NCBI GenBank assembly: GCA_951406725.2
Contig: OX597820.1
Location: 16,678,001-16,742,000, forward strand
Reading direction: 5' to 3'
DNA: 64,000 bases
From: Octopus vulgaris
Taxonomy: Eukaryota
Made by a program: the position numbers and the translations under genes. Of the stretch, positions 1 through 64,000 are shown piece after piece (position 1 is the stretch's first letter; every line of letters starts with the position of its first letter). The notes below the pieces were generated by a model, which was given only the letters and a program-made list of their open reading frames with translations, was not told the DNA's origin and did no database searches.

Positions 1-220
1 TGCTTGACAACCGGTGTTGGTTTGTTTATGTCCCCATAGCTTAGTGGTTTTAGCATTAAAGACTGATAGATACCAGACTTGAAAAAATAATAAGTACTGG
101 GGTTGATTTGTTTGACCGCAACCCTTCAAGTTGGTGCCCCAACGTAGCTGCAGTCCAATGAATGAAGCAAATTAAAGATAAAGGATTAACTGTTTTGCCT
201 GTCTACCTAAGTCTCCCTCC

Positions 221-272
<52 letters not shown>

Positions 273-841
273 CTGTTCCTGAAAGTATGTATTTTGTTCT
301 CCTAAAGTAGAAAGGAAAGGAAAATTACTTTAGAATTAGTGGGTCATTTTCAGTCATACTGTAGAGAGGGACAGGGGGGGGGAGAAGAGAGAGAGAGAGA
401 GAGAGAGGTGAGAGAAAAATATGTGTGTGTATAATAATAATAATAATAATAATAATTATAGTAAATGTGAAATTCTGTCCATCCATCCGGGACCCTTGTA
501 TTTCAGTCTACATTTACTCTATATAGACATATTATACCTTTTTGGAACCAAGACAATCCCAAGATTGAAAATCTGCCCTTCATTTGGTTCTTGAACATCC
601 AGCATTGGGATCAGGTCTGGACGAGAATTTGTCATATGCCAACAGTTGGAAATTCAAATTTTAAAAGAACTCCCAAAATTTGTGAATTTACAAGTTTTAC
701 ATTTAAACTGAATTTAAAGTAATACCATATTGGTAGGGTACCAATGAATACTTTCTTATTAACTGCTCACCCTAGTTTTGGGCTGCAGGACCAATTAGCC
801 CACTGCAGGAGCTAGCAGGAGTGCGGCTTCGTTAGCTAGTA

Positions 842-885
<44 letters not shown>

Positions 886-887
<2 letters not shown>

Positions 888-1291
888 CACAGGAGTGGCT
901 GTGTCGTAAGTAGCTTGCTAACCAACCACATGGTTCCGGGTTCAGTCCCACTGCGTGGTATCTTGGGCAAGTGTCTTCTGCTATAACCCCAGGCTGACCA
1001 ATGCCTTGTGAGTGGATCTGGTAGACGGAAACTGAAAGAAGCCTGTCGTATATATGTATATACATATGCGTGTGTGTGTTTGTGTGTCTGTGTTTGTCCC
1101 CCTAGCATTGCTTGACAACCGATGCTGGTGTGCTTATGTCCCCGTCACTTAGTGGTTCGGCAAAAGAGACCGAAAGAATAAGTACTGGGCTTACAAAGAA
1201 TAAGTCCCGGAGTCGATTTGCTTGACTAAAGGCGGTGCTCCAGCATGGCCGCAGTCAAATGACTGAAACAAGTAAAAGAGTAAAGAAAGAG
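886..1291 (+). mobile_element. SINE family A, full length (tRNA-like head, CORE-like TTGGGCAAG segment, internal microsatellite, GTAAAAGA tail)
   Basis: Near-identical to many other copies in the window (e.g. 41311-41710, 63396-63793). Confidence 0.9.
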
Positions 1292-1310
1292 TATATATAT
1301 GTTACATATA

Positions 1311-2574
1311 TTGGGCCATCCCATAAATAATGTGGGTTTTTTTATACTTCTTTTATTTTTCAAAATTAAGATAAACAGAGTTCTTTTCTAATCTAAAATA
1401 CACTCTCCTTCATTTTCTACAATGCTCTTCCATCTATCCGATAGACTTGCAAGGCCCCTCTTTCAAAATTCACTTGTCCGTGACAAAAAATACTCCTCCA
1501 GTACTGTTCTGACCTTGTCTACAGAATTCATATTTTTTCCATCGAAATGATTTTGAAAACTGTGGAATAAATGATAATCAGGTGGGGCAATGTCCGGCGA
1601 TTTTGATGGGTGGGGTATCTTTTCTCATTCAAACTGTTCCAGCCTTTGGAATGTCATCCTTGCTGTATGTGGCTGAGCATTATCCTAATGGAAGAACACC
1701 CTCCATCTTGAGACCAAAAATGGTTGTTTTTCTTTTAGCACTGACTGAAGCCGCTCAAGCTGCTTGCAGCAGATCTCCTTTGTTATCGTTTGGTTTGGCT
1801 TTAAAAGTTCAAAGTGAACTAAACCTTTCATATCCCACTAAACAGATAACTACACCTACCATGGGTGAAGGCCTTCTTTAGCCTGGGGTGCCAGTGTGTC
1901 TCTATTCCCTACCTACTGTTTTGACATTTTTAGTGAGAACCCATTTCTCGTCACCAGTCACTATTCGGTCCAAAAATGGTTCATTCATGAGACGTGAAGG
2001 CAAAGAAGAGCACGCATTCATTCTCTGTGTGTAATTAGACTTGGAAAGTTTGTGAAGAACCCATTCACCCAATTTGCTGACTTTTCCGATGCCACGGTGT
2101 CGATGAATGGTTGAATGACCAAATCCAAGCTTCTTTGTTAGTTCCTCAACAGTTACATTGGGATTTTGTTCCACAAGGGTTTGCAGGATACCCTCATTGA
2201 GATCTACAGATCTTCCAGGACAAGGTTAATCTTCTAGGCTTTTGTTTCTGGAACCACTGTTGACACTGGCTTATGCTTATTATCCGATCCCCATATATTG
2301 CATTAATATTCCTCACACCTTCTGTTGTGTTGTTACCTTTATTGAATTCATAAAGCAAAATATACCAAATATGCTCCTTTGCCACTTCCATTATAGCTTT
2401 GAAAAAATAACTTAAAATCGAACTGCACTCTTCAAAACTTGCACTAAGAATAAGTACAAGGTAAAAATTACTACCTGCTTTTATAGCAAGTTGATGCAGG
2501 TAGTTTATCCCAATCCCCTCCAACTTTTAGTTCATGCAATCGAAAAAAAACTGCATTATTTATGGGATGACCCA

Positions 2575-2575
<1 letters not shown>
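1311..2575 (-). mobile_element. Full-length but decayed mariner transposon (Hsmar1/cecropia-like)
   Basis: TIRs TTGGG(C/T)CATCCCATAAATAATG at both ends with TA flanks; frameshifted transposase with EHIWYILLYEFNKG, KLGEWVLHKL, FLDRIVTGDEKWV. Confidence 0.9.
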
Positions 2576-2620
<45 letters not shown>

Positions 2621-2945
2621 TATGCTAGGTGTGCAATAAAATGAATGTGTTAGTTGTGATTCTTCACATTAGATGCCCTCTGCTGCACAACCCAGTGAGT
2701 TTCTGTGTGACCAATATAGGGTTATTTACGCTTCGTATTTCCACTTTGTTTTTATTGAGATAGAGAGAGAGAGAGAGAGGAGAGGAGAGAGGGAGACGGG
2801 GGAGTGGTAGGTGTGTTGGAGTTGAAACCCTGTCTTGTTTATTTCCCATTTTTTTTTTTGTTTTTTATTTTGGTTGCATTTTGATTTTCGAGTCATTGAA
2901 ATAATTAATAATTCCGTTTTGGCTTTTTTTTTTTTCTAATTGTAG

Positions 2946-3061
2946 TGCGGCATCAACAGCAGCAGCAGCAGCAGCAACAACAACAGCAACAACAGAACAG
3001 GATGCCCCTGCCATCTTCCCAAACGACCTTCAGTCAGCAACAGTTACGACACCTGCTGCAG
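2946..3061 (+). CDS. Internal coding exon of a polyQ protein (RHQ15NRMPLPSSQTTFSQQQLRHLLQ)
   Basis: Long T tract + ctaattgtAG acceptor (2944-2945); mixed CAG/CAA Gln codons; donor CAG|GTAATT at 3061/3062; ends in phase 0, compatible with the next exon. Confidence 0.8.
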
Positions 3062-3134
3062 GTAATTCTTTTTTTTTTTTTTTATTTTGGCCCCCACCAA
3101 ACCATTATTTTATTTATTCATTTATTTATATCAT

Positions 3135-3345
3135 CTTTTATTGGTTTCAGTCATAGGACTGTGGCCATGCTGGAGCACCACCTTTAGTCGAGCAAATCGA
3201 GCGCAGGACTTATTCTTTGTAAGCCTAGTACTTATTCTATCGGTCTCTTTTTTGCCGAAACGCTAAGGTACAGGGACGTAAACACACCACCATCGGTTGT
3301 CAAGCGATGTTGGGGGCACAAACACAGGCACACAAACATATACAC

Positions 3346-3411
<66 letters not shown>

Positions 3412-3573
3412 GACAGGCTTCTTTCAGTTTCCGTCTACCAACTCCACTCCCTAGGCTTTGGTCGGCCCGAGGCTATAGTAGAAGACTCTTGCCCAAGGTG
3501 CAACGCAGTAGGACTGAACCCGGAACCATGTGGTTGGTAAGCAAGCTACTTACCACACAGCCACTCCTACGCC
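3135..3573 (-). mobile_element. SINE family A, antisense, inside the intron of the polyQ gene
   Basis: Reverse complement of 886-1291. Confidence 0.9.
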
Positions 3574-3762
3574 TATATAACTTTAAAATAGGACCGTCGG
3601 GGCCCTTCGCTCGAAAGGTGGCTTAGTTTTAGAATGACGTTGTAGGGTAGGTGTGAGAGGCCAGTTATGGTCAGTTTGAATGCCAACCCGGGGTTAAAAA
3701 ACAAAATTTCAGTTTTTAACTGTTTTCCTTCTTCATCCTGACATCTCATTCCTGTATTGCAG

Positions 3763-3914
3763 CAGCAGCAGCAACAGCAGCAGCAGCAACAACAACAGCA
3801 GCAGCAGCAGCAACAGCAACAGCAGCACCAGCAGCCTAACCAACCGGCGGCACAACAAGCGGCCACCACGCAGCAGCAACACCACCACATGCGGCAGAAC
3901 CACATGCAGATGTT

Positions 3915-3977
<63 letters not shown>

Positions 3978-4125
3978 CCGCGTCCCGGTTTCTCAGTCGC
4001 ATAACGTGACGATGGGCTCAGCCCCAGGGCAACAGATGCCAGGGCCTCCGGGCATGGCACCCCCACCTTCAGGCATGCCTCAAACCGCAGGTCAGAACTA
4101 TGGTGAAGAGTTTGACCTGATGTAA
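3763..4125 (+). CDS. Probable terminal exon of the same polyQ/Pro-Gly-Met-rich protein (ends QNYGEEFDLM*); transcription-cofactor-like composition
   Basis: Pyrimidine tract and ttgCAG acceptor at 3760-3762, phase 0; GC-rich codon-like sequence; TAA at 4123-4125. An alternative weak donor CAG|GTCAGA at 4090/4091 cannot be excluded. Confidence 0.75.
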
Positions 4126-4161
4126 ACCTAATCTGACTGATATGATAATATCTTTAAACTA

Positions 4162-4175
4162 GTTGTCATGGCAAC
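4162..4175. promoter_or_regulatory. RFX X-box-like palindrome GTTGTCATGGCAAC
   Basis: Matches the GTHNYYATRRNAAC consensus; function untested. Confidence 0.3.
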
Positions 4176-4244
4176 TTGCCTAATTCCTCATCGCTTCCCA
4201 TCTAAACAACATTGATACTAATCCACACCCATCAATACATCACT

Positions 4245-4571
4245 GTGTATGTGTATATATATATGTATGTATATGTATGTATATATATGTATGTATATGT
4301 ATGTATATATGTATGTATATGTATGTATATATGTATGTATATGTATGTATATATATATGTATATGTATGTATATATATATGTATGTATATGTATGTATAT
4401 ATATATGTATGTATATGTATGTATATATATATGTATGTATGTATGTATATGTATATATATGTATGTATATGTATATATATGTATGTATATATATGTATAT
4501 ATGTATGTATATGTATGTATATATGTATATGTATGTATATATGTATATGTATGTATATATATATATGTATG

Positions 4572-4605
<34 letters not shown>

Positions 4606-4696
4606 TATGTATATGTATGTATATTTATGTATATATGTATATATATGTGTATGTATATGTATGTATATATATGTATGTATATTTATGTATATATGT

Positions 4697-4736
<40 letters not shown>

Positions 4737-4893
4737 GTATATGTATGTATGTATATGTGTATATGTATGTATGTATATGTATATATGTATATGTATGTAT
4801 ATATATGTATATATATGTATGTATATGTATATATATGTATGTATATGTATGTATATGTATGTATGTATGTATATGTATGTATATATATGTATG

Positions 4894-4964
<71 letters not shown>

Positions 4965-4979
4965 GTATATAAATGTATG

Positions 4980-5014
<35 letters not shown>

Positions 5015-5121
5015 GTATGTATGTATATATGTATGTATATGTATATATATAGATATGTATATGTATGTATATGTATGTATATATATATGTATGTATATAT
5101 ATATGTATATATATGTATATG

Positions 5122-5168
<47 letters not shown>

Positions 5169-5267
5169 GTTTCTATATGTATATATATGTATATATATGT
5201 ATGTATGTATATATATGTATATATATGTATGTATATGTATATATATGTATGTATATGTATATATATG

Positions 5268-5298
<31 letters not shown>

Positions 5299-5338
5299 AT
5301 GTATGTAGATATATATATATGTATGTATATGTATGTAG

Positions 5339-5419
<81 letters not shown>

Positions 5420-5458
5420 TATGTATGTATATATATGTATATATATGTGTATGTATAT

Positions 5459-5489
<31 letters not shown>

Positions 5490-5494
5490 TGTAT

Positions 5495-5525
<31 letters not shown>

Positions 5526-5621
5526 TGTATATATGTATATGTATGTATCTATGTATATGTATGTATGTGTATATAAATGTATATATATATATGTATATAT
5601 ATATGTATATATATAGATATA

Positions 5622-5664
<43 letters not shown>

Positions 5665-5700
5665 GTATACAAGAGCGTGTGTTTGTGTGTATATATATGT
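4245..5700. repeat. ~1.45 kb compound (TA)n/(TATG)n microsatellite
   Basis: Direct inspection; source of the spurious YI/MC-rich ORFs. Confidence 0.95.
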
Positions 5701-5837
5701 GGGTATAAATCTGTGTGTACATATCTGTTTGTGGCTAATACATGCACACACACATTTTCATATATATCATATATTTGTTTTATGTATATATATTATATAT
5801 ATATTTATTATATATCATGTATTATATACTTTATATA

Positions 5838-6085
5838 TTGGGCTGGTGTATAATTATTGCGGCTTTTTTTTTCTCAACAAATTTTATTCCACAAAAGCAA
5901 TAACAATATTTAACAAAAACCTCTTTAGATGAAGGTCTGACTGTCTGCCAAGCAAATGGGAAGCAGTAATTGAAGTAGATGGTGAATATGCTCCGGAATA
6001 ATCATTTAAAGATGTTTTTGTTAAATGTTGTTATTGTTTTTGTTGAATAGAATTTGTTGAAAAAAGTCACAATAATTATGCACAT
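5838..6085 (+). mobile_element. Mariner-derived MITE
   Basis: Long imperfect TIRs; centre encodes a transposase C-terminus (LPSKWEAVIEVDGEY); a related fragment lies at 17575-17709. Confidence 0.7.
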
Positions 6086-6715
6086 ATAGATAATATGCAT
6101 TATATCATCGTTGATACGTTATCTATATTACATATATAACATATATATACATCACATATAATATATATCATATATGATATATATATATATAATATATATA
6201 TGTATATGTATATATATATATTCATGTCATGTATGTCTTATGTTCTTTATGGAGATTGGATAAAGAAAACTCCATTATTTACTTTAATTTAATTTAATTT
6301 CTATTTCCGTTTCTATTGCCTTATTCTCTTATCACCCTTATTCTACCCCCACATCGTACCCTAACATCTCATGTCTACCCCCTTTGTTTAGTGTACATTA
6401 AATTGACCCCACTCCCAGCCAGGTATTTGTGCTCTTTTTTTTTTTTTTTTAATTTTCTAGCTCTAAGTACTCCCTTCTAAATTTAAATACTCCTGTTCAT
6501 TTAGCTTTAAGTACTCCTTTTCTTTTAGATTTCAAGTACATCTTTTTTTGTTTAGATTTAAACACCTCCTATTTTTTTTTTTATACTTCAGCTACTAAAT
6601 GCTTGTCAAATAAAAACAAGTCCCAAAAACCCAGAAACCAAATTTATGAAAGAAACAATGAAATATGAAGCAAACCATACAAAAAAATACAAAGAAAAAT
6701 ATTTAAAAATATCAA

Positions 6716-6747
<32 letters not shown>

Positions 6748-6944
6748 TTCACTCTATCAGTCAAAAGACTTTGTCTCAAAGAACTGTAACTGTATATTAC
6801 ATATAAGTTCATTAAAGTAAATTAAAGCCAAATTAAAAACAAATTATAAACAGCAATGCTTCGTTGACTATTTTTCTTAGGTGCGTGCGCGCACCTGTGT
6901 GTGAGTGACAGGTGAAGCGTGTAAGATATGTGTGTATAAATATC

Positions 6945-7176
6945 TATTTCTTTACTACCCACAAGGGGCTAAACACAGAAGGGACAAACAAGGACAGACA
7001 GACGGATTAAGTCGATTGTATTGACCGCAGTGCGTAACTGGTACTTATTTAATCGGCCCCGAAAGGATGAAAGGTAAAGTTGACCCCGGCGGAATTTGAA
7101 CTCAGAACTTAGCGTCAGACGAAATTCTGCTCAGCATTTAGCCCAGCATGCTAACGATTCTGCCAGCTCGCCTCCT
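6945..7176 (-). mobile_element. SINE family B (Meta-domain-like core CCTTTCATCCTTTCGGGG)
   Basis: Repeated at 14377, 35838, 36510, 38082, 49969. Confidence 0.85.
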
Positions 7177-7211
7177 TTGTGTGTATAAATATCGTTCTCT
7201 GCAAACTAATA

Positions 7212-7410
7212 CGAGGGATTGCTGAAAGGTTCCTGGCTTTAAGGGGGTTGTGGAAGAGTTTTTTTTTTCTTTACAGGGCTTACAGAAACTGAAGGACCAC
7301 GGCAGCAAGTTTGTGAATCTGAGAGGGGAACATGTTGAATAGAATCATAATTAACTGATCTTCCTGTAATTTCTTTTACTCAAACCCAGGAACTTTTAAG
7401 CACCCCATCG
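7212..7410 (+). mobile_element. Mariner (irritans/Hsmar2-like) MITE
   Basis: Termini CGAGGGATTGCTGAAAGGTTCCTGG / CCAGGAACTTTTAAGCACCCCATCG; homologues at 9975-10598 and 52533-52748. Confidence 0.65.
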
Positions 7411-7414
7411 CATT

Positions 7415-7940
7415 CTTTTGTCGCCAGGGGCACGGTTGAACTTAGATCCTTAAGTTAAATCTTTTGGATATTTTTCTTTGTCTACAAGCTTGCATAAAAT
7501 GTTTATCCACGTATCTAAGAATGGCCCTACCCACGCAAAATGAGAAAGAGGAAGGAAACCAGATGAGTTTGCGGTGGTGCTTTTAGGCCGAGCATGTAAG
7601 TAACGTGGTTGTTAGACCCACTGGGTGCCAAAACAGCGTTATAGTAGGAAGCCGCTGTGTTGAAGACCTCTTTACAGGAGGAGGTCCTAATTCTGACACC
7701 GTTTACAAGGTTTTTAAACCCTATAGGTAGGTGGTAAGAAATTGTTTGTATGATAGCCTCTCGTTTGGTTTACAATAAGGCCTGTCTGATTCTGTGCCTA
7801 AATCATGTGTTACGCCCAAGAAATTAACTACGGTTATGTTGGGCTCAAGAAAATTAAGGGTGTAGATCAGGTCTTTCTTGAACCGGTGCAGAGTGTCCCC
7901 TTTCACATCTCCAAAGACGTCATCTCTATATAAGCTAACT
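7415..7940 (-). pseudogene. Penelope-like element reverse transcriptase fragment
   Basis: Minus-strand translation gives VSLYRDDV...VVNFLGVT.DL...RPYCKPN and later RYVDKHF, typical PLE RT/thumb motifs; frameshifted. Confidence 0.75.
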
Positions 7941-7989
7941 TATAATGAAAAACTAAAGCAAAAAAAAAAAAAAAAAAGACAAGGTTTCT

Positions 7990-8212
7990 TTCTCGAGTCC
8001 TATGGACTCAAAAGGGCTGCTTTCCCGTAACATATTTTTCTCCCCTGGAATATGGGTCCGTTTTAGGATTACTCATTTCTGCCAGCTGAGTGGACTGTAG
8101 TAACGCGAAATGAAATGTTTTGCTCAAGAACACAATGCCTAGCCTGGTCTAGGAATTGAAACCACAATCTTACACTCACGAGTCGAATATCCTGACCACT
8201 AATCTATACGCC
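7990..8212 (-). mobile_element. SINE family C (tRNA-derived, CORE-like), diverged
   Basis: Reverse complement of the TGTGTTCTTGAGCAAAACA...CAGTCCACTCAGCTGG core seen at 42232-42738. Confidence 0.6.
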
Positions 8213-8243
8213 TCTGTCTATAACCGCGTTCAGAGATTTATTG

Positions 8244-8330
<87 letters not shown>

Positions 8331-9106
8331 TTATTCATATATTCGACGGGCTTCTTTCAGTTTCCCTCTACCAAATCCACTCACAAGATTGGTCGGCCCG
8401 AGGCTATAGTAGAAGACACTTGCCCAAGGTGCCACGCAGTGGGACCGAACCCGGAACCATGTGGTTCCTAAGCAAGCTACTTACCACATTTAGTACATAA
8501 AAAAATATACATGGTAACTTAATTTTGGGACACCTGTGTGTGCGTGCGTGTGTGTGTCTGTGCGCGTACGTGTGTGTGTGTGTGTGTGTGTGAAAGCTTT
8601 CTGCTTCTGTTTGTTCCCCAAACGAAGCCCCACCGCTTGACAACCGGTGTTTAATTCCCTATACCTTATCGGTTCGGCAAAAGATACCAATAGAATAAGA
8701 ACGAGACTTTAAGAAAAAATACTGGAGAGTGAACCTGTGCAGCTAGAAACCTATCAAGGCTGTGCCCCAGCATGGCCGCACCCGCTGCCTGAAAGAAGTA
8801 AAAGATAAAAGATACGTATATGAAATAATGAACAATTAACCTCAGCATTTCGCAGGTTTTATTTTCAAGGGACACAACTCTTATATTAAAGCCATGTTTT
8901 ATTTTTGAGTTATCTCCTCTTGCAATGGTGACTTCAAAAACGCTCAAAATTTACATTTTGAGATTCGTGCATGTAACTGATGGCTTATCTCTCGTCACTG
9001 GTCTTGTATCAAGAGAGACATAAAACTGAGTCATACATACGGAAAAATCGAAAGCTTGTGAACTATGGAGCGAAGATATTGTATATTAATTGGCATGTAT
9101 CGTATA

Positions 9107-9499
9107 CTAGCAGTATCGCCCGGCGTTGCTCGGGTTTGTTTCGACCCTTTAGAGTTGGAATTTTTGAAAAGTAATAATTTTGCATTATGTAGCTTGTTAT
9201 TCTCTTTAAGTGAACATTTATCTGGTTAAAATACACCGAAAAATGGCGACACAGCAGTAAAAAAATCGTAAAAAATAGGGATTTTCATAGAAACCCCCCC
9301 CACCTTTTTGATGTAAATAATTTTTGGTGTTAACATGGTCCAATTTGAATTTTATCTCCTACGGAATGAAGAGCAAGCCTTCTTCTATCATACTCTCAAT
9401 TTTGGTCAACTTTGCGCCGCAGGGTCTCGGAGGAGATAGTGTTTGTTGAAGGCTACCAAACCTGCCATACACAGACAACTTCAGCTTTATATATATAGA
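9107..9499 (-). mobile_element. Non-autonomous Helitron
   Basis: Minus strand 5'-TC...CCCGAGCAACGCCGGG hairpin...CTAG-3', inserted between A and T. Confidence 0.8.
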
Positions 9500-9669
9500 T
9501 TGTATAGATTAATGCTGGTTTACAGAGGGTCCTAGAATTTGAATAAAGCATATCGCAGAAGCAATACTAAACGTTCAATATTGCCCAACGAACAGCTGAG
9601 ATCAATAAAATCTGTCTGTTACCCTAGATTGCTTGCTACCTTGATAGATAGATATACATTGTATGTATA

Positions 9670-9965
9670 TCTTTATATATAAAAGTGAAGTTGTGTGTCT
9701 GTCTCCTACGATTTAGATTCCTAACTACTCCCACATTTTGCGGTGCAGTTTAACCAAATCCGGGTATCTTATAGTCGTGATTCATATCGAGCTCTTCTGG
9801 GTATTAGCGCGCATCTACGATGAGTCTATGATTAAAAAAAAAAATTACCATCATTTTTTTCCATTTTTAATGCATTTTTTTGCTATTTTTTTGTTATAAC
9901 ACTCTAAAAATTCTTATATAGTTATTTCCCTTACAAACCCGAGCAACGCCGGGCGATACTGCTCG
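9670..9965 (+). mobile_element. Non-autonomous Helitron
   Basis: 5' TCTTTATATATAAAAG; same 3' hairpin, terminal CTCG (mutated CTAG); homologous to 54810-55448. Confidence 0.75.
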
Positions 9966-9974
9966 TAATGTATA

Positions 9975-10280
9975 CAAGAGAGAGCTGAGAAGCTCTTGGC
10001 TTTAAGGGTATCACGAAAGGCCTGGATGAAGGGCCCAACCTCTTGAGTTCTTTTACAGGGCTTGGAAAACTGAAGGACTGCTGCAGTAAGTGTGTAAATC
10101 TGAGAGGGGGGATTAGGAGTGGCTGTGTGGTAAGTAGCTGGCTTACGAACCACATGGTTCCGGGTTCAGTCCTACTGCGTGGTACCTTGGGCAAGTGTCT
10201 TTTACTATAGCTTCAGGCCGACCAAAGCTTTGTGAGTGGATTTGGTAGACGGAAACTGAAAGAAGCCCGTCACATATATG

Positions 10281-10329
<49 letters not shown>

Positions 10330-10593
10330 GTGTGTGTGTTTGTGTGTCTGTCCCCCCAACATCGCTTGACAACTGATGCTGGTGTGTTTACGTTCCCGTA
10401 ACATTAGCGGTTCGGTAAAAGAGAGCGATAGAATAAGTACTAGGCTTACAAAGAATAAGTCCTGGGGTCGATTTGCTCAATCGACTAAAGGCGGTGCTCC
10501 AGCATGGCCACAGTCAAATGATTGAAACGAGTAAAAGAGTAAAAGTATAACTCTTCCTCCTGTATTTTCTTTTACCCAGAACCAGGAACTTTT

Positions 10594-10598
<5 letters not shown>
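9975..10598 (+). mobile_element. Mariner MITE interrupted by a SINE A copy (10115-10546)
   Basis: The two halves align to the 7212-7410 MITE on either side of a SINE A copy. Confidence 0.7.
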
Positions 10599-10636
<38 letters not shown>

Positions 10637-10659
10637 TATGCAAGTATATTAATATATAT

Positions 10660-10708
<49 letters not shown>

Positions 10709-10930
10709 TTGTGTATATACGTATATATCATATGCGTACAGACGCAGGAGTAGCTGTGTGGTAATAAGTTTGCTTCCCAACCACATGGTTCCGGGTTCAG
10801 TTCCACTGCGTTGTACCTTGGGCAAGTATCTTCTGCTATAGCTTCGGACAAACCAAAAACCCTATGAGTGAATTTAGTAGATGGAAACTGAAAGAGGTCC
10901 GTCGTATGTGTATGTACATATATATATATA

Positions 10931-11268
10931 CGAGAAAGAAGCAACAAGAATGGATTAGTTTTTAGTACAATTGTTTCATACAAAGACAGGCTTTATTACA
11001 AGTTGCAAAAATTGCAGCAGATAAAAGTGTCCCGTACTCATCAGCTAAAATACATATGAGTTCTCCAAACATCTTAGTGGGTGAGGCTATACTCATGAAG
11101 TATTGGAGATAATTTTATTAAAGGCAGATTTAGGTTGCAAACAGATTTCCAAAGTTCCTTAATGATGATGCACTTTTTCTGCTGCAATTTTTGCAACTTG
11201 TAATAAAGCCTGTCTTTGTATGAAACAATTGTACTAAAAACTAATCCATTCTTGTTGCTTCTTTCTCG
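10931..11268. repeat. Inverted repeat, arms 10931-11029 / 11171-11268
   Basis: Arms are near-perfect reverse complements; spacer starts with a minus-strand CTGATGAG. Confidence 0.9.
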
Positions 11269-11384
11269 TTTATAATCACCCCACATTACTGTATGGTTAA
11301 CACCATATAGTTTTCTGGTGCATCTAAGTTAAGTACCACATTCAAGTAAATTCATTGGAATCGACTTGAATCTTAATTGCTTTG

Positions 11385-11429
<45 letters not shown>

Positions 11430-11925
11430 GTATGTGTGTGTGTTTGTCTGTGTTTGTGCCGACCATCACCACTAGATAACCGGTGTTGGTGTGTTTACGT
11501 CCCTGTGAATTAACGGTTTGGCAAAAGACCACGATAGAATAAGTACGAGGCTTTAAAAGAAGGTACTGGGGTCGATTCATTCGACAAAAAAAATTCAAGG
11601 CGGTGCCCCAGCATGGCCGCAATCCAGTGACTTAAACAGGTAAAAGATAAAAGATATACTTTATATATACACACAGACACAGACACACACACATGTATAT
11701 ATATATATGGTAAATGTTTTTTAAATTTTCTCCTGGTTTACGGAATTAATTTTTATTTGCGGTTGAAGCTTTGGCTGTTATTTCTAGTGGGTGAGTGGCC
11801 TATTATGGCCGTTCCTTGATTGTTGATGTTGAACTTAAAAATGGTCTATGACTATTTAATTTTTTCCCACTAGGCCGCTGGTGGCAAAAGAATTCTACAA
11901 AATTTTTTTTGCCACCCTATATTGA

Positions 11926-11957
<32 letters not shown>

Positions 11958-12263
11958 CTTTTACTCTTTTACTTGTTTCATTCATTTGACTGCGGCCATG
12001 CTGGAGCACCGCCTTTAGTCGAGCAAATCGACCCCGGGACTTATTCTTTGTAAGCCCAGTACTTATTCTATCGGTCTATTTTTGCCGAACCGCTAAGTGA
12101 CGGGGACGTAAACACACCAGCATCGGTTATCAAGCAATGCTAGGGGGACAAACACAGACACACAAGGCATTGGTCGGCCCGGGGCTATAGCAGAAGACAC
12201 TTGCCCAAGATGCCACGCAGTGGGACTGAACCCGGAACCATGTGGTTGGTTAGCAAGCTACTT
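11958..12263 (-). mobile_element. SINE family A with internal deletion, 5' end truncated
   Basis: Reverse-complement match to 886-1291, lacking the central microsatellite block. Confidence 0.85.
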
Positions 12264-12276
12264 ATATATATATATA

Positions 12277-12716
12277 GGTGGGGAATTTACGAAAAAAACA
12301 AAAGACGAAGATAGGTGGTGTAGACAACAAACAGATGTATTAGTATAACACTCGGAAAGTGAAAAAGTCTTTAACATTTCGAGCCTACGCTCTTCCACAG
12401 AAAGAAACAAGGGGAGATGTGTGTATGTACGTATGTATGTATGTATGTATGTATGTATACCTATGTGTGAGTGTGTCTTTGTGGTGTCCGAGTTTGTCCT
12501 CCATCACCGCTAGACAACCGGTGTTGTTGTGTTTACGTTCCCGTAAGCGGTTCGACGTAAGAGACCGAAAGAATGGTCTCTTACGTCGAACCGCTTACGG
12601 GGACGTAAACACAACAACACCGGTTGTCTAGCGGTGATGGAGGACAAACTCGGACACCACAAAGACACACTCACACATCCATCCATCCATCCATCCATCC
12701 ATCCATCCATCCATCC

Positions 12717-12784
<68 letters not shown>

Positions 12785-12920
12785 CCCCTTGTTTCTTTCT
12801 GTGGAAGAGCGTAGGCTCGAAATGTTAAAGACTTTTTCACTTTCCGAGTGTTATACTAATACATCTGTTTGTTGTCTACACCACCTATCTTCGTCTTTTG
12901 TTTTTTTTGTGAATTCCCCA

Positions 12921-12922
<2 letters not shown>
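12277..12922. repeat. ~645 bp fold-back palindrome built from a PLE-like terminal segment plus a SINE A 3' fragment
   Basis: Arms are reverse complements around an 8-nt loop (12567-12574); bounded by (TA)n. Confidence 0.9.
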
Positions 12923-12964
<42 letters not shown>

Positions 12965-13829
12965 GGTATGTAGAAAAATACAACATGGACAAGAACGTAT
13001 AACTCTTAGAAGACGATACAATAAACACGGACAGGACATTCGAAACCCTCAGTCTTCAGTCAAGAACCGGATCATCGTAGTAATTTCGGCTGATTAATCT
13101 TGAGATTACTAGATCCGGCCAGCCCTCCAAGAAAAACTAAGCAACGAGCATTAGAAAAACTAAGCTGGGAGCGTAGATTTCCTGGAAGAAGGATCGAATG
13201 CATACGAACACCGGGACAGCAAGAAGGACGAATATAAAAGGCAAAAAACAATAATGGAATACAGAAACATGAAATACAGAAGCATTAACGGTGAAAACAA
13301 CAAGTGTCTTACGACTGATAACAAGCAAACAAATTTTCTCTGGCGCATTTTGGAAAGGAGCCTTATCGGCGATATATATATATAATTGAGGGGCCTTCAG
13401 TTTCTGCCTACCAACTCCACTCACGAGGCTTTAGTATAAGACACTTGCTTAAGGTGCCACGCAGTGAGACTGAACGCGCAACCATGTAAGAAGGAAGCAA
13501 GTTTCTTACCGCACAGCGAAGCCTATATAATAAGTCGTTATGAAGTAAAAGCCGTTTTAAATATGTTGGCTGGTCGTGTGGTTGTTTGGTTGTTTCTTTT
13601 TAGCCATTTTTGTATTGTATAGCGAGAAGGAAAGACAATAAAAAAATAAATACAGAAAGAATTAAACAGCAGGTACAGGATGAGTGCATATACCAGGCTT
13701 GGTGGCAGGCAATGAGTAAAAAAATATAAAATAATAAAAAATAATGCTACGCACATACACAGGGGGAGTGAGAGAAGAGGAAGAGAGGGAGTAAATAGAA
13801 GCAATCACGGGAGGAGTTATATTCTTATA

Positions 13830-14098
13830 TTCTTTTACTTGTTTCAGTCATTAGACTGCGACCATGCTGGGGCACCACCTTGAAGAATTTTTGTCGAATG
13901 AATCGACTCCAATACCTTTTTTTTAAAAGCCTGGTACTTATTCTATCGATCTCTCTTGCCGTACCGCTAAGTTACGGGGACGTAAACGCGCCAACACCTT
14001 TTGTTAAGTGGGGGGTGAGGGACAAACACTGACATGAAAACACATGCACATATATATAGATATATACATATATGCGAAGGACTTCTTTCAGTTTCTGT
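13830..14098 (-). mobile_element. SINE family A fragment, diverged
   Basis: Similarity to other copies. Confidence 0.7.
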
Positions 14099-14376
14099 TT
14101 CCCAAATAAGTATTGGGGACGATTCTTGAAAGCGTTGCCCCAGTTGGGCCGTAGTTCAATGACTGAAACAAGTAAAGGATAGAAATAAAAAAAGGTATAA
14201 GACACAGAACAGAAAAAAAAATCAACGCAATGATGTGCTTTATTCATTTTTCAACACGTTTCGACAGACCTGAACCTCCATAAGCTTTTATGCTTTTACA
14301 TTTCGTCTTCGGAGAACGACTCATTTCTTTAAACATACATACAATATTATTGTTGTTGTTGTTATTATTATTATTA

Positions 14377-14560
14377 AGGCGGCGAAATGCTTAGCGGTGT
14401 TTCGTCTGCCACAACGTCCTGAATTCAAATTCCGCCGAGATCGACTTTGCCTTTCACCCTTTCGGGGTCGATAAATTAAGTACCAGTGAAACGCTGGGGG
14501 CGATGTAATCGACTTACCCCCTCTTCCAAAATGGCTGCCCTTGTGGCAAAATTTGAAACC
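14377..14560 (+). mobile_element. SINE family B followed by a (TAC)n tail
   Basis: Core motif GCCTTTCACCCTTTCGGGGTCGATAAATTAAGTACCAG. Confidence 0.8.
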
Positions 14561-14585
14561 GTTACTACTACTACTACTACTACTT

Positions 14586-14660
<75 letters not shown>

Positions 14661-14869
14661 TTCTTTCGTAACGCAGTACAGGTAAAAATGCACCGGAGTC
14701 TTTAGTCATGGATTTTACCATGGATTTATATTATTTTTACAAAATTGTTTTAGCTTAAGTTTCTACCAATACACATCTATATACCAATTTCTTTTTAAAC
14801 AACACCTTTATCATACGACTTTAAATAGCATCCTTCTCATCCGATTGACTATACGGGAATTCATCCTTT

Positions 14870-14958
14870 TCTCTGACGAGTGGATGTATTACCTAATAAT
14901 GATTATCAATTCTGGATTTCATTTCGAAGCGTACAACATTCATGAAACGATCGTAAGA
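14870..14958 (+). ncRNA. Type I hammerhead ribozyme motif
   Basis: TCT-CTGACGA-GTGGATGT...ACATTCAT-GAAAC-GATC-GTA-AGA: 8-bp stem II (2 GU), palindromic stem III ACGATCGT, GUA site, only 3-bp stem I. Confidence 0.55.
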
Positions 14959-15209
14959 TATCTCAAACCTTTTAAAATAATGATACTTTATATATTTATC
15001 TATTAATACAATATTATTTATATGATGGACGTATATCTTCTGTGATTTTTTGATGTAATTTTTCCTGCTTTTACTTTCTAATATGTAATCGCTCTAATTG
15101 AATCTCCAAATACCTTCAAGGTTTTAGACATTTCTCATGCCAAGAGCACTTATCTCAAATCCAGTACACTTTATTCTCAAAGAATATATTTGATTAACTA
15201 CACACACAC

Positions 15210-15286
<77 letters not shown>

Positions 15287-15469
15287 CACACGTACACGCA
15301 TATGACGAGCTTCTTTCAGTTTCCGTCTTGTAATCCATTTGCGAGGCTTTGGTCGGCCCAAGGATATAGTAGAAGACCTTTGCTCTTGGTGCCACACAGT
15401 GGAACTGACCTCGGAACCATGTGGCTGGAAACTTCTTACTACAAAGTCACGACTGCGCTTGTGTGTGTA

Positions 15470-15500
<31 letters not shown>

Positions 15501-16084
15501 ATGTGTGTGTGTATGTATGTATGTATGTATATATGTATGTATGCATATCATGATATTGGTCAGACTATCGGGTGTTGTTACACACCGCTGGTCACAATAC
15601 GCTTCGCATTGCTTAACCTTTCGAATGATGCCACCCCGCTTGCTAGGTGGTTAGGTCAACATTTGTTCCTCCATTACATTCCTTCTCGGAAGACGTAAGC
15701 TCCAAGAAGCTGAGCTTTTCATACTTCATTCTTAACACCAGTGCTACCACCATCGAAAGGGGTAGCATTGGTGTTAAGGGCGGAGTATGAATACATAATT
15801 CCATCCCCCCCCGGAGCTTCCACCTTCCACCCCCACCCTAACCCCAAAGAAATACGGAATACCAATCCACCACAGGCTTAACATATATACAGTTAAGTGG
15901 ACTGGAGCAGCATAAAATAAAATGTTTTACACATCGCGAAGCCTGTCTGGGAATAGAAACCTCAACCTCACGATCATGAATATTTCAAAAGAAAAACTGA
16001 CTTGGTTTAAAATCTAATGATCGGAAACGAGTAAGTCTGAATATTGGCAAACTGAATTTTCAGTTACACTATTTTATATAAGTA

Positions 16085-16360
16085 ACAATTAGCCCAGTAA
16101 TTAGGGCAGCGGACTCGCGGTTTCGATTCCCAGACCGAGCGTTGTGAGTGTTTTATTGAACGAAAACACCTTAAGCTCCACGAAGCTTCGGCAGGGGGTG
16201 GTGGCAAACCCTGCTGTACTCTTTCATCACAACTTTCTCTCACTCTTTCTTCCTGTTTCTGTTGTACCTGTATTTCAAAGGGGCCAGCCTTGTCACATTC
16301 TGTGTCACGCTGAATCTCCCTGAGAACTACGTTTAGGGGTACATGTGTCTGTGGACTGCG
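16085..16360 (+). mobile_element. SINE family C variant (tRNA-derived)
   Basis: Matches the intact copy at 57287-57662. Confidence 0.8.
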
Positions 16361-16694
16361 ACATGATTTCTTTGTTTTTACAGAGTATGTCCTGTATATG
16401 ATAGTTCCCTCCTTGGTTGCTTTTAAAACTTCTTTGGGAAGGAACACCTTTACATCGCACCCCTGCCAAAGAAGCATGTTCTTATATTTGCCTATTTCTG
16501 CTAATTCAATTTCGTTGCAATGGCTCTTGGCCACTGCCGCAAAGTTACCTCGACAAATATCAGAAATTCCTCCTCGGAAGGTGGAAGCTCCGGGTGGATT
16601 GAATGATGTATTCATACTCCGCCCTTAACACCAATGCTACCCCTTTTGAAGGTGGTAGCACTGGTGTTAAGAGTGGAGTATGAAAAGCACAGTT

Positions 16695-17572
16695 TCGAAA
16701 GGCGTAGTATTTGTGTTAAGGACGGAGTATGAATGCATCATTCCATCCCCCCGGAGCTTCCGCCTTCCGAGGAGGAATTTCTGAGATTTGTGAATGTAAT
16801 TTTGCGGCAGTGGCCAAGAGCCATAGCAACGTCTTCCGAGAAGGAATTTCTGAGGTTTGTGAATGTAATGGAGGAACAAATGATGGAGAATAAAAGAAAT
16901 TCTGCGGCAGTAGCCAAGAGCCATAGCAACGAAACTGAATTATCAGAAATAAGCAAATATATGAACATGCTTTGTTGGTAGCGGTGCGATGTAAATGTGT
17001 CCCCCCCCCCCCAAAAGACGTTTTAAAAGCAACCAATCATCATATACAGGACAAACTCTGTAAAAACAAAGAAAATAGAAATCTTGTCGCTGCAAGTCGA
17101 AAAAGCTTCAAAACCAATCTGGCAAGAGATTTCTTACCTTGCCGGAGGAAGGAGGTTTGGAAAGGTGGAGGTGCAGTTCGGTGAGGTAGCTACTGCCAGG
17201 CTACACTCGGCAACGTCCTTAAAGACAGGAGAAGTGGTACTACTACCCATAGACCTTGGGAGGCGTGCTTCTAGGATTAGGGTAGAAGATATACCTACTG
17301 TGTTTGATGTAGCTTGGCTAGTAGCTGCCGTACTGTTGAGCAATGAAGAAAAGACAGTGGTCCTCCTGGCCACAAGAACGGCGTACAAGAACTGGCAAGA
17401 GCAGAGCCTAGACATGATAATCTAGGTGGCCCCAGGGGACCTCGAAAGCATAGTGGAGACCATCACCATAGAAGATGTGACACTCAGGGTAAGAGTGGAG
17501 GGCAGGACCACGCGATGCTACAAATGTGGCCTGAAAGGCCACATTAGAGCGGACTGTCCTCTGCTGCCCGTA
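16695..17572 (+). pseudogene. Decayed LINE ORF1/gag-like protein with CCHC zinc knuckle
   Basis: Fragmented ORFs 16733, 17084, 17426 end in CYKCGLKGHIRADC (CX2CX4HX4C); 5' part duplicated in inverted orientation at 16366-16645. Confidence 0.65.
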
Positions 17573-17706
17573 AAGACCATCTACTTCAATTATTGCTTCC
17601 CAATTGCTTGGCAGACTGTCAGACCATCATCTAAAGATTTTAAAGTTAAATATTGTTTTTGTTAAAATTTGTTGAAAACAAGCCGCAATAATTATGCACC
17701 AACTCA

Positions 17707-17780
<74 letters not shown>

Positions 17781-17785
<5 letters not shown>

Positions 17786-17920
17786 TTACGAAAAAAAAAC
17801 AAAAGACGAAGACACGTTGTGTACAAAACAAACAGATGTATTAGTATAACGCTCAGGAATAGATAAAAAGTCTTTTACGTTTCGAGCCTACGCTCTTCTA
17901 CAGAAAGAGACACAGAAATA
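17781..17920 (-). mobile_element. PLE-like terminal segment with hammerhead-like motif
   Basis: Minus strand TCTTT-CTGTAGAA-GAGC-GTAG-GCTC-GAAAC-GTA-AAAGA; family also at 12277-12416, 12785-12922, 25320-25440, 27255-27463. Confidence 0.65.
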
Positions 17921-18737
17921 AAATATATATATATGGGTATGTGTGTGACCATTACCGCTTGACAACCGGTGTTGTCAAGCGCTAACTTAGCGGTTCGACA
18001 AAGATACTGTGGTTGAATATTTCAACTAAAATTCTTGAAGTCGTTGCCTTAGCTTGGCTACAGTTTAATGACCGAAACAAGTAACAAATAAAACACACAC
18101 ACACAGACCCACACACACACGTACACACATGCACGCACAAGAATTCCTACGCATTTTCGGTTATCCGTTGTAGAGCTGAACGTCTTCCGCATGCTGCTTT
18201 GAAATTGAGAATTAAAATTAAATAGATTAATCAATGACTTATTTACGAAACCAAATTTATGAATAGAAAGATTTATCAGAGAAGTTAGCAGAATTCTTCG
18301 TATTCAGTCCATTAGCGATTCAATACGGATCTAAGTGACTAACCTAACACGAGTTTATATCTTGTTCGTTATTTCGCCTTTAGGTTTTAATTTTCAACTC
18401 TTTTACATAACTTGAATATGGATGTACAGCCATACACGCATATTTAAATATATGTGTGTGGGTTGGTATGTTTCTTATAGTATTATGTCATAAATTTCAT
18501 GCGTAATTACTTTCGGTTGTACACGCATGTTCTTGCACGTTCGCCCATCCGTACGCACACACAAGCTCGGTTTACAAACACCTCCGTACTCGAATTCATA
18601 GACTCGTATATACGTACATTCATAAATGTTCGTATACATATATGTTGATATAAAACTCATGTACGTACATTCCTTTCTTTTACACACTTATATATGTATA
18701 GACACATTCACCCTCTAGCGCACACACGCACACGCAT

Positions 18738-18770
<33 letters not shown>

Positions 18771-18880
18771 CACACAAACACGCACAATCCGCGCACGGTA
18801 TGATAATAAATATACTCAATTTCCTATACACATATATACATACATTCATACATATTTACACACACACACACACACACATA

Positions 18881-19172
18881 GGCGCAGGCGTGGCTGTGTG
18901 GTTAGAAGCTCGCTTCCCAATCATATGGTTCTGCGTTCAGTCCCACTACACGGCACTTTGGGCAAGTGCCTTTTACTATAGCCTCCAGGGCCGACCAAAG
19001 CCTTGTGAGTGGATTTGGTAGATGGAAACTGAAAGAAGTCTGTCGTATATATCTCTCTCTATATATATACACACACACACACATATATATGTATATCTAT
19101 GAATGTGTGTCTGTGTTCCAGGTTCAGTCCCACTGCGTGGTACCTTGGGCAAGTGTTTCCTACTATAGCCTC
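18881..19172 (+). mobile_element. SINE family A 5' half plus partial duplication
   Basis: GGCGCAGGCGTGGCTGTGTGG head; TTCAGTCCCACT..TTGGGCAAG repeated at 19122. Confidence 0.8.
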
Positions 19173-19454
19173 AGGTACATGTTTTGGTCATTGGAACGTG
19201 TCCATGCTGGGGCAACACTCTGAGGGATTTTATTCGTAAGGATCACCCTTAGTACTTATTATCAAGGTTGGTGTTTTTTCTATCGATGTCTTACACTGAA
19301 CCGTTAAGTGAAAGGGGGCGTAAACAAACCAACACCGATTCTCAAGTGATGGAGGTGTACAAATATCAACACAGACACACACAAATATACACAGATACAC
19401 ACACACACATCATATATAGTATATCTATATGTAGATATATGTATACATACATGT

Positions 19455-19553
<99 letters not shown>

Positions 19554-19634
19554 CAACAATTGAGGGTAAAATTAATTAATCAATATATATATATATAGGC
19601 AATTAAAATATTACATTATATAATTAGGCTTAGT

Positions 19635-19693
<59 letters not shown>

Positions 19694-19772
19694 GGCTAAA
19701 AAACTTTTTTGGCTATATACTAAGTTCATGTATGTGGCAAAGTAATTTATTTTACTATATAATTATATAATG

Positions 19773-19838
<66 letters not shown>

Positions 19839-19874
19839 GAAAGAATGGAGTCGAACGAAGATGTTAACAAAATT

Positions 19875-19967
19875 CCTTTACTCTCGACATATGTTTCGAA
19901 GACAACATGTTTTCATTCCAAAGGAATAAAGGGTGCATTATGCAATCTTCTCATCAGGAAAGAAAGG
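19875..19967 (-). ncRNA. Type I hammerhead ribozyme, canonical core
   Basis: Minus strand CCTTTCTTTC-CTGATGA-GAAGA...TCTTC-GAAAC-ATAT-GTC-GAGAG(T)AAAGG: 10-bp stem I with a 1-nt bulge, 5-bp stem II, palindromic stem III, GUC site. Confidence 0.8.
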
Positions 19968-20779
19968 GAGCCTCTCTCGACAACAAGACAAACAAAAATT
20001 TCGATGACTGCCTACATGGTAAACAAAACGATAATGAGTGTTTTTTTTAAAAAGCCGTTAGAAGAATTGACGTCAAAGATAGATAGTAGGAAGAGAATGG
20101 TTAAAGGAATAATAGGTAGGGAACAAGTGGAAAGGGAAGGGTACGTTGATTGAAAGAATGTTCGAAGGCTTAGGAAAGAATTTCGCTATTGAAGTGGGGT
20201 GGACGTAAATGCATTCAGGGATAGTAAAAAACGACATAGTACAGGGCTAAGTAAATTAGTTTGGCGTCTTAAAGACAATAATATAATTTTCAAGTTAGAT
20301 TGGTTCATATTGTCTGTATCCTTTCCTTTTGATAAGGGCAGGAGATTTTGTAACATTTGCAACTCTGAACTCTTCCATATTCTCTTCTCTAAGGTTCCCC
20401 TTGTAAACACACTCATAGAAAAATCATACAAATGTAAACACTGGCAGAAACATACTTTCTACTCATATAAATGATAACGATAGTCACTGTGGTTTGAACA
20501 ATTAGCTTTACGTCCACCCCACTTCAATAGCGAAATTCTTTCCTAAGCCTTCGAACATTCTTCCAATCAACGTACCCTTCCCTCTCCACTTGTTCCCTAC
20601 CTATTATTCCTTTAACCCTTCTCTTCCTACTATCTATCTTTGACGTCAATTCTTCTAACGTTTTTTTTAAAAAAACACTCATTATCGTTTTGTTTACCAT
20701 GTAGGCAGTCATTGAAATTTTTGTTTGTCTTGTTGTCGAGAGAGGCTCCCTTTCTTTCCTGATGAGAAGATTGCATAAT
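19937..20779. mobile_element. 5'-truncated Penelope-like element with inverted terminal repeat (arms 19937-20209 / 20507-20779)
   Basis: ~273-bp near-identical inverted arms enclosing a PLE endonuclease fragment. Confidence 0.8.
20210..20474 (+). pseudogene. C-terminus of a Penelope GIY-YIG endonuclease
   Basis: STGLSKLVWRLK...DWFIL...CNICNSE...LVN...KCKH..K matches the PLE endonuclease C-terminal pattern (ST.LSKYIW.LK..W.IL..CNLC..E..LLN..CRH). Confidence 0.75.
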
Positions 20780-20962
20780 CTTGCATTCATCGAAAACCTA
20801 CCCCACTATTTTCTTTTCTCCAAAAAAAGATAAGCTCTACTTTGTAATCTTTCCCCATCTGTGTGCAGCCCTGTGTGGCTAATAAAGAAACTTATCTATC
20901 AATCTATATATCAATCTATCTATCGGTTTGTCTGCCTGCCTGCCTACCTGCCTTACTGTCTG

Positions 20963-21045
<83 letters not shown>

Positions 21046-21651
21046 GTCTATCTGTCTATCTATCTATCTCTTTGTCCAACCATCTGTCTGTCTATCTATC
21101 TGTCTGTCCGTCCGCCTGTCTGTTCGTCTGTCTGTCTGTCTATCTATGAGCGTGTATTTACCTTTTCAGCCACTGTGTCTTTCTCCGATGCGACATCTAC
21201 TTGTAAGTGCATTTCCTCGCATTAATCTAAACATTGTGTATGTAGTGTATAAACGTACGTACTACCCATCCACTTTACATAAATATACTTCATCAATGAA
21301 AATATTCGATTATAGCCATGGAAAGGAGAATATCACTGTATGCGCATATGTGTATGTGTGTGTATGTATTTATATGTATGTGTGTGTGTGTGTGCGTGTG
21401 TGAGTGTTTGTGTGTGTATGTGGGCATAAATGGAGAGTGGTAAACCATGTTTAAGTATAAATAACATAAGCATGGCGTATTTATTATTTCGTTGGCAATA
21501 ATTTACAGAAAATCTTTGCTAATTACAGAAAACCCTTCAAGGATGCCACTTCGATGTTGATGTTGTCGTTGCTCTCTTTGATGCTACTTGGAGTGTTGAC
21601 ATGTTTTTAAAACTTCAACTTGTTGCACACACATGCGCGCACACACACTAT

Positions 21652-21736
<85 letters not shown>

Positions 21737-21925
21737 ATACATATACATACATACTATATGTACACTATGAATATATTTGTAAATGTGTGTTCGTACATGT
21801 ACATATATATGTGTGTGTGTATATATATATATATAAACATATATTTCATTATATATTTTATTATATATATGCATGTATGTATGTATGTATGTATGTATCT
21901 ATCTATTTTTCTATCTATCTACCTT

Positions 21926-21956
<31 letters not shown>

Positions 21957-22072
21957 ATACATATGTACATATATATACGTATAAATACCTATCTATCTAT
22001 TAATATATATATACATATACATACATAGACATACGTACATACATATATACATATAAATATATACATGTATAT

Positions 22073-22112
<40 letters not shown>

Positions 22113-22146
22113 CCATACGTACATATATGTATACATATGTATATAC

Positions 22147-22258
<112 letters not shown>

Positions 22259-22427
22259 TAAACAGTAAAAATAATTACAGACATGGACAAGAACATGAAA
22301 CACCACAGAGACGACACAAGAACCGACACATACATATATATATACATATATATATATTATATGTATATACATATATATATGCATATATATATATATTATA
22401 TGTATATACATATACATACATATGCAT

Positions 22428-22458
<31 letters not shown>

Positions 22459-23050
22459 CACACACATATATATATAGTTAAACTTATAATTACATTCGGG
22501 TGTAAGCAAACGTTGTAAGATGTTGTGTTGTGTCCTTAGTTATTGGTTACCTGAAGTGGATTGAATAAAGAACCTCGTGAATTTCATTTTCTGCATCCGA
22601 TGTCTGTCTGTCTGTCTGTCTCTCTTTGTTTGTTTATTTGTTTGTTTGTTTCTTTCCTTCTTTCTCTCTTTCTTTCTCTCTCTCTCTCTCTCTTTCGCTG
22701 TATATATACAGTACGTGTGTGTGTGTGTGTGTAGATAACAATACGTTTAATATGAAGCAGCTTAATGAGAACGATTTTAAGGTTTCAAATCTCTATACTG
22801 CGCTTATTGTTTAGTGAAAGGACATAGGACATGGCAGTCTGATAGAAAAACAAGGAAGAGGAACTAACATTCCTTTTATCATGGAAGTGCTTACAACAGA
22901 GGGTTCTCGTTGCAGTTCTTCATATTTCACAGATTCTAGCAATCTTGACACCTAATATGGAATTGATCACTGACGTAACGTTTGATTGTTCGGTGCCTTC
23001 CTGTCGCCTGCTCATTGTCTCAGCCAAACTTAAAGTACTTATATGAAAGT

Positions 23051-23345
23051 TGACTGATCGCTATACCAGCAGCCGTGACTGAGTCGCCTCCTGCTGACGT
23101 CATCAATATGTTTTGTTGTTAATTGTATAACCTGAAAGTTCTTATATGACACTTGACAGATCGCTAGATCAACAACTTTGATTGGTTCATCCCCTGCCGA
23201 CGTCATTAAATGCTTTTTTATGTTAATTTTGTAGACTGAAACTTCTTACATGAGGGTTGAATGATCGCCATATCAACAACTTTGGCTGACTCATCTTTTG
23301 ATGACGTCATCTAATATTTCTTTTGTTGTGAATTTTATACGCTCA
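23051..23345. repeat. Diverged ~103-bp tandem repeat (3 copies), each with a CRE-like palindrome
   Basis: TGACGTCA 23095, CGACGTCA 23198, TGACGTCA 23302; shared GATCGC..CA.CA.C and CTGAAA.TTCTTA blocks. Confidence 0.75.
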
Positions 23346-24113
23346 GATTTTTTTCGTTTGAAAAGCTCAGTTGTTTATTGAAAATTTCCCAACAGGAAGA
23401 AACCTGTCATCATATCAAATTTTTGTCAGGGACCTGTCACACATTGCAATGTAAGTGTGTAATTGTCACTTGTTCGATGGTGTGGGGATGATAACGTCCA
23501 TTCATAAGGTCCCTAGTTTGTGGATAAGGGAATGACCTAAAGATATATAAGTTAGCTGCGAATACTCGGAATAGAATCACGGGGTGCCCTTTGAAAAGGC
23601 AGAGTAACCATCAGTCAACCTGCCAGGGTTACAGTGATATTGGGAGGCTTTGAAAAAAAAACGGAAATTCCAGTATCATTGGAATGTAGGGTGGTTGTTG
23701 GAAATGGAATGAAAGACATAAATGTACATTGTCTTTGGATTTCTTCCTATTTCGCAGAACAAATTACACTTTCATGAAACTTGGTCTGGGAAACCCATCA
23801 GTTAGGGTGCTACAGCAATCGTTTGTAGGACTTGCGACCATAGATGAAAAATTAGCAATCAAGAAAACAGATGATGATGATGACTAGTCTTCTTTTGATG
23901 TATGGTGCGTCTGCCGTTTCTGTATTTTTCGTAGAAAAGAATTTAAGTCGACACACACACACACACTTTGTTTGTGTGTGTGTGTGTGTATGAATTATTC
24001 TATAGTTGATTATGAAAAATCGTAACTTGATAACAACAGCATTTCCAAGCACAGTATTGAGTTCATAAATAGATATAACTTATCTCTACGAAATCTAACA
24101 CACACACACCACA

Positions 24114-24243
<130 letters not shown>

Positions 24244-24624
24244 AGAATATCTGCTAAATAAATACTTTTACTTACACCTCAAACATCCCAAAGCAACGAA
24301 GTCAAATTTCGAAGACTCTCATTGATGAATTACAGAATTCCGTAATAGACAAAGATCAATAGTGCGATCGTTTCATTGGGTCATATATACTCGTTAGGTG
24401 TGATTGATGCTAGCTATTGTCACATTTTAGAGCTCTTTTATCAATATAATGGCACCAATGTACTCTTATCGACCTATTAAACCCTCTTCTAATATTAAAC
24501 TTAAATCGGAAACATTGCAATTTGATGTGAATTTACCGAACAAGTTATGAGTTTCTCGTCATAACATACCTGACGTGAACATATAAAACAGTCGGCAGAT
24601 GGAAGTTTAGAAATTATCTTTGAT

Positions 24625-25095
24625 ATTTTACTTGTTTCAGTCACTGGATTGCGGCCATGCTGTGGCACCACTTTGAAGGGTTTAGTTGATCAGATTGACT
24701 CTAGTACAATTTGTTTTTAAAAGCCTGATACTTATTCTGTCGGTCGCTTTTGCCGAATCATAAATTACTGGGACATAAACAAACCAATACCGGTAGTCGA
24801 AGCAGTGGTGGGGAACAAATATAAAGACGAAGACACGCGTACTTATAGATTTTATTCCATTTTATTCCTTTTCCCCCCCTTTTACTTGTTTCAGTCATTT
24901 GACTGCGGCCATGCTGGGGCACCGCCTTTAATCGAACAAATCGACTCCAGGACTTATTCTTTGTGAGCCTAGTACTTATTCTAGCGTTCTCTTTTGCCGA
25001 AGCGCTACTTTACGTGGACGTAAACACACGAACATCGGTTGTCAAGCGATGGTGGTACACACACACACACATACGACAAGCTTATTTAAGTTTCC

Positions 25096-25097
<2 letters not shown>
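24625..25097 (-). mobile_element. Two tandem SINE A 3' fragments
   Basis: TTTACTTGTTTCAGTCA...GCGGCCATGCTG twice (24627, 24881). Confidence 0.75.
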
Positions 25098-25138
<41 letters not shown>

Positions 25139-25436
25139 AAAAATAGGATAAAATCATTACAAGAATTTATGAAGTAGTCAGCGTGAAAAACCTTATATGG
25201 CAAGAAATTCATAATTATTCCCTTTAAATATATTTATCTATATTAAGGGAATTACTACTCGTAAATGCCTCACGCTATGAGGGACACTTAAAGTCAGAAC
25301 TACCATTCATTCCTTATTTATTTTCTCTTATTCCTTTCTGCTGAAGAGCGTAGGCTCGAAACGTAAAAGACTTTTTCCTTTTCTCGAGCGTCGAACTAAT
25401 ACATCTGTCTTCGTCTTTTGTTTTTCTATAAATTTC

Positions 25437-25485
<49 letters not shown>

Positions 25486-25962
25486 TGAATTTGTGTTGCA
25501 AGATTCCTGATGTGAAACCGTGTGTGGAAAAAGATATTGTATTTCAGGATGGTTATTTTTGGGTGCATATATATATATATAAGTATATATATTAATGTAT
25601 GCATACACACACAACAAGCTTCCACACAATTTCCGTCTGTCAAATTCACTTACAAGGTATTTTTAGCCCCGGGTCTATAGTAGAAGACACCTGCTCAACG
25701 AGTCGTGCCTTGGGACTGAAATTTTGCAGCGTCAGCCAAATAATACCACCTCACATATATTTCAGCCACAACGTGCAGTCGCTTATTCAAATACACTCGC
25801 ACAATCACAAAGACACACACAAAAACAGTCACAGCAAGACACACATACACACAGGCGTACTTATCCAGAGACATACGCATTCAGTAACTATTTGGGGGCT
25901 AGAGAACATGCCTATTTTGGGGACTATAGAACATCTTGGACTGGATGTCAATAATTCTGAAA

Positions 25963-26064
<102 letters not shown>

Positions 26065-26147
26065 CGAAATATTATTTTCAAATTGGCCCCATAAAATGTA
26101 ATTTTCTATAATAATTTGTTGAGATAAAATATTACATCATCTATCGA

Positions 26148-26226
<79 letters not shown>

Positions 26227-26342
26227 GAGGGCATTATTATACATAGATGCCACACGCTAAAAGGGACAAAAAGTCATTTCTACCAAAAATTTTACTAATC
26301 CCACCGAATGCAATCTTTCAAAGCAAGACATTTAAAAAACAT

Positions 26343-26391
26343 AGACTTGTATCACCTGTGATTTCGTACTTACGTACTCTTCAGCAAGCCT
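26343..26391 (-). ncRNA. Type I hammerhead ribozyme (copy 1)
   Basis: Minus strand AGGCTTG-CTGAAGA-GTAC-GTAA-GTAC-GAAA-TCACAGGTGA-TA-CAAGTCT: 7-bp stem I, 4-bp stem II, AUA site. Confidence 0.8.
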
Positions 26392-26799
26392 GAACGTATC
26401 ATAAATAAACGACCCTGTCTCGTCGAAGCCAAGCAGCTAACTGTTCAACGTCAACGAAGCACATGGGGGAGTTTACATATATTACATCCGGTAAATGGCA
26501 GGCTTCTTCGAATTGCATTTCGGGTAGGAAAAGTTTTTTCGGAATAAAATTATTTAGCAATTAAGGACAACTTCTTAATAAGGAATCTTAATAAGAAATT
26601 ATCAGGTAGATAGCGTGAAAAACCTCATAAGAGAAAAATTTCGAAAATAATTTTTTCTTATTGAACATATTAATTTATATATAGAGGGCATTATTATACA
26701 TAGATGCCACACGCTAAAAGGGACAAAAAGTCATTTCTACCAAAAATTTTACTAATCCCACCGAATGCAATCTTTCAAAGCAAGACATTTAAAAAACAT

Positions 26800-26848
26800 A
26801 GACTTGTATCACCTGTGATTTCGTACTTACGTACTCTTCAGCAAGCCT
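26800..26848 (-). ncRNA. Type I hammerhead ribozyme (copy 2, identical to copy 1)
   Basis: Same sequence 457 nt away. Confidence 0.8.
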
Positions 26849-26934
26849 GAACGTAAACGACCCTGTCTTCGTTGACGTTGAACAGTTAGCTGCTTGGCTT
26901 CGACGAGACAGGGTCGTTTATTTATGATACGTTC

Positions 26935-26983
26935 AGGCTTGCTGAAGAGTACGTAAGTACGAATTCACAGGTGATACAAGTCT
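26935..26983 (+). ncRNA. Hammerhead copy 3 on the opposite strand, core mutated (GAAA>GAAT)
   Basis: AGGCTTG-CTGAAGA-GTACGTAAGTAC-GAAT-TCACAGGTGA-TA-CAAGTCT. Confidence 0.6.
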
Positions 26984-27470
26984 ATGATTTTTAAATGTCT
27001 TGCTTTGAAAGATTGCATTCGGTGGGATTAGTAAAATTTTTGGTAGAAATGACTTTTTGTCCCTTTTAGCGTGTGGCATCTATGTATAATAATGCCCTCT
27101 ATATATAAATTAATATGTTCAATAAGAAAAAATTATTTTCGAAATTTTTCTCTTATGAGGTTTTTCACGCTATCTACCTGATAATTTCTTATTAAGATTC
27201 CTTATTAAGAAGTTGTCCTTAATTGCAATATATATATATATGTATGTATATATGTAGTATATATGACACCATGATAGATCGTTAGCCTACACACATTTTT
27301 TCTCTCCTTGATTCTCTCCTTGTTTTTTCTGTGTCCCTTTCTGTAGAAGAGCGTACGCTCGAAACGTAAAAGACCTTTTCTATTCCTGAGCGTTATACTA
27401 ATACATCTGTTTGTTTTGTACACCACCTGTCTTCATCTTTTGTTTTTTTCGTAAACTCTCCCTATATGTA

Positions 27471-27533
<63 letters not shown>

Positions 27534-27534
<1 letters not shown>

Positions 27535-28367
27535 TAGCTGACGTACCCAGGAAAGCGGGGCTTATTCCTTGGTTCCGTTCTAATAATTGTTTCGCTAATC
27601 CAATAACAACAATACAAAGTATGTAGCACTTAAAACAGTTTTTGTGCGTTTACACAGAATACCGAACTGTCTTACACAGGATCTTGTTTTTAGGAATTTC
27701 CAATAAGTTATGAATACTCAAATTGTGAAGTCAGTTATGTAATAACATGAAATTACTTACCCGATAGTAAGAATTGAAATAAGTAGCTCCAAAAAGGGCT
27801 TTAATGCGTTCCCAGAGTATATAGAACATAGGAGGAAATACTAATAAGGTATGTATACTAAAATCGTGAAGCATGTTATGTAATAACAGGATAATCAGAT
27901 ATGAAATAATAACAATCCAAAGTAAATAACTCTGGAAAGGGCTTTTGTGCGTTCCCAGAGAATATTACCCTCAGGGGCGCTAGTGTTGGTATATTCGTGA
28001 ATAAGTCACTAACCGAAATAAGTGGATATATTGTTTAGTAAAATACAATTTACTTGTTTAAGGGCTGTAATGGATAAATTGTAAAAATAACTCTAACAGT
28101 TCAAATACTAAGAAATAAGCACACTCAATTCCATTTTCATAAAATAATTTAGGAAAATAAATAAGTTATTTCCCTTGGTTATATATAACGATCCCTTCCA
28201 GGAAGCCCATTATCGATTTTTTTTAATAATCTGAGTATGCCACGAGGTTTCCTGACATGAGTTCTACCCACGTGTCAAGTTTCATCAAAATCGATAAAAC
28301 GATGTAGGAGTTAGCTAACAACTCGAACAAACACACCCAAAGACAGAATTTCCCACATATGCAATAT
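27534..28367 (-). mobile_element. Helitron-like non-autonomous element with an internal ~141-bp diverged duplication
   Basis: Minus-strand 3' end CCCGCTTTCCTGGG...GCTAG; 5' region with ATGAAACTTGACAC shared with 61048-61454; GGGCTTT..TGCGTTCCCAGAG twice. Confidence 0.6.
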
Positions 28368-28421
28368 ACATACATACATACATATATAAATACATATACA
28401 TACATATATAAATACATATAA

Positions 28422-28470
<49 letters not shown>

Positions 28471-28503
28471 CAAACATATATACACATATATGTATATATA
28501 TAT

Positions 28504-28562
<59 letters not shown>

Positions 28563-28717
28563 CATATGTATATATGTTTGTGTGTGTATATATATATATG
28601 CGTATATATGTATATATATATAACTATATAAATATGTATATATATATATTTAAAATATATATATATGTATATATATGTATATATATGTATATATATATAT
28701 GTGTATATATATATATT

Positions 28718-28749
<32 letters not shown>

Positions 28750-29247
28750 CATACATATAAACATAACAGAAAAATATATTATGTATATATATATATATAT
28801 AAGTAAGTATATATATATGCACATACATACAAGCGTAACAGAAAACATATATATTATGTATACAATAATTCATAATTAACGTAAATTTAATTTGTTCTTT
28901 ATATATATATTTCTTGCTAATATAGATGTTTCTTCTTTTTGCTTTACGGTTTTATTAGATATAGACAATTTGTTATTATTAACTCGTAATTACGATGTAT
29001 CATTTGGAAATTATTTTCATTACCTTCCTTAATTATTGGTCCACAAATTATTCTGCTCTAGCTTTCTTTGATAAGAGATATTAGGCCTTTCCGTTTTATT
29101 TATTTGTTTTTGGAGTGTTTTCCTCAATAACAAAACCGTGTTTCCCGATAATTACTATTTTATGTTTTTTTTAAAAGTATTTTAAAATTCTGATGTAGCT
29201 GTGGTGTGCGTACGTATTGTATCTATATATATATGTGTGTGAATATT

Positions 29248-29567
29248 GGCCTCGGGCCGACCAAAGCCTTGTGAGTGGATTTGGTAGACGGAAACTGAAA
29301 GAAGCCTGTCGTATATATGTATATATATATAAATATATATGTGTGTGTATATGTTTGTATGTCTATGTTTGTCCCCCTAACATTGCTTGATAACTGATGC
29401 TGGTGTGTTTACGTCCCCGTCACTTAGCGGTTCGGCAAAAAGAGAACGATAGAATAAATACTGGGCTTACAAAGAATTAGTCTCGGGGTCGATTTGCTTG
29501 ACTAAAGGCGGTGCTCCAGCATGGCCGCAGTCAAATGACTGAAACAAGTAAAAGAGTAAAGAGAGAG
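29248..29567 (+). mobile_element. SINE family A, 5'-truncated
   Basis: Matches the family sequence. Confidence 0.85.
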
Positions 29568-29756
29568 TATATATATTACTCAAGAAATTCCAACTTTGAT
29601 TTTTACATTTTATCTACAATGTTTAACAATTTACAACTATTGTAAATTGTAAAAAATAACTGTTATCACTACTATATGAACCTAAAAATTGCATAGTTCA
29701 ATGCATGAAAGCCTTGTCAGTGGATTTGGTAGATGGAAACTGAAAGAAGCCCGTCG

Positions 29757-29801
<45 letters not shown>

Positions 29802-29822
29802 AATTTTGTATATTTGCATGTT

Positions 29823-29879
<57 letters not shown>

Positions 29880-30125
29880 AAAAAGAAGAAAAGGCTTTGA
29901 GAATTTGATCATGGACAAAAGAAAGAAAACATTTACACGTTTCGTGAAATATGCTACCGGTTTCAGAAATAGTTAAAACCGTTTGATCATGCTCGAAAAT
30001 TGAAATGAATTAAATTGAATTAATCTTTCATCATTTCTGAAAGTTGACGTTTCCTGACAAAATTCATATCTACGTATTTATGTGTAAACCTAAGCTGTAA
30101 ACATACAAATATATTAATTTTATCC

Positions 30126-30175
30126 CACATCCTTAATCGATTTTCGTTTCTTGTTGCAGTCTCATCAGAGGTGTA
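30126..30175 (-). ncRNA. Type I hammerhead-like motif with weak stem II
   Basis: Minus strand TACACCT-CTGATGA-G...C-GAAA-ATCGAT-TA-AGG(A)TGTG; palindromic stem III AATCGATT, UUA site. Confidence 0.5.
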
Positions 30176-30559
30176 CACATAAATCTGAGAGAAACAAGTA
30201 GCCATTCTAATTACATACTCAACAATTCCAGTAATTACTGGTCTTATTAATTTGCATACCATAGTGTTCCACACTTTACTTAATACCAAAAGCTAGCCAA
30301 TGGGACTCTCAGTCCACGCAGTATCAAGGTATGATGTGATATATGTAAAAGTACATAGCAGACATTGAAACATATCAATTTTGCCCATTTTTCTGTAGAT
30401 TTAAGACATGATGAATATTCTTGATCGGTTTTCGACTCTGACGAGGGGAGATTTTGTTCGTATTTTTAGTAGAAACTTAAAATCAGCGTCGAATCTGGAA
30501 TCGTGTGAGAGTAAAGCGGAAATTTCGTTTTTTACTTAAAAGGTGTCGGAATCAACTGG

Positions 30560-30867
30560 CGCTCCCTCGGTTCCTGTTGATCCGATCGGCGGAACAGCCT
30601 GCTTGTAAAATTAACGTGCAAGTGGCTGAGTACTACACAGACACGCGTACCCTTACCGTAGTTCTCAAGGAGAGTCAGGATGACACATGATGTGACAGAG
30701 CTGGTCCTCTGAAATAGTTGGCACTACTCATTATTGCCAGATGAGTGGACTGGAGCAAAATGAAATAAAGCTTCTTGCTCAAGGATACAATGCACCGCCG
30801 GGGACTGAAATCACGACCTTACGTTGGTGAGCAGAATAAGCTTAACCACTAAGCCACGCGCCTTCAC
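30560..30867 (-). mobile_element. SINE family C, diverged
   Basis: AACCACTAAGCCACGCGCC head (reverse complement); 3' part matches the 57500-57630 region. Confidence 0.7.
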
Positions 30868-31430
30868 TATGCAGACAAATGACCGAGTTTGATTGAATAT
30901 TTGAGAGCTTCTAATCCGTCTTGAATTAAATTGTCCATAATCGAGGAAGTGACTGAATATCTTAAACAGCTTTTGCATCTTTACCAAGGAAGTTTCAACA
31001 ATAAGACATCCGCTGACTAGAAATTATTGAGTAGTTTCCTATATTTTGATAAACGCTGAAATCGATTCGTCGCAACCCAAACAAAAACTTGCAGCTAAGG
31101 AGAAGTATATTGTTTTTTACTTGTTCATAGCATTACTTGTGAAACTACTTACACAAGGTGTATACACAAGAATATACACTCACACACTCATCACATGTCT
31201 ATTTGAGTATCGCATTATAAGCAATGTTTGTTGCTTTTGAGATGGAGTCGTATAGCAACACATATCGGAATTTTCTCTCTAATCCCGATATGGGATGGAC
31301 TAGATTTGATGCAATGATTTGTAAATTATATCGATTAGTTATCGAACCATTTGTATTTTCTACACAACCCTCGTTTATGCTTACAGACTTACCGACTATG
31401 TCCACCACGATCACTTAACAAATCTTTCTA

Positions 31431-31653
31431 CAGTAATACCTCGACTATCGCGGGTGTTACGTTCCAAAAACAGCCGCGATAGGTGAAAATCCGCGAAGGA
31501 GAAATAGTACTGTACTGTATGTTTTTTATTATTATTTTTATAATTTGTATATATTCATTTTATTATAAATGCAAAGCAACACCACGGAGGAATCGACGTA
31601 AACTTATATAATAAACCGCGATTGGTGAACCGCGATATAGCGAGAGATTACTG
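31431..31653. mobile_element. pogo/Tigger-type MITE
   Basis: TA|CAGTAATACCTCGACTATCGCGG ... CCGCGATATAGCGAGAGATTACTG|TA. Confidence 0.8.
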
Positions 31654-31662
31654 TAGATAGAG

Positions 31663-31694
<32 letters not shown>

Positions 31695-32014
31695 TGATTG
31701 ATAGACGAAATACCGCTAAGCATTCTCGCCCGGCGTGCTAACGTTTCTGCCAGCTTGCCGCCTTCAGAGAAGTAAATAAGAATATTTAATTGATGACTAC
31801 GAAAGAAATCATATGAAAGAAAGAAATAGACGAAATAGAAGAATACGATGAATGAAAGGAAGAGAGAAAGAAAGAAAGAAGAACGTAAATGAAGATGAAG
31901 GCGGCCGAAAAGTGTGACTGACAAACGTGACAGGATGAAAAAAAAGAACTCAAGCAAAATTGCAAACACACACACACACACACACACAGAGAGACATACA
32001 CAGATAGACAGACC

Positions 32015-32105
<91 letters not shown>

Positions 32106-32680
32106 AAAAACAAGCAACGTAAATGTAAAAAGAGCTGAAAAGAAATGGACAATAGAGAATGTGGTTAATATGGGGACACACAGACACATACAGACCTTCA
32201 CATATACATTTAAGCATTACACACACACACACACACATATATATATATTCATATACACAGAGTGTGGGAGAGAGAGAGAGAGAGGGGGGAGAGGGAGAGG
32301 GAGAGAGGGAGACAAAGAATAGACTGAGACAAGGAATAGAAGACTTACGTCTGTGTCCGCACGAGGTGTTATTGAAAAAACGAAACGAAACTGACCACCA
32401 GGAAAAACATGATGGAAACTGAATGAGAATTTATCGGCTTCCCAAATAATTAATAGTTAGAGTTGCTAGATTTATTGCACTTAGGCCAATATTAATCTAA
32501 AAGATTTTCTATGTAAGAGAAGGGCATACAAGTAACAGAGAGAGAAGAAAAAATATAATGGCAGAAAAGCTGAAAGCGAGAAAAAAGATAGAGAAGACGA
32601 AACGAAAAAGCAAAAAGGAAAATGATGTATCATATATAGCGCAATATAATATAAATGTATATGTTTATGTATATATATAT

Positions 32681-32791
<111 letters not shown>

Positions 32792-32800
32792 GTATGTATG

Positions 32801-33056
32801 TATAATAATGGATGCTGATAAACAACACCAATATGCTAGAGATAGGCGCCAAATCGCACTAAAGCCACATCTTGTACTCCGTTAGCACAGATTGAAAACG
32901 AGAGAAGGAATAAAGAAGTTCTTTTTTAAAAGGGCTCGTTATAGATCGATTTCAAGCTTGGGGATATCAAATCTTCCTGCCGTCTTCAGTATAATATGCC
33001 TCACAGTACATAAATGCAAATATTTATACATATCCATACGAATATTATATATCCAC

Positions 33057-33101
<45 letters not shown>

Positions 33102-33334
33102 CATGTATTCACAAGTAAATACTAGTTTAAATCTAATTTATTCACCTCAACCACGTGTATTTAGGATCAAAATAATACCGCAGTGAATATAATTTGATCA
33201 GAGTAAGTTATATATATTTATACATAATTTTTCTCGCCTTCAACCTGTGCTAACGGAGTACAAGATGTGGTTTTAGCGCGCTTTGGCGTCCATCTCTAGG
33301 ATGTTGGTGTTGTTTACCAACACCCATTATTATA
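32801..33334. repeat. Diverged inverted repeat (arms ~32801-32903 / ~33232-33334) enclosing a hammerhead motif and (TA)n
   Basis: CCACATCTTGTACTCCGTTAGCACAG is the reverse complement of CTGTGCTAACGGAGTACAAGATGTGG. Confidence 0.85.
32939..32994 (-). ncRNA. Type I hammerhead-like motif
   Basis: Minus strand TTATA-CTGAAGA-CGGC...GCTT-GAAA-TCGA-TC-TATAA: 5-bp stem I, palindromic stem III ATCGAT, AUC site; base of stem II imperfect. Confidence 0.55.
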
Positions 33335-33439
33335 ATTTTATCTTTATAATTATATATTGGTATTAATTGTTACCTATATGGTCTTTATTTCACGCTGGCC
33401 ACTTGTTTAGTGCTTTTTCTTTGTTCCAACTTTTTGTGA

Positions 33440-34255
33440 TCTTAGTTTTACAATGCGCTTTTTACGTGTCCAATTTTTCCACAACAGAAACATTTCGCTT
33501 TCTTAAATGGGCAGTTTTTTTCTCAGGTGTAGACAACCACTTGCAAAACGGGTTTATTTCCTAATTTTTGTCCTGTTTGTACCGTATTTTAGTACACACC
33601 CGATTTCTATTCTGCCTGTTTCGCACTTGTTTCACTTGGGAGCAATCTTCGAGTTCAATTTTCTCTGTGTCGTGTCTAAAATTTACTATTCTTTCACACT
33701 CTTCTGATACTTGTTGTCAGGTTAGAGCTTGGTTTTGTTCCAGATTAGCGAGAATTCTTGTTCTTACTTCTGCGTCATTTTCTGCAGTTAGTCCCTGAGT
33801 AAATATCAGGCACTTCAAACACCTGGAGTTAATTCGTTCAGCTTGAACTTTTCACATTCTCTGTTAACTCTACCAGCATATGTGAAATAGTCCCCCTCGT
33901 TGTTCGTTTCTAAGTTCAAACATTTTCAGCCTATATTGAACAACGAGCTTTTGTCGCTAAACATTTCACCCAAAATGTCTATTGTATCTTTGGAAGGTTT
34001 TTTCGGGAGTACGTAATTGCTGTAACGCTCATGTTCTCCTGCTGCCAATTTCTTAAGGTAACACGTGTTTTCATATCGTCGTCCCAATCTTCGCACTCTT
34101 TATTGAAGACCTGTTCGTACCTCTAAATTATGCCTAGAAGATAACTCCTTCGTCTGGTTCATACTTAAACCCTGTTATTAAGTTTCCAATATAACCTGGC
34201 GAGATCATCTTCTCAGCATTTTCTGACGAATCACTATTCATTAATTGCAGCATTT
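33440..34255 (-). pseudogene. Gypsy (Mag-like) LTR retrotransposon gag remnant
   Basis: Minus-strand fragments EHERYSNYVLPKKP, YAGRVNRECEKFKLNEL, KCLIFTQGL, EVRTRIL and CFCCGKIGH knuckle; multiple stops and frameshifts. Confidence 0.7.
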
Positions 34256-34294
34256 GTTGCTGTAATAGTAATTGCAGTTGTTGTTTGTTCCTTC

Positions 34295-34584
34295 TCAAGC
34301 CATACCTGGCTCATAAGGGCCGGTCTCTCGGTTTCCTTGGCGTATAGGTTCCCCACCTGGATGGGACGCTGGTCCGTCACAGGTGAGCTGCAAGATGCAG
34401 GAGGAAAGAGTGAGAGAAAGTTGTAGTGAAAGAGTCAGCAGAAGTTCGCCATTACCTTCTGCCGGAGCCGCGTGGACCTCAGGTGTTTCGCTCATAAACA
34501 CACACATCGCCTGGTGTGAGATTCGAATCCGTGATCTTTCGACCACGAGTCCGCTGCTCTAACCACTAGGCCATGTGCCTCCAC
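34295..34584 (-). mobile_element. SINE family C variant
   Basis: Reverse complement of a TGGAGGCACATGGCCTAGTGGTTAG head and GGTTCGAAT-like B box. Confidence 0.8.
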
Positions 34585-35257
34585 ATTGGCAAACAAAATT
34601 AAGTTTTACAAGAAGCATCAGAACATTTCCACATGTTCTGGTTTCACGCAACACATCTAGACGACAAATTGTGAAAGTTGTAAAGATAATTTATGGACAC
34701 CCAGTATATCGAGCCAAAAAAAAAAAAAGAAAAGAAAAAATCGCCCACATACTTTCTCGCCCTGCTTGAAATAGTCGCCCCAATCTGAATATCATAGCCA
34801 CCCTCTTAAAGTTGGACGATCAATATGAATACATAACACTTCTAAATAAAGACTGAATGGCCACGGATGAAATATTTCGGATCGTAGTTCTGTTAGGCCA
34901 GGACTGAATTGCCGAACTAAACGATAACAAAATACGTACGTATTTTAATTGCTTTCATTTAGCGTAGGGTAGATCCTGTTAGGAAAAGTTATGCGGTGTT
35001 TGGTAACGAAATATCTGTAGTTACGGCTCATTAATTCTCAAAATACCTATTATGTACAGATTTACAAACGGAAACGGTTAAATGGTAACTAAAGATAATA
35101 AAACAAATATAGCTTCGAGTAGATAAGCAATCGTTGGAAAATTGCGACGCGCATTTTGTCTTCATTGGTGTGAAACAACAATAGAGAAGCAGTGGGTTAT
35201 GTTGTACTAACGAAGCAGATATTGTGTACTTGCGTGTTTTGGGATGTTTGCTTACGT

Positions 35258-35668
35258 GGGATCTTTTCGGTTTGAACGGCAGTTTTTTCTAGCGGTGTCA
35301 TATGAATTTGTCACCCATAATTATGATCCTAGTATCAATCTATTGCATTTCAATCTGTTTTAGGGTTAGGGTTAGGGGTGGGGGAAGGGTATCTTTTTTT
35401 CTTCAGAAATGTAAATAAACCCAATCTGTTTCTTAAACGAGTCATACGGCACAGAATGTTTTTTTACCTCAATAGAAGTAATTGATTGGTTGAAATTGCA
35501 GAAATTGAAGAAAAAAACCCCAAATATCTTACAAACTATAGAATTTTCTCGATAAAGCCAAGAGAAAAAGATGTTTTATAAACACATTCTATCAGTATAC
35601 GAAGTTTAACAATTTTTTAGTTACCTAGAAATTATGTAAAAAACTGCCGTTCAAACCGAAAAGATCCC
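35258..35668. mobile_element. Non-autonomous DNA transposon with ~30-bp perfect TIRs and a 6-bp TSD-like flank
   Basis: GGGATCTTTTCGGTTTGAACGGCAGTTTTTT / AAAAAACTGCCGTTCAAACCGAAAAGATCCC; flanks TTACGT/TTATGT; internal (TTAGGG)3. Confidence 0.85.
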
Positions 35669-35837
35669 TTATGTGTTTTTTTTTTACAACAGTTAAATCG
35701 TATACTGGACTCTCACGTCGCTTCGACGAATGAGGAACAAGATACACAGCTAACATCACCAATGTGATGGTGTTGCTGCTGGTGTCGTCTTGGTGCTGAA
35801 CTTCCTGGGCAAGGTTTGTACAGAACCAGTCACATTT

Positions 35838-36068
35838 AGGCGGCGAGCAGGCAAAATCTTTAGCGCGCCGGGAGAAATACCTTGCCGTATTTCGTCTGCC
35901 GCTAAGTTCTGAGTTCAAATTCCACCGAGGTCGACTTCGCCTTTCATCCTTTCGGGGTCGATAAATTAAGTACCAGTTACGCACTGGGGTCGATATAATC
36001 GACTTAATCCGTTTGTCTGTCCTTGTTTGTCCCCTCTATGTTTATCCTCTTGTGGGCAATAAAGAAAT
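35838..36068 (+). mobile_element. SINE family B
   Basis: Family core motif. Confidence 0.85.
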
Positions 36069-36509
36069 GAGAACCTGTCCCATTATCTCTTCCTTTAAAT
36101 CTGTATTGGTCTAGCGCAACAAGCGCCACTAGCCCAGTAGTTATCAAGAGGCAGAATTATTAGGAGTTATCCTCTCTTAGATGTGCAGCTTAGGAGCTGA
36201 AGGGCATCAGCTATCTTGAGTCCTTTTGCGAGCTAGTGAGTGATTTTCTTCTTGAGATAGTTCCGTGATATGTTAATTAACCCTGACAGGTGCTACAAAT
36301 CCAGGTGAGAGTAGATCTGAGAACAACAATGTTTAAGAAGTAGTTCCATGCTCTTCAAAAACCTGGAACTCCCGAACGAAGGTCCCACTACTGGATGTAG
36401 TTTAAAGTCATCCCCAGGAGAAGCTAAATTATAAACACTTTATCCTGTTTTATCTTTCAATGGAATTCTTTTATGTTTTATCTTTCAACAAAATTATTAC
36501 TTTAATAAA

Positions 36510-36721
36510 CCTTTCTATTATAGGCGCAAGGCCTGAAATTTGTTGGAAGGGAACTAGTCGATTACATCGACTCCAGTGCGTAACTGGTACTTAATTTATC
36601 GACCCCGAAAAGATGAAAGGCAAAGTCGACCTCGGCGGAATTTGCACTCAGAACGTAACGGCAGACGAAATACCGCTAAGCATTTCGCCCGGCACGCTAA
36701 CATTTCTGCCAGCTCGCCACC
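36510..36721 (-). mobile_element. SINE family B
   Basis: Family core motif, reverse complement. Confidence 0.85.
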
Positions 36722-38081
36722 TTGCTTCTGTCACTAATACCGGTGACAGAAGCAAGTGTAAAAGAATACACATATGCAGATGTATAATATTATATAATAG
36801 CAATAATTGCACATAAATGCACATGTATGCTCATATGTGCAGATATAAATAATAACATATTTATAGTTGCACAAATGCGTGCATCTAAGTATAAAAGAGA
36901 AAAGTGGACTAGTTATAACGAAAATGTCACAATCCGCCTAATTCTTTGAGAGTTAAGAGTTGTGAAGCGAGGTTGTTCTCAGATGAGGCAATTTTTAATA
37001 TCAGTATAAACAATTTCTTTGAACATACGATTCGTTATACATTAGGCTTAAAATTATAAATATAATTGCATTTACTGGAAATACGCATATTTCTGAAAGC
37101 CATAAACTATAAAATATACTACGGAATATGATTTAATGCCGATATTGACATCAGCAATTGCTGACGTTAGCCGATAATTCATGTTCGTATTGGAGGAATT
37201 TTATTTTGAATTCTCTTACTTATAATTATACAATCAGATTTTTATTATCTTATTCATCAGCTGAGGATTTCAGCAGTGTTTTCTGTAAATTTATTCGGTT
37301 ATTAATCAATATTATGTCTCTAAGTTAAAATGGTTTTGTCATTCATCTCGGATTTTACGTACGATTCTGTATTTTACGATATTTTTCTCTTCTAATATTT
37401 TCCAGCGATAGATTATTTTCTATTATGTATTGTCGCAATTATACAATATTAGCCAGAGACATAAGGCATAAATGCATGGCCAATATAATATTTGGTCGAA
37501 CCATCATAATAAACTATAATCTATTATATTTAGTCTAAGTATCAATCAAGATATCGAGGTAGAGGACAGGGACGTGGAAACGTTAGCCATTGTAAATAAC
37601 ATTTCATTTGTCCAAATAAATCCTCCTAAACAGAATCTAAATATATATCAGCTTCAGACATATTGATGGAAAGAAAAGTTTGCTGGAGTTATTTAGCGTG
37701 TAGTAATAGCTGCTATTAGTCTCATAAAATACATTTTTGAAATCGAAATTAATAGCGGAATATTAAAATAAAATGCAATAAAACCGAGAATAGTAATGTA
37801 TCCCATATGACATAGCATGACTATTGCGACTATAAACAATTACTGACAATTAAATTGTTGTCCTCGGTTAAAATATTCATCCTTTGTAGTGGAAGCATAA
37901 CTGTAACATGTCAGTGTTTATGACAAATGTCTAAATGTCAGTCTTAAAGTAAAGTGTAACATAATGTACCTGAGGTGGTGCTTCTCGAATTCTTGTTGAG
38001 TGTCGAAGAAGTTCGAACAGTTGAGCTGTTATTTCTTCCTCAATAATCAAACCAACACCAGACTCTTCTCGCTTATATTCT

Positions 38082-38313
38082 TATTTCTTTATTGCCCACA
38101 AGGGGCTAAACACAGAGAGGACAAACAAGGACAGACAAACGGATTAAATCGATTATATCGGCCCCAGTGCGTAACTGGTACTTATTTTATCGACCTCGAA
38201 AGGATGAAAGGCAAAGTCGACCTCGGCGGAATTTGAACTCAGAACGTAACGGCAGATGAAATACGGCTACGCATTTCGCCCGGCATGCTAACGTTTCTGC
38301 CAGCTCGCCGCCT
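38082..38313 (-). mobile_element. SINE family B
   Basis: Family core motif, reverse complement. Confidence 0.85.
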
Positions 38314-41310
38314 TCAAATTGTGAATATATATTACATATAAACGTGAATGTGAGTATATATACACGTTTGTGTTTATGCATACATTTTCACTAATATTAC
38401 ACACGTGCATGCATCTGTAACAATGAACATTTTCTTACGGGTTAGTCAGAGTTTCAAACTAGAAAAGTTCCAGTTGAACCAGTTGAAATGAACCGAGTTT
38501 TACCAGATCGTTGTTCCTCCTCTGTATAACGGATAGAATTAATGTGTCTGGGTGGGTGTCTGTATATGTCTGCCTGCTTGTAAATGTGAGCGTAATACAT
38601 TAAATTAATGCGAGATAAATGTAGTTACTATATTTCATAGCGCGTCTGGAAGTTCTTCTTCCCAAATATTGGTTCTCATCAATCTGTGTCTCAGGCAACC
38701 CAGTCATTCTCTCCCCACGCCCAATCTCCGTCACTCACTCACTCACTCACTCACACGATTAATTTCTTAAACATACATAAACATACACTCATGTATAGGC
38801 GCAGGCGTGGCTGTGTAGTAAGAAGCTTACTCACAAACCACATGCTAGAAGACACTTGCCAAAGGTGCCACGCAGTGGCACTTTTGGCAAGTGTCTTCTA
38901 GCATAGCTTCGGGTCGACCAAAGTCTTGTGAGTGGATTTGGTTGACGGAAACTGAAAACAAGCTCGTCGTATGTATATATATATATATATATAGATCGTA
39001 GAAATGTTTTTGATAATGATGTTAATAATGATGATAATAGTGATGATAATAGTAATAATAATTTTTTTTTAAAGATAGGTTATACGTTTTTAATTTGATT
39101 TTTCAATTTTTAAATTGTATTTCATAAATATATTCTATAGATATTTATAATATTTATGTAAGTAATAATGGACTAATTTAGTTTTGGTTATATGTTTATA
39201 TATTTATTGATAGAGAAAATTTTAAATTTTTAATTACTATATTTGTTGATTATAATTTAGATACCTATTTTTATGTATTTATTATTTTATAATTATTAGA
39301 TGTGAACTTAAATCTAAAAATATTAATAGTGATTATTTTGTAAAATAATTTGGTAATTAAATATTGGAGTATAACTGAGTATAATTCGATAGTTTATTAT
39401 GTTTTTTAAGCCAAATTATATCTTCAAAGATAAATACATATTTCTATCTATTTTTTACCTTAAAAATTAAATATTTAACATAATAAATGTGTTGTAGGAA
39501 ATAATCCTAATGTTTTAAGTTTCAAATTTAGTTAATGGAGTTTTTTCTATAAGAAAAATTATTATTTTATTTATTTTTTAAATAAATATTGTTTAACTCT
39601 ATTTGCTTATTTATTTAACTATTATCATTAACCTGAAGATTGACTATAATTTTAAATAGAATTTATTTCAATTGAATTTAAACTTAATTGTAATTCGAAT
39701 TTAATTGTAGCCATGAAACGTACATAGTCTTTTACTTATTATATATTATATATTGATAATTCATTTTTATACTTTTTGAGATCTAGTTATATGTTTTATA
39801 AAAATATATATTATTTGTTATTTATGTTTTGGTTTATGTCTATCACTGTTTGAGTTGCATAATAATGGTTTTATCTCTAATTTATATTATATATATATAT
39901 ATATCGGACTACATATATGCATGTGTCTGTGTTTGTCCCCCACCACAGCTTGACAACTGGTATTGGTGTGTTTACGTACCCCGCAACTTAGCGGTTCAGC
40001 AAAGTAATCGATAAAATAAGTAGTGGGCTCGATATGCTAGACTAATACCCTTCAAGACGGTGCTCCAGCATAGCCACAGTCAATTGACTGAAACAAAGGT
40101 ATGTGCTGTATATTAGCTCACTGCCTCCATTAAAATCAATGTTACCTGAACAGGTGCACCGTATACTAATCATCAGGTGTCGAAGAGATCGCATAGCAAC
40201 GTGAGATGAAGTGCTTAACTTGAGAACATAAGGTACTGCCCGGTCAGGGAATCGAAATCACGATCTTGCGATCGTAAGTGCAAAACCCTAACCACTGAAA
40301 CGAATCCTGGGTTCGGTTTATTTGACTAAAACCTTTGAAGTCGATGCTCCAGCTTGGCCACAGTCCAATAACTGAAATAAGTAAAAGAAGTTAAAAGAAG
40401 ATAGAAACTTATTATCGTTGTAATATGATAAACATGTAAATAGCACCTTTGACCCTGGGAAACTTTCTAAAAACTGATTATTAGCTCCTGTTTCACCTGA
40501 TATCATGGTGTTCCTTTTCTTACCTACCTGCCGTTTCTATTCTATATCTTATCATCAATGAGTCTTTCAATATGTATGAGTGGGCGATTACGCATTCAAC
40601 CTTAAAGATATCTTCTTGATAGATTGGACTCGCTTCTCTTAAATAATTCCGATTTCTATATTCCCACGCCGTTATTTGTATATTTACTTAGCGATTCATC
40701 ACTTGTACAAGCAGCAAAGTGTTGTGAAGGTTATTCTTCTCTAGTAAGGTTAAAATAGAACCGAATCATTTTTAGATTTGTCTCCTGTTCTTGCTGGAAA
40801 AATCAAATAAGTAGTCATTCAAAAATATAGCTTTTTTACGCGTATCGTATTTATGTCTGGTTGGCGTTTAACCCTTTATGTCTAAATTTTCGGATCACTA
40901 ATCTACCATTGGTATGAGGAGAGCTCTAACGTTTCGGACAGAAACTTTTTGTCACTCTGCTCGTAACGTTAAATTTTTCCATCTCGGCAAACTATTTTAT
41001 TACACAATGCGAACTATGCCAGCAAGACTTGGAAGAGCACAGTAAGGACTGATAGAAAACTAATTGTATTCTATCAACGGGGCCTCGAAAAGATCCCGAG
41101 AAACAACTAGCGAAACTAGGCCACAAATGAAAAGATGCTGAAAAAAACGAGCTCATAATTACTTCAAAGGATTGTAGCAGATCACCGATTTTGCCTGGCT
41201 GGCCACATTCACCGTCTAAGCTATGTGGTTTGCAGTCGGGGTCAATATGACCCTTGGGGCCCATATAGCCCTTAGGGGTCCATATAAGGTTTTGTTAGCC
41301 TTCTTTTTAA

Positions 41311-41710
41311 GGCGCAGGAGTGGCTGTGTGGTAAATAGCTTGCTTACAAACCACATGGTTCCGGGTTCAGTCCCACTGCGTGGCACCTTGGGCAAGTGTC
41401 TTCTACTATAACCTCGGGCCGCCCAAAGCCTTGTGAGTGGATTTGGTAGACGGAAACTGAAAGAAGCCACTTATATATATATATGCATGTGTGTGTGTGT
41501 ATGTTTGTGTGTCTGTGTTTGTCCCCCCAACATCGCTTGACAACCGATGCTGGTGTGTTTACGTTCCCGTCACTTAGCGGTTCGGCAAGAGAGACCGATA
41601 GAATAAGTACTAGGCTTACAAAGAATAAGTCCTGGGGTCGATGTGCTCAACTAAAGGCAGTGCTCCAGCATGGCCGCAGTCAAATGACTGAAACAAATAA
41701 AAGAGTAAAA
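41311..41710 (+). mobile_element. SINE family A, full length
   Basis: GGCGCAGGAGTGGCTGTGTGG head to AAAAGAGTAAAA tail. Confidence 0.9.
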
Positions 41711-41829
41711 TACACAAAGTATTGCAACACATTTTTAATATTAGAATTCCTAATGATATTTAATTAAAAAAATATAACAGGAATTTATTTTTTAGCATGA
41801 TGGTCCAATTGATGGTCCAGGTATCAATG

Positions 41830-42040
41830 GGGACCGTAGGCAAAAAATGGTTGAGTGCGACAATAAGTGACACTCGAAAACAGACATGAGTTAGGTACCA
41901 ACTGACGGCAGGCGTAAAAGGGGTAGAACGAAGATGAGCTAAAGATAATCAATGTTACGCGGAACGGATGTAAAACAGTAGCAGATGACCGAACACTGTG
42001 CAGAAAGCTTGCTGTCCAATGCCTGGAGAAGGGCAAGAGG
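41830..42040 (+). pseudogene. RTE-like LINE 3' fragment
   Basis: Translates to VPTDGRRKRGR ... CKTVADDRTLCRKL, resembling the RTE C-terminal GKRKRGRP / A.DR..WR motifs. Confidence 0.45.
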
Positions 42041-42231
42041 GCCTGATAAAATTAACGATACTGACTCGCATTAATTTCATGAGATTCAATGGTTTCAATA
42101 TGTTATCAGCGATTGTCTTAATTAAAACAGGTGACTTTCTATGAATTATCTTATCATAAATCTTTAGTCAAATATATTCAATGAGAATATTATATACTGA
42201 ATTTATATTGAGTGCTCTATTGTATTAAACT

Positions 42232-42738
42232 GCGTGGCTTAGTGGTTAGGGTGTCAGCACCATGGTCGTAAGATTGTGGTTTCGATTCCTGGACCGGGCG
42301 ACGCGTTGTGTTCTTGAGCAAAACACTTCATTTCACGTTGCTCCAGTCCCCTCAGTTGGCAAAAATGAGTAATGCTGCGATGGACTGGCGTCCCGTCCAG
42401 CTGGGGAACACATATGCCATAGGAACCGGGAAACCGGGCCCATGAGCTTGACTAGGCTTTAAAAGGACGCATTTATTTTAGTGGAGGCGCGTGGCTTAGT
42501 GGTTAGGCTGTTGAACTCGTGATCGTAAGGTTGTGGTTTCGATTCCTGGACCGGGCGACACATTGTGTTCTTGAGCAAAACACTTCATTTCACGTTGCTC
42601 TGGTCCATTCGGCTGGTAAAAATGAGTTACGTTGTGACGGATTGGCGTCCCATCCAGCTGGGGAACACATATGCCATAGAAACCGGGAAACCGGGCCCAT
42701 GAACCTAGCTAGGCTTTAAAAGGGCGCATTTATTTTAT
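42232..42738 (+). mobile_element. Tandem pair of SINE family C
   Basis: Two ~250-bp units each with GCGTGGCTTAGTGGTTAG A box, GTTTCGATTCC B box and a GCGCATTTATTT-like end. Confidence 0.85.
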
Positions 42739-43059
42739 TGTATCAAAGTATTAATACTATTAAAGTATTTATATATTTAATATGAGCGATTACATATATA
42801 CTTTTTATAATATATTATTATTAATATCAGGAAATCAATATTAGAAAATTCTTCAGAAAGATATATACGCGTGTAAAATAATTGTTGCATTAAAAATATA
42901 AATATATATAAAAATATATGTAAATATGTATAAGTATAAATATATAATGTATATGGCGGCAGTTTAAAAGTTTTGAATTAAGTTTTTAAAGCATCTTACG
43001 ATCGTTTCGCATAAGTGCTGTCCCTTATAAAGGAATCCTATGTATCTTATGTTTTTGCC

Positions 43060-43279
43060 TTTTATTTGTTTCAGTAATTGGGCAGCGACCATGGGTGGAG
43101 GCACCACCTTGAGGGGTTTTAGTCTAATGAATTGGCCCCAAAACTGATTCTGTCAGTTTCCCTTAGTACTTATTCTGTCGGTCTCCCATTGCCGAACGGC
43201 TAAATAACAAACCAGCATTGGCTGTCAAGCTGTGGTGACGGTGGTGGGGAAAACACAAGCACAAACAGACAGATAGACA

Positions 43280-43347
<68 letters not shown>

Positions 43348-43526
43348 CACATGTACATATATACGACGGGCTTTTTTCAGTTTCCGTCTACCAAATCAAC
43401 TCGCAAGGCTTTGGTCGGCCCGAGGCTATAGTAGAAGACACTTGCCCAAGGTGCCACGCAGTGGGACTGAACCCGGAACCATGCGGTTCGTAAGCAAGCT
43501 ACTTACCACACAGCCACTCCTACGCC
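43060..43526 (-). mobile_element. SINE family A
   Basis: Young 5' half (43364-43526) joined to a diverged 3' half across (CA)n. Confidence 0.8.
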
Positions 43527-43875
43527 TGTTTCAGAAAATTTAATAAATTTTATCTCTTCTAAGACATAAGACAATGGAGTGGCAGGTATAAAAATAAACA
43601 AAAAAACAAAACAAAATTAAAACGAACGAATTTATCTGACAGCTTTTCACGTTATTCCTCCCCAATACGTCGAATGAGAGTTTTTATAGATTATTTCTCG
43701 TACTAAACACTAACTAATCTAGCTGGGAGTAACTAAACAAAAATATTGAACCAACGGAAAGTCTTCCATTCTAAACTAATATGGCTTCGTCAAAGACGGC
43801 CAAAGAATATTTCAACTTTTTTTGTCTGTGAATATTTATACGCATATTCATACAAACACATGCACATTCATACAC

Positions 43876-43958
<83 letters not shown>

Positions 43959-43964
43959 CTCTCA

Positions 43965-43997
<33 letters not shown>

Positions 43998-44035
43998 CAC
44001 ATGTATATATGTATATATCTATATCTATATCTAAA

Positions 44036-44131
<96 letters not shown>

Positions 44132-44413
44132 TAAAAGAAATAAAGCATATGCATATATATAAACATATATGTACGTACCTACCTCTACATGTACATATAC
44201 ACGCATATATGAGTACAGGACACCAAAGGGACGTCGAACACATAGAGAAACGAAAACATAGACACAAACCAAAGGAACAGGACATTTTTTTAAAAACAAC
44301 AAAAAATGGAGTACAGGACAGTTAACACAACGAAAAAACCCCTTCTTCAGTCGCTAAGGTTTCATCTACTCTACGTTTCGAAGGATAAAAGCGAGACGTA
44401 TCTTCGACAAGAA

Positions 44414-44452
<39 letters not shown>

Positions 44453-44507
44453 ATATATATATATATACAAATATCTATATATATATATATACATATATCT
44501 ATATCTA

Positions 44508-44593
<86 letters not shown>

Positions 44594-44699
44594 CATACAG
44601 GTAATTTAGACGAGAATTTATTCTGGTCTAAATTACGAAAAATTGAAAATATCACTGACATCTCAGATGTCATAACAGATATATTTACCAAAATTACAT

Positions 44700-45230
44700 A
44701 AAAATATCTTGAAATACTAAAGAGTAAATTTATTCAATAAAATAGCCATTGGCTTCAACCACAACCTCCATACGATTTCAGAATCTCATGCAACTCTATA
44801 TTCAACTCTATATTAAGTTGGTGAATGCTGCCATAATCCTTGCCTTCAGTTCATCTTTGATGTTACAAGGAGTTTTGTTGGTCTCTCAATCAACTGTGCA
44901 CCACAGATAAAAATCAAGGGGGTTGCAATCTGGGGAATTAAGTGTCCAGATGTTAGGGGTGATGTGGTCGCAGAAATTATCTGACAGCCATGACTGGGTT
45001 CTCTTGCTTGTGTGGCATGGCGCAGAGTCCTGTTGCCAGACATAGGGTCTTCCAGCAGCCACTCTCTTGACCCAAGGCAGCACTACTTCCTTCAGACACT
45101 TCTGTAGGTCTCTGTGTTGAATGTGAGGCCGCGCTGGAAGATGAATGGAGGTCTAGTGTCGCCATCACTAATGATCACTTGAAACACCATGATGTTGACT
45201 GGATGTTTGATTTTTATCACTCTCGGTACA
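44700..45230 (-). pseudogene. Tc1/mariner-superfamily (maT/DD37D-like) transposase fragment
   Basis: RPYVWQQDSAPCHTS...QSWL...W..NSPDCNPLDFYLW. Confidence 0.8.
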
Positions 45231-45605
45231 TGTCCTCAGATTGCACTGTCATTGCACAGTGATCGCTATAAGCTTTAATCTTATAAAATACTATTATTAT
45301 TATTATTTACAGAAATGTAAAAATCGACACTGCTTAACAAAACCATCGCAGTGAAAGCACATGAAAGTTTGTTTACAAAAACAACTACGAACTAATTATA
45401 GTTCTTAAAATTGACTAGGACCAGCAGGTTTGTGCGTCAGTGTAATCGGTAGCATTGTTGGTCGCGTAAACAAGGAAGTTTGGGTTCGTGTAGCACGCGT
45501 ACGGGAAAAAGCTACTTTTTTTCTGTCGAGGGCTTATAAGCTCCATTATTAGACTATTTTCTTTAGTCATTGCGCGGTGATCGCTTTAAACTTAAATATA
45601 TATAT

Positions 45606-45645
<40 letters not shown>

Positions 45646-45699
45646 GCAATCTTGTGCGCACGTGCATACAGTTACTGAACAGAAAAATCAAAGTGAAAA

Positions 45700-46084
45700 T
45701 AAACCTTTTCATATTGTTTCGTATTTTTCTTTGGTTAACTTTGCATTTTACTTATTAAAGTATATACAAACACATAATAGATAGGTAGACAGATAAATAA
45801 GTCGATATAGATAAATATAGAAAGGTATGTTGTAAACAAATGGTTAGTAGATATGGATAGCTAGAAGAATGGCTGACAAATAGATTAAACAATATACAGA
45901 ATCTATCTTTGAATCTCTCAATCTATTTGTCAGCCAGTCTAGATAACCATTTGTTTAGCAACATACCTTTCTATATTTATCTATCGACTTATTTATCTGT
46001 CTACCTATCTATTATGTGTTTGTATATACTTTAATAAGTAAAATGCAAAGTTAACCAAAGAAAATACGACAAATGAAAGGTTTA
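45700..46084. repeat. Imperfect long hairpin 1
   Basis: e.g. TTGGTTAACTTTGCATTTTACTTATTAAAG pairs with CTTTAATAAGTAAAATGCAAAGTTAACCAA; arms differ mainly by indels. Confidence 0.85.
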
Positions 46085-46087
46085 TGG

Positions 46088-46230
46088 GACGGTGAGAGTA
46101 GCATTAAAAAAATGGCGAAAGAGCTAACGCATATTGATTATTCAAAGACAGAGACAGTGGCTAATAAACATGTAGTTATGTTCATATTAGAAGCTAATAG
46201 TTAAAATACGTTATATATATATATAGATAG

Positions 46231-46272
<42 letters not shown>

Positions 46273-46451
46273 ATCTATCTATATATATATATAACGATTT
46301 TACAGCTAGTTAAGCTTCTAATATGAACATAACTACATGTTTATTAGCCACTGTCTCTGTCTTTGTAGTGGTTTCAACTTGAATCAATATGCGTTAAACG
46401 CTACTCTTTGTCGCCATTTTGTCTTTTTTTTATGGTATGCTACTCTCCGTC
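46088..46451. repeat. Imperfect long hairpin 2 centred on (TA)n
   Basis: AAAGACAGAGACAGTGGCTAATAAACATGTAGTTATGTTCATATTAGAAGCT and its reverse complement at ~46312-46364. Confidence 0.85.
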
Positions 46452-46842
46452 TGCCACCGTCACCACGCCATCTTTTTTCGCCATATTAATGGTAGAAATG
46501 CTACAATCCGGAACATTGTTGAAATACTTTTGTTACTAGAAAAAGCAGGAGTGGAGGTAGGCTACTTTTCGGTAAATAATTGATCAGAGAATCGGATCAA
46601 CTTTAAAATATCGGAAGATTTCTTCGTATATTCAAGATGTTTCTTCAGCTGCGAAAAACCTCAACCAATAAACAATAAAACAAGCCGCCATTCATCCGCT
46701 TAGTCGTTATAAAAACCCGTCTTACACACATACATGCATTCAACCTTTCCTCCTCAATACACACACATATTCGTGTGAGTGTGTTTTTGCGCACGCACGT
46801 TTGTATGTGTAAAACGCATATGAAACAAGCGCTCATCAGTCC

Positions 46843-47173
<331 letters not shown>

Positions 47174-47372
47174 CGCTTGCTCATGCAAACATACGTATAT
47201 ACACATATGATATCAACTATGAGACGCTCGACTACTAAGTATTATACCGATCGATTATCTAATGGTTTTGAGTGCTAATATTATCTAACGGTATTTATCA
47301 TATCCCACTTGTATATAAACTTGTTAATGACAAACAATGGCAGTATATCGAATCTTAAAAAGTGAAATTGGT

Positions 47373-48339
47373 TGTTTGTTGGAAACAGTAAAGCTTCCAA
47401 ATCCATCACCAATGTTTCTAGACTTTCGTAGTCATATCTTCTGAATGAAGTGATGTTGGTGTATGTTTCTCTTTTATAATAAACCTGGCCAATGTGATTA
47501 TTATAAACACCATTACTGGCGTTGGAGCTTTGCCCGATAGATGTGTACTGGATCAGTTATGTGTTCTTTTTCTTTTAGTGACTAGTGTATGTTGTTGTCT
47601 GTGTATCCATTTTAACTTTATACTTTGCTAACAATATTGCTTCCATCGTTGATCCTCTAGTTTTGTTTGGAATTCTGTATTGTCCACTAACGTTTTCATA
47701 TCCATCCATCCATCCATCCATCCATCCATCCATCCATCCATCCATCCTTCCTTCCATCCATCCTTCCATCCATCCATCCATCCATCCATCCATCCATCCA
47801 TCCATCCATCCATCCATCCATCCATCCATCCATCCATCCATCCATCCATCCATCCATCCATCCATCCATCCATCCATCCATCCATCTCCGCCTACAATTT
47901 CTTGGGTGGTCCTTAGGCGCCTCCTCCAAAGGTTCCTATACACTTTCCAATCCCTAGTCACTAGCAGTTGTTTTCTTTTGGACCCTTGTGGATGGATGGA
48001 TAGAAAAAACGTTTGTAGGCAATACATCTGTACCCTACAGAATTCCAAGCAAAACTAAAGGATCAACAATGAAAACAATATTGTTAGCAAACGATAGGCT
48101 TAAAATAAGTAGACAGACAACAACATACAATAATCACAAAAAAATGAATACATAACACATGTTGTACGCATCTAACGGGAAAAATTCCAATGCAAGTAAT
48201 GATGTATATAATATTCATAATAACTGTGCTTATTATAAAAGAGAAACATACGCCAACATCAATTCATCCTGAAGATATGACTACGAAAGTCTAGAAACAT
48301 TGGTGGTGGATTTGGAAGTTTACCTGCTTCAAACAAGCA
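47373..48339. repeat. Old ~305-bp inverted repeat (47373-47679 / 48036-48339) around (CCAT)n
   Basis: Arms are diverged reverse complements; hammerhead-like scaffold at 48261-48312. Confidence 0.85.
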
Positions 48340-48569
48340 TCATCCTGCGTGCTCCCACCCTTATACTTCCCAGAACAAGTCGGATGATATGGAAGTGGGT
48401 GAAGACCGATATATATTTCAAATGGACACTTCAACCGAAGATTCGAGCGAGTCCCTTGGTAACCCTCGCGACAGGTTTCTGTCTGGTTTTACTTAATGAC
48501 GAGTGGCGTAGCGCCAACAGGAAATTGTTATACTTTTAGGGTGGTGACTATAACAGTAGGAATTCTTTC

Positions 48570-48953
48570 ATTTTTTACGTGTTTCAGTCATTTGAATGCG
48601 ACCATACTGGAGCACCGCCTTGCAGGGCTTTAGCCGAACAAATCGACCCCATAACTTGTTTTTAAAGCTTTCTACTTATTCTATCGGTCCCTTTTCGCCG
48701 AACCGCTACGTTACAGGGACGTAAACATACCAACATCAGTTGTCAAGCGCTGATGGGGAACAAACACAGACAAAAATACACATACACACACGCGCGCGAC
48801 GGGCTAATTTCATTTTCCGTCTACCAAAACCACTCACAAGGATTTGGTCGCCCCGAGGCTATTGTAGAAGGCAATAGCCAAAGGTGTTACGCAGTGGGAC
48901 TGAACCCGGAACCATGTGGTTGGGAGGCAAGCTTCTTGCCACACAGCCACGCC
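48570..48953 (-). mobile_element. SINE family A, diverged full length
   Basis: Reverse-complement similarity. Confidence 0.8.
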
Positions 48954-49095
48954 TCATGAAGTTTTACAAGTTTCGCATATGTAATCGAATGCATAGGTAA
49001 CATTAGCCTCTAGTAACTTATTTCTAATGGCTAGAACAAATATTGCAAGGAATTTTGTCTGGTGTTCTTTCGATTCTGCATAATCGTGTGCATAA

Positions 49096-49116
49096 TCTAT
49101 ATCTATAAAAGGCAGG

Positions 49117-49163
<47 letters not shown>

Positions 49164-49627
49164 TGAATGTACTTTATGCACGTCTACAAATTAGTACGCA
49201 TGTCGCTCCAATTTTAGGAGGACATTGGTCACAATCATGGCTGTGCTTTTATCAACTTATTTTCCTCGAGGCACCCCCGGATAGTGGTAAAAATAGCTTT
49301 TCAGCCATAACTTTTACCAATTTTCATGTCGATAAAATCTGTAAGTTTGCTAACATGAATTAAGTCCCCTGTCCCCCTCCGAAAAAAATTAGATTGCGAC
49401 TGCCTAAGCAATCTCAGCGTAGGAAAAGAGTAAGAGCTGAAGTGACTGACTATCAGCAGACCCATTGGTAAAATATAATAACTTTTTGGGCCGAAACCTG
49501 GCAATAAGAGCTTGAGGATATTCCGCTATGAAACATTTAATAATATCGAAGCAGTAACTTTCATAAATCAGGGTATAATTTTTGAAGACTCTTTCTGAAC
49601 CTAGTCAACGACGAGTATTTCTGCTAG
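49096..49627 (+). mobile_element. Helitron-like non-autonomous element
   Basis: 5' TCTATATCTATAAAAGGCAG + (TG)n; 3' ...TTTCTGCTAG|T. Confidence 0.55.
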
Positions 49628-49789
49628 TATTTTCTATTATAGGCACAAATCGATCCTGAAAGGATGAGAAGCAAGTTCGACCTCTGCAGAATTTAAACTT
49701 AGAACGTAAAGATGGGTGTGTGTTAAGTATTTAGTGTGGCGTGCTAATGTACTTCTGCCAATTATTCACCGTAATAATAATTATAATAG

Positions 49790-50203
49790 TCCTTTCTACT
49801 GGAAGCACAAGGCCTCAAATTTGTGGGGAGCGGACTAGTCGATTACAGCGATCCCAGTGTTTCACCGTGGTGCTTTTACCAATTTCATCGACTCCCGAAA
49901 GGATGAAAGACAAAGTCGACTTCGGCGGAATTTGAACTCAGAACGTAGCGGCAGACGAAATACCAATACCTATTTCTTTACTACCCACAAGGGGCTAAAC
50001 ACAGAGAGGACAAACAAGGACAAATAAACGGATTGAGTCAATTATATCGACTCCAGTGTGTAACTGGTACTTATTTAATCGACCCCGAAAGGATGAAAGG
50101 CAAATTCGACCTCGGCGGAATTTGAACTCAGAACGTAGCGGCAGACGAAATACCGCTAAGCATTTCACTCGGCGTGCTAACGTTTCTGCCAGTTCGCCGC
50201 CTT
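49790..50203 (-). mobile_element. Two adjacent SINE family B copies
   Basis: Core motif twice (49890, 50080). Confidence 0.85.
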
Positions 50204-50323
50204 TATCGTCTCCATAAAAAACTTTCAAACACACTAATATTTGCATAAGTATGTATGTATGTATGTATGTATGTATGTATGTATGTATGTATGTATGTAT
50301 GTATGTATGTATGTATGTATGTA

Positions 50324-50354
<31 letters not shown>

Positions 50355-50767
50355 ATGTATGTATGTATGTATGTATGTGTGTATATGTAAGTATTTGTGT
50401 GTATTTGTGTATGTGTGTATGTGTGTACCGCTGTTCGGTTGGTTACAATGTTTGTAACGAACACAAGAATAGGTAAACGTAGAAGAAGCGTTGCTATTGA
50501 TTTCATCTTTGTTTTTAAACAAACCAAATAACTGTAATGTTTGTAATGGATGTAAAACTTATATTATATAAAGTAAGTAAGACAACACTTAAAACATTTC
50601 TTGGTGAAATCTATACGTTGACATCGGATATACATTTTTAACAAAATGTGATGAAGAGTTACAAGGTCCGCGTTTACAATGAGTTTGAATCAATACGTTG
50701 ATTGAATTTGTTTGTCAATTAAAGCGAGAAACACGAAGCAGACGTAGATGTTATATATATACATACA

Positions 50768-50841
<74 letters not shown>

Positions 50842-50882
50842 TATATACATATATATATACATACACATATATATACATACAT

Positions 50883-50972
<90 letters not shown>

Positions 50973-51098
50973 TTATTTTTCGAACGGTGTGTGTGGTGGG
51001 AGTCCTGGTTATAAGAAATGTTTTCAAAGTAAATCTACGTCAGAAAGAAAGGATAAAAAGTGAGGTTGGGAGAGGGAGGGAGACAGAAATAAATAAAT

Positions 51099-51133
<35 letters not shown>

Positions 51134-51519
51134 CAAAAACGAAATAAAGAATGAAATTTAGACGCTACATAAGTCATAAAGAAAGGAGAGTGGCACCGGA
51201 ATATCTAGTGAGACAAGAGTACATAAAATGTAAGATAAAATCTGAAAACGGATTGTGTGGTCAGAGAGAAAAGTAGGATGAAGTGGGAGTATGTAAATTG
51301 GATATATGTAAATAAAGAGTCTATAAAACATAATGTTACTTCATACGTATATGTATATGGATATATAAATATTTTCTTATATACATAGGTTGCAATTTAA
51401 TGAAGTCGTTGGTTATGGTCGGCCAGAAAGTTGTCATTGCTTTCACGTCTCCTATTGCACTTAGCAATATAGGGGAAACATCAGACCTGCCATCCTGTGG
51501 CACATAACCTCTTTATTAA

Positions 51520-51607
51520 CGGAAGTATAGATAGGCAGATAGGAAGTATAGATAGACAAATAGAGAGACAGATAGATAGATAAATAGACTGATAGATAGA
51601 CAAATAG

Positions 51608-51650
<43 letters not shown>

Positions 51651-51946
51651 CAAATAGAGAGACAGATAGATAGATAAATAGACTGATAGATAGACAAATA
51701 GATAGATAGATAGATAGATAGGTAGACAGATAGATAGACAGATAGATAGACAAATAGAGAGACAGATAGATAGACAGATTAGATAGATAGACAGTAAGAT
51801 AGATAGATAAAGAGATAGACAGACAGACAGACAGATAGATAGATAAATAGATAGATAGATAGATAGATAGACAAATAGAGAGACAGTTAGATTGGTATAT
51901 ATATAGATAGATAGACAGATAGACAGACAGGTAGATAGATAGATAA

Positions 51947-51979
<33 letters not shown>

Positions 51980-51997
51980 CAGACAGAGATAGATAAA

Positions 51998-52029
<32 letters not shown>

Positions 52030-52038
52030 GATAGATAA

Positions 52039-52107
<69 letters not shown>

Positions 52108-52124
52108 CAGACAGAGATAGATAA

Positions 52125-52161
<37 letters not shown>

Positions 52162-52207
52162 CAGACAGAGATAGATAAATAGATAGATAGATAGATAGAT
52201 AGATAGA
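51520..52207. repeat. (GATA)n/(GACA)n microsatellite
   Basis: Direct inspection. Confidence 0.95.
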
Positions 52208-52495
52208 GGTCTTTCACTTAAACACAAAGGTGAAAGCGGGAAAATGAATAAAAACCCAAAGAACCCCGTACCAATAACGAAAATAATCTAAAATCGAAAA
52301 GTCAGGCATATCTGTATCACCGTGATTTCGAACTTTGAGAAATACCCTTAGATCCCCTTTAGCGTGTTTTGACTGGCTGTCAATAAGACTCGCTGAAGAG
52401 GAACTAAGCTTAGGCCTCCAACCAGGCCTTTCGCAACACTCTTAAAGCCAAGAACTTTTCAGCACTCTCTTGTGTATGTGTGTGTGTGTGTGTAT

Positions 52496-52532
<37 letters not shown>

Positions 52533-52540
<8 letters not shown>

Positions 52541-52748
52541 TACTGAGAAATTCCTGGCTTTAAGGGTGTTGCGAAAAACCTGGTTGGGGGTCCAAACTTC
52601 CGCCTTCTTTTAAAGGGTTTAGAAAAACGAAAGGACCGATGCAATAAGTGTTTGAATCAGAGAGAATATGTTGAACAAAATCATAATTAACTGACTCTCA
52701 TGTATTTTGTTTTTCCCAACGCCAGAATCTTTTCAGCAACCCACCTCG
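52533..52748 (+). mobile_element. Mariner MITE (same family as 7212-7410)
   Basis: CGAGGGGGTACTGAGAAATTCCTGGC ... TTTTCAGCAACCCACCTCG. Confidence 0.7.
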
Positions 52749-52852
52749 TGTATACAGTGTACCCATAAAGTCATGCCAGTTATATCAATAAATAGCTTTG
52801 AAATCCCACCATGACTTTACGGACTAGGTATACATAATACATATATACATAC

Positions 52853-53228
52853 TGGGATAGAGAAGAGAAACTGTGCCCAATTGTGGAATGTTGACATAAA
52901 GCTGAAATCAGTGAGAAAGAGAACACCTACGCCGAACTATTGAGAAATCTGCAGTTACTCTATCTAGATTACAAGTTCAGGTTTATACCTGTAATCATTG
53001 GGACCCTGTGATATGTAATGCACTGCCTAGATACCAATCTTAAGACATTAGGCTTCTCGAAACCACAAAAGAGAAAGCTAATTCGAAGACTACAGATCCA
53101 ATCCATCATTGGAACTATAAAAGTCTGTAAAACTTTTCAGAAGTTTATCATTTAAATATATATGAGCACGTCTAGATATGTAACTATATGCATGAGAATA
53201 CGTACATAAAACAAAATATACAAATCTG
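52853..53228 (+). pseudogene. 3' end of an RLE-type (R4/Dong/NeSL-like) non-LTR retrotransposon
   Basis: WDREEKLC..VE ... KISEKENTYAELLRNLQLLY.DYKFRFIPVIIG ... KTFQKFII* (stop 53153-53155), then (TACA)n. Confidence 0.7.
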
Positions 53229-53363
53229 CTCACATCCATCCATCCATCCATCCATCCATCAATACATACATGCATACATACATACATACATGCATGCATA
53301 CATACATACATACATACATGCATACATACATACATATATACATACACACATACATACATACAT

Positions 53364-53426
<63 letters not shown>

Positions 53427-53755
53427 TACATACATACACACACACACACATACATACATACACACACACACATACATACATACATACATACGTACTCTGG
53501 GATATCCCAGAAACAGCTGTAAGGCTTTGAATTTTTCCAGTAATAATAACTTATATGACTTGAGATGTTTGTCTTGCCTTAACGTTTATTGTCCTCTTTA
53601 CCAATTATATATCCGTTATATCGGAATTCTACAATGGTTCCATAACTCCTGTCTCGGCTATAACCTTGGAACCCCAGTAATCCGTTACAGCACTTACCTA
53701 GCATAGCTAGTCTAGTCGTTTAGATCCCCTATGAACTAAACCCCATATTTTGTAC

Positions 53756-53797
<42 letters not shown>

Positions 53798-53798
53798 G

Positions 53799-53985
<187 letters not shown>

Positions 53986-53990
53986 TATAC

Positions 53991-54025
<35 letters not shown>

Positions 54026-54201
54026 CATATATTATGTGAAATAGAAAGATGAATAATCTTGTAGCAGATTAATCAAAAGTTTAACCGATACCTTGGTAGC
54101 AAAAATCACAGCAGAAGACAGCACGGTTGGAGGTACAACCATATGGTGTTGCAACCGTGCGTTGGTGCGGATAATTGAAATTAAAATATTGAACACCAAT
54201 A

Positions 54202-54272
<71 letters not shown>

Positions 54273-54310
54273 TACATATACATATATATATATATACATA
54301 TATATATGTA

Positions 54311-54585
54311 TGAGTGGATTTCGTAGACGGAAACTGGAAGAAGACCGTTGTACATATGTATATGTATATATTTGCGTGTGTGTGTTTGTGTCCCCCCACC
54401 CCAAAATCGCTTGACAACCGATGCTGGTGTGTTTACGTCCTCGTAACTTAGCGGTTTGGCAAAAGAGACCGATAGAATAAGTACTAGTCTTACAAAGAAT
54501 AAGTCCTGGGGTAGCTTTGCTCGACTAAAGGCGGTGCTCCAGCATGACCGCAGTCAAATGACTGAAACAAGTAATAGGTAAAAGG
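54311..54585 (+). mobile_element. SINE family A, 5'-truncated
   Basis: Family match. Confidence 0.85.
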
Positions 54586-54600
54586 GATATACATATATAC

Positions 54601-54635
<35 letters not shown>

Positions 54636-54809
54636 GACACATATACACACTATATATATATATATATATATATATATTTCTTTACTACCCACAAGGGGCT
54701 AAACACAGAGGCGACAAACAAGGACAGACAAACGGGTTAAGTCGTACATAAGTCGATTATATATACATATATATATACATATATACATATATATATACAT
54801 ATATATATA

Positions 54810-55448
54810 CTAGCAGTATCGCCCGGCGTTGCTCGGGTTTGTAAGGGAAATAACTATATAAGCATTTTTAGAGAGTTATAGCCAAAAAATAGCAAAAAAT
54901 GCATTAAAAATGGAAAAAATATGATGGTAAATTTTTTTTTAAATCGTTGACTCATCGTAGACATTTTTAGAGAGTTACTTCCCTTATATAATAGCGAAAA
55001 AATGCATTAAAATGGAAAAAAAACGATGGTAATTTTTTTTTTTAAATCATAGACTCATGTAGACGCTTTCTTAGCCATTTCTGTTTTGGTGTCTTCAAGC
55101 CATGAAGTCGTTGTTCTAAAAGAACACTGGTCTCCTTGACAACGCATTACGACGTTGATTTCCTTACACTCCCTTCCCCACAGGTGCAGGTGTGAGCGTG
55201 GACGCCAACTCCGCCGCCATCGACACACGAAAAATTATGCATTAAAATGGAATAAAAAATGATGTTAAATTGTTTTTTAAAATCGTAGACTCATCGTAGA
55301 CGCGTGCTAATATTCAGACAGGCTCGATATGAATCACGACTATAAGCTACCCGAATTTGGTTAAACTGCACCGCAAAATGTGGGAGTAGTTAGGAATCTA
55401 AATCGAAGGGGACAGACACTCACACAACTACAGTTTTATATATATAGA
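54810..55448 (-). mobile_element. Non-autonomous Helitron with internal repeats
   Basis: CTAG end and hairpin identical to 9107; body homologous to 9670-9965; ATGCATTAAAA(A)TGG block three times. Confidence 0.8.
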
Positions 55449-55534
55449 TATACATAGCGCAGTAGTGGTGAGATGTGACAGCAAAGAAAAGCATACATTC
55501 ACTCTCTGCATGCAATTAGACTCGGAAAATTCGT

Positions 55535-55850
55535 GAGGAACCCATTGACCCAATTTGCTGACTTTTCCGATAGCACACAGGTCTCAATGAATGGTTGAAT
55601 GACCAAATCCAAGCTTCTCTGCTAGTTCCTCAACAGTTACGATGAGATTTTGTTCCACCAGGGTTTTCAGGATGTCCTTGTCGAGTTCTACAGATCTTTC
55701 AGGATGAGGCTCGTCTTCTAGGCTGTAGTTTATGGCTCGGGATTTCTGGAACCACCATTGACACTGCCTTACGCTTATTGTCCAATCCCCATATACTGCA
55801 TTAATATTTCTTGTACTTTGCACACATTTATATTCTGTTATTCTTTTATA
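55535..55850 (-). pseudogene. Mariner transposase fragment (same family as 1311-2575)
   Basis: RNINAVYGD..ISVRQCQWWFQK...SLEDEP...VTVEELAEKLGFGHSTIH. Confidence 0.85.
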
Positions 55851-56078
55851 TGTTTCACCCTTGAGGTTGTGGCCATGCTGGATCATGTGTGTGTGTGTGT
55901 GTGTGTGTGTGTCTATCTGTCTGTCTGTCTGTATGTATATATGTATATGTATGTGTGTGAACAATAATATTTTCAACAGATGTGTTGCAAATGTATCTGA
56001 TTGTTCTCAAGCTTCAATACTGTGTGTGTGTGTATGTGTGTGTGTGTGTATGTATGTATGTATATGTATGTATGTATG

Positions 56079-56109
<31 letters not shown>

Positions 56110-56164
56110 GTGTATGTATGTGTGTGTGTGTGTATGTGTGTGTGTGTATGTATGTGTGTGTGTA

Positions 56165-56195
<31 letters not shown>

Positions 56196-56653
56196 ATGTA
56201 TGTATGTATGTATGAGTGTATGTTTACTTTATTACTAACACAAGCTCTCGCTATTTACTCTCTTCCAAAAACATTTTCACTCACTCTTAGCTCTTAGCTT
56301 CCCATACATTTTACTCATGTATCTATCAGCGTCATAGACAGAATACTTTCACTTTAGTCTTCCTCAAATCACTCTGTCGCTATTTACTTTCATTTTATTC
56401 GTTGCCCACTGTGTGTGTGCGTTTGCGTGTGGTGTAAACCAGACTAAGAAAAGCATTTGACACACACACCAGAATGTGAGTTTTCTGTAAATTTTGCTTA
56501 ATTGGAGTTTAAATTTTAAAAACTGGACCTGGCATGACGCGATGCATTGTACTCTCAAAAATGCTAGGTAAATTGTAATTGAAGAAATCCTATATTGTAG
56601 ATTTGTATAACTCCCAAAGGGAGGCAGATATAATCTGCCTTTTATAATAAGAG

Positions 56654-56870
<217 letters not shown>

Positions 56871-57286
56871 CACACACATATACAGACACATACACACACA
56901 TACACAGACACGTATACACACTATATATATAGCAACTTCAAATACGGTATGCTGTTCTCCTTCGTTGTTTTGTTATATATCTTATGATAGGTAACGTCGG
57001 CGAATGTATTATCTTTCTGATTACTAGTTTCTGTTAAAACTCAGGATTGAAAATTTATAACCAAGTATAATTTGACATCAGACACACAAAAAAAAAAACT
57101 AATTAAATAACATTGCCCCTAAAATTGTATCTCAGACTTCATATGTACAAAGAAAAAAAAATTACAACAAAAAGTGACTTAATTTTCTTGCTTAACGTTT
57201 TCTAATTCTTTTCGATATAATAAATACTTGATACTTCGGGTCAATTATTTTGCATATGATAGCCAGGATTTTGTTTAGTTCTGTTG

Positions 57287-57662
57287 TGGAGGCGCAATGG
57301 CCCAGTGGTTAGGGCAGCGGACTCGCGGTCATAGGATCGCGGTTTCGATTCCCAGACCGGGCGTTGTGAGTGTTTATTGAGCGAAAACACCTAAAAGCTC
57401 CACGAGGCTCCGGCAGGGGATGGTGGTGGTCCCTGCTGTACTCTTTCTCTCACTCTTACTTTCTGTTTCTGTTGTACCTGTATTTCAAGGGGCCGGCCTT
57501 GTCACTCTCTGTGTCACGCTGAATATCCCCGAGAACTACGTTAAAGGTAGACGTGTCTGTGGAGTGCTCAGCCACTTACACGTTAATTTCACGAGCAGGC
57601 TGTTCCGTTGATTCGGATCAACCGGAACCCTCGTCGTCGTAACCGACGGAGTGCTTCCATCC
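57287..57662 (+). mobile_element. SINE family C, full length, tRNA-derived head
   Basis: A box TGGCCCAGTGG, B box GTTTCGATTCC, (TCCA) tail. Confidence 0.85.
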
Positions 57663-58023
57663 ATTAGTTCTGTTGATTCCTTTTTGATTATTATTGCGAT
57701 AATGTTTCAATTCTGTATAATTTCTTTTTCAAACATTATTCCTTTGAAATGTCTCCATTCAATGTTAGAGGTACGAGGTGTGAAATTCATTTATGAAAAA
57801 GGAAAAAATTGTCGAAATGCAACCACTCGACTTCGGAGTTCGAGTGGGCATTGCGCCTCATTTATATCTTTTCATATTTTCATTAATTTCTTTAATTTTT
57901 TCGTCTTAATTCATCTTCTTTTTGTATTTTAAGTTCCCCGATTTTATGTTTGTCCTGTTTGTATTGTCCCATTCTGTGTATAACCCCTTGTGGGTAATAA
58001 AAAAAAATCATCAATGTTAGAGG

Positions 58024-59146
58024 TACAAGCGGTACGCAAAAGTAACCGGAAACGTTATCAGTGGGACAAGCTCGTAGTAGTTCAGGCTTCTGCCGCTAGA
58101 AGCTACTTGATGTGACCCTCAGGCATCAGTCTTCCGACCGGTGTCGTCGTGTGTATTCGTACTGCCACATGGTACATCTTTCTTTTGCGAGCTCAAAATC
58201 TCTCGTGGAAGCGCCATCCAACCAAAATGCAAATATATGGGAAACTACCACCTGTGTCATCTCTTGTGAAAGGTAGGAGAGTCCAGTTTGTTGGACATTG
58301 TTGTAGAGCTGAAAAAGAATAATTTCTACTCTTCTCCTCTGGAAGCCATCTACTCGCAATACCAGAGGGCGCACACTCTCCTACCCTGATGTTATCTCCA
58401 GGGATACAGGCATCCAGCAACAGGACCTCCATAATGCCATGATGGACCGTGAAGTCTGGCGTAGCATGGTAAATTCCATTGTCTCGACCACGGTCGAACA
58501 ATGATGATGATGATGATGTTCCTCCTCTGTTCATCGATTTTTGCGATGCCTGAAACGAAGAAACAGCGTGCAGCTGTGAAATTCTATTTTCTGTTGGCGA
58601 AAACGGCGACCGAAACAGTTGCCATGCTTCAAACAGCTTATAAGGACGCTGCCATGAGCAAAACACAAGTTTAAGAGTGGTTTTCATGCTTTAGGAACGT
58701 TTCCTTGTCGCTTGAAGACCAAACTCGTTCAGAACGACTATTGACGTCCCGAACGAATGAAAACATCATGAAAATTCATGAACTGATCATGGAGAACCGT
58801 TACCGAACAATTGACGAACTTGTTTATATGACTGTCAACGAATTTTGAATGGAAAACGTTGCAGCCAAATTTGTACCTCGTTTGCTCGCGGAAGATCAAT
58901 GGCAGTCATGACTGAATGCGTGTCGTGAAATGAAAGAACAATTGCAAGTTGATCCGGGCCGTTTTTCAAAGGTCACCACTGGTGATGAAAGCTGGTGCTA
59001 CGGAATTTGCAGATGTGGAAGAGGTGAAGAGAAAAACGACGGAGGCGTTAAATGGCCTCACTTGACAGAAGTTCCAGCACTGCTTCGAATAGTGGAAAAC
59101 GCACGTGGACCGATGCATTGCTTCAAATGGAGAATACTTTGGAGGC
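58024..59146 (+). mobile_element. Internally deleted mariner transposon interrupted by an RTE insertion
   Basis: QRAAVKF..LLAKTATETVAMLQTAY...EWF, VAAKFVPRLL, VTTGDESWCYG, DRCIASNGEYF. Confidence 0.8.
58172..58518 (+). mobile_element. 5'-truncated RTE-clade LINE with (GAT)n tail
   Basis: SWKRHPT...RRVQFVGHCCRA...AMMDREVWRSMV then (ATG)n; nested in the mariner. Confidence 0.8.
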
Positions 59147-59147
59147 G

Positions 59148-59324
59148 ATTTGACTGCGGCCATGCTGGAGCACCGCCTTTAGTCGAGCAGATCGACCCCA
59201 GGACTTATTCTTTGGAAGCCTAGTACTTATTCTATCGGACTCTTTTGCCGAACCGCTAAGTGACGGGGACGTAGACACACCAGCATCGGTTGTCAAGCGA
59301 TGTTGGGGGACAAACACATACACA

Positions 59325-59374
<50 letters not shown>

Positions 59375-59572
59375 GACACATATATATATACATATACATA
59401 TACATATATACGACGGGCTTCTTTCAGTTTCCGTCTATCAAATCCACTCACAAAGCTTTGGTCGGCCCGGGGCTATAGTAGAAGACACTTGCCCAAGGTT
59501 CCACGCAGTGGGACTGAACCCGGAACCATGTGGTTCGTAAGCAAGCTACTTCCTTCACAGGCACTCCTGTGC
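59148..59572 (-). mobile_element. SINE family A
   Basis: Family match. Confidence 0.88.
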
Positions 59573-59855
59573 CGATTATTTAGAACTAAGTGAATGAAAT
59601 AATATCGCAAAATTCCGGTTTCTTTTGGGTACCCCCTCGTATATTTGTTTTTATCTTTTTCATATTTTTATGATTTCTCTTTTGCTTGTTTTAATCATTG
59701 AACTGTGGCCATACTGGGACACTGCTTTAAGGGTTTTAGTCAAATCCAGTACTTTAAGCCTGTTGCTCGTTTTATTGGTTCTATTGTCGAACCGCAAAGT
59801 TACATGAACAAACACAGACGCACACATATACATACACACATTCATAAATATGTAT

Positions 59856-60203
59856 GTCATTGTTCAGTTTTATTTCAAAATTTCTTGCCAATAGAAAAGA
59901 ACCGGTTTCTAACCTAGATCCAAGACTCCTTCGTTGGAATTTCAACATCAACAACAGGGTATGTATGTATGTATGTATGTATGTATGTATGTATGTATGT
60001 ATGTATGTATGTATGTATGTATGCATGCATGTATGTAATGTGCAGATTTGTATGTTTTGCTTTATGTATGTATTCTCATGCATATAGTCACATATCTAGA
60101 CCTGCTCATATATATTCAAATGATAAAATTCTGGAAAGTTTTACAGATTTTTACAGTTCCAGTGATGGATTGAATCTGTGGTCTTCGAATTAGCTTTCTC
60201 CTT
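59856..60203 (-). mobile_element. RLE-type LINE 3' end (minus copy)
   Basis: Reverse complement of 53075-53228 and 60835-60945. Confidence 0.75.
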
Positions 60204-60329
60204 TATGTATGTATGTATGTATGTATGTATGTATGTATGTATGTATGTATGTATGTATGTATGTATGCGTGCGTGTATGTATATGTATGTATGTATGTAT
60301 GTATGTATATTTTCTTTTGAAGTTCTTTT

Positions 60330-61017
60330 GAATACCTGTAATTATTGGGGCTCTGGGATATGTAACACACAGCCGAAATACCAACCTTGAGAAATTAGGC
60401 TTCTCAAAAACAGAAAGGAGAAAGCTAATTCGAAGACTATAGATCCAGTCCATCACTAGAACAGTAAAGTTCTGTGAAACTTTCCAGAAGTTTATCATTT
60501 AAATATATATGAGCATATATAGACATGGAACTATATGTATGAGAGTACATACATAAAGCAAAACATACAAATCCATACATATACATACATGCGTGCATAC
60601 ATACATACATACATACATACATACATACATACACATACATACATACATACATACATACATACATACATGCATGCATACATACATACGTACATACATACAT
60701 ACATACACACATACATACATACATGCATGCATGCATGCATGCATACATACATACATACATACATACATACATACATACATACATACATACATACATGCAT
60801 GCATGCATGCATGCATACATGCATATAAACAAAAAATACCCTGTTGTTGATGCTGAAATTCCGATGAAGGAGTCTTGAATCTAGGTCAGAAAGTGGTTCT
60901 TTCTCTGTTGGCAAGGAAATTTGAAATAAACTGAGTAATGACATACATACATGCAAAAATACCGTGTCGTTGATGTTGAAATTCCGATGAAGGAGTCTTG
61001 AATCTAGGTGAGAAATC
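60330..61017 (+). mobile_element. RLE-type LINE 3' end (plus copy) with duplicated terminal segment
   Basis: IPVIIGALG...KTFQKFII*, internal (TACA)n, terminal block repeated at 60955-61017. Confidence 0.75.
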
Positions 61018-61047
61018 GACATACATACATACATATTCATATACGTA

Positions 61048-61454
61048 TCTCTCTCTATATAAACGGCAGTTTGTCTGTGTGTGTTTCTGTGTGTCTGTCA
61101 GGTTGTACCCTCACCCTGACCACGGCTTTCAACCGATTCTAATGAAACTTGACACACACATAGCCCAATGTCATAATTCAAAACTAACGCAGCGAAAATT
61201 TTGAAAAGTTCCCCCAGTTCTGAAAAAAATCGATAAATTCGACATGGGACGAGAATCTAAGCTTTTTATATGCAACACATTTTCTGTCGGGAGACAACTA
61301 GGAACATCGTATACAATGAAGTGTTCGAGTGAAGAGTAGACGTTGCAACCTACACATGCGCCTTCGTTCCCTAGAGGGAAAGAACTAGATTGGGATTAGT
61401 CGTTGCCTACTAGGGGCTCTTACATACCCGGGCAACGCCGGGCTATGCTGCTAG
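61048..61454 (+). mobile_element. Non-autonomous Helitron
   Basis: 5' A|TC; 3' CCCGGGCAACGCCGGG hairpin then GCTAG|T. Confidence 0.8.
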
Positions 61455-61907
61455 TGTATGTATAAGGTTGAGAATCAGAAGATATGGAGTGTTCGATAGC
61501 TTAGTGCTGTTTGTTTCTGCTTTTTATATTTATGAGTAGAAGTCTCACTGGGTTCAAGTTTTGCTATTTATCATTCTGGCATCGATAAAGGTAAATAGCT
61601 GGCGAGAGTTGTAGATTGATGGAAGAGTTAATTCGTCAGTGAAGTGTCTTTCGGCACTCTATGTTGGTCTGATGTAAATGTTCTCTTTATTACTAAATTT
61701 CTATTAGTTATAACAGTATTTTGCGAAAGAACTGGGATCGAGTTTAATGTGAAATAGAAAAAAAGAAAGAAAGAAAGAAAGATGAAAGAATGAGAAACAA
61801 TGAAGGGACAGGGTCCCGATCTGAGGCTCCAGAGTGAACTCCCTGAATTTATGTGGTTTGATTTAATAAGAGCCTGAAGGTGCTTCAGGATTCTTATTAT
61901 AGATATG

Positions 61908-62032
<125 letters not shown>

Positions 62033-62260
62033 GTATATATATGTATATGTATATATATATGTATATGTATATAAATATATGTATATGTATATATATATAT
62101 ATATGAATATATATATGTATATATATATATATGTGTATATATATATATGTATACATATGTATATATATATGCATATATATATGTATGCATGTTGGCAAAT
62201 AATCTTTCTCTCTGTCCCGCTCTCTCTCTTTCTCTCTCTCTCTATATATATATATACATG

Positions 62261-62306
<46 letters not shown>

Positions 62307-62449
62307 ATGTGTGTGTGTGTGCTTATGTGTGTAAATGAAAATAAGACTGAATGAAGAATTACCAAGTGGAAATAATATTGAGTTGCTTATATAAATTCCT
62401 GCAAGCCTTCGAACCTCAATATTTCTAAAGTTCAGGCATCATTGTCGTC

Positions 62450-62506
62450 ATCCTTACCGCAACCACCACCACCACCACCACCACCACCACCACCACCACC
62501 ACCACC

Positions 62507-62560
<54 letters not shown>

Positions 62561-62835
62561 GTCACGGTCACCGTCATCGTCGTCGTCGTTCCTTGAGTCT
62601 TCGATATTTCGTTCTTGCTTGGTCATTTCTCATTATTTTTTTAACTCTTTTTTTTGTCCATTTTTTTTCTTTTCTGTGTTGAGATATTAGGGGAAAGGAG
62701 GACCCAATTATCTGCAGAACATGACAATTTCCAGCTGAATACCAATTCTACTTTTATAGGTCATTCGCCACTCAATCCAATTTGCCGAAGCTGCTGAAGC
62801 TGCTGCTGCTACTGCTGCAGATCATGATGGAGATG

Positions 62836-62900
<65 letters not shown>

Positions 62901-62992
62901 AATGGTGATGATGAGGATGATGATGATGATGATGAAGATGAAGATGATGATGATAATGATGGTGATGACGAAGATAATGGCAATGTTGATAC

Positions 62993-63033
<41 letters not shown>

Positions 63034-63045
63034 GTGATAATGATG
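62450..63045. repeat. (ACC)n(ATC)n and degenerate (GAT)n trinucleotide repeats
   Basis: Direct inspection. Confidence 0.9.
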
Positions 63046-63395
63046 GTGTCAGAAGAAAAGAAGGTGGTGTTACAAAGACAACTGTAATGGCGCTTCTTTC
63101 TCCATTCTCTGCTCTCATATTTCCTATATATTTTGTCGATACTAACTGTAAAGTTGCTACCGCAGTAGCTACTCATTGGAAAGTTTGCCTCACGTTCGTA
63201 TTTCATTCTTAATTTCTTATATTCTTTTAGCTGTAGCTTTTGCTTCAGGAATTTGACACTTAAGTACAGCTTCACCCGTCTGTCAAACGACGGTTTATTT
63301 ACGTGCCATAAGTGAGACTCTATGGAGTCTCCCAATCACGTCCTGCCCTCTCTCTCTTTAAAAAATGCCACGGTTTTCTCATAAATATATCGTCA

Positions 63396-63979
63396 GGCTG
63401 TGTGGTAAGTAGCTTGTTTACCAACCACATGGTTCCGGGTTCAGTCCTACTGCGTTGCACTTTGGGCAAGTGTCTTCTACTATAGCCTCGGGCCGATCAA
63501 AGCCTTGTGAGTGGATTTGGTAGACGGAAACTGAAAGAAGCCCGTCGTATATATGTGTGTATATATATATATATGTATGTGTGTGTGTTTGTGTGTCTGT
63601 GTTTGTCCCCCCTGCAATATCGCTTGACAACCGATGCTGGTGTGTTTATGTCTCCGTCACTTAGCGGTTCGTGGCCGATAGAATAAGTACTGGGCTTACA
63701 AAGAATAAGTCCCGGGGTCGAGTTGCTCGATTAAAGGCGGTGCTCCAGCATGGCCGCAGTCAAATGACTGAAACAAGTAAAAGAGTAAAAGAGTATATAT
63801 ATATACACGTACATAGGCGTAGGAGCGACTGTGTGGTAAGAAGCTTGCTTCCCAATCACATGTTTCCAGGTTCAGTCGCACTGTGTGGTTTCTTGGGCAA
63901 GTATCTTCTAATATAACCTCAGCCCAACCAAATTTTGAGAGTAGATTTGGTAAACGGAAACTGAAAGAAGCCTGTCGTA
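63396..63979 (+). mobile_element. SINE family A copy (63396-63793) followed by a second 5' half (63815-63979)
   Basis: Family match. Confidence 0.88.
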
Positions 63980-64000
63980 TATATGTTGACTGTTCTTTGA

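Follow-up and report, generated by a model that had tools for sequence, protein, structure and literature searches.

The window, i.e., the whole stretch of 64,000 nt of Octopus vulgaris DNA that we analyzed, carries at 19836-20779 a dead, 5'-truncated tail-end fragment of an abundant Penelope-like element (PLE) in which two copies of the element's 3' end stand head to head beside a (TA)n microsatellite. The features of the locus and its flanks are the following (window coordinates; + and - denote the strand):

19776-19835, no strand: (TA)30 microsatellite, likely insertion target, abutting the 3' end of the element
19836-20209, -: the 3' end of the element in an inverted, 5'-truncated copy of 374 nt (273 paired and 101 extra)
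19875-19967, -: type I hammerhead motif with conserved core, whole on the inverted arm only
19967-19958 with 19885-19875, -: hammerhead helix I, 10 bp with one bulged U
19957-19951, -: hammerhead core CUGAUGA
19950-19898, -: hammerhead helix II region, 53 nt, 6 closing pairs, branched, with an inner 8-bp hairpin at 19930-19912
19897-19894, -: hammerhead GAAA
19894-19887, -: hammerhead helix III, palindromic ACAUAUGU
19885-19886, -: predicted self-cleavage site 3' of GUC, placed from the conserved core (C17 = 19886)
20208-20215, no strand: head-to-head junction, where 20210-20211 match neither side and complete an 8-bp palindrome
20212-20474, +: C-terminal stub of a Hydra-clade PLE GIY-YIG endonuclease as judged from its sequence, 88 codons, with its stop codon
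20475-20506, +: first 32 nt of the 3' UTR, confined to the sense copy
20507-20779, +: sense arm (3' UTR), terminating within the ribozyme
20780-20788, +: nine junction letters that echo a hexamer 10 nt upstream, possibly templated end-joining filler
20789-20893, +: 3' remnant of an unrelated, far more abundant repeat with an AATAAA signal at its end and (TATC)n beyond

The paired inverted arms (19937-20209 and 20507-20779) are each 273 nt long and differ at 7 positions, 4 of them transitions, i.e., they are 2.6% divergent with private changes on both sides. This matches the preliminary description, which had noticed arms of about 273 bp around an endonuclease fragment, but the inverted arm continues beyond its paired part to a total of 374 nt (19836-20209). 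Its extra 101 nt are absent from the sense arm and extend to 19836, where they meet the TA run of 60 nt, and other copies share this sequence as far as the same end next to the TA run (loose ends at 19864). The inverted arm had been said to abut a long (TA)n; it is the end of the arm at 19836 that touches 19776-19835, and not the ribozyme, which lies 39 nt away. The sense arm does end inside the ribozyme at 20779 as first reported, 14 nt into helix II, so that of the ribozyme (20749-20779) nothing beyond helix I's 5' strand, the CUGAUGA core, and these 14 nt is left. Insertion into (TA)n, the listed preference of almost all Hydra-clade families (PMC8557442), is present at the left end, while the right end adjoins another repeat instead. 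An inverted, 5'-truncated copy at the 5' end is characteristic of PLE insertion units, and the locus has one. The one-sided tail of PLEs, which is 30-40 nt long and optional in published cases (PMC8557442; PMC3846280), is absent downstream of the ribozyme at this locus, where the two ends differ by 101 nt including two thirds of the ribozyme.

The open frame between the arms spans 20193-20474 (+), and its opening codons fall within the inverted arm; the true stub is approximately 20212-20474 because other copies of the element join it at 20212 (loose ends). It starts directly after the conserved R and H of the endonuclease, so that these residues and the GIY-YIG motif are lost and E, N, CxxC, and CxH are kept. 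The loose-end consensus of other copies at 20212 has R and H in frame (read by eye), so this copy was truncated at that point. Lacking the GIY-YIG motif, R, H, and a start, the stub cannot form an active enzyme, and the copy as a whole, which is also devoid of the reverse transcriptase (RT), is most likely inert.

A phmmer search with the stub returned 1061 relatives with E<=0.001, among which 21 reach 1e-10, and the arrangement CxxC..E...N...CxH seen in the stub recurs in 119 of the 150 relatives listed, with CxxCxxE in 141 of these 150. The Hydra clade is defined by CxxC and CxH together with an RT bearing RWK and DKT, a CxCX5C cysteine linker, and the lack of a CCHH motif (Craig et al. 2021, PMC8557442), and in the Fig. 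S7 alignment of the same paper, CxxC and CxH occur in the Hydra rows only and are absent from those of Penelope/Poseidon, Nematis, and Neptune. An RT lies upstream of the same domain in the longest matches (YRDD in 3 of the 150 listed, DKT in P0092) and is cut off in our copy. In P0092, the longest of those listed, the stub-like region is preceded by an RT (with both DKT and YRDD), a cysteine linker, and a YIG motif. The linker occurs in relatives, and its place lies upstream of the truncation point here. The stub runs to the stop codon, i.e., the endonuclease is C-terminal in the element as in the Hydra clade. Based on these signatures, we assign the stub to a Hydra-clade PLE, and its family appears to be distinct from the published Hydra-1_Obim, from which the locus differs in endonuclease and ribozyme sequences when compared by eye (PMC8557442). 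Naiad/Chlamys PLEs, which have an N-terminal endonuclease and no canonical hammerhead, were rejected as candidates given the C-terminal endonuclease and the hammerhead that follows it.

The peptide had already been taken for the C-terminus of a PLE endonuclease, with a profile search suggested as a check. Besides the Hydra-clade CxxC-E-N-CxH signature, this reading is borne out by a profile built from 78 relatives (the window's own row left out), which matches the stub alone among 2033 window segments (E 2e-30; profile positions 57-145 of 178), even though the GIY-YIG models of Pfam remain silent. Pfam made no GIY-YIG call for the stub (best match a GATA-like zinc finger with E 0.007, below the cut-off) or for 20 of its relatives and is therefore blind to Hydra-clade endonucleases. 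A word-index protein search for longer proteins found nothing, and a PDB sequence search with the endonuclease alignment gave 0 matches at E up to 1. The fold was studied on the relative P0009 (39% identical, pLDDT 91), as the GIY-YIG motif is cut off in our copy. Its predicted structure superimposes on I-TevI with Z 9.1 and an rmsd of 2.4 over 90 aligned residues, on T4 EndoII with Z 7.5, and on UvrC with Z 6.3. Foldseek with the same model returned nothing at E<=0.001, and the same enzymes were ranked at the top (best T4 EndoII, E 0.046).

The motif on the inverted arm has the hallmarks of a type I hammerhead, i.e., a core of CUGANGA and GAAA, an NUH triplet, and three helices. A full hammerhead at 19875-19967 and a cut between 19886 and 19885 had been proposed before, and we find the motif complete at this position and the predicted site in agreement with the conserved core (C17 = 19886). 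On the sense arm, the hammerhead core follows the endonuclease stop codon after 285 nt, and the element thus carried a canonical hammerhead near its 3' end in sense to the open reading frame. The proposed link of a hammerhead to a PLE coding region is therefore well founded, with the motif lying in the 3' end of the same element. A descriptor scan detected 4 hammerheads in the window compared to 0.01 on average across 200 shuffled versions of the 58,242 window bases that remain after microsatellite removal, and the strict form of the descriptor matched in 0 of 200 shuffles; because the descriptor was written after the motif had been seen, this result shows that the motif is not due to chance, not that the ribozyme works. 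Rfam gave no match at gathering thresholds over the window and, in a local search, no hammerhead at E up to 10 (its sole match was a chance one to a pestivirus model, E 5.7); the short-stem hammerheads of the window were missed by Rfam as well.

The minimum-energy fold of the motif already contains helices I and II, and the hammerhead fold lies 2.2 kcal/mol above it with a z-score of only -1.96. Palindromic helices III have been tied to dimer-dependent, weak cleavage (PMC4209133; reviewed in PMC6765202). The self-duplex of helix III is computed at -7.0 kcal/mol, and cleavage by the surviving motif is predicted to need a dimer formed through this palindrome. In the predicted fold of a read-through transcript, the 5' third of the motif is buried in the 273-bp duplex of the two arms, which makes it unlikely that the hammerhead acts at this locus.

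PLE hammerheads in terminal repeats have been published previously (PMC4209133), and the motif shares with those of metazoan PLEs its type I topology, conserved core, small palindromic helix III, and terminal-repeat location (Cervera and De la Pena 2014, PMC4209133). Compared to these, helix I of the locus is long (10 bp versus 4-5), and helix II contains an insert of about 40 nt with an inner hairpin. The locus resembles Hydra-clade PLEs in having CxxC/CxH around E and N, a hammerhead near the 3' end, and, at its left end, a likely (TA)n target, but it stands apart from the published Hydra families in its 53-nt branched helix II, which compares to no more than 26 nt in our own count over the 26 Hydra rows in File S2 (PMC8557442). 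It also differs from them in the perfect 8-nt palindrome of helix III and in the sense arm that is cut inside the ribozyme. Helix II regions of related loci range from 12 to 23 nt, and none of the 33 distinct motifs in the best 80 of these loci exceeds 23 nt, with a scan that allowed about 90. A precedent for a long helix II among PLEs comes from PLE-X1_sMoe of Selaginella, whose helix II also measures 53 nt (9 bp and a 35-nt loop; File S2, PMC8557442); this is, however, an endonuclease-less plant element targeting 28S rDNA, compared here by helix II length (PMC8557442). Our literature search retrieved no paper on a long-helix-II variant for Hydra-clade or cephalopod PLEs, though Lunse et al. 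2017 may cover it, and the "long helix II" of PMC13725137 is not equivalent, being 6 bp with a tetraloop.

The inner 8-bp hairpin of helix II has a z-score of -2.64 (1 of 200 shuffles), and variants among other copies of the family fit a helix II stem that has been kept: A common variant at 19944 replaces a U-U mismatch by a G-U pair, another at 19914 makes the inner hairpin perfect, and the loose-end consensus at 19903 would lengthen helix II to about 12 pairs, whereas the consensus at 19901 brings a mismatch unless compensated (the latter two read by eye). Elsewhere in the window, an unrelated family has a helix II of 60 nt (10955-11054) with a fold that is not significant alone (z -1.55). 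This unit (10925-11274) contains a long-helix-II hammerhead with its core at 11044 (-), a palindromic 8-nt helix III, and a GUA site; both of its arms reach the 3' end, the inverted one whole and abutting a TA run and the sense one starting within helix II at 11171. The two long-stem families (10955-11054 and 19875-19967) share no significant sequence, with a best match of 9 nt. It is conceivable, if rather doubtful, that the PLEs of this host possess a distinct hammerhead variant marked by a long branched helix II together with a helix III that forms a perfect 8-nt palindrome, in which the insert would be a conserved module such as a site of RT binding or pausing. Such a module would account for the breaks of both loci within the 5' strand of helix II and for the fact that, in other copies, 3 of 14 joints fall at the 5' edge of the ribozyme (19954-19961). 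These 3 of 14 head-to-head joints are too few to call a hot spot. The long helix II offers a ready variant for probing the role of PLE hammerheads.

A scan of metagenomes confirmed 165 relatives. The best 80 of the 165 were kept as loci; 76 match the stub, and 51 have at least 350 nt downstream. Among these 51 loci with downstream room, several of them redundant, 33 show a sense hammerhead 84-540 nt after the endonuclease. An inverted arm is found in only 2 of the 76 (L069 and L070, apparently one locus), and short contigs as well as the choice of loci by long matches to the open reading frame make such arms harder to see in this set. L069 contains at 946-2245 a Hydra-type head-to-head insertion with arms of 424 nt (96.5% identity) in which both arms keep the hammerhead and the sense side has a short tail, i.e., the intact form, and an internal deletion has taken out its GIY-YIG motif region.

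All or part of our stretch is contained in 20 runs from 8 studies under three organism labels; no RNA dataset is among these listed holders, which says nothing on expression. In four runs, 630-5214 contig pieces fall on the stretch; their depth peaks in the element's final 170 nt, as 5' truncation would lead one to expect. Out of 16 listed joints from other copies, 11 are plain joints of inverted arm to sense copy with varied breakpoints; the remainder comprises 3 opposite-strand joints that fit the same form, one 33-nt deletion, and one ambiguous case. The inverted arm ends at 19872-20166 in the plain joints, and the start points of the sense copy vary as well. Though supported by contig sides of no more than 22-57 nt at 85% likeness, the joints indicate that the family routinely inserts head to head. 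Of the 14 head-to-head joints, 6 have an inverted arm that ends at 19872-19954 and then lacks a whole ribozyme, so that a whole ribozyme on the inverted arm only is not a rule of the family. The longest listed pieces of other copies (32 of some 14,000) differ from the window by about 5-14%, and near-identical copies exist too, as 1310 of the 5214 pieces of run X1 are at least 99% alike. An exact 25-nt ribozyme pattern had 0 matches in metagenome contigs.

Taken together, we consider it probable that the locus derives from a high-copy, 5'-truncated Hydra-clade PLE of which two 3' ends were joined head to head, likely in one event, with the right end likely clipped later. What can be read off directly is the identity of the element, the hammerhead at its 3' end, the (TA)n on the left, the same kind of joints in other copies, and the unrelated repeat at the right end. 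Starting from there, the RT-endonuclease of the element would have cut (TA)n on both strands, and each DNA end would have primed reverse transcription from the RNA's 3' end. Both cDNAs would have halted early, after 374 nt on the left and about 670 nt on the right, and would then have been end-joined at 20209-20212. With less support, a deletion during repair or later may have removed the last 101 nt of the right copy plus any TA run, which would have fused helix II to the neighboring repeat. Such a course has a parallel in vitro, where a PLE protein with a predicted dimeric form cuts AT-rich DNA on both strands and extends both (PMC11167929). For this element, Poseidon PAc of Anolis (Frangieh et al. 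2024, PMC11167929), cutting and extension of both strands would yield two outward-facing 3' ends, and its hammerhead depends on protein but is not required for insertion in vitro. Poseidon PAc belongs to another clade, however, and has two RT starts downstream of the ribozyme about 30-40 nt apart, whereas the arms of our locus differ by 101 nt and break within the ribozyme. Inverted 5'-truncated PLE copies as such have already been published (PMC8557442, legend of Fig. 2; PMC3846280), and Penelope-13_HM of the Hydra clade is laid out in the same way, its 5' end bearing an inverted 5'-truncated copy and each of its strands having a listed hammerhead (PMC8557442). The papers bioRxiv 10.64898/2026.07.22.740005, PMC13282606, PMC7229834, and PMC3846280 leave our reading unaltered.

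The arms are only 2.6% apart compared to about 5-14% for the longest listed pieces of other copies, which favors one event over a scenario in which the family inserted twice, with the second insertion adjacent to or inside the first and oppositely oriented. The latter would draw on a high-copy family with many short pieces at least 99% alike and on the tendency of PLEs to insert beside earlier copies (PMC6765202), and given near-identical copies, divergence alone does not decide against it. Yet the central junction has no TA-rich target, the two arms resemble each other more than the window resembles long pieces of other copies, and the same type of joint recurs in other copies, making two insertions very unlikely. 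The 7 differences between the arms, with private changes on each, likewise speak against an assembly artefact, as do contigs from four runs that show joints of the same kind in other copies. Structures of this type do trouble assemblies (Craig et al., PMC8557442), and no listed contig covers the whole stretch, but we regard the chance of an artefact as close to negligible.

The 8-bp palindrome at the junction could point to an inversion by self-priming, i.e., fold-back on an antisense template and a subsequent template jump, a route suggested for rotifer Penelope, and palindromes at inverted junctions were interpreted in this way before (PMC3846280). Some joints of other copies are indeed near-perfect fold-backs (20031 to 20681; 20004 to 20717). 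A plain snap-back, however, cannot produce a layout with a single-copy stub of 297 nt between the arms, the palindrome needs two extra letters only and may be due to chance, and most listed joints have unrelated breakpoints on either side. We therefore view self-priming as quite unlikely and retain the joining of two cDNAs primed from the two target ends as the probable source of the junction. LINE-1 twin priming generates 5' truncation with an inverted segment on the 5' side like at our locus, but there the inverted part is the adjoining upstream segment and not a duplicated 3' end. Twin priming of the LINE-1 type was rejected because the inverted part duplicates the 3' end here.

For the right end, a deletion at the locus is the simplest reading. 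The one listed contig of the neighboring repeat aligns from 20789 only, and the summed contig depth in run X1, which is no copy number, rises from 55,000 at 20722-20764 to 1.4 million at 20851-20893; a second copy of this repeat (20789-20893) was not found in the window. The main rival to deletion is that the short right end is primary and arose from a second, internal RT start within helix II, giving a 101-nt version of the one-sided tail. PLE tails do come from two RT start sites, one of them in a stem-loop (PMC11167929), the tail of the unit at 26210-27228 is similarly long with about 120 nt, and the break falls in a structured stem. On the other hand, published tails measure 30-40 nt and lie downstream of the ribozyme, as in L069, the best-supported rows of contig pieces include no loose end at 19937 or 20779, and the right flank is not (TA)n but a junction with a filler-like stretch and a repeat. 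A minor recurrent end at 19937 may still lie among 558 further loose-end rows beneath the best-supported ones. An RT start inside helix II is thus improbable in our view, and the one-sided ribozyme is probably an accident of this locus, with its right end clipped, and not a rule of the mechanism. We also considered whether the right flank could be the 3' half of another hammerhead acquired by recombination in helix II and rejected this, as the descriptor detects no motif on the sense arm and the sequence after GAAA there is not palindromic.

The preliminary description had read the layout as a record of the insertion mechanism, and this stands with regard to the 5'-truncated insertion with an inverted copy, while the one-sided ribozyme looks like local damage. 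Its further view of the locus as the best template for interpreting other inverted repeats does not hold up, since the locus is damaged, whereas L069 and the unit at 26210-27228 keep the ribozyme on both arms and the usual one-sided tail. A hammerhead core is also missing from several further inverted pairs of the window. New here is one family within a clade that is already known; the layout has precedents, and the damage is peculiar to this locus. As a dead fragment with a published layout, the locus matters little on its own, but it adds an apparently uncatalogued high-copy Hydra-clade family missed by Pfam and Rfam, which is relevant to repeat annotation. Its many truncated copies would permit an end map that tests head-to-head PLE insertion and the influence of the ribozyme on breakpoints.

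Of the 11 inverted pairs of the window that were examined, five besides 19836-20779 have a CUGANGA..GAAA core in or near them (decayed in the case of 12263-12936, by eye). The remaining pairs are without a core, so that the locus does not explain all inverted repeats of the window. The unit at 26210-27228 is a textbook PLE unit of inverted copy, inverted partial tandem, and sense copy and cleaner than 19836-20779; it has three short-stem hammerheads at 26384, 26841, and 26942 (the last with an altered GAAA). TA runs flank it on either side, and its one-sided tail measures about 120 nt compared to 30-40 nt in published cases. At 12263-12936 (also 25341 and around 27340), an inverted pair of 156 nt and 99% identity has TA runs at both ends and a minimal-hammerhead-like motif, and its middle is occupied by a further inverted repeat of another element and microsatellites. 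At 47373-48339, 48269, and 48566-48772 lies another inverted pair with a hammerhead-like core at 48269 (+), close to which a weak tblastn match stems from a single protein, P0017. Finally, 7445-7939 (-) weakly matches a Hydra-type RT part in tblastn (P0008, 24%, E 2e-7) and is possibly a decayed PLE RT fragment.
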